Assembly (NCBI GenBank): GCA_964005815.1
Contig: CAXFSR010000036.1
Location: forward strand, 28,433-92,432
Source: an uncultured Nitrospinaceae bacterium
GTDB taxonomy: Bacteria; UBA8248
DNA: 64,000 bases
Reading direction: 5' to 3'
The notes under the pieces are model-generated. The model had not been told where the DNA came from, made no database searches, and saw only the letters and a program-made list of their open reading frames with translations. Positions 1 through 64,000 of this stretch are shown here, piece by piece; the first letter of the stretch is position 1; each line of letters opens with the position of its first letter. Made by a program: the position numbers and the translations under genes.

Positions 1-228
1 AATCCCTCCTAAAATCTTTGGATGTAATGTTTTAACTCTACCATCAAGAATTTCAGGCTGACCCGTATAATCGCTAGCTTGTACTACTTCAACGCCAGAG
101 GATTTTAGAATATTGGCAGTTCCACCTGTAGAGATAATTTCCCAGTCAGCTTTCTGTAAAACTTTCCCAATTTTCTCAATGCCCTTCTTGTCACTAACGC
201 TTAAGATTGCTCTCTTTTTATCGGACAT
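1..228 (-). CDS. purH: Bifunctional AICAR transformylase/IMP cyclohydrolase, N-terminal part (runs off the window; absent from the ORF track)
   Basis: My translation from ATG at 228: [76 protein letters not shown]. The LSVSDK, STGGT and GRVKTLHP motifs are typical of the PurH N-terminus. Confidence 0.93.
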
Positions 229-229
229 C

Positions 230-1471
230 TTAATTGTTCTCCCTGATCACTTCATAATTTTCAGAAATCAGTCTCTTTACCAGAAACTCCAAATGATCAT
301 TTCCTCTAACCTCTAAATAAAGACGTGATAGAGTATGATTTATGGGCACTTGAGTTGAAAATCTATCATGCTCTATATGTATAATATTAACTCTCTCCTC
401 AGAAACAATTTGAGAAAGTCTTGTTAGTGCACCAGGAACATCATGAAGAGGAACTTGCAACTTAGCGTATCTATTATTCAGTGCAAGACCCTTACCTATA
501 ATCCTAGAAAGAAGATTAACATCTAAATTTCCACCACAAATTAACGCAACTGTTTTTCCAGTTGGTTTAACTTTCTCATCAAACAAAGAAGCCAAAGGAG
601 CGGCGCCAGCAGCTTCTGCTAACATTCTTTCTTCTTCAAGCAAACGTAAAATAGCAGATGCCATCGAGTCATCTGAAACAGAAATAATCTGATCTGAATT
701 CTCTTGAATAATTGGGAAACAATTCTCTCCTACTTTTTTTACTGCAATACCATCAGCTATAGTAGAAATAGATGAAACTTCAACCGAATGACCTTTTTTC
801 ATAGATTCTTTTAAAGAGGGGACGCCATCAGCCACGACACCTATGACTTGTGTATCTGGCTTCAATGTTTTTACTACCGAAATCACTCCAGAAATTAATC
901 CTCCACCCCCAACAGAAACAATTATAGTATCAACATCAGGGACTTGTTCTAAAATTTCTAAGGCAACAGTTCCCTGTCCAGCTACAACATCGGAATCATC
1001 AAAAGGATGAATCATAACTAGTCCTCTTGATGATTCATATTCGCTCGCTCTTGCATATGCGTCATCAAAAGTTGACCCATATAGTTCTACTTCAGCACCA
1101 AGTGCCTTCACTGCGTCTAATTTAGTATTTGGTGTGTATTCAGGCATTACGACAAGGGAATATATGCCAAGTTGCCTAGCTGCGAAGGCAACACCCTGAG
1201 CGTGGTTTCCTGCAGATGCAGTAACTACACCAGATTTCCTTTGATTCTGATCTAACTTACTAATGGCATACATAGATCCTCTAGTTTTGAAAGATCCAGT
1301 TCTTTGTAGATTCTCTAATTTAAGGTAAAGATCAAAACCAAGCTGTTCTGAAAAGTCTTCACTCAATCTGCACGGAGTCTTTCTTAAATGTGGTCTTATA
1401 ACATCAAGAGCAAGGGAAGACTCACTACAAATAGAAGACAAACTAAAAGTATCAGTTTTTTTAGAAACCAT
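230..1471 (-). CDS. ilvA: Threonine ammonia-lyase with a single C-terminal ACT domain
   Basis: [15 protein letters not shown] (PLP lysine), [25 protein letters not shown]; ACT-like C-terminus (LHDVPGAL). Confidence 0.9.
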
Positions 1472-1497
1472 TTAGACCTCAATTTTACATAAAAAGC

Positions 1498-1848
<351 letters not shown>

Positions 1849-1860
1849 ACTAACAAAAAT

Positions 1861-2274
1861 CTAAAACATATTACGGTCAATCACTTCATTTACCAATTTA
1901 TCTGCTTTTTTATTCTCAATTCGATTTACATGAACCACTTGAACATGTTCTAACTTTTCTGCAATAGCCTTTGCTTCGTCATAAAGACACTTAATAGATA
2001 AATTTTTAACCTTATACAAGCCCGACCATTGACGAGCCATTAATTGTGAATCAGTTATAATTTTTACTCTTTTCGCACCTAAATCTACTGAACGATTTAG
2101 AGCTAGCAACAATGCACTATATTCAGCAACATTATTTGTGGCTTGTCCTAAAAAACTTGAGATTTTATCTATCAAAACATCATTATTATCATATATCAGT
2201 GCAGCAGCACCTGAAGGACCAGGATTACCTCTTGATGCACCATCAGTAAAAATACATAACTCTTCTTGAATCAA
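1861..2274 (-). CDS. rnhA: Ribonuclease HI family protein
   Basis: FTDGASRGNPG, TNNVAEY, TDSQL and ADKLVN carry the D/E/D/D catalytic residues. Confidence 0.92.
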   Translation of the reverse strand: MIQEELCIFTDGASRGNPGPSGAAALIYDNNDVLIDKISSFLGQATNNVAEYSALLLALNRSVDLGAKRVKIITDSQLMARQWSGLYKVKNLSIKCLYDEAKAIAEKLEHVQVVHVNRIENKKADKLVNEVIDRNMF

Positions 2275-2279
2275 ATCTA

Positions 2280-3038
2280 TTATCTTTGAACCTCATCTTG
2301 TGCACTTATGGAAGTTTCTTCTATTTCTGTTTCCTTGTAATATAGAATTCTTCCACAATGGCTACATGTAAAAATAGAATCTTCAGAATCCCTAATTTCA
2401 AAAAACCTTTGGAGTGTCTCAGACATTTTACACCCTTGACAATTCCTCTCAACAATAGGCGAAACAGCGAGACTCCTTTTTCCTTCTAAAAGTGTTTCGT
2501 ATAAATTCAACCAATTTTTAGAAATAGTTGAAGATAGATTATTTTTCTCCTCAATAAGATTGTTCAACTCCTCTTCATAGCTTTTTTTCTTGGAATTAAG
2601 TTCTTCTATTTTAACGCTCACCTTCTGACCTTCAACTTTCAATTCACTTTCTACGTCTCTTATCTTTTCCTGCAAATCTGGTAAAATCTCTAACTTTTCA
2701 AGTAAAGACTCTTCTATTAAATCAATTTTTTTCTTGTCATTCTCTATCTCATTACTCAAAGCATTATACTCATTATTAGTTTTAACCATCGCTTGTTTCG
2801 AACGGGCTTCTTTCAATTTTTCGTTCAACATTTGAATTTGTCCTTCGAAATCTTTCTGAGCTTTTTCTGCAATTGAAACCTCTTCTTGAACTTCTTTCAT
2901 CTTATTATCAAACACGACCAAAGTTTCATTCTGTTCATCAACTTGTTCAGGAATTTGATTGATCAATTCATTCAATTTATAAATTTTAGAATCTATAGAT
3001 TGTAAGTTAACAAGAGCTGACAACTCTAAATTTTTCAA
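2280..3038 (-). CDS. Coiled-coil protein with C4-type zinc ribbon (DUF164-like)
   Basis: Long coiled coil followed by CQGC...CSHC. Start moved from 3059 to the TTG at 3038 because GGAGG lies 7 nt upstream of it. Confidence 0.85.
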   Translation of the reverse strand: MKNLELSALVNLQSIDSKIYKLNELINQIPEQVDEQNETLVVFDNKMKEVQEEVSIAEKAQKDFEGQIQMLNEKLKEARSKQAMVKTNNEYNALSNEIENDKKKIDLIEESLLEKLEILPDLQEKIRDVESELKVEGQKVSVKIEELNSKKKSYEEELNNLIEEKNNLSSTISKNWLNLYETLLEGKRSLAVSPIVERNCQGCKMSETLQRFFEIRDSEDSIFTCSHCGRILYYKETEIEETSISAQDEVQR

Positions 3039-3069
3039 CGCAAAACCTCCAAATCTCAAAAATTTATTA

Positions 3070-3144
3070 TGGTGGGCCCACTTGGATTCGAACCAAGAAC
3101 CAACCGGTTATGAGCCGGACGCTCCACCATTGAGCTATGGGCCC
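3070..3144 (-). tRNA. tRNA with CAT anticodon, most likely tRNA-Ile2 (lysidine); CCA encoded
   Basis: GGGCCCA TA GCTC AATGGTG GAGC G TCCGG CT-CAT-AA CCGGT TGGTT CTTGG TTCGAAT CCAAG TGGGCCC ACCA. G1:C72 pair, so not the initiator. C4:G69 and C5:G68 are as in E. coli tRNA-Ile2. The tRNA itself is certain; the Ile2 versus Met call is inferred. Confidence 0.9.
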
Positions 3145-3205
3145 AATATTTGCATACTTCGATGCAAGGACAAGATTGATTTAAATTCTTTTAAAAAGAA
3201 ACTTT

Positions 3206-5044
3206 CTAATTTTCATCAATAAAACTTTTTAGTCTTTTACTCCTATTAGGGTGACGCAGTTTTCTAAGAGCTTTAGCCTCTATTTGTCTAATTCTCTCGC
3301 GAGTAACACTAAAATCATGACCAACCTCTTCTAAGGTATGCTCATTTTCTTTTCCAATACCAAATCTTTTACGAAGAACCTTCTCTTCTCTTGGAGTCAG
3401 CGTTTGCAACACCTCTTGAGTCTGCTCACTCAAACTTACCTTTACAACTGATTCTTGAGGTGAAACCGCTTTTCTATCTTCTATAAAATCGCCTAAACTG
3501 CTATCTTCTTCTTCACCAATTGGAGTCTCTAGACTGATAGGTTCCTTTGCAATTTTGAGAACCTTTCTTACCTTATCAAGAGGTAAATCCATTTCTTTTG
3601 AGATTTCTTCAGGAAATGGCTCACGACCTAATTTCTGCACAAGCAAACGGGATGTACGTATCAATTTATTTATTGTTTCAATCATATGAACAGGAATACG
3701 TATCGTTCTTGCCTGATCAGCAATAGCTCTTGTGATTGCCTGACGAATCCACCAAGTCGCATAAGTACTAAATTTATAACCTCTCTTATACTCAAACTTA
3801 TCGACAGCCTTCATTAATCCAATATTTCCCTCTTGAATCAGATCCAAAAATTGCAATCCACGATTTGTGTATTTCTTCGCAATACTTACTACCAGACGTA
3901 AATTTGCTTCTGCTAGTTCTTTCTTCGCACGTTGATCTTTTCTACGTCCCCTACGAATCATTTTAACTGAATTTTCTAATTCTTCACGGGACGCACCAGC
4001 TTCATTTTCCATTTCCTTTACTTCTTTTCTGATCTTTTTAATTCTACGGCCATATTCAGCAAGAATACTTATTGGAATTTTTTTATCTCCAACATAATTA
4101 ACTTTCTTTGCTCCATTTTTTACATTTTTTCGCAAATAGGAGCGTATCTCAGATTCTTCTAAACCAACTTGATCTAAATACCCATTAATTTCTTTCTCGT
4201 GTTTATGTACCTTAGCCACGAAAAAACTAACTCTATCTGCAATAGAGTCCACTTGTTCAGGTCTTAAATTCATTAAGCGAATTATCTCAGCAACTTTATC
4301 AAGGGATTTTTTGTGCAAAACAGGATCTGCTGTAGCGATATTCTTAGTTTCTATTTTCTTGAGCTGAGTTTTCAATCTTCTTGTTAAAGAAAGAAATTTC
4401 TTCTTCTCTTCTTCATGATCATTCTCTTCTTCTGATTCATCTTCATCTTCAGTAGACTGTCTACTAATTGAAACAAGTTTCGCAACAGAGATATCTCCAT
4501 TTTCAAGCTTCTTTCCAAGTTCTAAAACCATATCTATAGCAACTGGAGTAGAAACCGTCGCAAGACTTACTTCTAACTGTCCCTCTTCAATTCTTTTTGC
4601 AATCTCTATTTCACCCTCTCTACCTAATAGAGGAATTTGTCCCATTTCTCTTAGATACATACGCATAGGATCATCTGTTCTGCCATACGTAGAATCGTCA
4701 AAAGAAGAAATAGCTTCCGAAGTAGTACGTTCTCTTTGACTTGATTTTAAATTACTTGGGGTCTCGGTCTGGGTTTCAGATCCTTTCTTTTCGCTCAAAC
4801 GTTCTTCAGCCGAAGAAGGATCAAGGACTTCAATATCCATTTCATTAAACATAACCATGATGTCATCTATTGCTTCAGGAGAATTCACATCTGCGGGCAA
4901 CACATCGTTTACCTCATCATAAGTAAGAAAACCCTTCTCTTGGCCTTGTGCAATAAGATCTTTAACTTCTTTTTGAGTAACTTTTTGTTTCTTAATACTC
5001 TTCTTTACTTTAGGATCAGCAGATTTCTTAGTTCGCTGTGCCAA
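3206..5044 (-). CDS. rpoD: RNA polymerase primary sigma factor RpoD
   Basis: Region 1.1, [56 protein letters not shown]; TTG start with AGGAG. Confidence 0.98.
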
Positions 5045-5097
5045 TTTTAACTCCTTATGTTGGAATCTAAGAAAAACCTAAATTTAATTTCAAAACT

Positions 5098-6981
5098 CTA
5101 GGATAAAATATCTTTTTGTTTCTTCTTCAGCAACTTATTTTTCTGCTCTAACAAACTCCATAAAACTTCTGAATTATCGCCATTTTCTCTAGATACATTA
5201 TAAATTTCTTTGTTGAATTTTTCTTGCTCACGTCGTAATTTTATTTCTTTAAGACGAGACAAACAATCCAAAAAATCTTCCCGATTTATTTCATCGACCA
5301 ACTGAGATGAAGATAACTCAATAACCAGTGAGCGCGCAACTTCATCATCTAAATGATCTAACAAAGACGCAGCATTGATTTCAATACCCTTTTTTGAAGC
5401 AACTAGCAAATCAGTCAATATAGTTTTAACCGTTGGATCTGAAAAAAAAGATACGTCAATAGTATCCAAATCAACAAATTCAGGTTTATGCAACAATAAT
5501 TCCAAAAAGTCTACCTCTATTTTAGGTAGTTTTTTCTTAACATCAACGAGATCAATTGAATTACTGCTCTCAGAAGGAATTTTTCGTTTTTCAAGTCTTC
5601 TATTAAGCATTGCAGATAAAGTAGGATACGGAACACCAAGACGAACCTCTAAAAGAGAAAAAAACTGTTCTCTCACACTACGATGACTAGCAGCAAGAAG
5701 GGGAATAATTTTATCAACTGCATCCATTTTTTTTGACTGAGAGGAACTTATATGAACATCATCTAACGACATTCTAACAGTCCTTTCAAGCAATCCTTCG
5801 GAAGAAGAAAGTAATTTTTCGAATTTTTCTTTACCTTTAGTTCTCAAAAAGTCATCTACATCTAATTTGTCTGGCAGAGCAACTACTCTAATATCTACTG
5901 AACCCGCATCTTTATTGTTAATAAAATCTTCCCCTAAAATTTGATTCGACAAAAGTCCTTTTGGCACAAAAGAAAGATTCATAGCATTCCCCACGAGATA
6001 ACCAGCTTTTTCGGATGCAGCCTGTCCCGCCTCATCAGGATCAAAAACAAAAACAAATTCTTCAACTTGAGACCTCAAAATACGAAGATGTTCTTGAGTA
6101 AAAGCTGTACCTAATGTTGCGACTGCAAAATCAAATCCACTCTGAAACAAAGAAATCACATCAAAATAACCCTCAACTATGATTACTTTCTTGTTAGCTC
6201 TCATTTTTTTTCTAGCAAAATTAAGCCCATACATTGTACGAGATTTTTTGAAAACTATCGTTTCAGGTGAGTTAAGATATTTTGCCCCCTCTGTTTTACT
6301 TTCTGAATCAGGCAATAAACGTCCGCCAAAAGCAATAGGATTATTCGCATAATCAAAAATTGGGAAAATAATCCTGTTTCTAAAACGATCATAAAATCCT
6401 TTTTCCCCATCTCTTTTTGAGACCAATCCCGCTTTTTCAAGCTCTTCTTGAGAAACTCCCCTCTTTCCAAGAGCTTTCAAAAGAGAATCCCACTTATTCG
6501 GAGCATAGCCTATTTGAAAGTAATCTTTTGTTTCTTCTTTTATACAACGATTAACCAAATAATCTCTTGCTCTACTTCCAATTTGATGTTTCAAGACTCC
6601 TTGAAAAAAATCTAGAGCTAATTTATTGATTTCAATTATTCTGTCTCTTTCCTTAACAATATTTTCATTATTATTTTTATCTAAATAACGTGAAATATCT
6701 ATTCCTTGTCTACTTGCTAGCAATTGAACAGATTCAATAAAACTCATATTTTCATGTAGCATTAAAAATTTAAAAACATTTCCGCCTTTGTTACAGCCAA
6801 AACATTTAAAAATCCCTTGTGTTGGATTGACACTAAAGGACGGAGTTTTTTCATCATGGAATGGGCATAAACCTTTAAAACTTGTTCCCGCCTTCTTTAG
6901 TGAAACATATTCACCAATCACTTGTTCTATTGGAATAGATACTCGTATTTCATCAATTATATTTTCAGGAATGAGACTCAA
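5098..6981 (-). CDS. dnaG: DNA primase
   Basis: CPFHDEKTPSF...CFGC zinc domain, YDRFRNR, KYLNSPET, VEGYFDV TOPRIM motif. Confidence 0.97.
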   Translation of the reverse strand: MSLIPENIIDEIRVSIPIEQVIGEYVSLKKAGTSFKGLCPFHDEKTPSFSVNPTQGIFKCFGCNKGGNVFKFLMLHENMSFIESVQLLASRQGIDISRYLDKNNNENIVKERDRIIEINKLALDFFQGVLKHQIGSRARDYLVNRCIKEETKDYFQIGYAPNKWDSLLKALGKRGVSQEELEKAGLVSKRDGEKGFYDRFRNRIIFPIFDYANNPIAFGGRLLPDSESKTEGAKYLNSPETIVFKKSRTMYGLNFARKKMRANKKVIIVEGYFDVISLFQSGFDFAVATLGTAFTQEHLRILRSQVEEFVFVFDPDEAGQAASEKAGYLVGNAMNLSFVPKGLLSNQILGEDFINNKDAGSVDIRVVALPDKLDVDDFLRTKGKEKFEKLLSSSEGLLERTVRMSLDDVHISSSQSKKMDAVDKIIPLLAASHRSVREQFFSLLEVRLGVPYPTLSAMLNRRLEKRKIPSESSNSIDLVDVKKKLPKIEVDFLELLLHKPEFVDLDTIDVSFFSDPTVKTILTDLLVASKKGIEINAASLLDHLDDEVARSLVIELSSSQLVDEINREDFLDCLSRLKEIKLRREQEKFNKEIYNVSRENGDNSEVLWSLLEQKNKLLKKKQKDILS

Positions 6982-7040
6982 ATAAACCTCCGATTATCTT
7001 TCTTTTCCGCAACAAATTAAATCATTTAATACTTGAGGAA

Positions 7041-7049
7041 ATTATAACA
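7041..7049 (-). promoter_or_regulatory. Candidate extended -10 promoter for dnaG-rpoD
   Basis: Perfect TGnTATAAT (TGTTATAAT) 60 nt upstream of dnaG. No good -35, and AT-rich DNA makes chance matches possible. Confidence 0.45.
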
Positions 7050-7062
7050 AATCGGACTATGA

Positions 7063-7728
7063 CTATCTCTCAGATTCGCTTCTTCCACCTTTGCCAAATC
7101 TTTCAGCTAATTTTGACAAAATTTCTCCAGGGGGTATTTCACTAGCTACCATCGCAACTAATAGATGAAACCATAGGTCACCCATTTCTTCAATAATTTC
7201 ATCTCGTTCAGAATCCATCAAAGCGATAACAACTTCGGACGCTTCCTCTCCTACTTTCTTTGCGATCCTGCCTTTACCTTTAGAAAACAATCTAGCCACA
7301 TAACTTTCATCTAAATTTCCTGTTTTTTTTCTTTCTTCAATTAATTTATAAATAGATTCTAAAAAATTATGATTGTATAAAAACTCTCCAGTAACTTCCT
7401 TCGAAAGAATTTCATTAAAAAAACAGGACATTCTATTCGTATGACAAGCCGGTCCATTTGGAGAAACTAAAAAAAGGATAGAGTCGAGATCACAATCCAA
7501 ACTTACAGATTCAAGATTTAAAAAATTTCCTGAAGTTTCACCTTTTTCCCAGATTTTTTTTCGTGACCGGGACCAAAAATGGACTCTTTTCTTCTCCATA
7601 GTTAGAGACAATGATTCTAAATTAACCCATGCCATCATAAGTATCTGTCCAGTAGATACATCTTGACAAATAGCAGGCATCAATCCATCTTCATCCCATT
7701 TAATTTTTGAAAAAAGTTCATTTTTCAC
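7063..7728 (-). CDS. hisIE: Bifunctional phosphoribosyl-AMP cyclohydrolase/phosphoribosyl-ATP pyrophosphatase
   Basis: [29 protein letters not shown] (HisI); [17 protein letters not shown] (HisE). Confidence 0.95.
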
Positions 7729-8492
7729 ATTCTTACCTCTACATTTTTTGCTCTAAGAAAATTCTTAGCTTCTTGGATAGAGTAATCTTCAAAATGAAAG
7801 ATACTAGCAGCAAGTACTGCATTTGCTCCAGCTTTATTTAAACCCTCGTAAAAATGTTCTAAGTTTCCAACTCCACCTGAAGCTATAACTGGAACAGGAA
7901 CCTGCTCAACAACGGAACTCGTCAATTGAATATCATATCCATTTTTAGTCCCATCTCGATCCATACTAGTTAAAAGAATCTCTCCTGCACCAAGCTCTGA
8001 AGCTTTTGAAGCCCACTCTAAAACATCTAGACCGGTTGTCCTTGACCCCCCATGGGAAAAAACTTCCCATTTATTTTTTTTTTCAGAAGAAACACTTTTT
8101 GCATCTATTGCACAAACAATTGTCGAACTACCAAAACGACCAGCAGATTCTTCTAAGATTTTTGGATTACTCAGTGCCGCACTATTAATACTAACTTTAT
8201 CAGCTCCTGCACGGAGTAATAATCCAACATCCTCCACACTTCTAACTCCACCGCCTACTGTAAGAGGCACAAATACCTCTTTTGCTGTCCTCTCAACTAC
8301 TTTGAGCAATGTTCCTCTTTCTTCCTGAGATGCAGTAATATCAAGAAAACATATTTCGTCAGCTCCCATATCATAATAAGCTTTTGCGCAACTAACTGGA
8401 TCTCCTGCATCGCGAAGACTTTTAAAACGTACTCCTTTCACAACTCTTCCGTTTTTGACATCTAGACAAGGGATTATTCGTTTAGCTAACAA
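7725..8492 (-). CDS. hisF: Imidazole glycerol phosphate synthase, cyclase subunit
   Basis: [39 protein letters not shown]. Confidence 0.97.
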
Positions 8493-9211
8493 TTTATTAT
8501 TTCCAATGCTTCTTTAAAATCTAATGTTTTCTCGTAAAGTGCTCGTCCAACTACAACACCAATCAACCCTCTCGAAAACAGAGGCAAGGCATTCTTAATA
8601 TCTTCAATGTTTGTAATTCCACCTGCAGCAATAACAGATTTTCCCGATTTTTCTGCTACACGAAGAGAAAGACTGGAATCAAAACCTTCAAGCATTCCAT
8701 CCCGGCTAATATCAGTAATAATAAAATTTGCCAGCGGGACTTCTAAAAAATTTTCAGCAAGTTTTTCTGGGGTTATCTTCCATTTGGATTTCCAACCAGA
8801 AACTCTAACCTGATCATTTAAGGAATCAATACTTAGGATAACTTGTTCAGCATATTGGTTCGCAACACTTTTCACAAATTCTGGATTTTCAACTGCAGTT
8901 GTCCCCAAAATCACGAAACTCGCACCCGAATCTATAACTAATTTCAAGGCTTCTTCATTTCGAATTCCACCACCAAACTGAATCGGAATATTTATTTCCT
9001 TTGCAATTGAAGAAAGAACATCAATATGGACAGGCCTTCCCTCCATAGCACCATCAAGATCAATTAGATGGAGGCGAGTAGCTCCCTGTTCTACCCAATG
9101 TAAAGCCATACTAACAGGGTCAGAATCATAAATTATTTCTCGATCTGCTTCTCCTTGAATCAGTCTTACACATTTTCCACCCTTAAGATCTACAGCAGGT
9201 ATAATCTGCAC
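8486..9211 (-). CDS. hisA: ProFAR isomerase
   Basis: [43 protein letters not shown]. Confidence 0.96.
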
Positions 9212-9228
9212 CTTATCCTCAATTAAAA

Positions 9229-9876
9229 TTAGTTTTTATCACAAAAAGAAATAAAATTTTCAAGTATCTTCAAACCCTTCATCCCACTCTTTTCAGGATG
9301 AAACTGTGTCGCAAAAACATTTTCTTTTTGAACACTCGCCACAAAAGTAATGCCATAATCAGAAAAAGAAGTAACATGTGAAGATAGGACTGGTGCATCC
9401 TCTATATAAAAAGAGTGTACAAAATAAAAATAATCTGACTCCCTAACTTCCTTAAGTATACAACAAGGGTTATTCAATCGTATTTGATTCCATCCCATAT
9501 GCGGCACCTTTAGGACAAAACAATCTTTTTTATCAAAAGATTGTGGGAACCTTCTAACTGTACCTTCAAAAATTCCTAATCCCTCTGTGTTACCGAATTC
9601 TTCACTTTCTTGAAAAAGTACTTGTAATCCCAAACAAATTCCTAAGAAAGGAACTCCTTTCTTTATAACCTTTACGATTGCTTCTGCTAAATTAAAATTA
9701 TGCAAAGCACGCATACATTCTGGGAATCCTCCAACTCCCGGCAAAATAACTCCTCGAGCATTATCTAGATCCGAAGCTTTAGAACTCATTAGATAATCCG
9801 TATCGATATGACCTAATGCATTCTTAACACTAAGCATATTTCCCATTTCATAATCGACAACTAGGATCTTTGACAT
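9229..9876 (-). CDS. hisH: Imidazole glycerol phosphate synthase, glutaminase subunit
   Basis: LGICLGLQ nucleophile, PHMGWN, FVHSF, QFHPEKS triad. Confidence 0.96.
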   Translation of the reverse strand: MSKILVVDYEMGNMLSVKNALGHIDTDYLMSSKASDLDNARGVILPGVGGFPECMRALHNFNLAEAIVKVIKKGVPFLGICLGLQVLFQESEEFGNTEGLGIFEGTVRRFPQSFDKKDCFVLKVPHMGWNQIRLNNPCCILKEVRESDYFYFVHSFYIEDAPVLSSHVTSFSDYGITFVASVQKENVFATQFHPEKSGMKGLKILENFISFCDKN

Positions 9877-9894
9877 TTCGACTCAATTTTTAAA

Positions 9895-10500
9895 TTAGAA
9901 CATAGAACCTTTTGTACTAGGAACTCCATCAGATTTCTCATCTATCGACAAAGCCATTCTCAATGCTCTAGCAAAGCCTTTAAAAATACATTCAATCATG
10001 TGGTGAGAATTAAATCCATAACTCACTTCAATATGTAGATCTATCTTTGCATGATTAGAAAGTGACCAGAAAAATTCTTGAACCAAAGAAGTATCGAATT
10101 CTCCAACCTGAGAATCTGGAAATTTTCCCTTAAAGACAAGATTCCCTCTTCCTACTGAGTCTATGCAAACAGAAGCACAAGAATCCATCATTGGAATCTT
10201 AACATCAGCATAACGAGTAATACCTGAGCGTTCTCCCAATGACTCAGACAAAGCTTGACCTAACAAAATGCCAACATCCTCAACCGTGTGATGCCCATCA
10301 ACCTCTAAATCTCCCTTTCCAACAATCTCCAGATCTATCATCCCATGTTTAGCAACTTGGGAAAGCATATGATCAAAAAAACCTATGCCAGTATTAATTT
10401 CTGAAGTCCCTTTCCCATCAATGCAAACATAAATATCAAATGTAGTCTCTTTAGTGGCTCTACTGACCGTTGCTTTTCTTCTCTGGCTACTATTAAGCAA
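9895..10500 (-). CDS. hisB: Imidazoleglycerol-phosphate dehydratase
   Basis: RATKET, FFDHML, DGHHTVED, HHMIE. Start placed at TTG 10500 because GGAGG lies 7 nt upstream (ORF track uses 10515). Confidence 0.95.
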   Translation of the reverse strand: MLNSSQRRKATVSRATKETTFDIYVCIDGKGTSEINTGIGFFDHMLSQVAKHGMIDLEIVGKGDLEVDGHHTVEDVGILLGQALSESLGERSGITRYADVKIPMMDSCASVCIDSVGRGNLVFKGKFPDSQVGEFDTSLVQEFFWSLSNHAKIDLHIEVSYGFNSHHMIECIFKGFARALRMALSIDEKSDGVPSTKGSMF

Positions 10501-10602
10501 TTTTTTTCCTCCCAAAGAAACAAAACTTAAACTTTATTAATCATACAGAAAATGACATACAAAATAAAAAACAATTAAATTTAGAACTAGTAATTGTCTT
10601 CT

Positions 10603-11889
10603 TCATTTAGCTAAACGTATACGCAACGCTCTTGCATGCGCACTTAAACCTTCGGATTCTGCCAAAACTGCCGCTGATTCTAACAAGGAATTAGCATATT
10701 CTTGGTCAAAAGACACAAAATTTGTCCACTTTATAAAATCTAAAACACTGAGTGGAGAATGAAATCTTGCTGAGCCTCCTGTTGGCAGAACATGGTTAGT
10801 TCCAATTATATAATCACCAAAAACAGCTGAACTCCATATACCTGAAAAAATTGCTCCCGCATTGAGAATGCTCTTGTCAATTTTCTCGATATCTTCAATC
10901 ATTATTTGCAAATGTTCAGGAGCGATTTCATCTATGACTTGAATAGCATCTTCAAATGTATCCACCTGAATTATAGCACCCCTAGAAGAGAGCGATTTTG
11001 AAATTACTTCTTTCCTTTTCTCAAGATTCATTTGTTTTTCTAACTCATTTTCAAGATCCTCGCAAAGACCTTTTCCCAAACAGATAGCTACCGCCATAGC
11101 ATCAGGATCATGCTCGGCTTGCGCAAGCATATCAGCCACAGCCCAGTCTAAACGTGTTGTTTTATCTATTAGAACAACTATTTCACTAGGACCAGCGTCT
11201 TTATCAATTGAAACTATTTTACTAACTAAACGTTTAGCTTCCATTACATAAGCATTTCCTGGTCCTACGATTTTATCAACTTTAGGAATAGATTGTGTGC
11301 CGTATGCCATAGCAGCTATAGAATGTGCACCTCCAACAGAAAAAACCTTATCTACTCCCGAAATAGAAGCTGCTACTAAGACTGAATCAGGAATTCTTCC
11401 ATTATTTGCAGGAGGTGTGCATAAAATAATTTCTTTAACTCCTGCTACTTTTGCGGGTATTGCGTTCATTAGAACAGTAGAAGGATATGCTGCTCTTCCG
11501 CCTGGAACATACAAACCAACTTTCTGAATTGGACTAGGAACAAAAGAAATCTCCTGTGATTCCTCTTCTGCCAAGGAAATAGTCTCAGGTAACTGCAACT
11601 CATGAAATTGTTTTATCCTTTTTGATGAAAGAACAAGTGCTTCGTAAACTTTTCGATCTAAGGAATTACTTGCTTCTTTCAAATCTTTGTCAGTTATTGA
11701 AGAGATTCCATTGGCCAAATCAACTTGATCGAAAATACGGGTGAATTCCAATAACGCAGCATCTCCTTTATTTTTAACCGTAGAGATAATTTTAAAAATC
11801 TCATCCGAGTCTACCGAATTATTATTGATTTGAGACAAACTCTTAATCTCATCTCTTGAATTATCAGATTTATAAAAAATCTTTCTCAA
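10603..11889 (-). CDS. hisD: Histidinol dehydrogenase
   Basis: YVPGGRAAYPS, VGPGNAYV, AGPSE, QAEHD, APEHL, NHVLPTGG. Confidence 0.97.
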   Translation of the reverse strand: MRKIFYKSDNSRDEIKSLSQINNNSVDSDEIFKIISTVKNKGDAALLEFTRIFDQVDLANGISSITDKDLKEASNSLDRKVYEALVLSSKRIKQFHELQLPETISLAEEESQEISFVPSPIQKVGLYVPGGRAAYPSTVLMNAIPAKVAGVKEIILCTPPANNGRIPDSVLVAASISGVDKVFSVGGAHSIAAMAYGTQSIPKVDKIVGPGNAYVMEAKRLVSKIVSIDKDAGPSEIVVLIDKTTRLDWAVADMLAQAEHDPDAMAVAICLGKGLCEDLENELEKQMNLEKRKEVISKSLSSRGAIIQVDTFEDAIQVIDEIAPEHLQIMIEDIEKIDKSILNAGAIFSGIWSSAVFGDYIIGTNHVLPTGGSARFHSPLSVLDFIKWTNFVSFDQEYANSLLESAAVLAESEGLSAHARALRIRLAK

Positions 11890-11924
11890 AACTTTCCCAA
11901 TCTTTTTTTAGAACTAAGAATATT

Positions 11925-12587
11925 CTATTTTTTTTTGCAAACTTTTTTCAGTTTGCTAATTAAAGAAGAAATACTTTTATTTTTGATTTTCATACTAGCT
12001 CTATTTACAACTAAACGAGCTGTTGAAGAAAAAATCTCTTTGATAGGCATTAATCCATTTGCTTTTAAAGTTTTTCCGGTATCTACTAGATCAACTATTA
12101 TATCTGCAACACCAGTCAAAGGCGCAATCTCAACATTCCCATATAAATGTACGATCCTTGCTTGTATACCTCTTTCGGAAAAAAAACGACTGGCAATTAA
12201 TGGAAATTTCGTTGCAACAGTCAAATCAGTCATACTGGTTATATCTCTCCAACTAAGTTCGTTTGGACCTGCAACCATCAATCTACAAGGTGCAAAACGA
12301 AGATCTAATGGTTCGTATAGAAGTTGCTCTTGTTCCAACAACACATCTTTTCCTATGACTCCTAAATCAGCGATCCCTCTAGCTATATAAGTAGGAACAT
12401 CATAATTCCTGAGAATTAAAACACGAAGACTTGTTTTCTTGTCTTCTCTTATAAGTACCCTTGAAGTATCAGAAATACTTTCAGATAAAAGTCCTGCTGC
12501 TAATAATCTTTCTACCGCTCCTTCAAAAATACGACCCTTTGGAAGAGCTATAGTCAAAATCTCTTTACTTTCTGTTTTTAGATTCAT
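11925..12587 (-). CDS. hisG: ATP phosphoribosyltransferase, short form
   Basis: IALPKGR, DVPTYI, ATKFP, GNVEIAP, DLVDTGKTLKANGL. 220 aa, with no C-terminal regulatory domain. Confidence 0.95.
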   Translation of the reverse strand: MNLKTESKEILTIALPKGRIFEGAVERLLAAGLLSESISDTSRVLIREDKKTSLRVLILRNYDVPTYIARGIADLGVIGKDVLLEQEQLLYEPLDLRFAPCRLMVAGPNELSWRDITSMTDLTVATKFPLIASRFFSERGIQARIVHLYGNVEIAPLTGVADIIVDLVDTGKTLKANGLMPIKEIFSSTARLVVNRASMKIKNKSISSLISKLKKVCKKK

Positions 12588-13843
12588 TAATCAATCCTTT
12601 CAATTTTCGCACCCAAGCTTCTCAGTCCTACTTCCAAAGCTTCATACCCTCTATCTAAGTGAAAAACTGAATCTATAACTGTCTCACCCTTTGCAGCAAG
12701 TCCTGCCAGAACCAAAGAAGCACTAGCCCTTAAGTCAGTAGCATTAACAGGAGCACCATTCAAGTTACTTACGCCTAATATTTTAGCATTCTTACCAGAA
12801 AGAACAATCTTTGCTCCCATTCGATTTAATTCTGGAACATGCATGAATCTATTTTCAAAAATTGTTTCAGTAATTTTTGATTTGCCGTTTGCAATGCACA
12901 TCAAAGACATAAACTGTGCCTGCAAATCTGTAGGGAACCCGGGGAAAGGACTTGTCTCAACATCCAGTGAAGTTAAGACATCTTTACTCTTTATTTGAAT
13001 CCAGTCATTACCAGACTCAATCTCGGCACCTACCAAAGAAAGACTATGAATTACAGCAGATAAATCATTGGGGGAACATCTACAAATTTTAATATTTCCT
13101 TTTGTAATCATACCTGCAATCATCAATGTCCCAACTTCAACTCTATCGGGTGGCACATCAACTTCAAAACCACTTAAAGAATTTACCCCTTCTATCATCA
13201 TTTTTCTCTTATTAGGGAAAACCTTAATTTGAGCACCCATTTTATTTAACAAATTTGACAAAAAAATAACTTCAGGCTCTATAGAAATATTTTTTAACAC
13301 TGTTGTTCCTTTAGCCAAAACAGATGCCATCATTAGATTAGTCGTACCAGTAACAGTAACCATTTCAAAATCGAAGCATACTCCATGTAAACGTTTCGCT
13401 CTTGCGTGTATAACACCATTCTCTAAATTTATTTTTGCTCCCATAGCAACTAAACCTTTTAGGTGTTGATCAATAGGCCTAGCACCTATCGCACATCCCC
13501 CAGGAAGCGGAATAGAGGCATGACCTAATCTAGTCAAAAGAGGTCCCAAAATTAAAATCGAAGCCCTCATTTTACTTGCCAACTCATAAGGTGCTATCTC
13601 AGAACGAATTTTTGAAGGATCTAAGCAAAAAGAATTTTTAGACTTAGCCTCATGTGTAACGCCAAAAACTTGCAAAAGTTCTAACGCAATTTGAATGTCA
13701 GTAAGATCTGGTACTCTTTCCAATTTACATTTTTTTTCGGCCATCAAAGAAAGAAACAGTAAAGGTAAAGCCGCATTTTTAGAACCACTGGCAGCAATCT
13801 CTCCACTTAAAGATCTTCCTCCAGTAATAAGAAATTTTTCCAT
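12587..13843 (-). CDS. murA: UDP-N-acetylglucosamine 1-carboxyvinyltransferase
   Basis: GSKNAALP, LPGGCAIGARP, PGFPTDLQ, ENRFMHV, ATDLRA, HLDRGYE. Confidence 0.98.
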   Translation of the reverse strand: MEKFLITGGRSLSGEIAASGSKNAALPLLFLSLMAEKKCKLERVPDLTDIQIALELLQVFGVTHEAKSKNSFCLDPSKIRSEIAPYELASKMRASILILGPLLTRLGHASIPLPGGCAIGARPIDQHLKGLVAMGAKINLENGVIHARAKRLHGVCFDFEMVTVTGTTNLMMASVLAKGTTVLKNISIEPEVIFLSNLLNKMGAQIKVFPNKRKMMIEGVNSLSGFEVDVPPDRVEVGTLMIAGMITKGNIKICRCSPNDLSAVIHSLSLVGAEIESGNDWIQIKSKDVLTSLDVETSPFPGFPTDLQAQFMSLMCIANGKSKITETIFENRFMHVPELNRMGAKIVLSGKNAKILGVSNLNGAPVNATDLRASASLVLAGLAAKGETVIDSVFHLDRGYEALEVGLRSLGAKIERID

Positions 13844-13845
13844 TT

Positions 13846-14724
13846 TTAGTTTTTTTTAACCTCAACAACTCTTTTTAATCCAGCTAGATCTTTATGAATT
13901 ACAGGGGTTGAATATTTGCCAGAACTGTTAATTTCTCTAATACAAATTTCCGCTTGTTTATGATCAATTTCTAATAGCAAAACACCTTCAGAAAAAAGAT
14001 ATGACGGCGCCTTACTAATAATTTCAGACAGATAAAACATACCATTTTTTCCTCCATCGAGAGCCATGCTAGGGCCATAATTTGCTACCTCAGAATCTAG
14101 ATTGGCAATTTCACAAGTAGGAATATATGGCGGATTAGAAACTATTAAATTAAAAATATTTTTTTCTAGAATACCAGACATCATAAAAGTTTGGAGAACA
14201 GAATAATTTTCCAGCGAAAAACTTGACGCATTTTGCATAGAACAAACTGTGGCTTTTTTGCTAAGATCAGATGCAAAAACTCTAGAGTTTTTTAATTCTT
14301 TAGCTATTGAAACTCCAATTGCACCACTACCAGAACCTATATCTAAAATAACGGGAAACTCGATTCTATCTAAATTTTTTATAGAGAGTTCGACAAGCAA
14401 TTCTGTTTCTGGTCTGGGGATAAAAATATTCTTATCAACAGCAAAATTGATAGACCAGAATTCCTTTTCCCCTAAAATATAAGCCATTGGTTCATGTTTT
14501 TCTCTTCTTCCTACAAGATCTTCTATAGAAGCTATCTCTACAAATGAGATTATCCTTTCTGGAAATGCATAAATACTAGAACGTGGAATTCCTAAAACAA
14601 AAGAAATAATTAACTCGGCATCTAATGAAGGACTGTCTAAACCAGCAATCTGAAATCTTTCTTTAAGAGAAGATAATTCATAACCTAACATCAGCGGACT
14701 AAATTTTTTTTTGTAAGAATTCAA
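13846..14724 (-). CDS. prmC: Release factor glutamine methyltransferase
   Basis: EPMAYILG, IPRPETE, LDIGSGSG, SNPPY; adjacent to prfA. Confidence 0.95.
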   Translation of the reverse strand: MNSYKKKFSPLMLGYELSSLKERFQIAGLDSPSLDAELIISFVLGIPRSSIYAFPERIISFVEIASIEDLVGRREKHEPMAYILGEKEFWSINFAVDKNIFIPRPETELLVELSIKNLDRIEFPVILDIGSGSGAIGVSIAKELKNSRVFASDLSKKATVCSMQNASSFSLENYSVLQTFMMSGILEKNIFNLIVSNPPYIPTCEIANLDSEVANYGPSMALDGGKNGMFYLSEIISKAPSYLFSEGVLLLEIDHKQAEICIREINSSGKYSTPVIHKDLAGLKRVVEVKKN

Positions 14725-14743
14725 TATTCACACTTTATAATGT

Positions 14744-15820
14744 TCAAACATTATTTTCTTCAAAATCTGAAAGGCGTTCGGCTTCATAACTAGAAAGAAT
14801 ACTATCTACCATTTCATCTATTTGACCTTCAATAAAACTCATGACTCCGTGCTTCGTCTGTCCTATACGATGATCTGTTACTCTATCTTGCGGAAAATTA
14901 TAAGTCCTAATTCTCTCACTTCTATCACCTGAACCAACTTGGCTTTTCCTTTGCGATGATCTTTCCGCATTCTGTTTTTGTGTCTCCAAATCAAGCAGAT
15001 GTGCAGATAAAATTTTTAACGCTTTTGCCCGATTCTTATGCTGACTCTTTTCATCCTGACAGGTTACGACTAAACCAGTTTCTATATGAGTTATCCGAAC
15101 TGCAGAATCAGTTGTATTCACGCTCTGACCACCAGGTCCAGAAGACCTGTATACGTCTACCCTTATATCCTTATCTTGTATATTTAATGTTACTTCATCA
15201 GCTTCAGGAAGAACAGCAACTGTAGCTGCAGAAGTGTGAATCCTTCCAGAAGTTTCGGTAACTGGTACACGCTGTACTCTATGAGTCCCACTTTCAAAAC
15301 GTAGACGGCTATACACTCCATTGCCCTTTATTAAGATAACTCCTTCTTTTATACCACCAAGATTATTTTCACTTCTAGAAAGTTCTTCAATAGACCACTT
15401 CTTCAACTCTGCGTATCTTATATACATTCGATATAAATCTCCCGCAAAAAGAGCAGCTTCCAATCCCCCTGTACCAGCTCTTACTTCCAAAATTACATTT
15501 TTCTCATCATTTGGATCTTTTGGTAATAATAATTTCTTCAAAACTAATTCAATCTTTTCAATCTTAGAATTCACTTCTAAAATTTCTTCATTGGCAAGCT
15601 CTTGAATTTCCAAGTCCCCCTCATTTAGTAAAGTTTCAGCTTCTTCTTTTTTATTTCTTAATTTTTCCCAATCATGAAAAGTTCTCACTATTTCAGATAA
15701 TTCTTTGTGTTCTCTAGCGATCTTTTCAAAATTATTCCTATCTCGAGAAACATTTGGATCCACAAGCTGTTTTTCAAGATCATTAAATCTTTCGACAATC
15801 TTTTCAAATTTTTCAAACAT
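14744..15820 (-). CDS. prfA: Peptide chain release factor 1
   Basis: ESGTHRVQRVPVTE (PxT motif), GPGGQ, RSERIRTYNFPQ. Confidence 0.98.
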   Translation of the reverse strand: MFEKFEKIVERFNDLEKQLVDPNVSRDRNNFEKIAREHKELSEIVRTFHDWEKLRNKKEEAETLLNEGDLEIQELANEEILEVNSKIEKIELVLKKLLLPKDPNDEKNVILEVRAGTGGLEAALFAGDLYRMYIRYAELKKWSIEELSRSENNLGGIKEGVILIKGNGVYSRLRFESGTHRVQRVPVTETSGRIHTSAATVAVLPEADEVTLNIQDKDIRVDVYRSSGPGGQSVNTTDSAVRITHIETGLVVTCQDEKSQHKNRAKALKILSAHLLDLETQKQNAERSSQRKSQVGSGDRSERIRTYNFPQDRVTDHRIGQTKHGVMSFIEGQIDEMVDSILSSYEAERLSDFEENNV

Positions 15821-15938
15821 TTTTACTGAGCTCCAAAATAATCAGGAACCTGAAAGGAATTTAAATCAAAAAAATAATGGACAAACGAATTGTTGTGAAA
15901 AAATAATAGATTGCATGAATTAAATTTCAGACAGAAGG

Positions 15939-16319
15939 TTATTTTGTACTTGAAACGTCTTCTTCAGATTTATTTTCTTGGACTGTATCTTGCTGACTAC
16001 TCAAATTCTTTTTTTCTATCTGTTTCGCTTCTCTTTCTTTTTCTTTTTTTGCTTCTTCCATTCGCTTACCAGCAGCAGTCTCTTGTCTTCTTTTTCTCTT
16101 TGAAACTCTTGTACTCTTTCCTTCAAATTTTTTAATAAACTTCTCAACTCTTCCCTCAGAGTCTACTATTCTTGCCTGTTTCCCTGTAAAAAAAGGATGA
16201 CATTCTGAACAGACCTCTACCCTTATTTCCGAAATAGTGGAAGATGTAACAAACTCAACACCGCATCCACTACAAGAAACCTTAGTTTCAAAAACCTCAG
16301 GATGAATATCTGTCTTCAA
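15939..16319 (-). CDS. rpmE: 50S ribosomal protein L31 (Zn-binding type) with charged C-terminal extension
   Basis: [27 protein letters not shown]. Confidence 0.95.
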
Positions 16320-16408
16320 GTTTTACTACCTCAAAAAAAATTAAAGAAAATGCTTTATAACGAATATGCACACAATTTGTCTAGCAAATTATTAGTAAAA
16401 ATCAAAAT

Positions 16409-17710
16409 TTAATTATTCATAGATGTAAGAAAATCTTCATTAGTTTTGGTCTCTTGCATCTTTTCAAGAAGCAACTCCATTGAATCAATAACACCAAGTG
16501 GTTGTAAAACTTTTCGTAAAACCCAGACGCGACTAAGTTCAGACTGATTCAACAACAACTCTTCTTTTCTAGTACCTGATTTATTAATATCAACTGCAGG
16601 AAACACTCTCTTATCGGAAAGTTTTCTGTCTAAATGAATCTCCATATTTCCAGTACCCTTAAATTCTTCAAAGATCACATCGTCCATTCTGCTTCCTGTT
16701 TCAACTAAAGCAGTTGCAAGAATTGTAAGACTTCCACCTTCCTCTAAATTTCTTGCAGCTCCAAAGAAACGTTTTGGTCTTTGTAGCGCATTTGAATCGA
16801 CACCACCTGAAAGCACCTTGCCACTTGGAGAAATAATTGTATTATGCGCTCTTGCAAGTCTTGTTATTGAGTCAAGTAGAATCACAACATCTTTCTTATG
16901 CTCGACAAGTCGTTTTGCTTTTTCAATAACCATATCAGCAACCTGCACATGACGCGAAGCTGGCTCATCGAAAGTTGAACTAATAACTTCACCTCTGACA
17001 GATCTTTCCATATCAGTTACTTCCTCAGGCCTTTCATCAATCAGCAAAACCATCAGATGAACATCGGGATAATTGTCTGCTATACTTTTTGCTATTGATT
17101 GCAACATCATAGTTTTACCAGTTCTAGGAGCAGCAACAATCAAACCACGTTGTCCAAAACCTATTGGAGTCATAAGATCCATAATCCGAGAGTTAATAGA
17201 CCCTCCAGGCACTTCAAGAACTGCCCTTCTATCCGGATATAATGGGGTTAAATTGTCAAATAAAATCTTCTGGGTTGCGGATTCTGAGGATTCAAAATTC
17301 ACCTTTTCTACTCTGAGAAGAGCAAAATATCGTTCTCCTTCTTTTGGCTGACGAATCTCTCCAGTTATCGAGTCTCCTGTCCTAAGATCAAAACGACGTA
17401 TTTGACTAGGAGAAACATAAATATCATCAGGTCCTGGGAGATAGTTATATGATGGAGACCGTAGGAATCCAAATCCGTCAGGAAGAATTTCTAAGACTCC
17501 CTCACCTGTTATTTTTCCTCCATCCCTATTCTCTTCAGACTGGGCTTCTAGAATTTTAAATATTAAGTCCTGCTTTCTTAATCCACTTGAACCCTCAACT
17601 CCTAATTCTTTAAGAATTCCGTTCAGTTCTAAAATAGTCTTTTTCTTTAATTGTGCTAAATGGAGGACTCTCTGTTTTTTTGAGGCTGGGTCTTTTGTTA
17701 CTGGTTGCAT
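16409..17710 (-). CDS. rho: Transcription termination factor Rho
   Basis: [54 protein letters not shown]. Confidence 0.98.
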
Positions 17711-17832
17711 TAACTATCATCTCCCTTTTAAAAAGTAATCAAACACAAAAGTACCGTCTTATTTAAAAAAAATTATCTAGTCTGAAATTTATACAGAACT
17801 ATCTCCGAAAACAGAGAAAAGAACAATTTGAT

Positions 17833-17916
17833 AAGATTCCGAAACCTTTCTAGAAAGGAAGGATTCTTAGGAAAAAATTTAAAACAAAAAAGATAAGAAG
17901 GAAAAGGACGTAGTGG
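17833..17916 (-). promoter_or_regulatory. rho 5' leader: pyrimidine-rich rut-like tract followed by a hairpin
   Basis: Minus strand 17916-17870 has about 12 C versus 2 G in 47 nt. It is followed by AAGAATCC-TT-CCTTTCTAGAAAGG-TTTC-GGAATCTT (17868-17833). Confidence 0.5.
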
Positions 17917-17958
17917 ACTATTAACTTTATACGTACCCAATACCAACAATATTTTGTG

Positions 17959-17987
17959 AAGCTATCAAAATTAAAATTTGTTGTCAA
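17959..17987 (-). promoter_or_regulatory. Sigma70-type promoter for rho
   Basis: TTGACA, 17-nt spacer, TAGCTT, with a TGn extended -10; just downstream of the coaE stop. Confidence 0.65.
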
Positions 17988-17989
17988 GA

Positions 17990-18607
17990 TTATAATTTAA
18001 CCATAGAAAATATTTTTTTTATAAGAATCAAAATCTGTGACTCTAGAGAATTCAAATCACCTGAATTGTCTATAACCCAATTTGCGTAATTTATTTTTTT
18101 TGACATAGCCATTTGAGAATCCAATCTTGCTTTAATACTATCTTCTGATAGTTCATTTCTCTTCCTAATTCTTTCGTATTGATTTTTTTCACTGCATTTA
18201 ACTACAACTATAAAATCAAAATTCTTATACCCACCAGACTCAATCATTAAGGCAGCTTCTACGACAGCAATCTTAGATTTTCCTTCACTACATATCTTTT
18301 GAAGCCATTTTTTTTGTTCCTCTTGTATTTTAGGGTGCATTATATTGTTTAATTTTTCCCTTTGTTCTGTATTAGAAAAAATAATTTCACCTAATTTTCC
18401 CCTATCAAGATTTCCAGATTTATCTAAAACACTATCACTAAATTCATTTACAATTTCGGATAAAGTTTCAGAACCACTACTCACTAAATCTCGAGAAATT
18501 TGATCAGCATCTAAAACAGGGATTCCTTTTATCCTAAGGATATCTGCAACAGTAGATTTCCCTGAGGCAATTCCACCAGTTAAACCAACTGAAATAAATT
18601 CTGTCAT
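17990..18607 (-). CDS. coaE: Dephospho-CoA kinase
   Basis: GLTGGIASGKS, DADQIS, LDRGKL, MHPKI, RLDSQM, IDNSG. Confidence 0.96.
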   Translation of the reverse strand: MTEFISVGLTGGIASGKSTVADILRIKGIPVLDADQISRDLVSSGSETLSEIVNEFSDSVLDKSGNLDRGKLGEIIFSNTEQREKLNNIMHPKIQEEQKKWLQKICSEGKSKIAVVEAALMIESGGYKNFDFIVVVKCSEKNQYERIRKRNELSEDSIKARLDSQMAMSKKINYANWVIDNSGDLNSLESQILILIKKIFSMVKL

Positions 18608-18640
18608 TAATGAAATTTATTTTTTTTAGAAAAAGAGATT

Positions 18641-18916
18641 TTATAAACCACGACGATTGCTTTCCTGTTCATAGTGTTTCCAATACAATATTTCCCATTC
18701 ACGACTTCCCTCAAGCAAACGACTAGAATAGGAACTTAAAGTTCTTCTTACTTCCTCATCTATCTCATCATCCAACATAAGTTCATTTATAATAGAACGT
18801 TGAACATTAGAGCGGACTTCACCTTCTTCTACTATAAAATCTACATCCGAATTATCTTTAAGATCTTCTATTAAAATATTCGTAATATGATTGATTTTGT
18901 CTCTATTTAAACGCAT
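18641..18916 (-). CDS. DUF507-like small protein
   Basis: MRLNRDKI...DDEIDEEVR pattern; paralogous to the adjacent ORF. Family recalled, not searched. Confidence 0.72.
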   Translation of the reverse strand: MRLNRDKINHITNILIEDLKDNSDVDFIVEEGEVRSNVQRSIINELMLDDEIDEEVRRTLSSYSSRLLEGSREWEILYWKHYEQESNRRGL

Positions 18917-18932
18917 TCAAATACTCCATAAC

Positions 18933-19214
18933 TTACAAAATTAAATTTCGTTCTCTAGCAATTCTCATTTTAACCATGGAGAACATCCGACTATAGTCAA
19001 CGTTACCTTCATCCATTTCATCTTGAAAATCATACAAAATTTCCTTTACTTCTTCATTCAATCGATCTTCTACAAGTAGATCTTCTTCTATCACATTAGA
19101 AATTCTAGTCCTAACTACGTCAATTTTAAGATCCGGCGAAATGAGTTCTTTTTCCAAGAGACGCATAACAATTTTTTCAGAAATTCTATCAATCATTTCT
19201 TTTCTTAAACGCAC
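18933..19214 (-). CDS. DUF507-like small protein
   Basis: MRLRKEMIDRI...EDRLNEEVKEIL...MFSMVKMRIARERNLIL. Family recalled, not searched. Confidence 0.78.
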   Translation of the reverse strand: MRLRKEMIDRISEKIVMRLLEKELISPDLKIDVVRTRISNVIEEDLLVEDRLNEEVKEILYDFQDEMDEGNVDYSRMFSMVKMRIARERNLIL

Positions 19215-19283
19215 GATGACCCTCTATAATAAACGAAAATTGTACTCAAATACGATTAAAGTGTAGCGCATCTTAATCAATAC

Positions 19284-19311
19284 ATTATACCCTAGCTTCA
19301 AATTCTATCAA
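19284..19311 (-). promoter_or_regulatory. Candidate sigma70 promoter for DUF507-DUF507-coaE
   Basis: TTGATA, 16-nt spacer, TATAAT on the minus strand. Confidence 0.5.
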
Positions 19312-19339
19312 AATCTTTTGAATTTAATTTATAATAGGT

Positions 19340-20212
19340 TTAGTGACATCTATCAAAAAGTTCTGAAATCAAGCCTACTCTTTGCAGGTGAGTGCCTATT
19401 CTAATTCCTTTCAGTCTATCACCATGGCAATCTGAACCTCCCATTTTCAATAAAGAATATCGCTCTGCTAACCGTGAGTAATGGATACAATCAGCCTTAC
19501 TTTGAGAGGGATGATCTGTTTCTATTCCTGACAAACCGGCTTCTACAAATTTCGGAATACAATCATCAGATTCTGATAAATTAGGATGAGCCAAGGTAAC
19601 CGCTCCTCCAGACTGAACAATCATTTCTATAGCTTTTTCAGACGAAATACAATCTAACTGAACATAAGCAGGACATCCTTCTCCTATATATTTACTAAAA
19701 ATTTCCTCTAAGCTCTGAACTAACCCTTTTTTCAAGAGATAATAGGAAAGCTGTCCACGAGTGATACTTGCAACCTTCTCATAGGTCCTATTAAAATCAT
19801 CCTTATCCACACGAACATCTAGTTCAATTAATCTATCTATCATCTCAGACATCCTAACTTTTCTAGAAACCACGTATCTTTCAACTAAGGTTCTGATTTG
19901 TTCGGAATCCGGATCAATAAAATGTCCTAAAAAATGAAAAATCTTTCCATTATAATAAGTTGAAACCTCAATCCCATGAATAAGAAGAATATTAGACCTA
20001 ACAGCTTCGTCTTTAGCATCTCTGATCCCTGCTACAGTATCATGGTCTGTAATAGACAATGCTACAATATTATTTTCTTTAGCAAACTTAATGACCTCTT
20101 TAGGTTGAAGCAGACCATCCGATGCATTTGAATGAATATGAAAATCTACTCCTAAAAAATCATCAGAATATCGGTTCAGAGATTCGAGATCACTACCAGA
20201 AAAACTTTTCAA
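19340..20212 (-). CDS. PHP-domain metal-dependent phosphoesterase (TrpH/YciV-like)
   Basis: DFHIHSNASDG, TDHDT, GIEVS, LAHP, GGSDCHG. Confidence 0.9.
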   Translation of the reverse strand: MKSFSGSDLESLNRYSDDFLGVDFHIHSNASDGLLQPKEVIKFAKENNIVALSITDHDTVAGIRDAKDEAVRSNILLIHGIEVSTYYNGKIFHFLGHFIDPDSEQIRTLVERYVVSRKVRMSEMIDRLIELDVRVDKDDFNRTYEKVASITRGQLSYYLLKKGLVQSLEEIFSKYIGEGCPAYVQLDCISSEKAIEMIVQSGGAVTLAHPNLSESDDCIPKFVEAGLSGIETDHPSQSKADCIHYSRLAERYSLLKMGGSDCHGDRLKGIRIGTHLQRVGLISELFDRCH

Positions 20213-20305
20213 AAAAACTCCAAAAAAATAAATAAAATTTTCAAATTAGGCAGTATAAAAATTATACTTAAATTAAGGTAATAGCAGTAATTATGTCACC
20301 TGAAA

Positions 20306-21127
20306 TTATGATACTTTTGTCCAAAAAAGATCATTATATTTTTCATAAACTAACCTTTCTGCACTTTCTATATCTTCATCAAGCATACAACACCTATCAA
20401 AATCAATTTTAAAAATTTCTTGAAATGCTTTTTTTAATTCTTCTGCAACAGATTCAAATTCAAGCTGAACACCTAATATTTCAAAAATACCAAGACTTTT
20501 TTCTTCTGGATAAATCGGACTTTGTTTAAATTGAAATAGATTTGACAATTTTTTTTCTGATGACTTAAAAAGGATATTTCCATGTTGAATTATCACATCT
20601 CCTTCTCTGTATTGCGCACTTCCAGAGATTTTATAACCTTGACATAAAATTTCTCTAACCGAATAAGTGGCAAAACACGATGGATTCGAAGCGTACACTC
20701 TCTTTTCGGGCAAAACAAAATCTGACTCAACACCAAGTTTATCTAACGCAATCTTCAAAGCAAAACTTATTTTCTCATAAGTATCTGAAATTTTTTTTCC
20801 TAAAAGATTAGAAGTACCAATAATCGAATATGTCAATTCACAATCATGAAGAACTGCTCTTCCACCAGTCATCCTTCTACAAACATCAACTCCTTCAGAC
20901 AATGATTTTTCTAAATCAAAATCTGTTCTAACATTTTGAAATCTACCAACTGAAATAGTTGGTTTACTCCATCCATATACTCTTAAAAAAATAGGTACAG
21001 GAGTGTGTTTTTCTTTTCTGAGTAAAAAACGCTCTTTGCACTTCTGAAACAATGCTTCATCTATAGCCATATTCCAAGCACCAATTTGGAATCCAGTATT
21101 TAAAAAATGAGCTGACAAACAAACCAA
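20306..21127 (-). CDS. Lipoate-protein ligase A/LipM-like octanoyltransferase
   Basis: NMAIDEAL, RRMTGGRAVLH, KISGSAQ, QHG; directly after gcvP. Confidence 0.88.
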   Translation of the reverse strand: MVCLSAHFLNTGFQIGAWNMAIDEALFQKCKERFLLRKEKHTPVPIFLRVYGWSKPTISVGRFQNVRTDFDLEKSLSEGVDVCRRMTGGRAVLHDCELTYSIIGTSNLLGKKISDTYEKISFALKIALDKLGVESDFVLPEKRVYASNPSCFATYSVREILCQGYKISGSAQYREGDVIIQHGNILFKSSEKKLSNLFQFKQSPIYPEEKSLGIFEILGVQLEFESVAEELKKAFQEIFKIDFDRCCMLDEDIESAERLVYEKYNDLFWTKVS

Positions 21128-21137
21128 TTACCTATCC

Positions 21138-24035
21138 TCAACTTTCATCAAAGTTCTCAATTGGCAAACATGAGCAAATGAGATTTCTATCTCCATATGG
21201 ATTATTAACTCGTTTAACCGGAGGCCAATATTTATTCTCTTTCACCCACGGCAAGGGAAAAACTGCCTTCTCTCTTGTGTAAGGATAAATCCAATTTTCC
21301 GTAGAAATATCTCTGGAAGTATGAGGAGCATTTTTTAGTATATTCTCGAGTTTGTCGACTAAACCATTTTCAACTTCAGAAATTTCTTTTCGAATCTCTA
21401 TCATCGCTTCACAAAATCTATCTAGTTCTTCTTTTGATTCACTCTCGGTAGGTTCTATCATTAAAGTACCCGGAACAGGAAAAGACATTGTAGGAGCATG
21501 AAATCCAAAATCGATTAAACGTTTAGCAACATCCTCAACAGTCACTCCTGTATTTGTTTCAATTTCTCTTAAATCTATAATACATTCGTGAGCAACCATG
21601 CCTTTTAATCCCTTATAAAGGACGTCATAGTGACCTTCAAGTTTTTTCGAAATATAGTTAGCATTTAGAATGGCTATTTCAGAAGCTTTTTTAAGACCTA
21701 GACCACCCATCATTTGGATATAGGCCCAAGAAATCGGCAAAATCCCTGCACTACCCCAAGGAGCAGAAGACACGGTATATCCTCTATCTTTTAAAGAATG
21801 TCCATCTTGAGCAAAATGGCTTGGCAAAAAAGATGCAAGGTGTTCTGCAACTCCAATTGGACCCATTCCTGGACCCCCTCCACCATGAGGTATGCAGAAA
21901 GTTTTATGCAAATTCATATGCGAAACATCTGGTCCAAAATCACCAGGACGACATAAACCGACAAGTGCATTGAGATTTGCACCATCCATATATACCTGTC
22001 CACCATTTGAATGAACAACATCACATATATCTGAAATTTTTTCTTCGAAAACTCCATGAGTTGAAGGGTACGTAACCATCAAAGCCGCTAAATTAGACGA
22101 ATGTAACTGCGCTTTTGTTTTCAGATCGTTAAAATCTACATTACCATCATCATCACATTTCACTACTACAACTTCAAAACCCGCCATAACGGCACTTGCT
22201 GGATTTGTTCCGTGAGCAGAACTAGGTATTAGACATATGTTTCTATTAATTTCTCCACGTTGTTCATGATATTTTCTAATAACAAGTAAACCAGCATACT
22301 CTCCCTGAGCACCAGAGTTCGGCTGAAAAGAAATCTTTGAAAATCCAGTTATTTCACATAATTTTCTTTCAAAATCTTTCAGAAAAATGGCATATCCCTC
22401 ACACTGATCTGGTGGCACAAAAGGATGTATTCTGTTAAATCCCTCCCAAGTTATAGGAATCATTTCTGAAGTAGCATTTAATTTCATTGTACATGAACCA
22501 AGAGGAATCATGGATTTTGTAAGTGAAATATCTTTTTCCTGAAGCCGGAAAATATAACGAAGCATCTCAGTTTCTGAGTGATAGGAATTAAAAACCGGGT
22601 GAGTTAAATAAGGAGAATCTCTTAATAGTTCTTTTGGGATAAAATCATCCTCTATGTTATCGCATTCAAGTATTTCAAAATCAATCTTTCCTTTTTCACA
22701 GAAAACCCCTAATAGATCTTCCAACTCCTTGAGCTTCGTAGTTTCATCTAATGATATTCCTATCCTATCATCTGCAATAAAACGCAAGTTGAATCCTTGC
22801 TTTTCTGCTAGCTCGATGAGTAAGTTTGCTTTTTTTTCTCCAGTATTTATCTCGAGCGTATCAAAAAAACTATTATTTACTACCTGAAAATCCAACTTTT
22901 TAAGGCTATTGGAGAGGATAGCAGTAAATCGATGGATTCTTTCGGCAATTCTTCGGAGTCCTACAGGGCCATGATAAACAGCATACATACTTGCCACAAC
23001 AGCCAGAAGAACTTGAGCAGTACAAATATTACTTGTAGCCTTTTCTCTTCTAATATGTTGCTCTCTAGTTTGCAGAGAAAGTCTCAGTGCACTATCTTCA
23101 TTCGCGTCAATTGAAACTCCAACAATTCGCCCTGGAACAGATCTCTTATAGTGTTCACGAGTTGCAAAAAAAGCCGCATGAGGACCACCAAAACCCATTG
23201 GAACTCCAAATCGTTGAGAATTTCCAACTACAACATCAGCTCCAAACTCTCCAGGTGGTTTCAATAAAACCAAACTCATTAGATCAGAAGCGACTGCAAC
23301 TAGACAATCCTTATCATGTGCTTCTTTTACAAGTTCGGAAAAATCGAAAATACTACCAGTGGTATTAGGATATTGAATAAAAATACCGAAAGAATTGAAT
23401 TGACTGAAAGAATCAATACTTCCAACTTTAATTTCTATTCCTTGTGGCTCTGCTCTCGTTCTCAAAATATCAATTGTCTGAGGATGACATCCATCAGAAA
23501 CAAAAAATATTGGGCTTTCATTTTTAGATAAATTTCTAATCATGGTCATAGCCTCTGCTGCAGCGGTGCCTTCATCTAACAATGATGAATTTGCAATATC
23601 CATTCCTGTCAAATCAGAAATCAGAGTTTGGAAATTTAAAAGCGCTTCCAACCGACCCTGAGATATTTCAGGTTGATATGGCGTGTAAGCAGTATACCAG
23701 GCAGGATTTTCTAAAATATTTCTTAAAATTACAGATGGTGTGACACAGTCATGATAACCCATACCAATCATCGAACGATTGACTATATTTTTTTTTGCAA
23801 ACAAGCTTAAGTCACTAAGTACCTCTCCTTCAGGGCAACTTTCACCTATTTCAATAGGCATTTTAACAGATATATTATTGGGAACAGTATTTTCTATTAA
23901 CTCTTCAAGATCAGAGTAACCAAGGAATTCGAGCATATTCAGAATATCATTGCTGCTAGGACCTATATGCCTTCTTATAAACTCATCTCTTTGTTCTAGA
24001 AATTTTAAATCTTTAAATGAATTAGATAAATCCAA
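21138..24035 (-). CDS. gcvP: Glycine dehydrogenase (decarboxylating), single chain
   Basis: [30 protein letters not shown] (PLP lysine), EPTESE, NLICSC. Confidence 0.98.
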
Positions 24036-24067
24036 ATGTTTTACCTCTTTTAAAGCTACACCAAATT

Positions 24068-24457
24068 CTATTTTCCCTCTGCACCAACATAAGAAGCATA
24101 TTCCTCTCCAGTTAGCAAAGCATCTAATTCAGTAGAATCTGACATCTCTACCTTGATTATCCAAGCTTCGTTATAGGGATCAGAATTAATCAATTCTGGT
24201 TCTTCTTCCAATCTTGAATTAACTTCAATAACTTTACCGGAAACTGGAGCATAGAGATCTGAAACTGCTTTTACTGATTCAACAACACCAAACGTACCAC
24301 TCGCATCTACGGAAGATCCAATTTCTGGAGCTTCCACGTAAACTACATCGCCAAGTTCATCTTGCGCATGAGCTGTTATGCCTATAATTGCAATATCTCC
24401 ATCCACTTTCACCCATTCATGCTCTTTCGAATACTTTAAATCTTCAGGAAATTCCAT
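24068..24457 (-). CDS. gcvH: Glycine cleavage system H protein
   Basis: [21 protein letters not shown] lipoyl lysine, PELINSDPY. Confidence 0.97.
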
Positions 24458-24484
24458 AAAGTTTTGCTCCTTACAAAAAAAAAA

Positions 24485-25594
24485 TTAACCTTTATTATAG
24501 AAGGGAGTTCTTACTACATTTCCTCTCCTATAACTTCCACGTATATCAATTTCTAATTCATCACCTACCAAAGAATTGCCTTTTAAAACATACCCTATTC
24601 CTATAGCTTTATTCAATGAAGGACTCATAGTTCCACTCGTTACAAATCCAATTTCTTCTCCATTATGAAAAATTTTATTTCCTTTCCTCGGAATCCCTCT
24701 ATCAATCATCTCAAAACCTACCAATTTTCTGCAAACTCCTTCAGAATGAATTTTTAATAACTTTTCATACCCAACAAAATCAGGATTGTTTAATTTCACA
24801 ACCCAGCCCAAACCTGCTTCGTAAGGATTTGTAGATTCATCAATTTCGTTCCCATATAACGAATACTTCATCTCTGTTCGCAAAGTATCTCTCGCCCCTA
24901 ATCCGCACGGAGCAATTCCAAATTGCTTGCCATTTTCCAAGAGAAGATCCCAAACTAGATGTACTGCATTTTCCCCACAATATATTTCGTAACCATCTTC
25001 TCCAGTATATCCTGTCCTAGAAATCAAAACAGATTTTTTATCTATTTCACATTCCATCAATTCGAAAGATTTTAAATTCTGAAGGCTCACATTATTGGGA
25101 AAAAGTTTTTCTAAAACATTTTTTGATCTTGGCCCTTGTAAAGCAATTAAGCACGTTTCTCCGCTAAAATTTCTAATTTCACAATCAAATTGATTTTTTG
25201 ATGTGACCCATTCAAAATCCTTCTCAATATTAGAAGCATTCACAACAAGCATATATTTGGAATCAGAAATTTTATATGCCAAAGCATCATCTAAAATTCC
25301 ACCATCATCTTTACAGATGAGTGTATACAAAACTCTCCCTGTGGGCAGTTGTTCTATGTCATTTGTTACTAAAAAGTCTAACATCTTAGTGGCTTCGGGA
25401 CCTTCAAAAAAAAATTCCCCCATATGACTAACATCAAAAATCCCAACATTTTTCCTAACCGAGAGATGTTCAGAATTGATCCCTTGATATTGAACTGGCA
25501 TTTTAAAACCCGAAAAGGGAACGAGTCTCGCACCAAGTTCAACATGTTTATCATATAAATGTGTTTTTTTTGGAGAAATTCGTTTTTCAGTCAA
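24485..25594 (-). CDS. gcvT: Glycine cleavage system aminomethyltransferase
   Basis: FDVSHMG, SRTGYTGEDGYE, GLGARDTLR, GFVTSG. Confidence 0.97.
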   Translation of the reverse strand: MTEKRISPKKTHLYDKHVELGARLVPFSGFKMPVQYQGINSEHLSVRKNVGIFDVSHMGEFFFEGPEATKMLDFLVTNDIEQLPTGRVLYTLICKDDGGILDDALAYKISDSKYMLVVNASNIEKDFEWVTSKNQFDCEIRNFSGETCLIALQGPRSKNVLEKLFPNNVSLQNLKSFELMECEIDKKSVLISRTGYTGEDGYEIYCGENAVHLVWDLLLENGKQFGIAPCGLGARDTLRTEMKYSLYGNEIDESTNPYEAGLGWVVKLNNPDFVGYEKLLKIHSEGVCRKLVGFEMIDRGIPRKGNKIFHNGEEIGFVTSGTMSPSLNKAIGIGYVLKGNSLVGDELEIDIRGSYRRGNVVRTPFYNKG

Positions 25595-25650
25595 GGAAAT
25601 AACTCTTAAGAGTAATTATATAAAAAAGCACAATATCTTATAGACACAAT

Positions 25651-26805
25651 TCAACTAATCGAACGTATTCCTGTTTCAAATCCAGCAATAATAAGTTTTT
25701 GAATCTGACTGGTTCCTTCGTATATAGTCGCAATTCTAGCATCTCGCATATACCTTTCAACAGGATATTCATTACTGTATCCCATTCCACCATGAATTTG
25801 AATTGCATTATTGGCTGCTTTTAACGCCGATTCCGAACAATAAAATTTAGCTATTGAAGTTTCGCGTGTATTTTTTTTTCCTGCATTTTTTATTTCACCG
25901 GCTTTATAGAGAAGTAGACGACTAGCTTCCACATCAACAACCATTTGTGCAATTAAATCTTGCACCAACTGACGCGCTGCTATTGGTTTTCCAAAAGTAT
26001 GTCGTTCTTTTGAAAATAACACTGAAGACTCAAGAGATGCCTGTGCAATACCTAAACAACCGGCAGCAACTGAGTATCTCCCATTATCTAGAGCGCTCAT
26101 AGCAACTTTAAATCCATCACCGACTTCACCTAAAATTGCATCCTCTGGAATTTCAACATTTTCCATAAAAATTTCTGCTGTATTAGAACTTCTTAGGCCT
26201 AATTTTCCATGAATATCCTTCGTTGAGAAACCATCAGTTTGTGTTTCAACTAGAAAAGCAGTCATTCTTCGAGGATTATCTTTTTCTGTTTGTGCTATAA
26301 CTAAAGCAATATCTGCAACACCACCGTTACTAATCCAAATTTTATTCCCATTCAAAATCCACCCATTCTGTGTTTTTCTTGCAAAAGTCTTAATTTGTTG
26401 CGCATCAGAACCTGCGTCTGGTTCGGTCAAAGCAAAACAACCAAAATTTTCAACAGAACATAATTTAGGCAAATAAAGACTTTTCTGTTTTTCAGAACCC
26501 CATTTAAGAATCGTCGATGCTACTAAAGAAATCTGAACAGAAAGAACTGTTCTTACCGAACTACAAGCTTTACTAATTTCTTCATTAATAATTGCATAGG
26601 ATATATAATCTAGATCTGCTCCCCCATACTTTGAAGGTATTGGTCCTCCGAACAATCCTAATTGACCCATCTCTTTAACGATTTCCAGTGGGAAACGCTC
26701 GTGAATATCATTCTCTCTAGCTACATGGTTAGGTATTTTTTCAGATGCAAATTGAGAAGCGGTCTCTTTCAGTAATCTTTGCGTCTCGTTAAAACGAAAA
26801 TCCAT
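25651..26805 (-). CDS. Acyl-CoA dehydrogenase (short-chain/butyryl-CoA-like)
   Basis: FALTEPDAGSD, GNKIWISNGG, IHGGMGY, IYEGTSQIQ (catalytic Glu). Confidence 0.92.
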   Translation of the reverse strand: MDFRFNETQRLLKETASQFASEKIPNHVARENDIHERFPLEIVKEMGQLGLFGGPIPSKYGGADLDYISYAIINEEISKACSSVRTVLSVQISLVASTILKWGSEKQKSLYLPKLCSVENFGCFALTEPDAGSDAQQIKTFARKTQNGWILNGNKIWISNGGVADIALVIAQTEKDNPRRMTAFLVETQTDGFSTKDIHGKLGLRSSNTAEIFMENVEIPEDAILGEVGDGFKVAMSALDNGRYSVAAGCLGIAQASLESSVLFSKERHTFGKPIAARQLVQDLIAQMVVDVEASRLLLYKAGEIKNAGKKNTRETSIAKFYCSESALKAANNAIQIHGGMGYSNEYPVERYMRDARIATIYEGTSQIQKLIIAGFETGIRSIS

Positions 26806-26828
26806 TTACTCCTCTCTAATTCTTTAAA

Positions 26829-27689
26829 TCAACTTGAATTATAATTGAAAAATCCCTTGCCGGTCTTACGACCCAAATGACCTGCACGAACCATTTTTTT
26901 CAATAAAAAATTTGGCCTATATCTCGTTTCTCCTAATTCACGATACAAAGTTTCAGTTTTAGCAAGATGTATGTCTACCCCTATTAAATCAATAAGTTCA
27001 AGAGGTCCCATTGGAAGACCTGCTCCCATTTTCATAGCAATATCAATATCCTCTGCCGAAGCAAGGCCCTGTGAAAAAACTTCAACTGCCTCATTCAAAA
27101 GTCCTGCAAGAACTCTACTTCCTATCCCAGCAGGACTATCAAAATTCGCTACAATAGGTACTTTCTTTAATTCCTTAGCCAATTCTATAGTATCTTCTAT
27201 AGTCTTTTTTGATGTTTGCAAACCGGGCATAATTTCAACTAATTTCATAACAATAGGGGGATTAAAGAAATGAACACCTATTACCTTATCCGCTCTTCTA
27301 GTTGAAGAAGCAATTTCAGTTATAGACAGTGACGTGGTGTTACTAGCTAGAATTGCTGAAGGGGACGCTAAACTATCAATTTCACTGAAGATCTCCTTTT
27401 TTATTTTCATATCTTCAAAAATCGCTTCAATTATAAAGTCTGAATCCTTAACATCTGCTAAACTGACTGAAATTTGAATTTTTTCAAAGATCTTTTCAAC
27501 TTCAACTGCAGAAATCTTTCCTGCTTCAATTCGAGGCTCTAATCTTTTTCTTAGTCCTGTCAAAGCAGAAGCAAGAATTTTTTCTTCCGTATCGAACAGA
27601 GTGACAAAGATTGAGTTCTGAGCAAAAACTTGTGCGATACCAGCACCCATTGTCCCTGCTCCTATAACGGAAACTTTCTTAGGAGTCAT
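26829..27689 (-). CDS. hbd: 3-hydroxyacyl-CoA dehydrogenase (3-hydroxybutyryl-CoA-like)
   Basis: GAGTMGAGIA, ASNTTSL, HFFNP..MKLVE, PMGPLEL, GRKTGKGF. Confidence 0.88.
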   Translation of the reverse strand: MTPKKVSVIGAGTMGAGIAQVFAQNSIFVTLFDTEEKILASALTGLRKRLEPRIEAGKISAVEVEKIFEKIQISVSLADVKDSDFIIEAIFEDMKIKKEIFSEIDSLASPSAILASNTTSLSITEIASSTRRADKVIGVHFFNPPIVMKLVEIMPGLQTSKKTIEDTIELAKELKKVPIVANFDSPAGIGSRVLAGLLNEAVEVFSQGLASAEDIDIAMKMGAGLPMGPLELIDLIGVDIHLAKTETLYRELGETRYRPNFLLKKMVRAGHLGRKTGKGFFNYNSS

Positions 27690-27715
27690 ATGAATACCTC
27701 TTATATTCTTTATAA

Positions 27716-28906
27716 TTATCCAATACGTTTAATAACCAAAGCTATACCTTGACCACCACCAATACAAGCACTTACTACCGCATGCTCTTTACCTATATTC
27801 TCCAATGCGTTCATACAGGTTGACAAAATCTTTCCGCCCGTCGCACCAACAGGATGTCCTAAAGCAATTGCACCACCACGAACATTTAATTTTGAACGAT
27901 CCCATTTTAATTCTCTTTCACATGCTATCACCTGTGCAGCAAAAGCTTCATTTACTTCTATCAAATCCATATCATCTAACTTAAGATTCGCTTTCTTTAG
28001 TGCCATTGGGATCGCTTTTACAGGACCCAGACCCATCAGTTTAGGATCTACTCCCGCAGATGCATACCCTAAAATTGAAGCCAAAGGCTTAAGTCCTAAT
28101 TCTTTTGCTCTTTCTCTAGATGAGACGGCTGTAGCTGAACCAGCATCTCCCTGACAACAAGAATTTCCTGCAGTCACTGAACCTTCTTTTTCAAAAACAG
28201 GACGAAGTCTACCTAGCTTTTCTAAAGAAATATCATAGCGAGGAGTTTCATCTTTACAAAAACTTTTCACTTCTCCTTTTCTATTTTTTAACTCAACAGG
28301 AATAATCTCATCCTCAAAAAGCCCTGATTCAATTGCATTTGTTGCTTTTTTTTGACTTTCTAGAGCAAATTCATCTTGTTCTTCTCGAGAAATATTATAC
28401 TTCTCTACTAAATTTTCAGCAGTACAACCCATCAACTGACCGGACAAAGGATCCATATAACCATCCTGATAAATAAGATCTATAAATTTCGCATGACCAA
28501 TTTTTGCCCCCCATCTTGTATCTTTCTGGACATAAGGGACATTACTTGTACTTTCTACCCCTCCAGCTAAAACAATATTAGAATCTCCGGCGCGAATCGA
28601 TTGAGCTGCAAGAGCAATAGTTTTAAGGCTCGAACCACAACGCTTATTTACAGTAAACGCTGGAACATTCTCAGATATGCCACTCTGCACAGAAATCAAA
28701 CGTGCAGAATTAGGACCTACACCTGCCTGCCAACCATGACCAAAAATTACTTCATCAAAATTCTCTGGTTGAACATTCGATCTTTTTATTGCTTCTTGGG
28801 CAACTAAAATACCTAACTCTGGAGCAGTTTTGTCTTTCAAAGAACCACCAAAAGAACCAACTGCAGTTCTTACACTACTCAAAATAACTATTTCTTCCGT
28901 CGACAT
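27716..28906 (-). CDS. Thiolase (acetyl-CoA C-acyltransferase)
   Basis: NKRCGS (nucleophile), NEAF, GHPVGATG, CIGGGQG. Confidence 0.94.
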   Translation of the reverse strand: MSTEEIVILSSVRTAVGSFGGSLKDKTAPELGILVAQEAIKRSNVQPENFDEVIFGHGWQAGVGPNSARLISVQSGISENVPAFTVNKRCGSSLKTIALAAQSIRAGDSNIVLAGGVESTSNVPYVQKDTRWGAKIGHAKFIDLIYQDGYMDPLSGQLMGCTAENLVEKYNISREEQDEFALESQKKATNAIESGLFEDEIIPVELKNRKGEVKSFCKDETPRYDISLEKLGRLRPVFEKEGSVTAGNSCCQGDAGSATAVSSRERAKELGLKPLASILGYASAGVDPKLMGLGPVKAIPMALKKANLKLDDMDLIEVNEAFAAQVIACERELKWDRSKLNVRGGAIALGHPVGATGGKILSTCMNALENIGKEHAVVSACIGGGQGIALVIKRIG

Positions 28907-29044
28907 TAAGTGACCTCCCTAGCGAACAAATTACTTGTAAATTATTTTGTACCTGCAAGTCACTTGGACTTTATAACGAGAACAACTATGAGGTAAATAC
29001 GGACTGGAAAAGTATTTCAACAAAAAGATTTATAGTAATTTAAT

Positions 29045-30010
29045 CTATTGAAAAGAAATTCCAAGAAATTCTAAGGTATTTTTAAAATCAATCGGCAATT
29101 CAGAAACAACATCAATTTCTTCAGATGTAATTGGATGTCTAAATTTCAAACTTCTAGCGTGCAAAGCCTGTCTTGAGAGATTTTTTTCAAGGTATTTATT
29201 AATATCCTTATTGGAAAATCTCGAATTATCACGGTTAACATAAACTGCGTCACAAACTATAGAATGCTTAATATGATGCAAATGAACTCGTATTTGATGT
29301 GTCCGACCCGTCATAATATTAACGCTTAAAAGTGAAAAATTATTTGCATTTGCTAAAACTTGGAAGGATGTAAAAGCATTTTTGCCTCCATTTACAACTG
29401 CCATTTTAGTTCTATGTCTTGGATGCCTTCCTATAGGAAGACTTATTTTATTGGATAATTTTTTTGGAACCCCGTGTACAAGCGCTAAATATTTTTTCTC
29501 AATCTTTCGATTCTTAAGAGCTGAACTAAGTTTTGTATGTGCCAAATCGGATTTGGCTACTATAACTAGTCCTGAAGTATCTTTGTCTAAGCGATGAACG
29601 ATACCGGGTCGCTCCACTCCCCCAATACCTGACAATTCTCCCCTACAATAATATAAAAGAGCAGAGACTAAAGTTCCCTTGGTATTCCCTGCGCCAGGAT
29701 GGATGACCATTCCTGGCGGTTTATCAACTACCAACAAATGTTCATCTTCAAAAATAACTTTTAATTTAATTTTTTCAGGCAAAATAAATGATTTTTCTGG
29801 TGGAGGAATAACCACCTGTATTTGATCACCCGCGCAAACCTTAGTAGAAGGCTTAATACTTTTTTTATCATTTATAGATACACAATTATCTCTTATAAGT
29901 TGGTTTAAACGAGAACGAGACAATTCAGCAATATTCTTCTTTAAAAAAACGTCTACTCTGTCAATCTCATCGGTACTTAATAATTTAATAATTTTCGAAT
30001 TTTTTGACAT
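29045..30010 (-). CDS. rluD: RluA-family 23S rRNA pseudouridine synthase (RluD-like, S4 domain)
   Basis: VDKPPGMVIHP, RPGIVHRLDKDTSG, GRTHQIRVH, RQALHA. Start placed at ATG 30010 (ORF track uses 30046). Confidence 0.88.
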   Translation of the reverse strand: MSKNSKIIKLLSTDEIDRVDVFLKKNIAELSRSRLNQLIRDNCVSINDKKSIKPSTKVCAGDQIQVVIPPPEKSFILPEKIKLKVIFEDEHLLVVDKPPGMVIHPGAGNTKGTLVSALLYYCRGELSGIGGVERPGIVHRLDKDTSGLVIVAKSDLAHTKLSSALKNRKIEKKYLALVHGVPKKLSNKISLPIGRHPRHRTKMAVVNGGKNAFTSFQVLANANNFSLLSVNIMTGRTHQIRVHLHHIKHSIVCDAVYVNRDNSRFSNKDINKYLEKNLSRQALHARSLKFRHPITSEEIDVVSELPIDFKNTLEFLGISFQ

Positions 30011-30064
30011 TTGGACACTAAATTTTAAAGATATATAAAAAAACAAACCTTTTAGTCTTAGTTT

Positions 30065-30565
30065 TTAATTAATAGTTTTTTTTGAAAACGAAGTCTTCAA
30101 AATAATAAATAAAAGTATACCCACTCCAATACTTATTCCAGAATCTGCAATATTAAAAGCGGGCCAATAAAATGAACCATAGTAAATTAAAATGAAATCA
30201 ATTACTTCCCCATAGAGAAAACGATCTACTAAATTACCGATACCACCACCAAAAATAAAAATGAGTGCAAAACGTGCAAACGAACTATTCGAAAACTCAT
30301 AGAGATATAAATAAACAACAAAGAATAAAGCAAAAATAGTGACTGAAATAAACAACCATTTTGAAATAGCAGGAGGAAGATCTGCTAAAAAGCTAAAAGC
30401 ACCACCTGGATTTCGAACATAAATAAAATCAAAAAACCCGGGAAAAATATTTACCCTAGATCCTAAACTTAAATTTGATAGAACAATAACTTTAGAAAGT
30501 TGATCTAAAAATGCAAAAAGAATTCCAAACAGAAATAAATCGCGTGAATTTAAAAAAATTTTCAT
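30065..30565 (-). CDS. lspA: Signal peptidase II
   Basis: DQLSK, NPGGAFS, GNLVDR, VIDFI, FNIAD. Confidence 0.96.
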
Positions 30566-33423
30566 GGGTTATATGTTGATACTATCCGTGCACACCGTGC
30601 TGAAAGATCTGGATAATTTGGGTCAGAACCAACATCTTCAGAAATTTTCCAGGACATTTCACATTTTTTTCCCTTTGCTAAATCGATTTGTATCGCAAGT
30701 CCTTGAATTTCTTCACTTTGAAAAATTTCATCAGGAATCTGAGAATTGGAAGACGCCAATTTTGCACTAGAAACAATAAAGATATCTTCCATTTTATCTA
30801 CAAGAGGTAATAATTCTTCTCTTAACTCTTCTGGTGCATAGATTAATACAGAAAAATTCAAAGAACTTCCTTTTCCTTTTTCTTGGATTTTACGAGTTTC
30901 TTCAATTGCTTTAAGAACCTCAGGTCTAATTTCTAAAAGCCGTTTCCATTTAGATTCAAGTTGAGGATCTCTTCTTTCAGGATCTGTCTCAGGGAAAACA
31001 GAAAAATGTATACTGTCTCCATATCTTTTATCTGTATACCTATAAACTTCTTCTGAAGTAAAAGAAAGTATAGGAGCCATGAGCCTTAAGAGAGTATCTA
31101 GAACATCGTCCATGGTAACGAGAGCAGATAAGCGCTCGGGATCATCCGGCAAAGAAATGTAGAGTCTATCTTTTAAAACATCCATATAGAAAGCCGACAA
31201 ATCAACCGCACAGAAATTATTTAAAGCATGATAAACAGTATGGAATTCATAATCATCATAGGCTTTTTTGACTTTTTCAATTAATCTATCCAATCTACTT
31301 AAAATTAATCTGTCTATTTCATTTCTCTGGCCAATTGGAAATTCCGAAGAATCATATTTAAATCCTTCATAATCATGCAAATTTCCTAATAAAAACCTAC
31401 AAGTATTCCTTATCCTTCTGTATGCTTCTGATAGTCTTTCAAGTATTTGATTAGACAGTCGAATATCTTCTCGATAATTTTCTCCAGCAACCCATAATCT
31501 TAAGATTTCAGCACCATATTGTTTGATAATTTTTTCTGGAGCAACAGTATTTCCCAAACTCTTACTCATCTTTTTCCCATTCCCATCTACTACATATCCA
31601 TGAGTTAGTACTTCGCGATAAGGAGCTGATCCACGAACACCAACTGCAGCCAAAAGGGAACTATGGAACCAACCCCTATGTTGATCGCTACCTTCAAGGT
31701 ACATATTCGCAGGCCAGGTCAATTCTTTATTTTTTTCAAGGACTGCTGCTTGACTGACTCCAGAATCGAACCAAACATCAAGAATATCAGTCTCTTTCTT
31801 GAAATTGTCAGACCCACATGAAGGGCAAACGAAACCGTGTGGTAAAAGTTCAGAACAATCTTTTTCAAACCAGACATCTGCTCCCTGAGACTCCATTAAA
31901 TCTGCGACATGTATTGCAACACTGCCATCAACAATAATTTCTGAGCATTTCTCACAATGAAAAGCTACTATCGGAACACCCCATGACCTCTGACGCGATA
32001 TGCACCAATCAGGTCTGTTTTCAATCATCTGATAAATACGTTCTTCGCCCCAGTTTGGCACCCACTCTACTTTCCGTATCTCATCTAAAGCTTTTTTTCT
32101 TAAATCCGATTTTTCCATAGAAATAAACCACTGGGGTGTAGCTCTAAATATAGTAGGTCTATGACTTCTCCAATCATGAGGATAAGGATGAGGATATTTT
32201 TCTGTAGCAAAAAGCATCTCTTTTTCTTTTAGAAATTCAATAATTTCCTGATCGGCATCAAAAACAAATTGTCCAGCAAAGTGTTCAATTTCTTGAGTAA
32301 ACCTACCGCCATCATCTACAGGACTATAAATTTCCAATCCATACTTTAATCCAGTTTCATAATCTTCCCTACCATGACCAGGAGCCGTATGTACTACACC
32401 AGTACCTTGCTCAAGAGTTACGTAATCAGCATGTACCACTTTCGAATCTCTTTTTATCCAAGGATGACTGACTAAGAGATTCTCCAAGACTTTTGAATCA
32501 AAATCTTCTATCTTTTTTAATTTTCCTTCACCTGCGATTTCACCTTCAGTTAATACTTTTTCTAAATGAGGAGTAAAATATTCATGAAAGATAAGTATTT
32601 CCTCTCCATAAGAAAAAATGGAATACTTTAAACTTGGATGAAATGCTAAAGCCAAATTTGCTGGCAATGTCCATGGAGTTGTAGTCCAAATAAGAACACT
32701 TACTTTCTTTTTTGAATCAAGTTTTGAAAAAAAAGGAATTCGTTCACTCCAACTTAACATCTGTTCTTTGTTTAAAGGAAATTTAACATATATACTTGTT
32801 GTTGTTATCTCCTCATATTCAACTTCAGCTTCTGCAAGAGCCGTTCGTAATCCAGGTGCCCAATGTACAGGTTTTAACCCTAAATAAACGTTTCCTGCAT
32901 CCATAAAACGCCCAAGTTCTCGAACTGTTGCAGCTTCATAATCAAAACTCATGGTTAGATAAGGATTTTGCCAATCACCAAAAACACCAAGGCGCATAAA
33001 TTCTTCTCTTTGTATATCAATAAATTTTTCTGCATACTTTCTACATAGCGCACGTTTTTCTATTGGAGAAATTTCAAACCGTTTTTTCCCCAATTCTTTA
33101 TCTACTTGATGCTCAATAGGCAAACCATGACAATCCCAACCAGGAACATATGCAGCATCAAACCCAGACATTTGTTTTGACTTGACAATTATGTCTTTTA
33201 AGATTTTATTCAAGACAGTACCCATATGGATATTGCCATTTGCATAAGGAGGGCCATCGTGGAGAATGTATTTTTCTCTACCCTTTGATTGTTTTCTTAT
33301 TTCTCCATAAATATCTTTATCATGCCATTCAGAAAGCATTTCCGGCTCTTTAACAGAAAGGTTCGCTTTCATCGGGAATGAGGTTTTAGGTAAATTTAAA
33401 TAATTCTTATAATCTTCGACCAA
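30562..33423 (-). CDS. ileS: Isoleucine-tRNA ligase (type 1)
   Basis: [48 protein letters not shown]. Confidence 0.98.
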
Positions 33424-33458
33424 AACTTTCTCCTGTCAGGAAAAATTAATAAAAACCT

Positions 33459-34436
33459 CTATTGAGGAGATAACCCTACAGCTTTGTATATATCGGTCAT
33501 TGTCTTTCGGGCTTCTTCGCGTGCTTTCTCTCCACCGGATTTCAAAACTTGATTAACATATTCCTTATCTGCCTTTAATTTTTCACGCTCCTTTCTAAAA
33601 GGAGTGAAAAAACTATTTAATTTTTCAAATAGCATTTTTTTAGCATCCCCATAACCTAATCCTCCAGCTAGATATTGTTCACGTAAAGAATCCTGCTCCT
33701 TCTCATTGGCAAACAGTTTGAAAAGACTAAAAACATTACAAGTTTCTGGATCTTTAGGTTCTTCTACGGGGGTTGAGTCTGTAACAATCGACATGATTTT
33801 CTTTCGCAAAGATTTTCCCTCGTCAAAAATTTCTATAGTATTTCCATAACTTTTACTCATTTTTTGTCCATCAACACCCGGAACTTTCGCTCCTTTATCC
33901 AACCTAAAAGAAGGCATTGGAAAAATTTCTTCATAGGTATTATTGAAAGATTGCGCAATATCTCTTGTCATTTCGATATGTTGTATTTGGTCTTCTCCAA
34001 CAGGTACGACATTCGATCTATAAATTAAAATGTCAGCTGCCATTAGCATAGGATAAGTGTACAAACCCATAGAGGGACTAATTCCTCTTTGAACTTTATC
34101 TTTATAAGAAGTAGCTCGATCAAGAAGCCCTTTGCCCGTCACACAAGATAAAATCCATGACAATTCGCTCACTTCTGGAACATCGTTTTGTCTAAAAAAA
34201 ACTGCCTTTTTAGGATCCAGCCCTAAAGATAAATAATCAAGAGCAACATCAAAAGTTTGTTGCGAAAGTAATTCTGGAACTTGTACTGAAGTCATAGCAT
34301 GGTAATTAGCTATAAAATAAAAAGCTTCTCCCTCTTCTTGCAAGGCTATATGCTGGCGAAGAGCGCCAAAATAGTTGCCAATATGCAATCTACCAGAAGG
34401 TTGTACTCCAGATAGAAACCGAATTTTCGATGACAT
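33459..34436 (-). CDS. trpS: Tryptophan-tRNA ligase
   Basis: SGVQPSGRLHIGNY, YPMLMAADIL, VPVGEDQ, KMSKSY. Confidence 0.97.
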   Translation of the reverse strand: MSSKIRFLSGVQPSGRLHIGNYFGALRQHIALQEEGEAFYFIANYHAMTSVQVPELLSQQTFDVALDYLSLGLDPKKAVFFRQNDVPEVSELSWILSCVTGKGLLDRATSYKDKVQRGISPSMGLYTYPMLMAADILIYRSNVVPVGEDQIQHIEMTRDIAQSFNNTYEEIFPMPSFRLDKGAKVPGVDGQKMSKSYGNTIEIFDEGKSLRKKIMSIVTDSTPVEEPKDPETCNVFSLFKLFANEKEQDSLREQYLAGGLGYGDAKKMLFEKLNSFFTPFRKEREKLKADKEYVNQVLKSGGEKAREEARKTMTDIYKAVGLSPQ

Positions 34437-34460
34437 ATAAAATCCTAAATAATTTTAAAA

Positions 34461-35126
34461 TCAATTGAGCATTTTAAACAAATTCATTGCAAATATCCGC
34501 TCTGTAGCAAGTAAAAAATAAAATATTGGAGACATGATTACTGTAAGCTTATTAAACAATATCAGACCAAGGATTATAAAAAAACCATAGGGCTCTAATC
34601 TTGAAAAATTAAATGCAATACGTCTTGGCAGAATACCATGTAGTATTCTTCCTCCATCGAATGGTAAAATCGGAACTAAATTAAACGCAGCAAGGGCTGT
34701 ATTTACAATAAAACTCATTTCAAGCATCTTATAAATCGGCTCTCCAAAAAAACTTTGATGAATTCCAAAATGTCGCATTTCAAATAAAACAAACAAACTT
34801 AAAATAGCAAGAAAAAAATTAGAAACCGGTCCTGCTAGAGCTATCCATATCATATCTTTTCTTGGATTTTTTAGATTTGAAGTATCGACAGGAACTGGCT
34901 TTGCCCAACCGAAACCAATTCCAGCAGCAAGCGATATTACAAAAGCCAAAGTCCCTAAAGGATCTAGATGAACTAAAGGATTTAAACTTAGACGTCCCAT
35001 ATACCTTGCTGTTTGATCTCCTAATTTAGAAGCAGACCAACCATGAGCAACTTCATGTACAGTCAAAGCAATTAAAATTGCCGGAAGAGATACAATGAGT
35101 TTTTGAATAAAATCTTCTGAAAACAA
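34461..35126 (-). CDS. Site-2 protease (M50) membrane metallopeptidase
   Basis: HEVAH, NPLVHLDP, AGPVSN, FNLVPILPFDGGR; hydrophobic. Confidence 0.93.
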   Translation of the reverse strand: MFSEDFIQKLIVSLPAILIALTVHEVAHGWSASKLGDQTARYMGRLSLNPLVHLDPLGTLAFVISLAAGIGFGWAKPVPVDTSNLKNPRKDMIWIALAGPVSNFFLAILSLFVLFEMRHFGIHQSFFGEPIYKMLEMSFIVNTALAAFNLVPILPFDGGRILHGILPRRIAFNFSRLEPYGFFIILGLILFNKLTVIMSPIFYFLLATERIFAMNLFKMLN

Positions 35127-35202
35127 AACAAAAATCCTGCAACATTAGATTAAAATTAAAATAAATTAAAAATTTTGAATCAATCAAAAAAATATATACA
35201 AT

Positions 35203-35772
35203 TTAAGGATTCCATACATTTTCAAAATCGTCACAAAAAACAAACTCACTCAAAGATTTCCTCGTAGATGGTTTTTTGTCTTTTTCCTGAACTTCAGGGG
35301 GCAAATCTTCAAAATTCCCTGGATAACCGACTGCAAAAAGAGCAACAACTCTATAGGGATCTGGTATCTTAAATTTTTCAAGAACCTTTTCTTCATCCCA
35401 TCCAGCCATTGCATGCACTGTGAGTTCTAATGCACTTCCCTGCAACAAAAGATTTTGCAATGCCATCCCAACATCGATCAACCATCTCTGTAATCCATTT
35501 CTTTCTGGTTGTTCTTCTGGATTGCCAAGTATAATCATTTTAGTCGGAGCTTCAGCCGCCCACTGACGATTGCCTTCATTCAAACACTCGTCAAACGCAT
35601 TATTTGACTCTTCCGATTGAGTTACAATGACTCTCCATGGTTGCTTATTGCTTCCTGAAGGGGCCCACCGAAATGCCTCTAACAAAGCATTTAATTCATC
35701 CGGTTTTGGTGGAACTCCACTAAAATCTCTCTTACTTCTTCTATTTTTTATTAAAGGATGTATGTCTGCCAT
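35203..35772 (-). CDS. Nitroreductase family protein
   Basis: RRSKRDF, APSGSNKQPW, DVGMALQN, VGYP. Confidence 0.9.
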   Translation of the reverse strand: MADIHPLIKNRRSKRDFSGVPPKPDELNALLEAFRWAPSGSNKQPWRVIVTQSEESNNAFDECLNEGNRQWAAEAPTKMIILGNPEEQPERNGLQRWLIDVGMALQNLLLQGSALELTVHAMAGWDEEKVLEKFKIPDPYRVVALFAVGYPGNFEDLPPEVQEKDKKPSTRKSLSEFVFCDDFENVWNP

Positions 35773-35879
35773 CTTTGTTCTCCTGAAAATTTAATGAAAA
35801 TATATTAACGCTTCAGCTATTAAAGTTCTAAAAAAATGCAGTGTAGTACAGCGTTCAAAAAAATAAAATACACACTAAG

Positions 35880-36263
35880 TCAGCCAGCATATCCCACATC
35901 TTTTTTGGTCTCCAATAAAACAATTTTTTCGGATGAATCGAGCATATTTGTTCTATATAAAGTATGTGCAAAAATTTGTGGAGCCCGATAAATAAAAATT
36001 CTCTCATGAGAAATCAATAAAGATCGAATTAAAGAAACAAACTGCAAGATACTTCTAGAACCTTCGAACTCTAAATCTTCCATATCTATTTTTAAAATAG
36101 AAACTTCAAAATCTTTTATATTTTTTTTTATCGCAATATCAACCAATGGGAAAATTCTAAGATCTAAATCTCCACTTATCTGAACGCTTAACTCTTTTTT
36201 ATTTTTGAAAATTCTCAGGAAGAAATCCTGATTAATAGAAATTTCACGCAAATCAGCCTCCAT
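35880..36263 (-). CDS. STAS-like domain protein of unknown function
   Basis: ISGDLD...IDMEDLEF pattern resembles the STAS beta-strand motifs; 127 aa. Confidence 0.55.
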   Translation of the reverse strand: MEADLREISINQDFFLRIFKNKKELSVQISGDLDLRIFPLVDIAIKKNIKDFEVSILKIDMEDLEFEGSRSILQFVSLIRSLLISHERIFIYRAPQIFAHTLYRTNMLDSSEKIVLLETKKDVGYAG

Positions 36264-36297
36264 ACTTAGAGTTTTGCTTTAAAAAATTAAAAAAGAA

Positions 36298-37377
36298 TCA
36301 ATCAACTGATAAAGGAAAAATAATAGGCTTCGACTCTTTCGCACTTTTCTCAATTGCGAGTGTGACCTCAAGGGTAGTTCGTGCATGTTCAGGATCTGTT
36401 AAAGGAATTGATTTTCCTGCAACGACATGATCCAACCAGTAACGTGTTTCATCTCGCATAGGACCCCAAAAATCTCCTACTAGGAAGTCTCCTGCCATCA
36501 TACTCTCTAGAAAAACAACATTTGTCCTAAAATCTGGGACATAAGGAGATGGGACACCTTTAGAAGTTGCCAGTATTGAAGATTTATGAGAATCATCAAT
36601 GAAAATTGCTCCCTTATCACCCATAACTTCCATATCCATAGAAGTTACATTTGAGGGCCAATTGTCAGGCAGAATCCAAGAACAACCAAAGTTAATTGAA
36701 CTACCGTCATCGAGGCTTAAAATAGCCCATGCCCAATCACCACATCCCATAGGATGATGAGGGAAAATTTCGCTGCCTCCTTGAGCATATACACTTACAG
36801 GCCTTCTCCCTTCGAAATACCATAAAGAAATATCAACCATATATGTTAGTGTATCCGTGACTGGACCAGCGTGCGGTGCGCGTTTGTATATTTCTGCACC
36901 ACCTGACATAATATTATAGAGTGTAGCCCTAGCCGTTTGAAGTTCTCCTAACTTACCCTGGCTAATTTGTTCTTTCGCATTTAAAAAACGTCTTCGTACT
37001 CTTTGAGTATATCCAATATGCAAATTTCCATTATGATTATGCAAACAGTTTAAAATTTTGTCAGCGTCTTCTAAAGAAAGAGAAATAGGTTTTTCGCATA
37101 AGACCGGCTTTCCTAATTCGATACCTCTACAAACAGGTTCTGCATGTGCAAATTCAGGAGTTGAAACGATAACTGCATCTACCTCTGGGTGATTTAAAAC
37201 TGCTTCGTTATCTTCTGAAAAAAAATCTGCGTCGACTTCTTCAGCTAGTCTCTTTGCATTTTCAATATTCTGATCTGAAAGTGCTAAAAAACTTACTTGA
37301 GGAGAACTTGATGCAAGATTAGCTCTTAATCTGCCCATTCTACCCGAACCAATTATGCCTACACCGATCTGTTTCAA
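36298..37377 (-). CDS. Gfo/Idh/MocA family oxidoreductase (paralogue 2)
   Basis: GIIGSGRMG, VSTPE..H, LCEKP, IGYTQR. Confidence 0.92.
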   Translation of the reverse strand: MKQIGVGIIGSGRMGRLRANLASSSPQVSFLALSDQNIENAKRLAEEVDADFFSEDNEAVLNHPEVDAVIVSTPEFAHAEPVCRGIELGKPVLCEKPISLSLEDADKILNCLHNHNGNLHIGYTQRVRRRFLNAKEQISQGKLGELQTARATLYNIMSGGAEIYKRAPHAGPVTDTLTYMVDISLWYFEGRRPVSVYAQGGSEIFPHHPMGCGDWAWAILSLDDGSSINFGCSWILPDNWPSNVTSMDMEVMGDKGAIFIDDSHKSSILATSKGVPSPYVPDFRTNVVFLESMMAGDFLVGDFWGPMRDETRYWLDHVVAGKSIPLTDPEHARTTLEVTLAIEKSAKESKPIIFPLSVD

Positions 37378-37380
37378 TTT

Positions 37381-38472
37381 TTATCCTCTCAAAGGTAAAT
37401 CTATAACTTTTCCGCCTTGCCTTGCACTAGTTTCCATAGCAACTGTAAGTTCAAGAGCATTCCTGCCTGCATTAGCATCGCAGAGGGGAATTTCTTTTCC
37501 AGTAGTTACTCTCTCAACAAATAATCTAGTTTCGTCTCTCATAGGACCAATAAACTCTCCCACTACCCAATCTCCTGGCATGGCCGAACCTAAAAAAGAA
37601 ACATTAAAAGAAGAATCTGGAACATAAGAAGAGGGTGTTTCTTCCTCGCTAACCATCATTACATCTTTATGTCCATCATCAATTCTAATAGCCCCTTCAC
37701 TTCCAAAAATATCCATACTGATAGTGGCAACTGTAGCAGGCCACTTTTCAGGAAGTATCCAAGAAGAACCAAGATTAACAGCAGAACCATCCTCAAAAGT
37801 AACTATCGCCCAACCATAATCTCCTAATTTCTCAGGATGTTCAGAAAAGATTTTGCTCCCACCAAGAGCATAAACTCGGACGGGCTTTAAAGGTTCGAAA
37901 AACCAGAGAGCCATATCGGCCATATATGTTAAAGCATCAGAAATCGGACTAGCATGTGGTGCTCTTTGATAAACTTGTTTAGCAACAGACATTGGATTGT
38001 ATATACAAAGCCTTCCTGACATGACTTTGCCAAGACGACCATCTTGAATATGTTCTTTCACAGAGAGAAACTTTCTTCTAAGACGTTGTGTATATCCTAT
38101 ATAAAGTTCAGTACCAGTCTTTTTCTGAATTTCTAAAATTTTATCTGCATCTTTAAGACTTAAAGCAATTGGTTTCTCAACCAAAACAGGCTTTTGATTT
38201 TCAAGTGCGAGACAAATCCACTCAGTATGTTCTCCTTCAGGAGTAGACACAATTACTGCACCAACGTTTGGATGTTCAATAACAGCTTTATTATCATCAG
38301 AAAAAAAAGCTGCTTCGGTCTGTTGAGCCAGACCTTTAGCTTTTTCCTTGTCAATATCTGATATTGCAAGGAAGTCTACTTGTGGAGAAGTCGCAGAGAG
38401 GTGAGCTCTTAAAGAGCCCATTCTTCCAGCACCCACCAAACCTATTCCTATCTGTTTTTTAGGTACAACCAT
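37381..38472 (-). CDS. Gfo/Idh/MocA family oxidoreductase (paralogue 1)
   Basis: GLVGAGRMG, VSTPE..H, LVEKP, IGYTQR. Confidence 0.92.
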   Translation of the reverse strand: MVVPKKQIGIGLVGAGRMGSLRAHLSATSPQVDFLAISDIDKEKAKGLAQQTEAAFFSDDNKAVIEHPNVGAVIVSTPEGEHTEWICLALENQKPVLVEKPIALSLKDADKILEIQKKTGTELYIGYTQRLRRKFLSVKEHIQDGRLGKVMSGRLCIYNPMSVAKQVYQRAPHASPISDALTYMADMALWFFEPLKPVRVYALGGSKIFSEHPEKLGDYGWAIVTFEDGSAVNLGSSWILPEKWPATVATISMDIFGSEGAIRIDDGHKDVMMVSEEETPSSYVPDSSFNVSFLGSAMPGDWVVGEFIGPMRDETRLFVERVTTGKEIPLCDANAGRNALELTVAMETSARQGGKVIDLPLRG

Positions 38473-38602
38473 TCCAACCTCATGAATGAAATACTTGTTA
38501 TACTTTTCAGTCTAACAAATAAAAAAAAAACACAACACTAGCAACGTCAAAATAAAATTATTATATTGAGCATAAGTACGAATATTTAAAAGGAGACTTT
38601 TT

Positions 38603-39646
38603 TTGGAAAAATCGCAGTCACTAGCCGCTATTTTAAAAGGACCAAAGAATCTTTGCTTAGAAATGAGAGATATTCCTGACCCAGGAAAAAATGAAGTACT
38701 AGTTGAAGTAAAAGCATGCGCAATTTGTGGAAGTGACTTTCACTTGATTGACGGCCATACTAAAAGGGCTCGTTTGCCAGTGGTTCCTGGACATGAACTT
38801 ATGGGAAAAGTTGTTGATGTTGGTAAGAACGTTTCAAAAGATATTATAGGAAACAGATTTTGTATAGAAAATCATGTTGCATGTGGTGAGTGCCGATACT
38901 GTAAAGCTAACCGAGAAAATTTATGTAATAACTCTAGGTCTATTGGAACTACGATAGATGGAGGATATAGTCAACATGTAATTGCTCCTGCGAATAAACT
39001 TGTTCCAATTCCAGATAAATTAGATGATGCAACCGCTTCAGTAATGCAAACACTTGCAACCGGATATCATGTAGTAAATAACCGAGCAAATTTAAAAAAG
39101 AATGAGACTGCAGCAATTATAGGTGTTGGACCAATTGGTTTGTGTACTCTTGCTTGCGCTAAACAAATTGGTGCAAGAGTAATTGTCATTGATACGGTTG
39201 AAGATAGACTTTCACTAGCGAAAAAAATGGGGGCTGATGAAACTATAAATGCTTTAGAAGTAGACCCAGTAGAAAAAGTCAAAACCCTAACTGATGGTGA
39301 AGGAGCAGAAGTTAGCTTCGAAATAGTTGGAGGGAATCAGTCTAAAACAATTCAGCAATCAATTGACATGCTATGTAAGGGAGGAAGAACTGTAATTGTT
39401 GGAGTTTCTGGAATTGATATCCCAATCGATTTTCAGCCTATTCAACACTTAGAGAAAGTCATTATTGGGTCAAGAGGACATCCTTATTCGTTCATGCCCT
39501 GTATTGAACACGTTGTTTCAGGAAATCTTAATATAAGCGAAATGATCACACATCAAATTCCTCTTTCGATGGTTGAAGAAGGAATTAAAATGATGAGAGA
39601 AAGAAAAGACGGAGCTGTTAAAGTCGTTCTTATCCCAAACGAATAA
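38603..39646 (+). CDS. Zinc-dependent alcohol/polyol dehydrogenase (MDR family)
   Basis: CAICGSD, GHE, CGECRYC...NLC structural Zn site, GVGPIG. Confidence 0.92.
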   Translation: MEKSQSLAAILKGPKNLCLEMRDIPDPGKNEVLVEVKACAICGSDFHLIDGHTKRARLPVVPGHELMGKVVDVGKNVSKDIIGNRFCIENHVACGECRYCKANRENLCNNSRSIGTTIDGGYSQHVIAPANKLVPIPDKLDDATASVMQTLATGYHVVNNRANLKKNETAAIIGVGPIGLCTLACAKQIGARVIVIDTVEDRLSLAKKMGADETINALEVDPVEKVKTLTDGEGAEVSFEIVGGNQSKTIQQSIDMLCKGGRTVIVGVSGIDIPIDFQPIQHLEKVIIGSRGHPYSFMPCIEHVVSGNLNISEMITHQIPLSMVEEGIKMMRERKDGAVKVVLIPNE

Positions 39647-39670
39647 TAAACAGAATTTTTTGGAGAAAAT

Positions 39671-40567
39671 ATGCAATCAAAGAAAAAAACTATTGGATTT
39701 ATTGGTCTGGGTTTAATGGGTCAGGCTTTCACAAATAACTTAATGAAAGATGGTTATACAATTTTTGGCACAGATCCAGTTCCATTGGCAAAAAGAAGAT
39801 TCAAAAGAAAAGGCGGCAAAGTTCTCGATTCACCAAAGGCAGTCGTGGAAAAAGCAGATATCACATTTATTTCAGTTCCAAACTCTAAAATCTCTCTAAA
39901 TTGTGCAGAAGGAAAGAATGGTTATACATTTATAAAGAAACAAGCTTCAAGAAAAATAATTATAGACACTACAACCTCGGACCCGGATGACACCAGAAAA
40001 ATCAGTTCTCTTTGTAAAAAAACTAAATTGGATTTTTTAGAAGGATGTATAAGCGGAAACAGCAAAGATGTAAAAAATAGAATTGGCCTTTTCTTAGTTG
40101 GAGGAGAAGAAAAAACATATAAGAAAGTCAAACCCCTTTTAGGAAATCTTTTATCAGATCAGATTTATTGTGGAAAAGCTGGTTCGGGTGCAACTATGAA
40201 AGTAATCATAAATTATTTGACATGTCTTGAACGCTGTTCAATTGCAGAAACATTAAGAATAGGACTCCGTTCAGGTATAAAAAAAGATCTCCTACTAGAA
40301 TGTCTACTAAGAAGCGCTGCCTCTGGAAAGCAGCTTGAAAAAAGAGGAGCTAGAATGTTAGGACACAAATTTTCTGACCCAGTAAGTTCATTGGCCACAA
40401 TGATTAAAGATATGAAATTAGGACTTACACTCGCAAAAAAAACCAAATCTTCTACTCCAGTAGGAAAGGCTTGCCTTCCTATTTACGAACTTGGAGGAAA
40501 ATCTGAATATGGGGAACTTGATAGCTCAGTTATCTACAAAGTTTTCGAAGACCTTGAGACCAAATAA
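39671..40567 (+). CDS. NAD(P)-dependent beta-hydroxyacid dehydrogenase family protein
   Basis: IGFIGLGLMG, DTTT, GSGATMKVIINYL (catalytic Lys). Confidence 0.88.
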   Translation: MQSKKKTIGFIGLGLMGQAFTNNLMKDGYTIFGTDPVPLAKRRFKRKGGKVLDSPKAVVEKADITFISVPNSKISLNCAEGKNGYTFIKKQASRKIIIDTTTSDPDDTRKISSLCKKTKLDFLEGCISGNSKDVKNRIGLFLVGGEEKTYKKVKPLLGNLLSDQIYCGKAGSGATMKVIINYLTCLERCSIAETLRIGLRSGIKKDLLLECLLRSAASGKQLEKRGARMLGHKFSDPVSSLATMIKDMKLGLTLAKKTKSSTPVGKACLPIYELGGKSEYGELDSSVIYKVFEDLETK

Positions 40568-40587
40568 AAATTCAACTCAAAAAGAAC

Positions 40588-42174
40588 TTAACGAAGACCA
40601 GCAAGTTCTTGAAGACGATGCCAGTTCTTAAGTCTTTCTTCGTTAGTAGCTAACAAGACTTCCGAAGGATTGCCATCTTTATCAAATTGTTTTGCAAAAC
40701 GACCTTCAGTTCTTGCAAAATCTATAAAATTCACCTCTTCTTTAGTCTTAGGATTCACATACCAGTCTTTATTTGGAGAAGGATTACCTGTGAGATTCAT
40801 TCTCTCTTTGATCGTATTTCCACGCCTTGGATCGTAAGTGAAAACAGGAAAAGCTCTACTGTCGGCCGCTAACTTCGCCTGAGCACCAGCCATATCATCT
40901 GCAACACCATGTTCTGGTTGACATGTTGTAAAAACATTTATAACCGCAGGTCCAGGGAACTCATTCGCTTCCATTATTGAGCGATAAAAATGATTTACAT
41001 GCGCACAAGTCGTCTGAGAAACGTATACATCCCCGTGCATCAAACATATCGTACTTAGTTCTTTTCTTGCTTCAGTTTTACCCTGAACAACTTTTCCATG
41101 CTGACTCATTTTGGCATCTTGTCCTCCATAACTGCTTGTTGATGCCTGGCCACCAGTATTAGAATAAACTTGTGTATCTAAAACTAAAACTTTAATATCT
41201 ACACCACTTGCAAGCATTCTGGATAAAGACTGAAACCCTATATCTAACATGGCTCCATCTCCACCAATAACCCAAAGTCGTTTGTCTTCCATACCCTCTT
41301 GATCCCATCTTGCCCTCACACCCATTGCAACAGCAGGACCATTTTCAAAAAGACTATTTGTCCAAGGAACAATATAAGGGTTGTAAGGATATGTACTTGT
41401 ATAAACGGTATTACAACCCGTACTTGCTACAATTCCCATTCCTTCTTTTCCATATGTGAAACCAGTTGCGGCAGTCATCATTCTAAGAGCAGTTGCCTCG
41501 CCACAACCCATACAACTACCTGCACCACCTACATACAGTAACGATCGTTCCGTTAGCATCATATCTGCAAGGAATTTTTCATTTACATATTCTTCGGGAG
41601 TTTCAGGTAGAGTTTTATAAAAATCCCATTCTTGCTGAAAATCTTCTAACATTTTTTGATCTTTTGGCACCATACCGAGCGACTCATGACTCCCGCAGAC
41701 CTCTACACATTCACCACACCCTTTACATTTAGTTGGATCTACAAAAATCCCAAACATTGCTCCTTCTATTCCCTTTTTTTCAGCCTGTCCGTGGAATTTT
41801 TTTGTCTTTGAGAATCTAGCTTGGAGACGTTTCTTCTCTTCAGGATCGCTTATATCATTTAATTTTTTTTCAAGATCGCTTTCTGAGATGCCAATTCCAA
41901 GAATGGCTGTATCTGGACATTCTGTAACACAATCCATACAACCAACACATTTGTCATTGTAAAATTCTGGTAGATCCGGAGCAATATAACTAAAGTCACG
42001 AAGGGCACCAGTTCCTGCTGGAACTATACTTCTCGCAACCTGAATATCTGCATCCAGTCCCAACTCTGCAGAACCATCATTGTAAGCACCTACTACACGA
42101 CTATTAAAGTCTGCTATATCCAAGAAAGTTTCTTCTTCCTCTGTATTCAGTGTAACATTTTCTCTTTCTGACAT
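40588..42174 (-). CDS. 2-oxoacid:ferredoxin oxidoreductase, 2x[4Fe-4S] plus TPP-binding subunit (NifJ C-terminal half)
   Basis: CVGCMDCVTECP, CKGCGECVEVC, SCMGCGE, TGC, GGDG...LDTQVYSNTGGQ. Confidence 0.9.
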   Translation of the reverse strand: MSERENVTLNTEEEETFLDIADFNSRVVGAYNDGSAELGLDADIQVARSIVPAGTGALRDFSYIAPDLPEFYNDKCVGCMDCVTECPDTAILGIGISESDLEKKLNDISDPEEKKRLQARFSKTKKFHGQAEKKGIEGAMFGIFVDPTKCKGCGECVEVCGSHESLGMVPKDQKMLEDFQQEWDFYKTLPETPEEYVNEKFLADMMLTERSLLYVGGAGSCMGCGEATALRMMTAATGFTYGKEGMGIVASTGCNTVYTSTYPYNPYIVPWTNSLFENGPAVAMGVRARWDQEGMEDKRLWVIGGDGAMLDIGFQSLSRMLASGVDIKVLVLDTQVYSNTGGQASTSSYGGQDAKMSQHGKVVQGKTEARKELSTICLMHGDVYVSQTTCAHVNHFYRSIMEANEFPGPAVINVFTTCQPEHGVADDMAGAQAKLAADSRAFPVFTYDPRRGNTIKERMNLTGNPSPNKDWYVNPKTKEEVNFIDFARTEGRFAKQFDKDGNPSEVLLATNEERLKNWHRLQELAGLR

Positions 42175-42187
42175 TATAAGCCCCTAT

Positions 42188-44179
42188 TTATTCGACCAAT
42201 TCCAAATCTGCCATCTTATTTATCATTTCAGAGGGCAATTCATGAATCTCTGTAAATCCACGTCTGACACATTCCATATTATCTATGACTACCTGCTCAC
42301 CTCTTCTACCAAAATATTTTCGAATCGATTTTTCAACACTAGAAAAAATATCTTCCTCAGTTAAATTCTTTTGTTCCATAAACGGAGTACATTTCAAAAA
42401 GATTCCAAGTAAAACTATCCCTTGCATCCTTTGCTCTAACGAAGGATCACTTGCTATTTCCCTCGCTACTTTAACTGTATCCATGAAAAGAACTCTCGCA
42501 CTTTTTTGCCTCAAGATATTTCTGGAAGCTGGAGGAATATTTTCCCATACTTTTTCGGGATCTTCTTCATCAGTTTGAACAAATACCATTCCTTTATCTG
42601 AAAGACCCTTTAGTGGATTGCCAGACTTAAAAGCATTTACGTCATTGAGTGGAATGAATTCAACATCATTTAACTCACAATGTGTTCTAATTACATCATC
42701 TGCAATTGTAAGATAGTATGTAGTAGGAAGACCTTTTTTCTCAGATCCATATTTTGGGTAAGCCTGCACATTCATCCCGAAAGTATCACCAGCTATGGTC
42801 GCTATAACTTTGTTGGTAGTGACTGACCCATATCCACCAACTGAATGTCCTCTCATTGAAAAGGCACCAGCTGGGCGAAGATCTGGATCTTCCTCTACAT
42901 CTAAAGCCGTAGCATGTTTAATTCCTAGTGAAAAATATCGCTGTTGATCTTCTGTCTTCGAATCCATCATATTTTTTAGACATGCAAGGAAATCACCTGG
43001 CCTAACATCTCGGCTTCCTAAGCCAGCTGAACAAGAAAAGACTACAGGAATTCTATCTATTTCTGGATAATTTTTTACTCCGGTTAATGAATCTGCAAAA
43101 GACGATTTAATTTCAGCAGTGAGAGGATTAGATTGGGCACTGGGCACGTCAAGTCTCTCTAATACCGTAAATGCTTTTGTATTCTTTAGGGCATCAACAA
43201 TTTCATCACCTGGGAATGGCCTAAAAGACGTGACATTTACAAGACCAACCTTGTGACCCTGACTTCTTAAATAATCTACGGCGGCGATTGCAGTTTCCAT
43301 ATAGCAACCCATACCTACAAACGCATATTCAGCATCCTCTATACAATAAGATTCTGTTAATCCGTATTTTCTACCCGTCGCCTCATAAAATTCCTGCATC
43401 GCATTTTTTAGGAGTTCAGGAATTTGATCATAGAAATATCGTTGAGAAATTTTTCCTTTCATATAAGAATCCTGATTTTGCACAACACCTATCATAGTAG
43501 GATTATCAAAATCCATATTATTTCTTATTTTTTCAAGAGGAGGGCCAATAAACTCTTTCATAAATTCAGGTTCAGGCAAAGAAACGTTTTCAATAGTATG
43601 AGTGGTAAGAAAACCATCTTGAATGTTTAGAAAAGGAGTCTCAGAATCTTCTGCAACACGCCTTGAAATAAGTGCTAAATCTCCAGCTTCTTGCGCAGTT
43701 CTCGCAAACAACATACCCCACCCACAATCAGCAACACCCATAACATCATCGTGACCAGCATGTACATTTAAACTCTGCGAAGTCAATGCTCTTGCACCAA
43801 TATGAAACACAGCTGGTAGCCTTTTTCCACTTATGGTGTAAAGTACCTCTTTCATCAAGATAAGTCCTTGCCCTGAAGTAAAATTGGAAACTCTTCCGCC
43901 GGCAACAGCAAAGCCTTCACATGTGCTTGCGCTGGAGTGTTCGCTTTCGAGTTCTAGAAAGAAAAGTTTTTCTCCCCAAAGGTTCTCCTTACCATTAGAA
44001 ACTTCAGCCTGATAACCCTGACCCATTGTTGTTGAACTGGTAATAGGATATGCACAAGCTCCCTGTGTTATATGCGTTTCAACCCAAGCTACTGCGGCAG
44101 CACCGTCTGCAGTAGTAGGAAGACCCGGATACTTAAAAACTCCAGATCCATTTTCGCTATTTCCGTTTGTATGATTCAT
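42188..44179 (-). CDS. 2-oxoacid:ferredoxin oxidoreductase, alpha plus gamma domains (NifJ N-terminal half; probably pyruvate-type)
   Basis: AYPITSS, ESEHS, HIGARAL, GHSVGGYGS, YGSEKKG.PT. Confidence 0.9.
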   Translation of the reverse strand: MNHTNGNSENGSGVFKYPGLPTTADGAAAVAWVETHITQGACAYPITSSTTMGQGYQAEVSNGKENLWGEKLFFLELESEHSSASTCEGFAVAGGRVSNFTSGQGLILMKEVLYTISGKRLPAVFHIGARALTSQSLNVHAGHDDVMGVADCGWGMLFARTAQEAGDLALISRRVAEDSETPFLNIQDGFLTTHTIENVSLPEPEFMKEFIGPPLEKIRNNMDFDNPTMIGVVQNQDSYMKGKISQRYFYDQIPELLKNAMQEFYEATGRKYGLTESYCIEDAEYAFVGMGCYMETAIAAVDYLRSQGHKVGLVNVTSFRPFPGDEIVDALKNTKAFTVLERLDVPSAQSNPLTAEIKSSFADSLTGVKNYPEIDRIPVVFSCSAGLGSRDVRPGDFLACLKNMMDSKTEDQQRYFSLGIKHATALDVEEDPDLRPAGAFSMRGHSVGGYGSVTTNKVIATIAGDTFGMNVQAYPKYGSEKKGLPTTYYLTIADDVIRTHCELNDVEFIPLNDVNAFKSGNPLKGLSDKGMVFVQTDEEDPEKVWENIPPASRNILRQKSARVLFMDTVKVAREIASDPSLEQRMQGIVLLGIFLKCTPFMEQKNLTEEDIFSSVEKSIRKYFGRRGEQVVIDNMECVRRGFTEIHELPSEMINKMADLELVE

Positions 44180-44462
44180 TCTAATTTCACCTATTTCGTA
44201 TAAAGATTAGTAAGATTCAACAGGATTTTTAATGAACTAATTACCCAATTATAAAGGAAAGTACCCTTAAGTTCAATGAAAATAGATACAAAAAAATACA
44301 AATTATTTAAATCTTTTAAAAACAATAGGTTACAGAATACAATCGAGAGTTTGTCAAGATTTGCTCTTCTTAATAAAAATGATTTAACATTACTTTGACA
44401 ATACAGTCCCAAAAAAGGTTATTATAGAATATAAACTCATTCATAAAGGAGAGTGTACCTAA

Positions 44463-45215
44463 ATGGAACCAGTTAAAATCTACACGAGGCACGGTTGATT
44501 TTCATGTGCAAGAATGAAAGAGTTTCTTTCAGAAAATGGCATCCCAATAGAAAATCGAGATTGCACAAATGATCCTGTTGCTCAAAAAGAATTAAATGAA
44601 CTTGGAATCAAAGCTTTACCTGTAGCAGTAAGAGGATCAAAAATTGTAATTGGTTTTGATGAAAAAAAACTAATCGAAACTTTCGAGATAGAAAAAAAAT
44701 TACGAGAACCTTTAAATGTTCATTCTATAATGCGCTTTACCTCAAAAGTGTTTTTGGCAACAAAACGTGCGATAAATCAAATCCCAAAAGAAAAACTCGA
44801 CTGGATTTCACCTGACCGTCCCAGATCTCTCAGACAACTAACGTGGCATATATTTGAGAGATTCGAACTTTGCATGGAAGCATATACTTCTGAACACTAC
44901 ACAGAAGATATGGTTAGAAGATATGAAAAGGAAGCAAATAATTATAAAGCTAACGAAGACATTTGTTTATATGGTGACAAAGTTGAAGATAAATTAAAAA
45001 AATTCATCAATGAAAATGAACAAAATATAGATAAAGAAATAGATAGCTATATGGGAAAAATAACTATTCAAAAACTTTTAGAAATGGCTTTAGGACATGG
45101 AGTTCAGCATCTACGACATACATATCATTACTTTGAAATGTTAAATATAGTCCCGGATTCCCCTTTAAAGCCAGATGATTACAAGGAAATTCCCGTACCA
45201 AAGGAATTGTTCTAA
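44463..45215 (+). CDS. Probable selenoprotein: glutaredoxin/NrdH-like U-x-x-C domain fused to a DinB-like domain (250 aa; in-frame TGA at 44496-44498)
   Basis: ATG at 44463 is preceded by AAGGAGAG and is in frame with the ORF at 44514. It reads MEPVKIYTRHG*FSCARMKEFL, with the TGA at the first Cys position of CxxC. ALPV (cis-Pro) and IGFD motifs follow, then DinB-like LTWH and GHGVQH. Confidence 0.85.
44499..44536 (+). promoter_or_regulatory. Candidate bacterial SECIS element
   Basis: Stem TGAAAGA (44515-21), loop GTT, stem TCTTTCA (44525-31). The loop G lies 23 nt after the TGA. Possible lower pairing TTTTC/GAAAA. Confidence 0.55.
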
Positions 45216-45258
45216 AAAATTGAAATTTAAATAATTAAATAATATGGAGTAAAACCTT

Positions 45259-46527
45259 TTGAAAAAAAATGCGTTAAGAGCAAACCGAAAACGAATGAAG
45301 GAAGAATTTGAACACCAGTCAAAAATCGGACAGTTAGGCAAAACAGGTCTTTCAAGAGTCGCATTTACAGTTCCATTTACTAAAGTAAGAAAATATGCAC
45401 AATCTCTTATGAAGAATGCAGGAATGAAAACTAAAATTGACGCATTTGGGAATTTGTACGGCAGAAAGGAAGGAAAACAAAAAAATCTACCTACCGTTAT
45501 GCTTGGTTCGCACCTTGACAGCCAAAATCCAGGAGGAAGGTTTGACGGTCCAGCTGGAGTACTTACAGCTCTTGAGGCTATTCGTATTTTAAAAGAAAAT
45601 AAAATTGACCATGAACATCCTATTGAGGTAGTAGCTTTTGCCGGCGAAGAATCCTCATGTGGAATGACCGTTTTTGGAAGCAGTGCAGCAACTGGAGTAA
45701 TAGGTGCAAAGGAAATGAAAAATACTATACATCCTCCAACTGGAAAAAGTCTTTATGAAATTGTGAATAAGACAGGAGGCAATACATCAAAAATCAGAAC
45801 CTCTATTTTACAAAAAAAATCTATAAAATCTTTTCTAGAACTTCATATAGAGCAAGGACCTATTCTGGAAACAAATAAGGTTTCTATTGGAGTAGTTGAT
45901 CTCGTTGTAGGCTACATAAGAGGGCAAATTATTTTCAAAGGAGTTTCTGCTCATTCAGGAGGGCAACCAATGCCTTACCGCAGAGACTCTTCTATGGCCG
46001 CAGCAGAGTTTATGCTTGAAATGGAATCCATGGTAAAAAATGCGCCTGAGAGTCAAAGACTGACTATTACATTCGGCGAAATTAACGCAAGGCCAGGATG
46101 GATATCAATTGTTCCTGGAGAAACAGAAATTTCATTTGACCTTAGAGGGAAAAATGATGAGATTCTCAAAAGAATTCTAGAAAGAATGAAGAAGAAACTA
46201 CTCGAAATAAAACAAAAAAGAAAAGTTCATGGTATTATGAAAGATGTATTAAAACTTCCAGTCTGTCCAACTTCAAAAAAAATTCAGTCTATTCTCAAAA
46301 GAGCTTCTAAAACCGCAGGATTCAGATCTCTTAAACTCTCAAGTGGTGGAGTGCATGATGCTTGCAGGATGGCAAAATTATGCCCTATAGGGATGATTTT
46401 TATCCCTTCAGTCAAAGGATTATCACATACACCCGAAGAGTTTACTCACTTTGAAGATATGGTTAAAGGAGCAGAAGTGACAGCACTCGCGCTATCCGAA
46501 CTCTCTAAGAAAAGTGTGAAAATTTAA
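45259..46527 (+). CDS. Zn-dependent amidohydrolase, N-carbamoyl-L-amino acid hydrolase/allantoate amidohydrolase family (M20)
   Basis: DAFGNL, GSHLDS, FDG..GV, ELHIEQGP, DLRG, HDA, SHTPEE. Confidence 0.9.
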   Translation: MKKNALRANRKRMKEEFEHQSKIGQLGKTGLSRVAFTVPFTKVRKYAQSLMKNAGMKTKIDAFGNLYGRKEGKQKNLPTVMLGSHLDSQNPGGRFDGPAGVLTALEAIRILKENKIDHEHPIEVVAFAGEESSCGMTVFGSSAATGVIGAKEMKNTIHPPTGKSLYEIVNKTGGNTSKIRTSILQKKSIKSFLELHIEQGPILETNKVSIGVVDLVVGYIRGQIIFKGVSAHSGGQPMPYRRDSSMAAAEFMLEMESMVKNAPESQRLTITFGEINARPGWISIVPGETEISFDLRGKNDEILKRILERMKKKLLEIKQKRKVHGIMKDVLKLPVCPTSKKIQSILKRASKTAGFRSLKLSSGGVHDACRMAKLCPIGMIFIPSVKGLSHTPEEFTHFEDMVKGAEVTALALSELSKKSVKI

Positions 46528-46535
46528 ATCTCTGC

Positions 46536-46967
46536 TTAATAACCTAAATCCTTCGCAGGAACATCGGAAGCTATCTGGATCACCATTTCTTCTGTCTCAC
46601 TTGGATCAAGAAACAAAATCTCATACCCTCTTGGAGTATAAGTTCCTGGACCAAAACCTTCCATAAATTTTACGTCTTTGTTTTGAAATTCTTCGCCAAT
46701 TTTTCCCGTATCTTCCGTTGAAAACGCTATATGAGAAAAACAGGGACCACCATTCTTTTCGAGCATCTTCGTATAATGATTCTCAGGATCATAGGGCTGC
46801 ATAATTTCTATTTCTACATCTCCCATCCTAAGAAAAGTAGCATGTGCCCATCCAGTATCAGCAACTTGCACCCGGTTTGGTTCACATCCTAATTTTTCCA
46901 TAAATAATTTTTTTGTTCTTTCCATATCATCTGTGATTAAACCTATATGATGAATTTTTTTAAACAT
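46536..46967 (-). CDS. VOC family protein (methylmalonyl-CoA epimerase-like)
   Basis: IHHIGL, EIEIMQP, SHIAF, FLDP metal-ligand pattern. Confidence 0.85.
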   Translation of the reverse strand: MFKKIHHIGLITDDMERTKKLFMEKLGCEPNRVQVADTGWAHATFLRMGDVEIEIMQPYDPENHYTKMLEKNGGPCFSHIAFSTEDTGKIGEEFQNKDVKFMEGFGPGTYTPRGYEILFLDPSETEEMVIQIASDVPAKDLGY

Positions 46968-48351
46968 TTTTTTCTCCTAGATTTACTGAAGTTTTGGTCT
47001 TTATCCACGAAAAAAACCATAAAAATAAAATACACCCACCGGTGAATTGGGCAAGAAGCATAGCAAACCAAACTCCTTCCTCTCGCAATCCGGCTGTATT
47101 AGAAAGGTAAAATGCTGTAGGAAGCATAAGAATCCAGCTCACAATAATTTGGGTGAGCATTGGGGGTTTGGAATTTCCTGCACCCTGAAATGCTCCGGCC
47201 ATAACCCTTCTTATTGATTCCATAATGAGACCAAACGAAAAAACACGAAGCGCAAAAGAAGCAATGGGTGTCGAACTGCCTACCAGTCCAAAAAAGATAG
47301 AGATGTCTCTAGAGAAGAAAAATTGAGCTACAGAAAGAAAACCCATTATTCCAACAAGAATTGTTAAAGTATATTGAACTGTGCTTATTGCTCGATTTGG
47401 CTTAGACGCTCCGAGATTTTGTCCAACCAAAGTTCTAGTAGACCCCTGAAGACCAAAACAAGGAAGGCGAGCAATCATTGTAACTCTATTGCCGACTCCC
47501 CAAGCTGCTAGAGCATCTGCTCCAAAAGGAGTTAGAATCCTAAGAAGTAAAAGGTAGGAACCCCTTTCTAAAAGATTTTGTACTGTCGCTGGCCAGGCAA
47601 TTGAAAGGAGCGAAGAAATGATTTCTAGATTTGGAAGAAAAAATCTAAGTTTCAGAAAAACTTGAGACCATCCTTTGAGTAAATAGAAAAGCATAATTAG
47701 GAATCCGACCGATCTTCCCAGACCTATTCCAAAAAAACTTCCCGCAATACCTATTCCTTCAAAAGAACCAAAACCAAACATGAACAATGGCATAGCTATT
47801 AATGAAACAATCGTTCCTGCTAACATAGATATAACTAAAATACCTGGCTCACCAGTACCCCTGAAAACACTGCCAAAAACAAACATAGCCTCTATCGCAA
47901 TCAAAGAAACAAATCCCGATTTCATATAATCAAGAGCAAAACCAGTCACCTGTGTATCAAGATTCATAATTGAAATAATAAAAGGGGCAAAGAAGAAACC
48001 GAGCAATGAAAGAGTCACAGAATATACGAATAACAGGATTATCATCTGAGCAGAAACAATAGAAGCTTTTTCAAAATCTTTCGAACCCACTGCATGAGCA
48101 ACAAGGGATTGTCCTGCAATTCGGATACCCATACCAAGGGATCGGAGAAAAAGAATGAATAAATACCCTAAGGAATACGCGGCCAGAGCATTCGGGCCAA
48201 GTATTCCAATCCAGAAGATCTCAAAAATACCATCAAAACTTCTTACTAACCTCTCGAAAAACATAGGAATTACCAGACGTTTGACACCTTTTCCAATAGG
48301 GCCAATTGTATAATCGTATTTTTTCGAAAGAGTTGAAGAAGAATTTTTCAG
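46960..48351 (-). CDS. MATE family efflux transporter
   Basis: Hydrophobic; LAAYS, FRGTGEP, LVGQNLGA, FQGAGNS. The frame stays open upstream of ATG 48264 through YDYTIGPIGKGVKRLVIPM to a CTG at 48351 preceded by GAGG. Confidence 0.9.
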   Translation of the reverse strand: MKNSSSTLSKKYDYTIGPIGKGVKRLVIPMFFERLVRSFDGIFEIFWIGILGPNALAAYSLGYLFILFLRSLGMGIRIAGQSLVAHAVGSKDFEKASIVSAQMIILLFVYSVTLSLLGFFFAPFIISIMNLDTQVTGFALDYMKSGFVSLIAIEAMFVFGSVFRGTGEPGILVISMLAGTIVSLIAMPLFMFGFGSFEGIGIAGSFFGIGLGRSVGFLIMLFYLLKGWSQVFLKLRFFLPNLEIISSLLSIAWPATVQNLLERGSYLLLLRILTPFGADALAAWGVGNRVTMIARLPCFGLQGSTRTLVGQNLGASKPNRAISTVQYTLTILVGIMGFLSVAQFFFSRDISIFFGLVGSSTPIASFALRVFSFGLIMESIRRVMAGAFQGAGNSKPPMLTQIIVSWILMLPTAFYLSNTAGLREEGVWFAMLLAQFTGGCILFLWFFSWIKTKTSVNLGEKNV

Positions 48352-48462
48352 ATTGAGACCTCTTCTGATTTAGTATTTCAAACTAGATTTAAACGTTTCC
48401 TGATGTAAGATTCTCATGTTAGTCTATAAACCTTATCAAAAAAAGACAGTGAGGATTTTTAT

Positions 48463-49725
48463 ATGGAAAGTTCCATTTTTAAAAAATGCGCGAAACATAT
48501 CAAGAAGAAAAAATTGAGAGACACTCTAATAGATTTAGTAGATATCCCTAGTCCAACTTCTGGAGAAAAAGCTTTAGCTGAGTACCTTGTTAACAGGATG
48601 AATAGTTCAGGAGCAAGGACTACTTTACAGGAAGTAAGTCTAGACAGACCTAATGCAATAGGCACTATTTCAGGAAATGGAACTGGTTCTAATCTTATGT
48701 TAACCGGCCATATGGATACTTCATATGATGGTAACGAAGAGTACCTAGTTGGGAAAGGCTTCAAACCAAAAGGAGTCTATGAGAATGGCTGGATCTGGGG
48801 ATTGGGTGCAAATAATATGAAAGGTGGATTAGCATCCGCTTTAGTCGCTTTTGAAGCAATACAAAAAGAAAAAATCCCCTTAAAAGGAGACCTAATTTTT
48901 GCGGGAGTTGTTGGAGAAATAGAAAAAGCAGCTATTGAAGAATTTCGCGGCGAGGAAATGGCAGGCTACGGAACTGGTTCTAGACATCTTGTTCTTCATG
49001 GCGTTACTGCGGATTATGCGATCTTAGCAGAACCGACAGGACTTCGCATTTCAAATGCAAATTTAGGAGTTATTTGGGCAAAAATATCTACATATGGAAC
49101 AGTTAGTCACAGTGCAATGGCTCATAGGCCAGGAATAAAGAATGCAATCAGATCTATTCACAAGGTTCAAGCTGCAATAGAAAAGTGGATTCCAAAATTT
49201 ACTAAATCCAGAGAATTTATGGGTGAAAAACCCAGTGTAAATATTTCCTCTATTCGTGGAGGCTGGCCATGGAGATTGTCAAGAAATCCTGTTGAAGCAA
49301 GTCTTTATCTTGATATACGTATTATCCCTGGGCAAAAGATAGAAGATATTCGAAGGGAAATCAGAAAAGTACTTAGTGATCTTGCAAAAAAAACGGGAGA
49401 TGATGAAGCGTCATTAGATTTCTACGTTACTGACCCGGCAACATATGTAAATCCAGAAGAAGAAATCGTCCAATCTCTAAATAGTTCGCATAATGAAATC
49501 ACAAAATCTTTACCGGATTATATTGCCAGAAGACCTGGTGCAGATGCCACTCATTTTAATCATTATGGTATACCTTGTATTTGCTATGGCCCTGGTTTTA
49601 GAGTGCATCCAGAAGTCGAAAAAAAAGGACAGTATATGCACGATGCCGGAGAACATATTCATGAAGACGACCTTGAAATTGCGAGTAAAGTTTTTTTAAA
49701 TCTTGCACTCAAAATATGTACATAA
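48463..49725 (+). CDS. M20/ArgE-DapE-like metallohydrolase with variant metal motifs
   Basis: [37 protein letters not shown]. Confidence 0.85.
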
Positions 49726-49747
49726 CTGTAATGAAAGGAAATTTGCA

Positions 49748-50131
49748 ATGAAAGATTCCAAAGAAAATTTAGAAGATAAACTTACCCCTGAGCAATATAG
49801 AGTAACGCAACAATGCGGGACAGAACCGCCTTTCTCGGGAAAATACTGGGACTCACATGATAAAGGAACCTATGTTTGTATATGCTGCGGCATAGAACTT
49901 TTTCACTCAAAAACCAAATTTGATTCCGGAACTGGCTGGCCAAGCTTTTGGGAGTCTATCGAATCAAAAAATGTAAAAGAAATTGAAGACAACTCACATG
50001 GAATGAGAAGAATAGAAACTAGATGTTCTTCTTGTAACGCACACTTGGGACATGTTTTTCAAGATGGACCTAATCCAACGGGACTTCGTTATTGCATCAA
50101 CTCTGCTTCTCTTGATTTTATAAAAGAGTAA
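49748..50131 (+). CDS. msrB: Peptide-methionine (R)-S-oxide reductase
   Basis: [34 protein letters not shown]. Start at ATG 49748 after AAGGA. Confidence 0.96.
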
Positions 50132-50151
50132 AAAAAGATTTACTTAAGTTT

Positions 50152-50583
50152 TTAATCGTACCACTCTAAAGAAGGTTGGTCAGGAGGATTATCGTACCTT
50201 TTAATTTCAATTTCTATATTATCTGGATCATAAAAATAAGTTGCATACCCAACACCAAAAGCACCTAAGTTTCTTTCTTCTCCTCTATGTACTTCGATGT
50301 CATTATCTTTCAATCTTTTAATTAACTCAAAATATTCATCCTCTTCAAGTGAAAAAGCCACATGATCGACTCCACTTTTTGAAAAAATATTTTCAGATAT
50401 GAAAGTTTCAGAAAAAAATAAAACCAAAACATCTTCGCCTACTCTAAAAACTATTTGTTCGATCTCCCCATCAGATATTTTTCTCCTACCTACTGGAGAA
50501 AAACCCATAATATCTCGATAAAAAGCAATAGATCGATTCAAATTACTTACTCTCAAGGCTACGTGTTCAATCATTTTTTTCAT
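50152..50583 (-). CDS. VOC/glyoxalase family protein
   Basis: IEHVAL, FYRDIMGF, DHVAF, YFYDPDNIEIE. Start placed at ATG 50583 (ORF track uses 50598). Confidence 0.88.
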   Translation of the reverse strand: MKKMIEHVALRVSNLNRSIAFYRDIMGFSPVGRRKISDGEIEQIVFRVGEDVLVLFFSETFISENIFSKSGVDHVAFSLEEDEYFELIKRLKDNDIEVHRGEERNLGAFGVGYATYFYDPDNIEIEIKRYDNPPDQPSLEWYD

Positions 50584-50635
50584 ACAAACCCCAAACAAAA
50601 ATTAATTTAAAAGTTAATCCTATCGATTGAGAAAT

Positions 50636-51412
50636 CTAAATTAATTGCCTAACTCCATTAGCAAATTCTGGAATGGACAATGTCTGCGCATCATGACCAG
50701 GAAAAATAAGATTAGGGTTATCTGCCAAATCTTTAGCTTTATCCAGTGCTGCTAAGGCCTCGTCTACGTGTACATGAATTCCGGGAGGAATCATAGATTC
50801 AAAACTACGAAAAACGTACGCAGAATCAATAGCTAATACAGCCCACCCTTCTATAGTTCTAATTCGTACAATTTGCAAACCAGGCGAATGTCCACCAACA
50901 TGGTGCACCGAAATGCCGTCAAAGAGTTCTAACTCTCCATTTACAATTTCAAGTTGTTTATTTTTTTCTAATGATTCCAAATCGTTCAGATCCGCTAGAA
51001 AATGATTCAAGAAATGATAATCAGAAAAATTTCCTCTCCAAAAATCAATTTCTTTTTTCTGAATATAAAAAGTCGCTGATGCATAAATACGATTTGCTGA
51101 AAAATGATCCCAGTGCAAATGAGAAATAATTACATTCTGTATATCGCTTGGTCTAATGTCGAAATTTTTTAAAAGTTCTACTGGTTTTTTATAGTCATTA
51201 TAATCGAAATATCTATTCTTATAGTGTCCTTCCATAAAACCAGTATCTATCAATATAGGCGCAAGTTCCTCTTTACTTGGAACCAATAACCAAAAAAAGT
51301 AGGGCAACTTGGCTTTTCTACCTATATCTGAAAGATATAATAGAAAAGAAGCATCGCATTCACGCCAACCCTGACAAAGTGAAAAAATACTGTACGTGAT
51401 TTCGCTAGACAA
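50636..51412 (-). CDS. Metallo-beta-lactamase-fold hydrolase (AiiA/AHL-lactonase-like family)
   Basis: LIDTG, SHLHWDH, GGHSPG, AIDS, PGHD. Confidence 0.88.
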   Translation of the reverse strand: MSSEITYSIFSLCQGWRECDASFLLYLSDIGRKAKLPYFFWLLVPSKEELAPILIDTGFMEGHYKNRYFDYNDYKKPVELLKNFDIRPSDIQNVIISHLHWDHFSANRIYASATFYIQKKEIDFWRGNFSDYHFLNHFLADLNDLESLEKNKQLEIVNGELELFDGISVHHVGGHSPGLQIVRIRTIEGWAVLAIDSAYVFRSFESMIPPGIHVHVDEALAALDKAKDLADNPNLIFPGHDAQTLSIPEFANGVRQLI

Positions 51413-51551
51413 AAGTGATCCTCTAAAAAAATAAACTTAAACAAAAAATTAAATGTGTTTTTTTTAGATACAGCTTGATGCAAAATGATATTTTATGTCA
51501 ATATAAATTGCTTCTTGCGTTATAGTTTACCGCTCAACCACGGGCATTAAA

Positions 51552-53885
51552 TTGAAAACGTTTACTTTAATTTTCTTTCCTTTTTTTATAGCTTTTCTTG
51601 TTCCTTTCCTTACGAGAACAAACAAGAAAATTGTCTTCTGGTATGCGATCGCAGTTCCTGCCATTAGCATGTTGAATTTATTTTATATTTACAGGGATTG
51701 GACATTAGCAGGGCACAAAATCCTAAAATATGAGATCCCTTGGGTACCAGATGCAGGTATAAACATAAGTTTTATTGTAGATGGTTTGAGTGTTTTTTGG
51801 GCATTTCTCATCATTATAATGTCTTTCCTTGTTATCCTGTATTCAAATTGGTACCTATCAAAGAAGGAAGACTTATCTCGATATTATTCACTCCTTATTG
51901 CGTTTATGGGTTCTATGATTGGAGTAGTCTTCTCAAATCATTTGATTTCCTTATTTGTTTTTTGGGAACTTACAAGCATAACTTCATTTTTTCTTATTGG
52001 ATTCTGGTTTCAAAAACCAGAATCCAATTATGGGGCTACAAAAGCAATTCTAATTACTGGAAGCGGTGGTATTTTAATGTTAGGTGGTTTCCTCCTCCTC
52101 GCAAATTCAACTGGAGAATGGGAAATTTCAAACCTGATTTCAAATGCAAATTCTTTACATGTAGGTTCTTTTGCTACTTTATTAATCATATTAGGCGCGG
52201 TAACCAAAAGTGCTCAGTGGCCATTTCATATTTGGTTACCTAATGCGATGGAAGCTCCTACTCCAATTAGTGCTTTTTTACATTCTGCAACAATGGTCAA
52301 GGCAGGTATTTTTTTGCTTTCTAGATTTTACCCTATTTTGTCCGGAGAATTCCTTTGGTTTTACTTGGTACCCTCTTTAGGAATAATGACTATGATTTCG
52401 GGAGGATTACTGTCTCTCCGCTCCAACGATCTTAAAGGCATTCTGGCTTATGGTACAATAAGCCAATTAGGAATGTTAACTACTTTTATTGGATTAGGCG
52501 GAATCGAGAGTATTACAGGAAGTACTCTGCATCTTTATAATCATGCGGCAGCAAAAGCAGGTATGTTTATGGTTATAGGTATTATTGACCATGAATGTGG
52601 AACAAGAGATGTTAGAAAACTAAGCAATCTCAAAGAATCAATGCCAATTTGTCATATTCTTCTTCTTGTCTGTGCCCTGAGTTTAATGGGAACACCTCCG
52701 ACAGGCGGATTTATAACAAAGGAGATGCTTTACACCGTAAGCTTAAAATTTGGCACTAACAATTTCTCTTCTTTCGGACTCCCTTTACTAATTTTAGTTG
52801 GAGGAATAATCACGGTTCTTTATCACCTGAGACTTGTAGGTGAAGTTTTCTGGAAAAAGAAAAACGTGAAACCTCCGAAGAATCCACATGACCCAAGTTT
52901 TGGTTTTCTAATTGCACCTATCATTTTAACTTTTTTTGTTCTGATTTTTGGTATTTTCCCTGGGTTGTTTGAAAATGAAACATTTCATCTTGCTATAATG
53001 TCGACAATGGGGAAAGGAATCACAAACCATATACATTTTAAACTTTGGCATGGATTCAATTTAGAATTGCTTATGTCTACCATTGCACTTAGTCTCGGAA
53101 TTCTTTGTTATGTAAAATTCGACAAAATCAATTTTTTCCAAAATCTATTAAGTAAAAAAATTCATATATTTGGCCCTGATCGAATCTATAATGCTTTCAT
53201 CAATCATGTTGAAAAAGGAACGTGGAAATATCTTCTCTTGATACAAAGCGGCAATTTAAAGAAGTATCTTCGTTGGATGTGGATTGCTCCTATTCTTACG
53301 ATTTTTTATGTTTGTCTCAATTTAAATTGGAACAAAATTATAATTTCTGCTCATACTATCGAAATCAATTTTTCCCTAGCCTTATGTTTGCTTATATCGA
53401 TTAGTGCACTTGGAACTGGATTAATCAGCAAAAGAATACCTGCAATTTTAACCTTAGGAATAACCGGATATGCTATCGCGGGACTTTTCCTGATTCTGAA
53501 AGCTCCTGATCTTGCACTTACTATGATTATGATTGAAACCGCTTCAGTAGCACTTTTTCTTCTTGTCTTTTACCACATGCCAGACTCTTCCCCGGAAAAA
53601 AATACGACTTCGAAAAAAATGAGAGATTGGGGAATCTCTATTTCTATTGGTGCAACCGTATGTATTGGAATGTTCTTGAGTATGACTTCTAAAGAATTCA
53701 GCACCATCTCTACCTATTTTTTAGAAACCAGCAAACCTTTAGCAGGTTTTAAAAATGTAGTAAACGCAATCATAGTAGACTATAGGGGATACGATACATT
53801 AGGTGAAATAACGGTTCTAGTTATTGCAGGAATTGCAATCTCTGCAATCGTTCAAATCATGAGGAAATTTAATTGCGATCACTAA
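51552..53885 (+). CDS. mrpA: Mrp Na+/H+ antiporter subunit A
   Basis: FWELTSITSF, WLPNAMEAPTPISAFLHSATMVKAG, APDLALT, NVVNAIIVDYRGYDTLGE. Confidence 0.95.
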   Translation: MKTFTLIFFPFFIAFLVPFLTRTNKKIVFWYAIAVPAISMLNLFYIYRDWTLAGHKILKYEIPWVPDAGINISFIVDGLSVFWAFLIIIMSFLVILYSNWYLSKKEDLSRYYSLLIAFMGSMIGVVFSNHLISLFVFWELTSITSFFLIGFWFQKPESNYGATKAILITGSGGILMLGGFLLLANSTGEWEISNLISNANSLHVGSFATLLIILGAVTKSAQWPFHIWLPNAMEAPTPISAFLHSATMVKAGIFLLSRFYPILSGEFLWFYLVPSLGIMTMISGGLLSLRSNDLKGILAYGTISQLGMLTTFIGLGGIESITGSTLHLYNHAAAKAGMFMVIGIIDHECGTRDVRKLSNLKESMPICHILLLVCALSLMGTPPTGGFITKEMLYTVSLKFGTNNFSSFGLPLLILVGGIITVLYHLRLVGEVFWKKKNVKPPKNPHDPSFGFLIAPIILTFFVLIFGIFPGLFENETFHLAIMSTMGKGITNHIHFKLWHGFNLELLMSTIALSLGILCYVKFDKINFFQNLLSKKIHIFGPDRIYNAFINHVEKGTWKYLLLIQSGNLKKYLRWMWIAPILTIFYVCLNLNWNKIIISAHTIEINFSLALCLLISISALGTGLISKRIPAILTLGITGYAIAGLFLILKAPDLALTMIMIETASVALFLLVFYHMPDSSPEKNTTSKKMRDWGISISIGATVCIGMFLSMTSKEFSTISTYFLETSKPLAGFKNVVNAIIVDYRGYDTLGEITVLVIAGIAISAIVQIMRKFNCDH

Positions 53886-54289
53886 TTCTTCAAACAACAG
53901 CGCCTATTGTGCTTCATTTGACGATGATTTTTTCACTCTACATCCTTCTTTACGGTCATGATCAGCCTGGCGGTGGATTTATCGCTGGAATAATGACCTC
54001 AATAGGTATTGTACTACAATGGGTCGCATTTGGAACAAAAGAAGCACTAAAAAGATTTAACTGGAAATGGGATAATGTATTTATGGTAGGTCTGCTTATA
54101 TCAACACTGACAGGTCTCTATGGTTACTTTTCCAATGGGTTTCTAAAAAGTTCGATCTACAAGATAAACTTAGTGTTGATAGGTGAAATAAAGATTTTTA
54201 CTGCTTTTATTTTTGATGTTGGTGTCTATTTAGTGGTAGTTGGTGTTTTGATGTTTATTTTTACAAATTTTTGCTCCGAAAAACCATAA
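53873..54289 (+). CDS. mrpB: Mrp antiporter subunit B
   Basis: GHDQPGGGFIAG, FDVGVYLVV. Confidence 0.93.
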   Translation: MRSLILQTTAPIVLHLTMIFSLYILLYGHDQPGGGFIAGIMTSIGIVLQWVAFGTKEALKRFNWKWDNVFMVGLLISTLTGLYGYFSNGFLKSSIYKINLVLIGEIKIFTAFIFDVGVYLVVVGVLMFIFTNFCSEKP

Positions 54290-54302
54290 AAGAAGAAGGA
54301 AA

Positions 54303-54653
54303 ATGTTTCTAATACTTCCCCTAACTATAGGTATTCTGGTCGCAGTTAGTGTGTACTTAATTATACAGAGAAGATTAATTAAATTAGTATTGGGTTTTGC
54401 GATGTTATCACATGCGACTAATTTAATGATCATGGCATCTGGTTGGGTACAGGATGGAAAACCACCAATTCTCCCTGTAGAAAAAATTTCAGTACAGGCC
54501 CAGATGTACGTTGACCCACTTCCTCAAGCAATGGTTTTAACTGCAATAGTTATTAGTCTCGCGGTTATTGCTTTTTTATTGACCGTTGCACTAAATATGC
54601 AGAGAAATTTTAAAACAGACAACATAGATGAATATAGAAGGCTTAAGGGATGA
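54303..54653 (+). CDS. mrpC: Mrp antiporter subunit C
   Basis: SHATNL, DPLPQAMVLTAIVI. Confidence 0.94.
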   Translation: MFLILPLTIGILVAVSVYLIIQRRLIKLVLGFAMLSHATNLMIMASGWVQDGKPPILPVEKISVQAQMYVDPLPQAMVLTAIVISLAVIAFLLTVALNMQRNFKTDNIDEYRRLKG

Positions 54654-56125
54654 ATAATTTACTTCCCATTTTCGTTGTATTACCCCTAATCACAGGCATT
54701 GTGACCTATTTGCTTGTTGGCAATTTGAGAATACAGGAAAAAATCAGCTTTGCATCCTTATTCATAAATTTTATGCTATCAGCTATCTTATTTTTTGACA
54801 TAATGAAAGGAAACATCTATACCCATCAAATGGGTCTCTGGCCATTTCCTTATGGCATTATCCTCATAGCTGATAAACTCTCATCTACTATGCTTTGTAT
54901 TTCCTCTTCAATTATTGGTATCTGCGTTTTATATTCCAAAAGTTATTTTACTAAAGAAAACAATTTAAAAATTTTTCAACCACTTATCCATTTTCTTCTT
55001 ATGGGTATTCAGGGATGTTTTCTTACTGGAGATCTGTTCAATCTATTCGTTTTCTTTGAAGTATTACTTATTTCAACATACGCTTTGTTAGCCTGCTACC
55101 ACTCCCTTGAACAATTAGAAATGTCTTTCAAGTTCACATGTATCAATTTAGTAGCATCTGCATTTTTCTTGGCAGGAATTTCTTTTATATATGCACAAGT
55201 TGGGACAGTAAATATGGCTGACTTATCAATAAAACTATCGACACTAGATTATAATCCAATGATTATAATTACTGCTTTAATTTTTGTATTAGTCTTTAGT
55301 GTTAAAGGAGCTATCTTCCCAATGCACCTTTGGCTCCCATCTGCTCACTCTACTGCACATACCCCAGTCAGTGCTATTCTTGCAGGAGTCCTAGTAAAGG
55401 TAGGCATTTATGCCATTATTCGATGTCAAACATTAATCTTCATAAAACAATTTTTTTACTTCCAACATGTTCTTTTGTTTTTTGCGATTCTCACTATCTT
55501 TATCGGTGCCTTCGGGACTCTTCCCCAAAAAAACTTAAAACGTATTCTTGCATACAGTACGATCAATCAGCTTGGATTTATCAGTCTAGGAATTGCATTT
55601 CTCTCGCCTCCTGCATTAACAGCAACGATTTTTTTCATAGTTGTGCACTCTTACCTTAAAAGCTCAGTTTTACTGGCTGCGGGTATTAACTATAAAATTA
55701 CAGGAACAGAGAACCTAGATGAAATGGGAGGTTTAATGAAAAAAACCCCCTTTCTTAGTATCTTAATGCTTATTAGTTTTCTGTCTTTAGCAGGCATTCC
55801 ACCCTTAAATGGTTTTTTTGCAAAAATATTTATTTTTCAAGCAGGCTTTTCTTCTGGATTTACTTTAATAACTTCTTTAGCTTTAATTTTAGGTATTATC
55901 TCTCTTTTTTATAATTTTAAAACTTATCAAAGGATGGCATGGGGAGAAGGAAAAAATAACCTTAAAAAAGCCCCTCCGACAATGTATATATGCGTTACTA
56001 TTCTTACTTTTTTCGCGGTCGTTTTTGGAATCGGTGCAACTTGGCTTTATGATTGGGCCAGTATGGTTTCTGAACAAATTTCCAACCCTCAATTTTATAT
56101 TAATGCTATGAAAACACTTACTTAG
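54650..56125 (+). CDS. mrpD: Mrp antiporter subunit D
   Basis: GDLFNLFVFFEV, KGAIFPMHLWLP, LVKVG, GIPPLNGFFAK. Confidence 0.94.
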   Translation: MNNLLPIFVVLPLITGIVTYLLVGNLRIQEKISFASLFINFMLSAILFFDIMKGNIYTHQMGLWPFPYGIILIADKLSSTMLCISSSIIGICVLYSKSYFTKENNLKIFQPLIHFLLMGIQGCFLTGDLFNLFVFFEVLLISTYALLACYHSLEQLEMSFKFTCINLVASAFFLAGISFIYAQVGTVNMADLSIKLSTLDYNPMIIITALIFVLVFSVKGAIFPMHLWLPSAHSTAHTPVSAILAGVLVKVGIYAIIRCQTLIFIKQFFYFQHVLLFFAILTIFIGAFGTLPQKNLKRILAYSTINQLGFISLGIAFLSPPALTATIFFIVVHSYLKSSVLLAAGINYKITGTENLDEMGGLMKKTPFLSILMLISFLSLAGIPPLNGFFAKIFIFQAGFSSGFTLITSLALILGIISLFYNFKTYQRMAWGEGKNNLKKAPPTMYICVTILTFFAVVFGIGATWLYDWASMVSEQISNPQFYINAMKTLT

Positions 56126-56135
56126 GAGTAAAGCT

Positions 56136-56642
56136 TTGCCTATAGCAACTTTAACAATATCGATAGCCGCTATTTGGATTTTAATGCGAGGCACAGGAAA
56201 TTTGAGTGACTTTTTTACAGGTATTATTATTGCAATTCTTATCATACTCTTTTTATGGAAGAGTTATGAACACAAGAAAAGATTGATAAGGAGAAATGAA
56301 AAAAAAGAAAAAAATATCTTACGTTTGATTTACACATTAAGATTCGTTTTTAGTTTTTTGTGGGAATTAATAATAGCCAATTTGCAAGTTATGATTATTG
56401 TTATAAAGCCGAATCTTTCTATACAGCCAGGAATTTTTGCTTTCAAAACTCGTTGCAAATCACCTTTAGGAATAACTTCACTAGCTAACTCTATCACCTT
56501 AACTCCTGGAACACTTAGCATAGATGTTTCAGACGAATCTAAAATAATTTATGTACACACTCTTGATTCAAAAGATCTAAAAGAAATGAAAATTAGAATC
56601 CAAAAAAGGCTTGAAGATCCTATTTTAGGAGCATTTGAATGA
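56136..56642 (+). CDS. mrpE: Mrp antiporter subunit E
   Basis: LIIANLQV, ANSITLTPGT, YVH. Confidence 0.92.
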   Translation: MPIATLTISIAAIWILMRGTGNLSDFFTGIIIAILIILFLWKSYEHKKRLIRRNEKKEKNILRLIYTLRFVFSFLWELIIANLQVMIIVIKPNLSIQPGIFAFKTRCKSPLGITSLANSITLTPGTLSIDVSDESKIIYVHTLDSKDLKEMKIRIQKRLEDPILGAFE

Positions 56643-56908
56643 TCGAAGTAACGATTCAGGTTTCAATGATTATGTTAGTCATATCTGTCTTTATAGCTCT
56701 ATATCGCTTTTTCAAAGGTCCAACAACCGCAGATAAAGTTATTGCAGCTGATACTATAGTGACAAACGGAAAAGGAATTATTGCTCTTTATGCTATTTAC
56801 TCTGGAAATAAAATATTTGTGATTGTTGTTCTCACCCTTACAATTTTAAGCTTTGTTGGAACAACCTTATATGCGAAATTTCACGACCGGGGGAAAATAA
56901 TTGATTGA
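56639..56908 (+). CDS. mrpF: Mrp antiporter subunit F
   Basis: GPTTADKVIAAD, SFVGT. Confidence 0.9.
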   Translation: MIEVTIQVSMIMLVISVFIALYRFFKGPTTADKVIAADTIVTNGKGIIALYAIYSGNKIFVIVVLTLTILSFVGTTLYAKFHDRGKIID

Positions 56909-57275
56909 AATTCTAACAGCTACAGTTATGTTTATCGGTGCATTTTTTATGTTAGTCGCAAGCGTAGGTTTGATTCGTCTTCCAGACGTATATTCCAGGA
57001 TGCATGCGGCAACAAAAGCAACTACGTTGGGTTTAGGAGGCATACTTCTTTCTACCATCTTATCTTTTCAAACATTAGACGTTACTACTCAGGCCCTCTT
57101 AGCAATATTCTTTCTTTTCATAACAGCTCCTGTTGCAGCACACCTGATCTCTCGTTCAGCATATCATAGAGGCCCCGATTTATTTGATGAAACAACATTG
57201 GACGAATACAAAAGTCACATAGAAAAAATAAGGAAATTGGAAGATAATCAAGACAAAAAAGTAGAGAAAAAATAA
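56901..57275 (+). CDS. mrpG: Mrp antiporter subunit G
   Basis: RLPDVYSRMHAATKATTLG, TAPVAAH. Confidence 0.93.
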   Translation: MIEILTATVMFIGAFFMLVASVGLIRLPDVYSRMHAATKATTLGLGGILLSTILSFQTLDVTTQALLAIFFLFITAPVAAHLISRSAYHRGPDLFDETTLDEYKSHIEKIRKLEDNQDKKVEKK

Positions 57276-57341
57276 TTTAAGAATAACATTTCACCCCAAA
57301 ATAAGTGTACATTCAAATACAAAATTGGAGAAACTATTGAA

Positions 57342-58175
57342 ATGACAGAAGAATTCTTTTTAGAAAGAGATGGGATAAAACTACACGGAATAGATCATGG
57401 CGGTGACAAAAAACCTATTCTTTTATTAGTTCATGGAGCAGCAGCTCATGCAAAATGGTGGGATTTCGTTGCACCGCATTATATGGACAAATTTAGACCA
57501 GTAGCAATGGATCTTCGAGGACATGGCAACAGTGACTGGGCAGAAGAATACTCCTATGATGATTTTGCAAAAGATTTAGAATTTTGGATAGATTGGGCCT
57601 ACAAAGAAACGAACAAGAAACCTTTCCTTCTAGCTCATTCAATGGGCGGAGGAATTTCTTTACGATTAACAGCTACAAACTCTCCCAATATTACTTCCAT
57701 GATTGTAGTAGATTCTCCATTTCATATTAACGAAAGGATTCTTAAAGAGATGAACGCCTTCGGGAGTAGACCAAGTCGTCCTTGGGCTACCCTAGAATTA
57801 TTTATAGAAAAATTCAGAATGATTCCTGCTTCTGGTAAAGCTAAAGAAGAACACTTAGAACATATAGCCAAGCATAGCGTTCGACAGTTGAAAGATGGAA
57901 CATGGTTATTAAAAGCAGATCGTTCTTTTCATTCTAAGCGTGGGGGATCCGACTTAGTAAAAGGTTGGCTAAATTTAAAAGTACCTGGATTACTGGTAAT
58001 TGGCGAACTTTCAGACAGGATTACAACGGAGGACATTGAATGGGCAAAACAAAACTTGAAAAATGTACAAATCAAGATCATTAAAGGTGCACATCATCAT
58101 GTATATATTGATGAACCAGACGAATTTGTTAGGGTAACAAAAGAATTCTTAAATTCAATTCTTTCTTTAAATTAA
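57342..58175 (+). CDS. Alpha/beta-fold hydrolase
   Basis: LVHG, DLRGHG, AHSMGG nucleophile elbow, GAHHH. Confidence 0.9.
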   Translation: MTEEFFLERDGIKLHGIDHGGDKKPILLLVHGAAAHAKWWDFVAPHYMDKFRPVAMDLRGHGNSDWAEEYSYDDFAKDLEFWIDWAYKETNKKPFLLAHSMGGGISLRLTATNSPNITSMIVVDSPFHINERILKEMNAFGSRPSRPWATLELFIEKFRMIPASGKAKEEHLEHIAKHSVRQLKDGTWLLKADRSFHSKRGGSDLVKGWLNLKVPGLLVIGELSDRITTEDIEWAKQNLKNVQIKIIKGAHHHVYIDEPDEFVRVTKEFLNSILSLN

Positions 58176-58193
58176 AAATTTCATCCTAAACAT

Positions 58194-58988
58194 TTAAACA
58201 ATTGCAACAGGTCGTACTGGAGAGCCTGTTCCACCTCTTAATTTTAAGGGCAAACAAACAAACAAAAATTCATAGGTTCTTGTTTGCGACAATTCTTCAA
58301 GCATTAAAATCTCAATTAGATGTATCCCATGCTCTACTAGCATATGACAGTGCACAGGAATTGAAGGATTGGGCATAACCTCCACCCCAAAATTATCTGA
58401 ACCTACCATTGCAATTCCTTGCTCACTAAGCCATTTTGCTGCCTCAAGATTAATACCTGGCACACCTCCTGTCTGAGTATAAAATTCTTTGTTAGGCCAG
58501 ATTTGCATATGTCCTGTTCTTATAAGAACAACATCCCCTGATTTTATCTCAGTTCCTTGAGAAGCACTTGCTTTCAAAAGATCATCTCTTCCAATCGCTC
58601 TTCCTGGTTCTAAGATTTCTTTGTCAAAATGTCTTGCCACATCAATTAAAACTCCCCTTCTACAAATAGGGGCAACTGTTTCTATTCCATATTCTGAAAA
58701 ACCATTTATTTTGTTTTGTACTTTAGTTGCATCTACACCATTATACAGTTGCATATCTTTCGAGATATGACATATCGCATCAATATGCGTACCTGTGTGT
58801 CCACTACAAAAAAAAACATCCACAGAGGCACAAGCACCGTCTTCAAACATTGAGTCTCCATGTTCACGTATTAAAGAACAAGAATAAGGAGCATGGAGCG
58901 GAACATGAGGCATTCCTGGAAACATTTCTACACCTAGGTCAAAAACGGTACAACTTTTAGCTAAACTCTCAATATCTTCTAGGTGCAC
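58194..58988 (-). CDS. Cyclase family (kynurenine formamidase-like) metal-dependent hydrolase
   Basis: HTGTHIDA, VLIRTG, VGSD, GGTGSPVRP. Confidence 0.9.
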   Translation of the reverse strand: MHLEDIESLAKSCTVFDLGVEMFPGMPHVPLHAPYSCSLIREHGDSMFEDGACASVDVFFCSGHTGTHIDAICHISKDMQLYNGVDATKVQNKINGFSEYGIETVAPICRRGVLIDVARHFDKEILEPGRAIGRDDLLKASASQGTEIKSGDVVLIRTGHMQIWPNKEFYTQTGGVPGINLEAAKWLSEQGIAMVGSDNFGVEVMPNPSIPVHCHMLVEHGIHLIEILMLEELSQTRTYEFLFVCLPLKLRGGTGSPVRPVAIV

Positions 58989-59084
58989 AATCTTTCCTCC
59001 TCAAGAATTAGAGATAAATTTGCTATTTAAGTTTTTTATAACATACCCTAGAATGCATTGAAATATATTTAGGAATCTAAGTAA

Positions 59085-59507
59085 ATGATATGGTTAACTG
59101 TTTATTTCCACCCGATAATACAAATCACAACATTACTTTTGGGTTTCTACGTCCTAAAACTTGGACTTACATTAAGAAAGAACAGACTTACAAGAACAAC
59201 CTTTCCAAGAGCAGTTCTTCTTGAACGACATATACGTTTAGCCAGAATTTTTGTCATACTATTCACTATTGGATACTTTCTTGGTTTATTAGAAATGCAA
59301 TTCGTTTTAAAAAAACCTTTATTTAATACTTTCCATAGTTTTCTAGGAACGCTTACATTAATTTTTTTATACTTAACAGCATTTTTAGGCAGATCAATCC
59401 GAAGAAAACAAAATGAAAAATTTAGAGAACTTCACAGATTTTGTGCTTTTATTGGAATGTTCTTAGCATTGACAACCGGATTTGCTGGTATAGGTTTATT
59501 GCCATAA
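59085..59507 (+). CDS. Four-TM membrane protein, DUF4079-like (possible di-heme cytochrome b fold)
   Basis: Four hydrophobic segments, each with a His (FHP, RHI, FHS, LHR). Family recalled, not searched. Confidence 0.6.
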   Translation: MIWLTVYFHPIIQITTLLLGFYVLKLGLTLRKNRLTRTTFPRAVLLERHIRLARIFVILFTIGYFLGLLEMQFVLKKPLFNTFHSFLGTLTLIFLYLTAFLGRSIRRKQNEKFRELHRFCAFIGMFLALTTGFAGIGLLP

Positions 59508-59513
59508 GACAAT

Positions 59514-60638
59514 TTATTGAACCATTCCTCTAGCTGAAATTGGCAATATAACTTCTAAAAAACCTTTCTCCATACCTCCTCTAATGCCATAAAAATAATC
59601 GAAGAGATTTATCGTAGTATCACAATGACTTGGCTGAAAAAGTAAAGAATCACCTAACTTTGGCATTGGACCCAACGAATCCACTGTAATTATTCCATGT
59701 TCATCACTAGCTGAAATATAGGTAGCCTCTTCGATGTCGTAACAGGATGCAAAACCACTGTCAGACGAAAGACTTTTATGTCCTGCATCAATGATAAATT
59801 TTTTATCTTCAGGAAAACTAATGATTGTAGATAGCACGAATAAACTCGCTTGAAAATCTTCGTAAAATTGTTCTTGTCTTCCTCCAATACTCCTATAATG
59901 TGAATCCATAAATAAGTAACTTCCTGCTTGAACTTCATTTAAAATTTCAGAATCTAAGTCCCAATTCCATGTTCCAGTTCCTCCACCAGTTCTAACATCA
60001 AAATTCAATCCATTTTTTTTAAATTCATAAACACTCTCTTCCATCATAGTGATTGAATTTCTATATTTCTTCTCTCTTTCATTAAATCCTTCAATATGTT
60101 GCGCCTTGCCGTTATAAGCTTGGAACCCACGCAAATTTATTGAAGGCAATTCATCAATTTTTTTTGCTAGAGAAACTGCTTCATCAACTGTTCTAACCCC
60201 ACAACGACCTTGTCCAACATCAATATCAACAAGTACTCCAATGTCGCTTTCATTTTTTTCCATTATTTTAGAAAGTAATTCAGCTCCCTGAATATGATCA
60301 ACAACTAACATCAAATCACAATTCTTTGATAAAAAGGAAACACGTTCTATCTTTGCAGGAGAGACAATTTCACTGCTTAAGAGGATATTCTCTATCCCAT
60401 CCTCTTGCATAACTTCTGCCTCACTTACTTTTTGACAACAAATACCTATTGCTCCCATTTCTATCTGTTTTTTAGCAATCAGCGGACTTTTATGTGTTTT
60501 CGAATGAGGACGTAAATTGATCAAACTATTTTGAAAATTTGAAGCCATTTTTTTCAGATTTTCTTCCATTACATCAAGATCAATCAACAAAACCGGAGTC
60601 TGCAAATCTCGAACAGGAGTCCCTATTTGTTCGCTCAA
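59514..60638 (-). CDS. DSD1-family fold-type III PLP enzyme (D-threonine aldolase/D-serine dehydratase-like)
   Basis: RPHSKTHK (PLP lysine), GRCG, GGGTGT, QAGSY, DAGHK, EHG, HCDTT. Confidence 0.9.
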   Translation of the reverse strand: MSEQIGTPVRDLQTPVLLIDLDVMEENLKKMASNFQNSLINLRPHSKTHKSPLIAKKQIEMGAIGICCQKVSEAEVMQEDGIENILLSSEIVSPAKIERVSFLSKNCDLMLVVDHIQGAELLSKIMEKNESDIGVLVDIDVGQGRCGVRTVDEAVSLAKKIDELPSINLRGFQAYNGKAQHIEGFNEREKKYRNSITMMEESVYEFKKNGLNFDVRTGGGTGTWNWDLDSEILNEVQAGSYLFMDSHYRSIGGRQEQFYEDFQASLFVLSTIISFPEDKKFIIDAGHKSLSSDSGFASCYDIEEATYISASDEHGIITVDSLGPMPKLGDSLLFQPSHCDTTINLFDYFYGIRGGMEKGFLEVILPISARGMVQ

Positions 60639-60754
60639 GAAAATACCTCTAAAATTTATAAAGTTTTAATATAGTTATTTAATTTTATATACTTGCTCAA
60701 AAAAAAACCATAAAGCATTATTATACGAAAAATATTATTAAAAGAGGAATACAA

Positions 60755-61642
60755 ATGAGAACTGAAGCTGATGAATTATTAGAGGGTTCAATTGATCTTC
60801 ACGCTCATATTTTCCCTCAAGTTTTTTTAGAAGAACCAGGTAGAGTTAGAGATCACGAATGGGCAGAACTTGCTATACAATCTGGAATGAAAGGTTTTGT
60901 CATGAAAAGCCACCTATGGCCTACTATGGCACAAGCAAGTTTAATTAACCAAGTATATAAAAATTTCAATGCAATGGGCGCTATAGTTCTAAATTCAAAT
61001 GTAGGTGGAATTTCCCCATTCGCAGCAGAGAGTGCAACAAGACTTGGAGCTAAGATTATCTGGATGCCAACTTATACGACAAAAAATGATATTAAAAAAG
61101 GGGCCTACAGCAAACAAATTGAGACTGCATATAAACAACCGCCTCCAAAAAAAAATTTAAGTATTTTCGATAAAGACGGAGAAATAGCGCAAGAAGTTAA
61201 TCTTGTTCTAGAAATTGCAAGAGATGCAAATATAGCTATCGCTACTGGACATTTGTCTGCTGAAGAAGGAGTAGCACTGGCAAAACGAGCGAGTAAAATT
61301 GGATTGAAAAAATTTATTTTCACACATCCAATTATTTCTGTTGTCGGAGCAACCGAAGAACAATTAATGGAAGTTTCAAACTTAGGTTATTTTATTGAGT
61401 TTACTTGGATTTCTGCATTTCCTATGTGGCAAGGACTTGATCCAAATTTAATTGCAAAATTCGCAAAAAAAATTGGCCCACACAGATGTCTAATGACAAC
61501 AGATGCTCAACTAGACTGGAATCCACCACCACCTGAAATGTTGCGCATGTTTATCGCATCTATGCTTAGAATAGGTTTGAAGAGTCAAGAAATACGATTA
61601 ATGGTACAAGAAAATCCTTCTAGATTAGTAGACCTTTATTAA
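60755..61642 (+). CDS. Amidohydrolase-like TIM-barrel metalloprotein (DUF6282-like)
   Basis: IDLHAH, KSH, WMPT, TGH, THP, TD metal-ligand pattern. Confidence 0.72.
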   Translation: MRTEADELLEGSIDLHAHIFPQVFLEEPGRVRDHEWAELAIQSGMKGFVMKSHLWPTMAQASLINQVYKNFNAMGAIVLNSNVGGISPFAAESATRLGAKIIWMPTYTTKNDIKKGAYSKQIETAYKQPPPKKNLSIFDKDGEIAQEVNLVLEIARDANIAIATGHLSAEEGVALAKRASKIGLKKFIFTHPIISVVGATEEQLMEVSNLGYFIEFTWISAFPMWQGLDPNLIAKFAKKIGPHRCLMTTDAQLDWNPPPPEMLRMFIASMLRIGLKSQEIRLMVQENPSRLVDLY

Positions 61643-61772
61643 GAAAATTGAAACCTAAAAGGCAAAAAAATAATTTATCCCCTTGATTTAATATTCAACG
61701 CTCTGCTAGCATCAACCACATTGTTTTTTGAATTTTTAAGATTACCGCCATTGATTTTCAAGGAGATGATAC

Positions 61773-62084
61773 ATGACTTTTGTTATCGGCGAAAAATGTC
61801 TTGGGGAACGCTATGCAACATGTGTAGATGTGTGCCCTGTAGATTGCATTCATCCTGGAGATTATCAAGACCAAGTTTTCATGATTATAGACCCAGAGGA
61901 ATGTATCGATTGTGGTGTATGTCTTCCAGAGTGTCCAATTGATGCTATTTTAGAAACGGAAGATGATGATCCAGAATGGACACAGATAAATGCTGATCTA
62001 GCTCCTGACTTTAGCAGTAACGAACCAGTAGAACCTAGAGCAGCTAATGACCCACCCAAAAGACCAGAAAACAAATTGCGTTAA
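61773..62084 (+). CDS. Dicluster ferredoxin (FdxA/7Fe-like)
   Basis: C-x7-C-x3-CPVDC and CIDCGVCLPECP; AAGGAG RBS. Confidence 0.92.
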   Translation: MTFVIGEKCLGERYATCVDVCPVDCIHPGDYQDQVFMIIDPEECIDCGVCLPECPIDAILETEDDDPEWTQINADLAPDFSSNEPVEPRAANDPPKRPENKLR

Positions 62085-62100
62085 AGGTCAAACTTTTTAG

Positions 62101-62136
62101 AAAAACCGTGATTCGCATTGAATCACGGTTTTTTTT
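62101..62136 (+). terminator. Intrinsic terminator after the ferredoxin (symmetric, could act on both strands)
   Basis: AAAAACCGTGATTC-GCATT-GAATCACGGTTTTTTTT: a perfect stem followed by a U-tract. Confidence 0.88.
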
Positions 62137-62212
62137 ATCCATTTTGAGAATTACTTTTGATGATTTAAGCTGTTAGCTTGAAAATACATTCAGTTAATTT
62201 AAGGAAATCATT

Positions 62213-63184
62213 TTGAAAAAAAACAACTACAAACATAAAGTCGCTGTCGTTGGTGCTAGATTTGGTGCTTTAACTGTAGAAAATGAAATTCTAAATCCAA
62301 TAGGCTGCAAAATAGTCGAAGGATTAGGCAAAACTGAATCAGAACTTATTAAATTATGTGATGGTGCAGATGCTGTTATAGTAGGTTCTATATGTGATCT
62401 AACAGAACCAGTTATAAATTCCTTGAATAACTGCCAAATCATTTCTAGAGCTGGTGTAGGAACTGATAATATTGATAAAAGGACAGCAAAGAAGATGGGG
62501 ATCATAGTCACTTATGTTCCCGATTATTGCATAGATGAAGTTTCAGATCATGCGATGTCATTCATTTTGTATTATGCAAGAAAACTTCAAGAAGCTAAAG
62601 AAGAAGTTTTGTCTGGAAACTGGGGAATTTCAAATCTCAGACCAATATATCCTTTAAAAGAATCTATTTTAGGTATTCTTGGTATTGGGAGAATTGGGGC
62701 TTCTCTCGCAAAAAAAGCCTCTACTTTTGGAATGAAATTGATTGCCTTCGATCCATTCGCAGATGACTCAGTTTTCAAGAAATTAAAAGCACAAAAAGTG
62801 ACTTTACAACAGTTACTAAAAAAATCAGATTATTTATCCCTTCATGCTCCTTATACAAAAAAAACTAAAGAAATTATCCAAAAAAAAACACTATCTTTAA
62901 TGAATAAAAACGCAGTCATAATAAATGTTGCAAGGGGAGAACTAATCAATGAAACAGATCTGTATAGTTCTCTTAAAAAAGGAAGTATTCGTGCTGCTGC
63001 TCTTGATGTACTTACCGAAGAACCACCTAAAAAAACAAATAAACTGCTTACGCTAGAAAATTGTATTATCACTCCACATAGTGCATGGTACAGTACAAAC
63101 GCACAAAACGAGCTTCGTCAAAAAGCTGCTGAAGAAGTAAAAAGAGTATTATCAAAAAGAAAACCAAGAAATCAGATTAACTAA
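62213..63184 (+). CDS. D-isomer-specific 2-hydroxyacid dehydrogenase (CtBP-like)
   Basis: RAGVGTDNID, GIGRIG, NVARG, DVLTEEP, TPHSAW. Confidence 0.92.
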   Translation: MKKNNYKHKVAVVGARFGALTVENEILNPIGCKIVEGLGKTESELIKLCDGADAVIVGSICDLTEPVINSLNNCQIISRAGVGTDNIDKRTAKKMGIIVTYVPDYCIDEVSDHAMSFILYYARKLQEAKEEVLSGNWGISNLRPIYPLKESILGILGIGRIGASLAKKASTFGMKLIAFDPFADDSVFKKLKAQKVTLQQLLKKSDYLSLHAPYTKKTKEIIQKKTLSLMNKNAVIINVARGELINETDLYSSLKKGSIRAAALDVLTEEPPKKTNKLLTLENCIITPHSAWYSTNAQNELRQKAAEEVKRVLSKRKPRNQIN

Positions 63185-63204
63185 GTAAAATTAATTTCAT
63201 AGGA

Positions 63205-64000
63205 TTATTTCTCTATAGGAAATCCAACTATACTGCCCCACTCTGTCCATGAACCATCATAAACCTGCACGTTTGAATACCCTAGAATAAACACCATTGC
63301 AAACCATACCAATGTAGCTCTATGACTGAGTCTGCAGTAAACAACAATCTCTTTATCACTATCAGTGGAACCACAAATCGGTTCTATAACACTACGTAAT
63401 TCGTTATTTTCTTTAAAAGTACCGTCCTCATTAATCAATTGACCATAAAAGAGATGCGTTGCTCCCGGAATTCTCCCGGTTCTTTCAGCACCATGATCGA
63501 ACCCAGGTGGTGGCATTACACGCTCACCATTATATTCTTCGAAAGATCTTACATCTAACAACAAACGAACTGAGGATCTTAAGTTCTGCAAAACATTTTC
63601 TCTTCCAACAGAAAAAGAACTCAACTCATCAAAAGAAGAATTTCTTTTCTGTTCAAATGTCGATTGGATATCGGTAAGATCTCTACCCTCTGCTTTCCAT
63701 TTTTTTAATCCTCCATCAAGAACGCAAACTTTCTGATGACCACACATTCTTAGAACCCAATACGCATAAGTTCCAAATTGTACAGGATCACCATATAAGA
63801 CTACTGTGGTCTCTGAATCAATCCCAAAAGTTCCTAAACGTATAGCTAAATCTTCCGGGGAAGGAAAAGACCTGTCAGTCTCATGCCAAAGAACTGATTT
63901 CCAATACCACCAAACGGAACCTTGGATATGCTCTTTTTTAAACTCTAAATCGTCATTCGTAAATGAAACTTGCACTACTTTGATACTAGGATCATTTAAG
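63205..64000 (-). CDS. Two-domain rhodanese/sulfurtransferase; N-terminus lies beyond the window
   Basis: HIQG, LDGG, LDVRS, GRIPGA, CRLSHRA active loop, YDGSWTEW. The frame stays open past 63975 to the window end (LNDPSIKVVQV). Confidence 0.9.
   Translation of the reverse strand, partial: LNDPSIKVVQVSFTNDDLEFKKEHIQGSVWWYWKSVLWHETDRSFPSPEDLAIRLGTFGIDSETTVVLYGDPVQFGTYAYWVLRMCGHQKVCVLDGGLKKWKAEGRDLTDIQSTFEQKRNSSFDELSSFSVGRENVLQNLRSSVRLLLDVRSFEEYNGERVMPPPGFDHGAERTGRIPGATHLFYGQLINEDGTFKENNELRSVIEPICGSTDSDKEIVVYCRLSHRATLVWFAMVFILGYSNVQVYDGSWTEWGSIVGFPIEK

Follow-up and report, generated by a model that had tools for sequence, protein, structure and literature searches.

Redoxin selenoproteins with a UxxC motif form a well-known class, and the phylum Nitrospinota is already known to be rich in selenoproteins; its members are major marine nitrite oxidisers, a role that lends ecological interest to their redox enzymes and their demand for selenium. 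Enzymes of the DinB fold include isomerases and C-S bond-forming enzymes (MDMPI, EgtB). A search of the literature on DinB proteins and selenoproteins together returned nothing relevant, and neither an NCBIfam model nor a searchable paper was found that describes a family combining a glutaredoxin (Grx) with a DinB domain. Two proteins of the DinB fold, BstA and MST, act as metal-dependent S-transferases of LMW thiols, and the known DinB/YfiT S-transferases are stand-alone homodimers that act with a diffusible LMW thiol (PMC10950700). Considered here is a gene within a 64,000-nucleotide stretch of DNA from an uncultured Nitrospinaceae bacterium (the window), which a preliminary description had proposed to encode a hidden selenoprotein. 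The conservation of its in-frame TGA, the existence of Cys-form homologues and the presence of a hairpin specific to the TGA forms uphold that proposal: with a probability of about 0.9, this is a genuine selenoprotein gene, the Sec form of a large CxxC family in which a Grx domain (U12-x-x-C15) is joined to a DinB domain with a His3 site.

Reading frame and the in-frame TGA

The full coding sequence of the predicted Sec-containing Grx-DinB protein occupies positions 44463..45215 of the forward strand, on which all the features given below also lie, and comprises 250 codons and a TAA (45213-45215), a reading kept in 36 loci. The frame opens with ATG 44463, and its first 11 codons specify MEPVKIYTRHG; codon 12 is an in-frame TGA (44496..44498), the predicted Sec of a U-F-S-C motif, followed by the putative resolving residue of the UxxC, Cys15 (TGT, 44505..44507), which is invariant across the superfamily alignment. 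A Shine-Dalgarno-like sequence, AAGGAGAG, can be read directly upstream of ATG 44463 at 44447..44454, and at essentially all orthologous loci the extended ATG has a GGAG-type motif ahead of it; no ribosome-binding motif was seen before ATG 44514. A scan for promoters and terminators gave nothing above chance, and a TTGACA-19 nt-TATTAT arrangement spotted by eye is not claimed as a promoter.

Mechanical calling of open reading frames yields a product of 233 aa from ATG 44514 (Met18), directly past the U-x-x-C. In the GC-rich orthologues position 18 is Thr, not Met, so that no alternative start lies right behind the TGA, and gene callers begin 26-55 residues into the protein. Every TGA-form entry examined in GenBank, JGI and ENA either lacked its N-terminal part (under the names 'DinB family protein' or 'hypothetical protein'), as do all four of the GenBank entries P0003, P0006, P0013 and P0187, or was translated with Trp, the W at the Sec position of the ENA gene calls being an artefact of calling with code 4. 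Public protein databases consequently lack the redox centre in the case of at least 35 species and several phyla. The start codon, the in-frame TGA and the U-F-S-C motif ahead of the called ORF had all been recognised in the preliminary description, as had the removal of the redox centre by annotation, and each was found at the positions given above.

Orthologues were assembled as 36 full-length loci from 35 species genomes, ranging from 36 to 71% in GC content and from 52 to 93% in protein identity. Codon 12 is TGA in all 36 and encodes Cys in none, and the same column is occupied by Cys, as part of CxxC, in each of the 27 distant full-length homologues of the same architecture that were aligned. 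In other lineages, Chloroflexota among them, four truncated calls were tested, and each of the four proved to hide a TGA. The prior expectation that this column would show Cys or else TGA in homologues was thus borne out; the column is invariant as Sec/Cys in alignment A3 and, being aligned with the nucleophilic Cys of CxxC, has by sequence the character of a classic Sec/Cys exchange site. Upstream of it, both the peptide MExVKVYTRHG and the ribosome-binding site are conserved among the TGA-form orthologues. Comparison of codons 1-11 of the window with those of L007, an orthologue of the same low-GC clade, gave five synonymous and no non-synonymous codon differences, a pattern that points to purifying selection on these codons.

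Glutaredoxin and DinB domains

The N-terminal domain (aa 1-78; 44463..44696) is a Glutaredoxin/NrdH-like thioredoxin fold. With U read as C, residues 4-56 matched the Pfam Glutaredoxin model (PF00462) at 38.8 bits (cutoff 22.9; E=1.1e-9), as did all 30 of the family members compared, and the sequence also matched a solved Grx (PDB 7c10; E=1.5e-11), the ALPV and IGFD segments aligning with AVPV and VVGFD of the latter. The cis-Pro, P53 (CCT, 44619-44621), is invariant in the superfamily alignment. Foldseek comparison of this domain with 3zit and 7c10 gave target TM scores of 0.86-0.88 and rmsd values of 1.3-2.1 Å. Scores against NCBIfam models were all below cutoff, namely 50.6 against 88.55 for YruB (TIGR02196), 39.9 against 85.75 for NrdH (TIGR02194) and 43.2 against 66 for Uxx-star (NF041212); the domain resembles these families but is a member of none.

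A DinB_2 four-helix-bundle domain (aa 86-226; 44718..45140) follows. The Pfam DinB_2 match (PF12867; aa 101-218) is marginal in the window protein, at 25.3 bits against a cutoff of 24.8, and the model recognises 24 of 30 family members, the best with E=4.5e-10. The His triad of this domain consists of H129 (44847-49), H212 (45096-98) and H216 (45108-10), of which the first and third do not vary and the second, H212, is kept in more than 90% of sequences. Across the protein, C12, C15, P53, H129, Q215, H216 and R218 are invariant, and H212, R119, R121 and E207 nearly so. An AlphaFold2 model was built on P0001, a protein 88% identical to that of the window with W at the Sec column (pLDDT 93.7, pTM 0.89). 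Taken one domain at a time, it matches structures of dithiol Grx and of DinB/YfiT proteins; for the DinB domain, Foldseek gave a target TM of 0.84 with the DinB/YfiT protein DR0053 (6iz2) and 0.65-0.72 with YfiT (1rxq).

These matches agree with the earlier assignment of a UxxC motif in a Grx/NrdH-like fold with a cis-Pro and of its fusion to a DinB-type His-triad domain. It had also been stated that no characterised enzyme of this architecture was known, and this held in that the family is uncharacterised; it is not rare, with at least 684 clusters of Cys forms at 90% identity. CxxC-Grx/DinB proteins were found in Burkholderiales, Myxococcota, Chloroflexota, Nitrospinota and others, and the Cys forms are automatically annotated as 'glutaredoxin' or 'DinB family protein'.

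Decoding of the TGA

The bSECIS consensus comprises an apical loop with G(U), located approximately 16-37 nt past the UGA. A SECIS-like hairpin at 44515..44531 has this form, with a stem (UGAAAGA, 44515-21, and UCUUUCA, 44525-31) that encloses a GUU loop (44522-24); the loop thus contains GU and begins 23 nt past the UGA, a canonical distance for SelB, and the helix extends over 6-9 bp among orthologues. At its fixed register, 93.8% of the cells of the orthologue alignment were paired, compared with 35-72% for slid registers. RNAalifold recovered the hairpin core, and compensatory changes were found at two of its pairs, although these represent few independent events. In the 31 GC-rich orthologues, Arg19 is encoded by AGR without exception (15% elsewhere) and Phe21 by TTT in 29 (24% elsewhere): synonymous sites within the hairpin are frozen, with rare codons retained in GC-rich genes. 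Three Cys-form genes that encode the same TKEFL peptide lack the hairpin. Folded as a single sequence, the AT-rich copy of the window was no better in energy than its shuffles (z 0.01), and hence the case for the hairpin was built on comparative evidence. Rfam searches at gathering and permissive thresholds returned no SECIS family, only chance matches to snoRNA and miRNA families.

Elsewhere in the window TGA serves as a normal stop. It terminates gcvP, Trp is always encoded by TGG, no internal TGA was found in six neighbouring genes that were checked, and 87% of the 64 kb is covered by ORFs that reach 150 codons or more under code 11, all of which sustains the earlier contention that the genome as a whole is not recoded. 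Two other in-frame TGA codons were considered as selenoprotein candidates and rejected: that at about 24131 is the gcvH/gcvP junction, and that at about 2295 (C-x-x-TGA) is the overlap of a zinc-ribbon gene with an RNase H gene. Neither tRNA-Sec (ARAGORN; window and 41 loci) nor selA, selB or selD (tblastn with the E. coli proteins; window and all fetched loci) was found; these searches covered the window and about 0.5 Mb of flanks of the fetched loci, an extent over which their absence is expected by chance. The metagenome-assembled genome (MAG) FO_M_Nitrospinota_01, which holds the orthologue L015, is listed with 54 selenoprotein genes in BSepDB, a database that takes in only species with a Sec pathway. 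Translation would thus be expected to begin at ATG 44463, and the UGA at 44496 to be read as selenocysteine through SelB and tRNA-Sec, directed by the 3' hairpin at 44515-44531. Taken as a whole, this best explanation is regarded as highly likely.

Three other accounts of the TGA were weighed. Were it a true stop, the product would be a 233-aa DinB protein with a remnant of a Grx, preceded by 11 codons of leader or uORF, in keeping with the gene callers and GenBank and with the existence of ATG 44514 in the low-GC clade. This is very improbable given that the GC-rich orthologues have Thr at position 18 and that starts 26-55 residues in would destroy the fold; moreover, codons 1-11 are under purifying selection, the ribosome-binding site lies ahead of ATG 44463 and not of ATG 44514, the distant homologues are full-length with CxxC, and a Grx deprived of strand 1 and its active site would not be expected to keep an invariant C15 and cis-Pro. 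A pseudogene, a recent TGY-to-TGA nonsense mutation, or an error of sequencing or assembly would involve a single base change from TGT or TGC, and the window probably derives from a MAG. However, the recurrence of the same TGA in 36 of 36 independent assemblies from 35 species, and of TGY in none, effectively refutes this account, the gene being otherwise intact and highly conserved with a dedicated hairpin maintained. A further account has the UGA read independently of SelB as something other than Sec, for instance as Trp or Cys through near-cognate or suppressor decoding. In its favour, searches of the window and the fetched loci recovered no Sec machinery, and the ENA calls do show W, albeit as a code-4 artefact. 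Against this stand the normal use of TGA as a stop and of TGG for Trp in the window, the alignment of the position with the nucleophilic Cys of CxxC, the occurrence of a hairpin with a GU loop at the canonical SelB distance specifically in TGA forms, and the documented use of Sec in the MAG of a relative with its 54 selenoproteins; such decoding is accordingly considered hardly credible.

Possible function and comparison with known systems

The gene is followed after 43 nt by a gene of the same strand (45259..46527) for a hydantoinase/carbamoylase-family (M20) amidohydrolase, a probable operon partner. A homologous amidohydrolase of about 425 aa lies directly downstream on the same strand at 24 of the 36 orthologous loci, and genes of a Liv-type ABC transporter come after it at many GC-rich loci. 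The amidohydrolase scored 349 bits against NCBIfam TIGR01879 (cutoff 204) and matched the N-carbamoyl-L-amino-acid hydrolase 3n5f (E=1e-65), and none of the specific NCBIfam equivalogs recognised it above cutoff. In the Nitrospinota-type clade, the Grx-DinB gene is thus probably co-transcribed with that of an N-carbamoyl/ureide amidohydrolase, and its substrate may therefore belong to the pathway of the latter. This context is not conserved beyond the clade; around the Cys-form members, and around other Sec-form ones, the neighbouring genes are unrelated. A link to ergothioneine catabolism through an ErtE-like neighbour was reduced to a weak lead, the neighbour being below the model cutoff and the literature silent. 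Likewise, an upstream pyridine-nucleotide disulfide oxidoreductase that was considered as a dedicated reductase is more likely the E3 of a 2-oxoacid dehydrogenase cluster, since its recurrent neighbours resemble, by inspection of their sequences, E1 and E2 subunits.

By analogy, the Grx-DinB protein is tentatively proposed to function as a self-contained metal-dependent thiol-transferase/reductase, the nucleophile of which would be supplied by the fused UxxC, with thiol conjugation thereby perhaps coupled to reductive turnover in a single chain. As with BstA and MST, the metal site would bind and polarise a thiol or an electrophilic or oxidised small-molecule substrate. The selenolate of U12 would then attack the substrate and C15 would resolve the adduct, generating an intramolecular Se-S bond to be re-reduced, probably by thioredoxin reductase or thioredoxin; a thioredoxin-type re-reduction is favoured because the Grx domain is NrdH/YruB-like, in contrast to the classical glutaredoxins that bind GSH.

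A different role for the selenoprotein, considered unlikely, would be not general thiol S-transfer but one particular reaction (redox, desulfurisation or isomerisation) of a ureide-, hydantoin- or N-carbamoyl-type compound, which the Liv-type ABC transporter encoded alongside would import and the neighbouring carbamoylase-family amidase would hydrolyse; alternatively, the UxxC and His3 would together form a site for the handling or sensing of metal. The pairing with the amidase at 24 of 36 loci and the transporter genes next to it in many GC-rich ones are consistent with the former, as are the conserved Arg119, Arg121, Arg218 and Gln215, which suggest an anionic small-molecule substrate, and the isomerases and C-S bond-forming enzymes of the DinB fold. 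Yet the pairing occurs in a single clade only, where synteny by inheritance could account for it, the genes next to Cys-form and other Sec-form members are unrelated, and the amidase belongs to no specific NCBIfam equivalog by score. Still less probable is that the Grx(U)-DinB protein is the first selenoenzyme to be based on a metal centre of the DinB fold and catalyses a previously unknown reaction, such as reductive C-S/C-Se cleavage or the desulfurisation of a compound of the thio-ureide/hydantoin type, for which the ABC transporter encoded nearby would provide uptake and the adjacent carbamoylase the final step. If so, the Sec/Cys-metal pair would be a new kind of catalytic unit and not a generic thiol S-transferase. 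Returning to the selenoprotein itself, the substitution by Sec would mark residue 12 as the catalytic nucleophile of the large CxxC-Grx/DinB family and so provide a concrete start for functional work, and it would be, as far as the literature found indicates, the first tie between the DinB/YfiT 'S-transferase-like' metalloenzyme fold and the biochemistry of selenium.

Of the described systems, the Grx-like selenoproteins and the NrdH/YruB-type Grx-like proteins (compare the dithiol cGrx1, 7c10, and BC3987, 3zit) are the counterparts of the N-terminal domain: like it, they have a thioredoxin fold of about 75 aa in which helix 1 begins with the redox motif, together with a cis-Pro and a strand 4 of the VxGFD type, and Sec likewise stands in for a redox Cys, but the domain here is fused to a DinB domain of 170 residues. 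In Uxx-star proteins, going by their name, Sec is located three residues from the C-terminus, whereas here it would be the N-terminal residue of UxxC. A functional analogy is offered by the Prx-Grx hybrid HI0572 (PDB 1nm3), in which a Grx is fused to the enzyme that it is thought to recycle, with reducing equivalents passed within one chain; its partner is a peroxiredoxin, its domain order is the reverse, and its sequence match is negligible (E=0.61). In the canonical cytosolic glutathione S-transferases (GSTs), too, an all-helical substrate domain follows a Trx-fold domain whose catalytic residue sits at the N-terminus of helix 1, and Foldseek over the full length listed GST, GDAP1 and SspA, at TM scores of 0.3-0.4 and rmsd above 10 Å. 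Assignment as a canonical GST was rejected, as GST_N_3 matched below threshold (E=0.18; 12.6 bits against a cutoff of 22) and GST_C not at all; the helical domain here is a DinB bundle with a predicted metal site, and the resemblance is one of analogy, not homology. Finally, BstA/YfiT, MST and DR0053 have the same four-helix bundle with a metal triad formed by a His of helix 2 and an HxxxH of helix 4, at only 13-18% sequence identity to these DinB/YfiT superfamily members. With BstA and MST the Grx-DinB protein thus shares only its fold and predicted metal ligands, and it differs from them in its covalently fused redoxin, in the family-specific R119, R121, Q215 and R218, and in a conserved C-terminal PxP tail.

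Reading frame and conservation of the in-frame TGA

The preliminary description of a hidden selenoprotein, a U-x-x-C glutaredoxin (Grx) domain fused to a DinB-like domain, was confirmed to be a real observation. On the forward strand, a Shine-Dalgarno-like AAGGAGAG (44447-44454) precedes an ATG (44463), from which 11 sense codons read MEPVKIYTRHG; an in-frame TGA (44496-44498) is directly followed by F-S-C-A-R, and the frame stays open up to a TAA stop (45213-45215), all as described. The mechanically called ORF (233 aa) begins past the active site, its ATG at 44514 lying 3' of the TGA and F-S-C. With the TGA taken as Cys, both halves of the fusion were recognized by Pfam above cutoff, Glutaredoxin over aa 4-56 (38.8 bits; cutoff 22.9) and DinB_2 over aa 101-218 (25.3 bits; cutoff 24.8). 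A third Cys at codon 34 (TGC, 44562-44564), in the motif N-R-D-C-[TS]-N-D, was kept in all 36 Nitrospinota-type Sec-form orthologues; neither the Cys-form family nor the Sec form of Chloroflexota has it, and it may serve this clade as an additional redox or metal ligand.

TGA is a normal stop codon in the window. The gene gcvP terminates with it, Trp is TGG in every gene checked, the six neighbouring genes examined hold no internal TGA, and code-11 ORFs of at least 150 codons cover 87% of the sequence, which upholds the earlier exclusion of genome-wide recoding. A class A bacterial RNase P RNA (1495-1847; 333.8 bits) and the housekeeping features tRNA-Met(CAT) (3070-3144) and gcvH-gcvP for glycine cleavage (21138-24457), all on the reverse strand, confirm a bacterial chromosome with the standard code. 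Two more in-frame TGAs with redox-like context in the window were rejected, as both were gene junctions.

The first homologue search returned three full-length proteins, each with a 'W' exactly at the TGA column, the remaining matches all being N-terminally truncated. These full-length entries were code-4 gene calls from short contigs, and the DNA behind two truncated GenBank entries held the same in-frame TGA with MExVKVYTRHG ahead of it. Scanning GTDB at one genome per species gave 35 loci of 36-71% GC from Nitrospinota/Nitrospinaceae, one Tectomicrobia MAG and further MAGs. With the related loci L001 and L002 counted in, codon 12 was TGA in 36/36 full-length loci and Cys in none, which argues against a nonsense mutation or read error as the alternative to a Sec codon. 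Over codons 1-11, the window and its low-GC orthologue L007 differ at five codons, all synonymously, indicating that the stretch is translated in the low-GC lineage. Residue 18 is Thr instead of Met in the GC-rich orthologues, leaving no start codon directly 3' of the TGA, and gene callers consequently begin 26-55 residues inside the Grx fold. Five public ENA/SRC calls from short metagenome contigs (P0001, P0002, P0009, P0098 and P0109) give Trp for the Sec TGA, evidently because the caller fell back on genetic code 4; the C-terminus of P0009 is also frameshifted. Searching public gene calls for a 'W' at CxxC positions could bring hidden selenoproteins to light.

Probable selenocysteine, its cysteine counterparts and a SECIS-like hairpin

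HMMER, run exhaustively against 1.84 billion representatives, identified 437 relatives (E<=1e-3). Distant full-length relatives with the same two-domain architecture (22-32% identity) carry CxxC at the aligned position, e.g., WQPGCSSCLRTKEFL. A profile search identified at least 684 Cys-form clusters, hosted by Betaproteobacteria, Burkholderiales, Myxococcota and others, and named in databases just 'glutaredoxin' or 'DinB family protein'. Many of its nearest representatives lack the N-terminus, and an in-frame TGA was found at the same column in all four of the truncated ones tested (L047 from Chloroflexota, L048, L049 and L050); the Sec form therefore occurs repeatedly, in different subfamilies and phyla, and homologues were found, as anticipated, to carry TGA or Cys at column 12. 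In a 30-sequence alignment, C12 (the Sec column), C15, G48, the cis-Pro P53, H129, G198, Q215, H216 and R218 were invariant and R119, R121, E207 and H212 were each present in >90%; these columns were borne out on 72-73 sequences.

Bacterial SECIS elements, as known from the bSECISearch consensus and the E. coli fdhF and Moorella SelB-SECIS structures, place an apical loop with G(U) approximately 16-37 nt after the UGA. The window carries a SECIS-like hairpin, UGAAAGA/GUU/UCUUUCA (44515-44531, forward strand), whose loop begins 23 nt past the UGA. Among 22 distinct sequences, 93.8% of cells were paired in the proposed register vs 35-72% when slid, and RNAalifold recovered a 6-bp core; compensatory changes were confined to two pairs (A-U/G-C and U-A/C-G) and represent few events. 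In the 31 GC-rich orthologues, Arg19 is invariably AGA/AGG (AGR makes up 15% of the Arg codons in the rest of these genes), Phe21 has the codon TTT in 29 vs 24% elsewhere, and synonymous entropy over codons 18-23 is 0-0.64 vs a gene mean of 0.87. The TGA forms, with the exception of L050, share a continuous 6-9 bp helix in the same register, and three Cys-form genes encoding the same T-K-E-F-L peptide (ACC-AAG-GAG-TTC-CTC) have no hairpin. No Rfam model matched it, and the folding energy of the AT-rich window copy is no better than that of shuffles (z 0.01) vs z -1.75 to -2.17 for GC-rich copies. The distant Sec form L050 (FWQPA-TGA-TSC; 121-175) has no GUU-loop hairpin, just a weak, different GGAAUUCC-type stem-loop, and may represent a different SECIS solution inside the same protein family.

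With TGA in 36/36 orthologues, Cys in distant homologues, the conserved hairpin and synonymous-only change in codons 1-11, the gene very probably encodes a selenoprotein (probability about 0.9). No tRNA-Sec, selA, selB or selD was found in the window or in approximately 0.5 Mb of relatives' loci, the extent of sequence searched. The locus L015, with its TGA orthologue, belongs to the MAG FO_M_Nitrospinota_01; BSepDB, which takes in only species with a Sec pathway, credits this MAG with 54 selenoprotein genes (PMC13326102), an indirect sign of Sec machinery in a relative.

No NCBIfam model matched at cutoff, the best being partial Grx-domain matches to YruB, Uxx-star and NrdH, and the GenBank, JGI and ENA entries of the Sec forms are truncated or mistranslated. 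UxxC selenoproteins of the Trx fold are a well-known kind. A full-text literature search for DinB with selenoprotein or glutaredoxin, a search separate from the 111 families of BSepDB, returned nothing relevant; the DinB fusion and the Grx-DinB family therefore appear undescribed, and the Sec form could sit catalogued as generic 'Grx-like'. The selenoprotein is a solid, annotation-relevant finding with a clear route to experiments, and no surprise in a phylum already known as selenoprotein-rich.

Gene neighbourhood and possible function

Gene neighbours vary from lineage to lineage. Directly downstream on the same strand, a gene for an amidase of ~425 aa was found in 24 of the 36 Nitrospinota-type loci, including the window (gap 43 nt), where it encodes a hydantoinase/carbamoylase-family M20 amidase (45259-46527; TIGR01879, 349 bits vs cutoff 204). 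This amidase scores just under the 'allantoate amidohydrolase' NF006771 cutoff (396.2 vs 399) and under that of ErtE, and its closest PDB match is the N-carbamoyl-L-amino-acid hydrolase 3n5f. By sequence inspection, Liv-type ABC-transporter-like ORFs (substrate-binding protein, permease and ATPase) follow the amidase in many GC-rich loci, which also have what looks like a 2-oxoacid dehydrogenase E1/E2/E3 cluster on the upstream side. The Grx-DinB, amidase and ABC genes may form an operon for N-carbamoyl/ureide uptake and hydrolysis; a more specific role of the Grx-DinB protein tied to the adjacent amidase was judged unlikely.

In L001 (12561-13394), a complete ABC ATPase gene (234 aa) is accompanied, in frame and at a distance of one codon, by a 41-aa ORF that matches a branched-chain ABC ATPase in its C-terminal domain. 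This ORF, which the window lacks, may be a remnant of the transporter found after the amidase in GC-rich relatives. In the low-GC clade, a pyruvate:ferredoxin oxidoreductase subunit gene (42188-44179, reverse strand) is divergent from the Grx-DinB gene; GC-rich relatives have in between a 519-aa protein (no Pfam match), a Pyr_redox_2 flavoprotein and 2-oxoacid dehydrogenase E1/E2-like ORFs. Non-coding sequence upstream of the Grx-DinB gene shows good conservation within the low-GC clade (window 44395-44425; L007-L009; 8-15 mismatches/60 nt). It includes TTGACA and TATTAT separated by 19 nt, a spacing that kept the pair from being flagged in the sigma-70 scan.

In Grx-DinB proteins, a conserved UxxC/CxxC redox centre sits in a Grx fold of NrdH/YruB-like type, and this domain is covalently joined to a DinB fold that has a conserved His3 triad as well as conserved Arg/Gln residues. 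Redoxins of the NrdH type take their electrons from thioredoxin reductase and not from GSH. Two enzymes of the DinB fold, BstA (Zn with conserved His ligands) and MST (a 2 His + Asp site), are LMW-thiol S-transferases that depend on a metal, to which the thiol substrate binds (PMC10950700). As a tentative proposal, the metal site would bind the substrate (a thiol, or an electrophilic/oxidised compound), the selenolate of U12 would attack it, C15 would resolve the adduct to give an intramolecular Se-S bond, and an external reductase would recycle this bond.

An AlphaFold2 model of P0001 (88% identical to the window protein, W at the Sec column), built with a 72-sequence alignment, had pLDDT 93.7 and pTM 0.89. 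It shows a Trx fold of beta-alpha-beta-alpha-beta-beta-alpha topology (aa 1-74) that a linker connects to a four-helix bundle (aa 86-226), followed by a C-terminal tail. Searched against the PDB with Foldseek, the N-domain resembles the dithiol Grx/Trx-like 3zit and 7c10 (target TM 0.86-0.88, rmsd 1.3-2.1 Å) and the C-domain resembles DinB/YfiT proteins (6iz2, 0.84; 1rxq YfiT, 0.65-0.72; 2p1a, 3di5 and 3dka, ~0.76); a PDB sequence search agreed (7c10, E=1.5e-11; 3dka, E=0.17). No solved structure in the PDB spans both domains, and the likeness of the full-length model to GST, GDAP1 and SspA (TM 0.3-0.4, rmsd >10 Å) is one of architectural analogy only.
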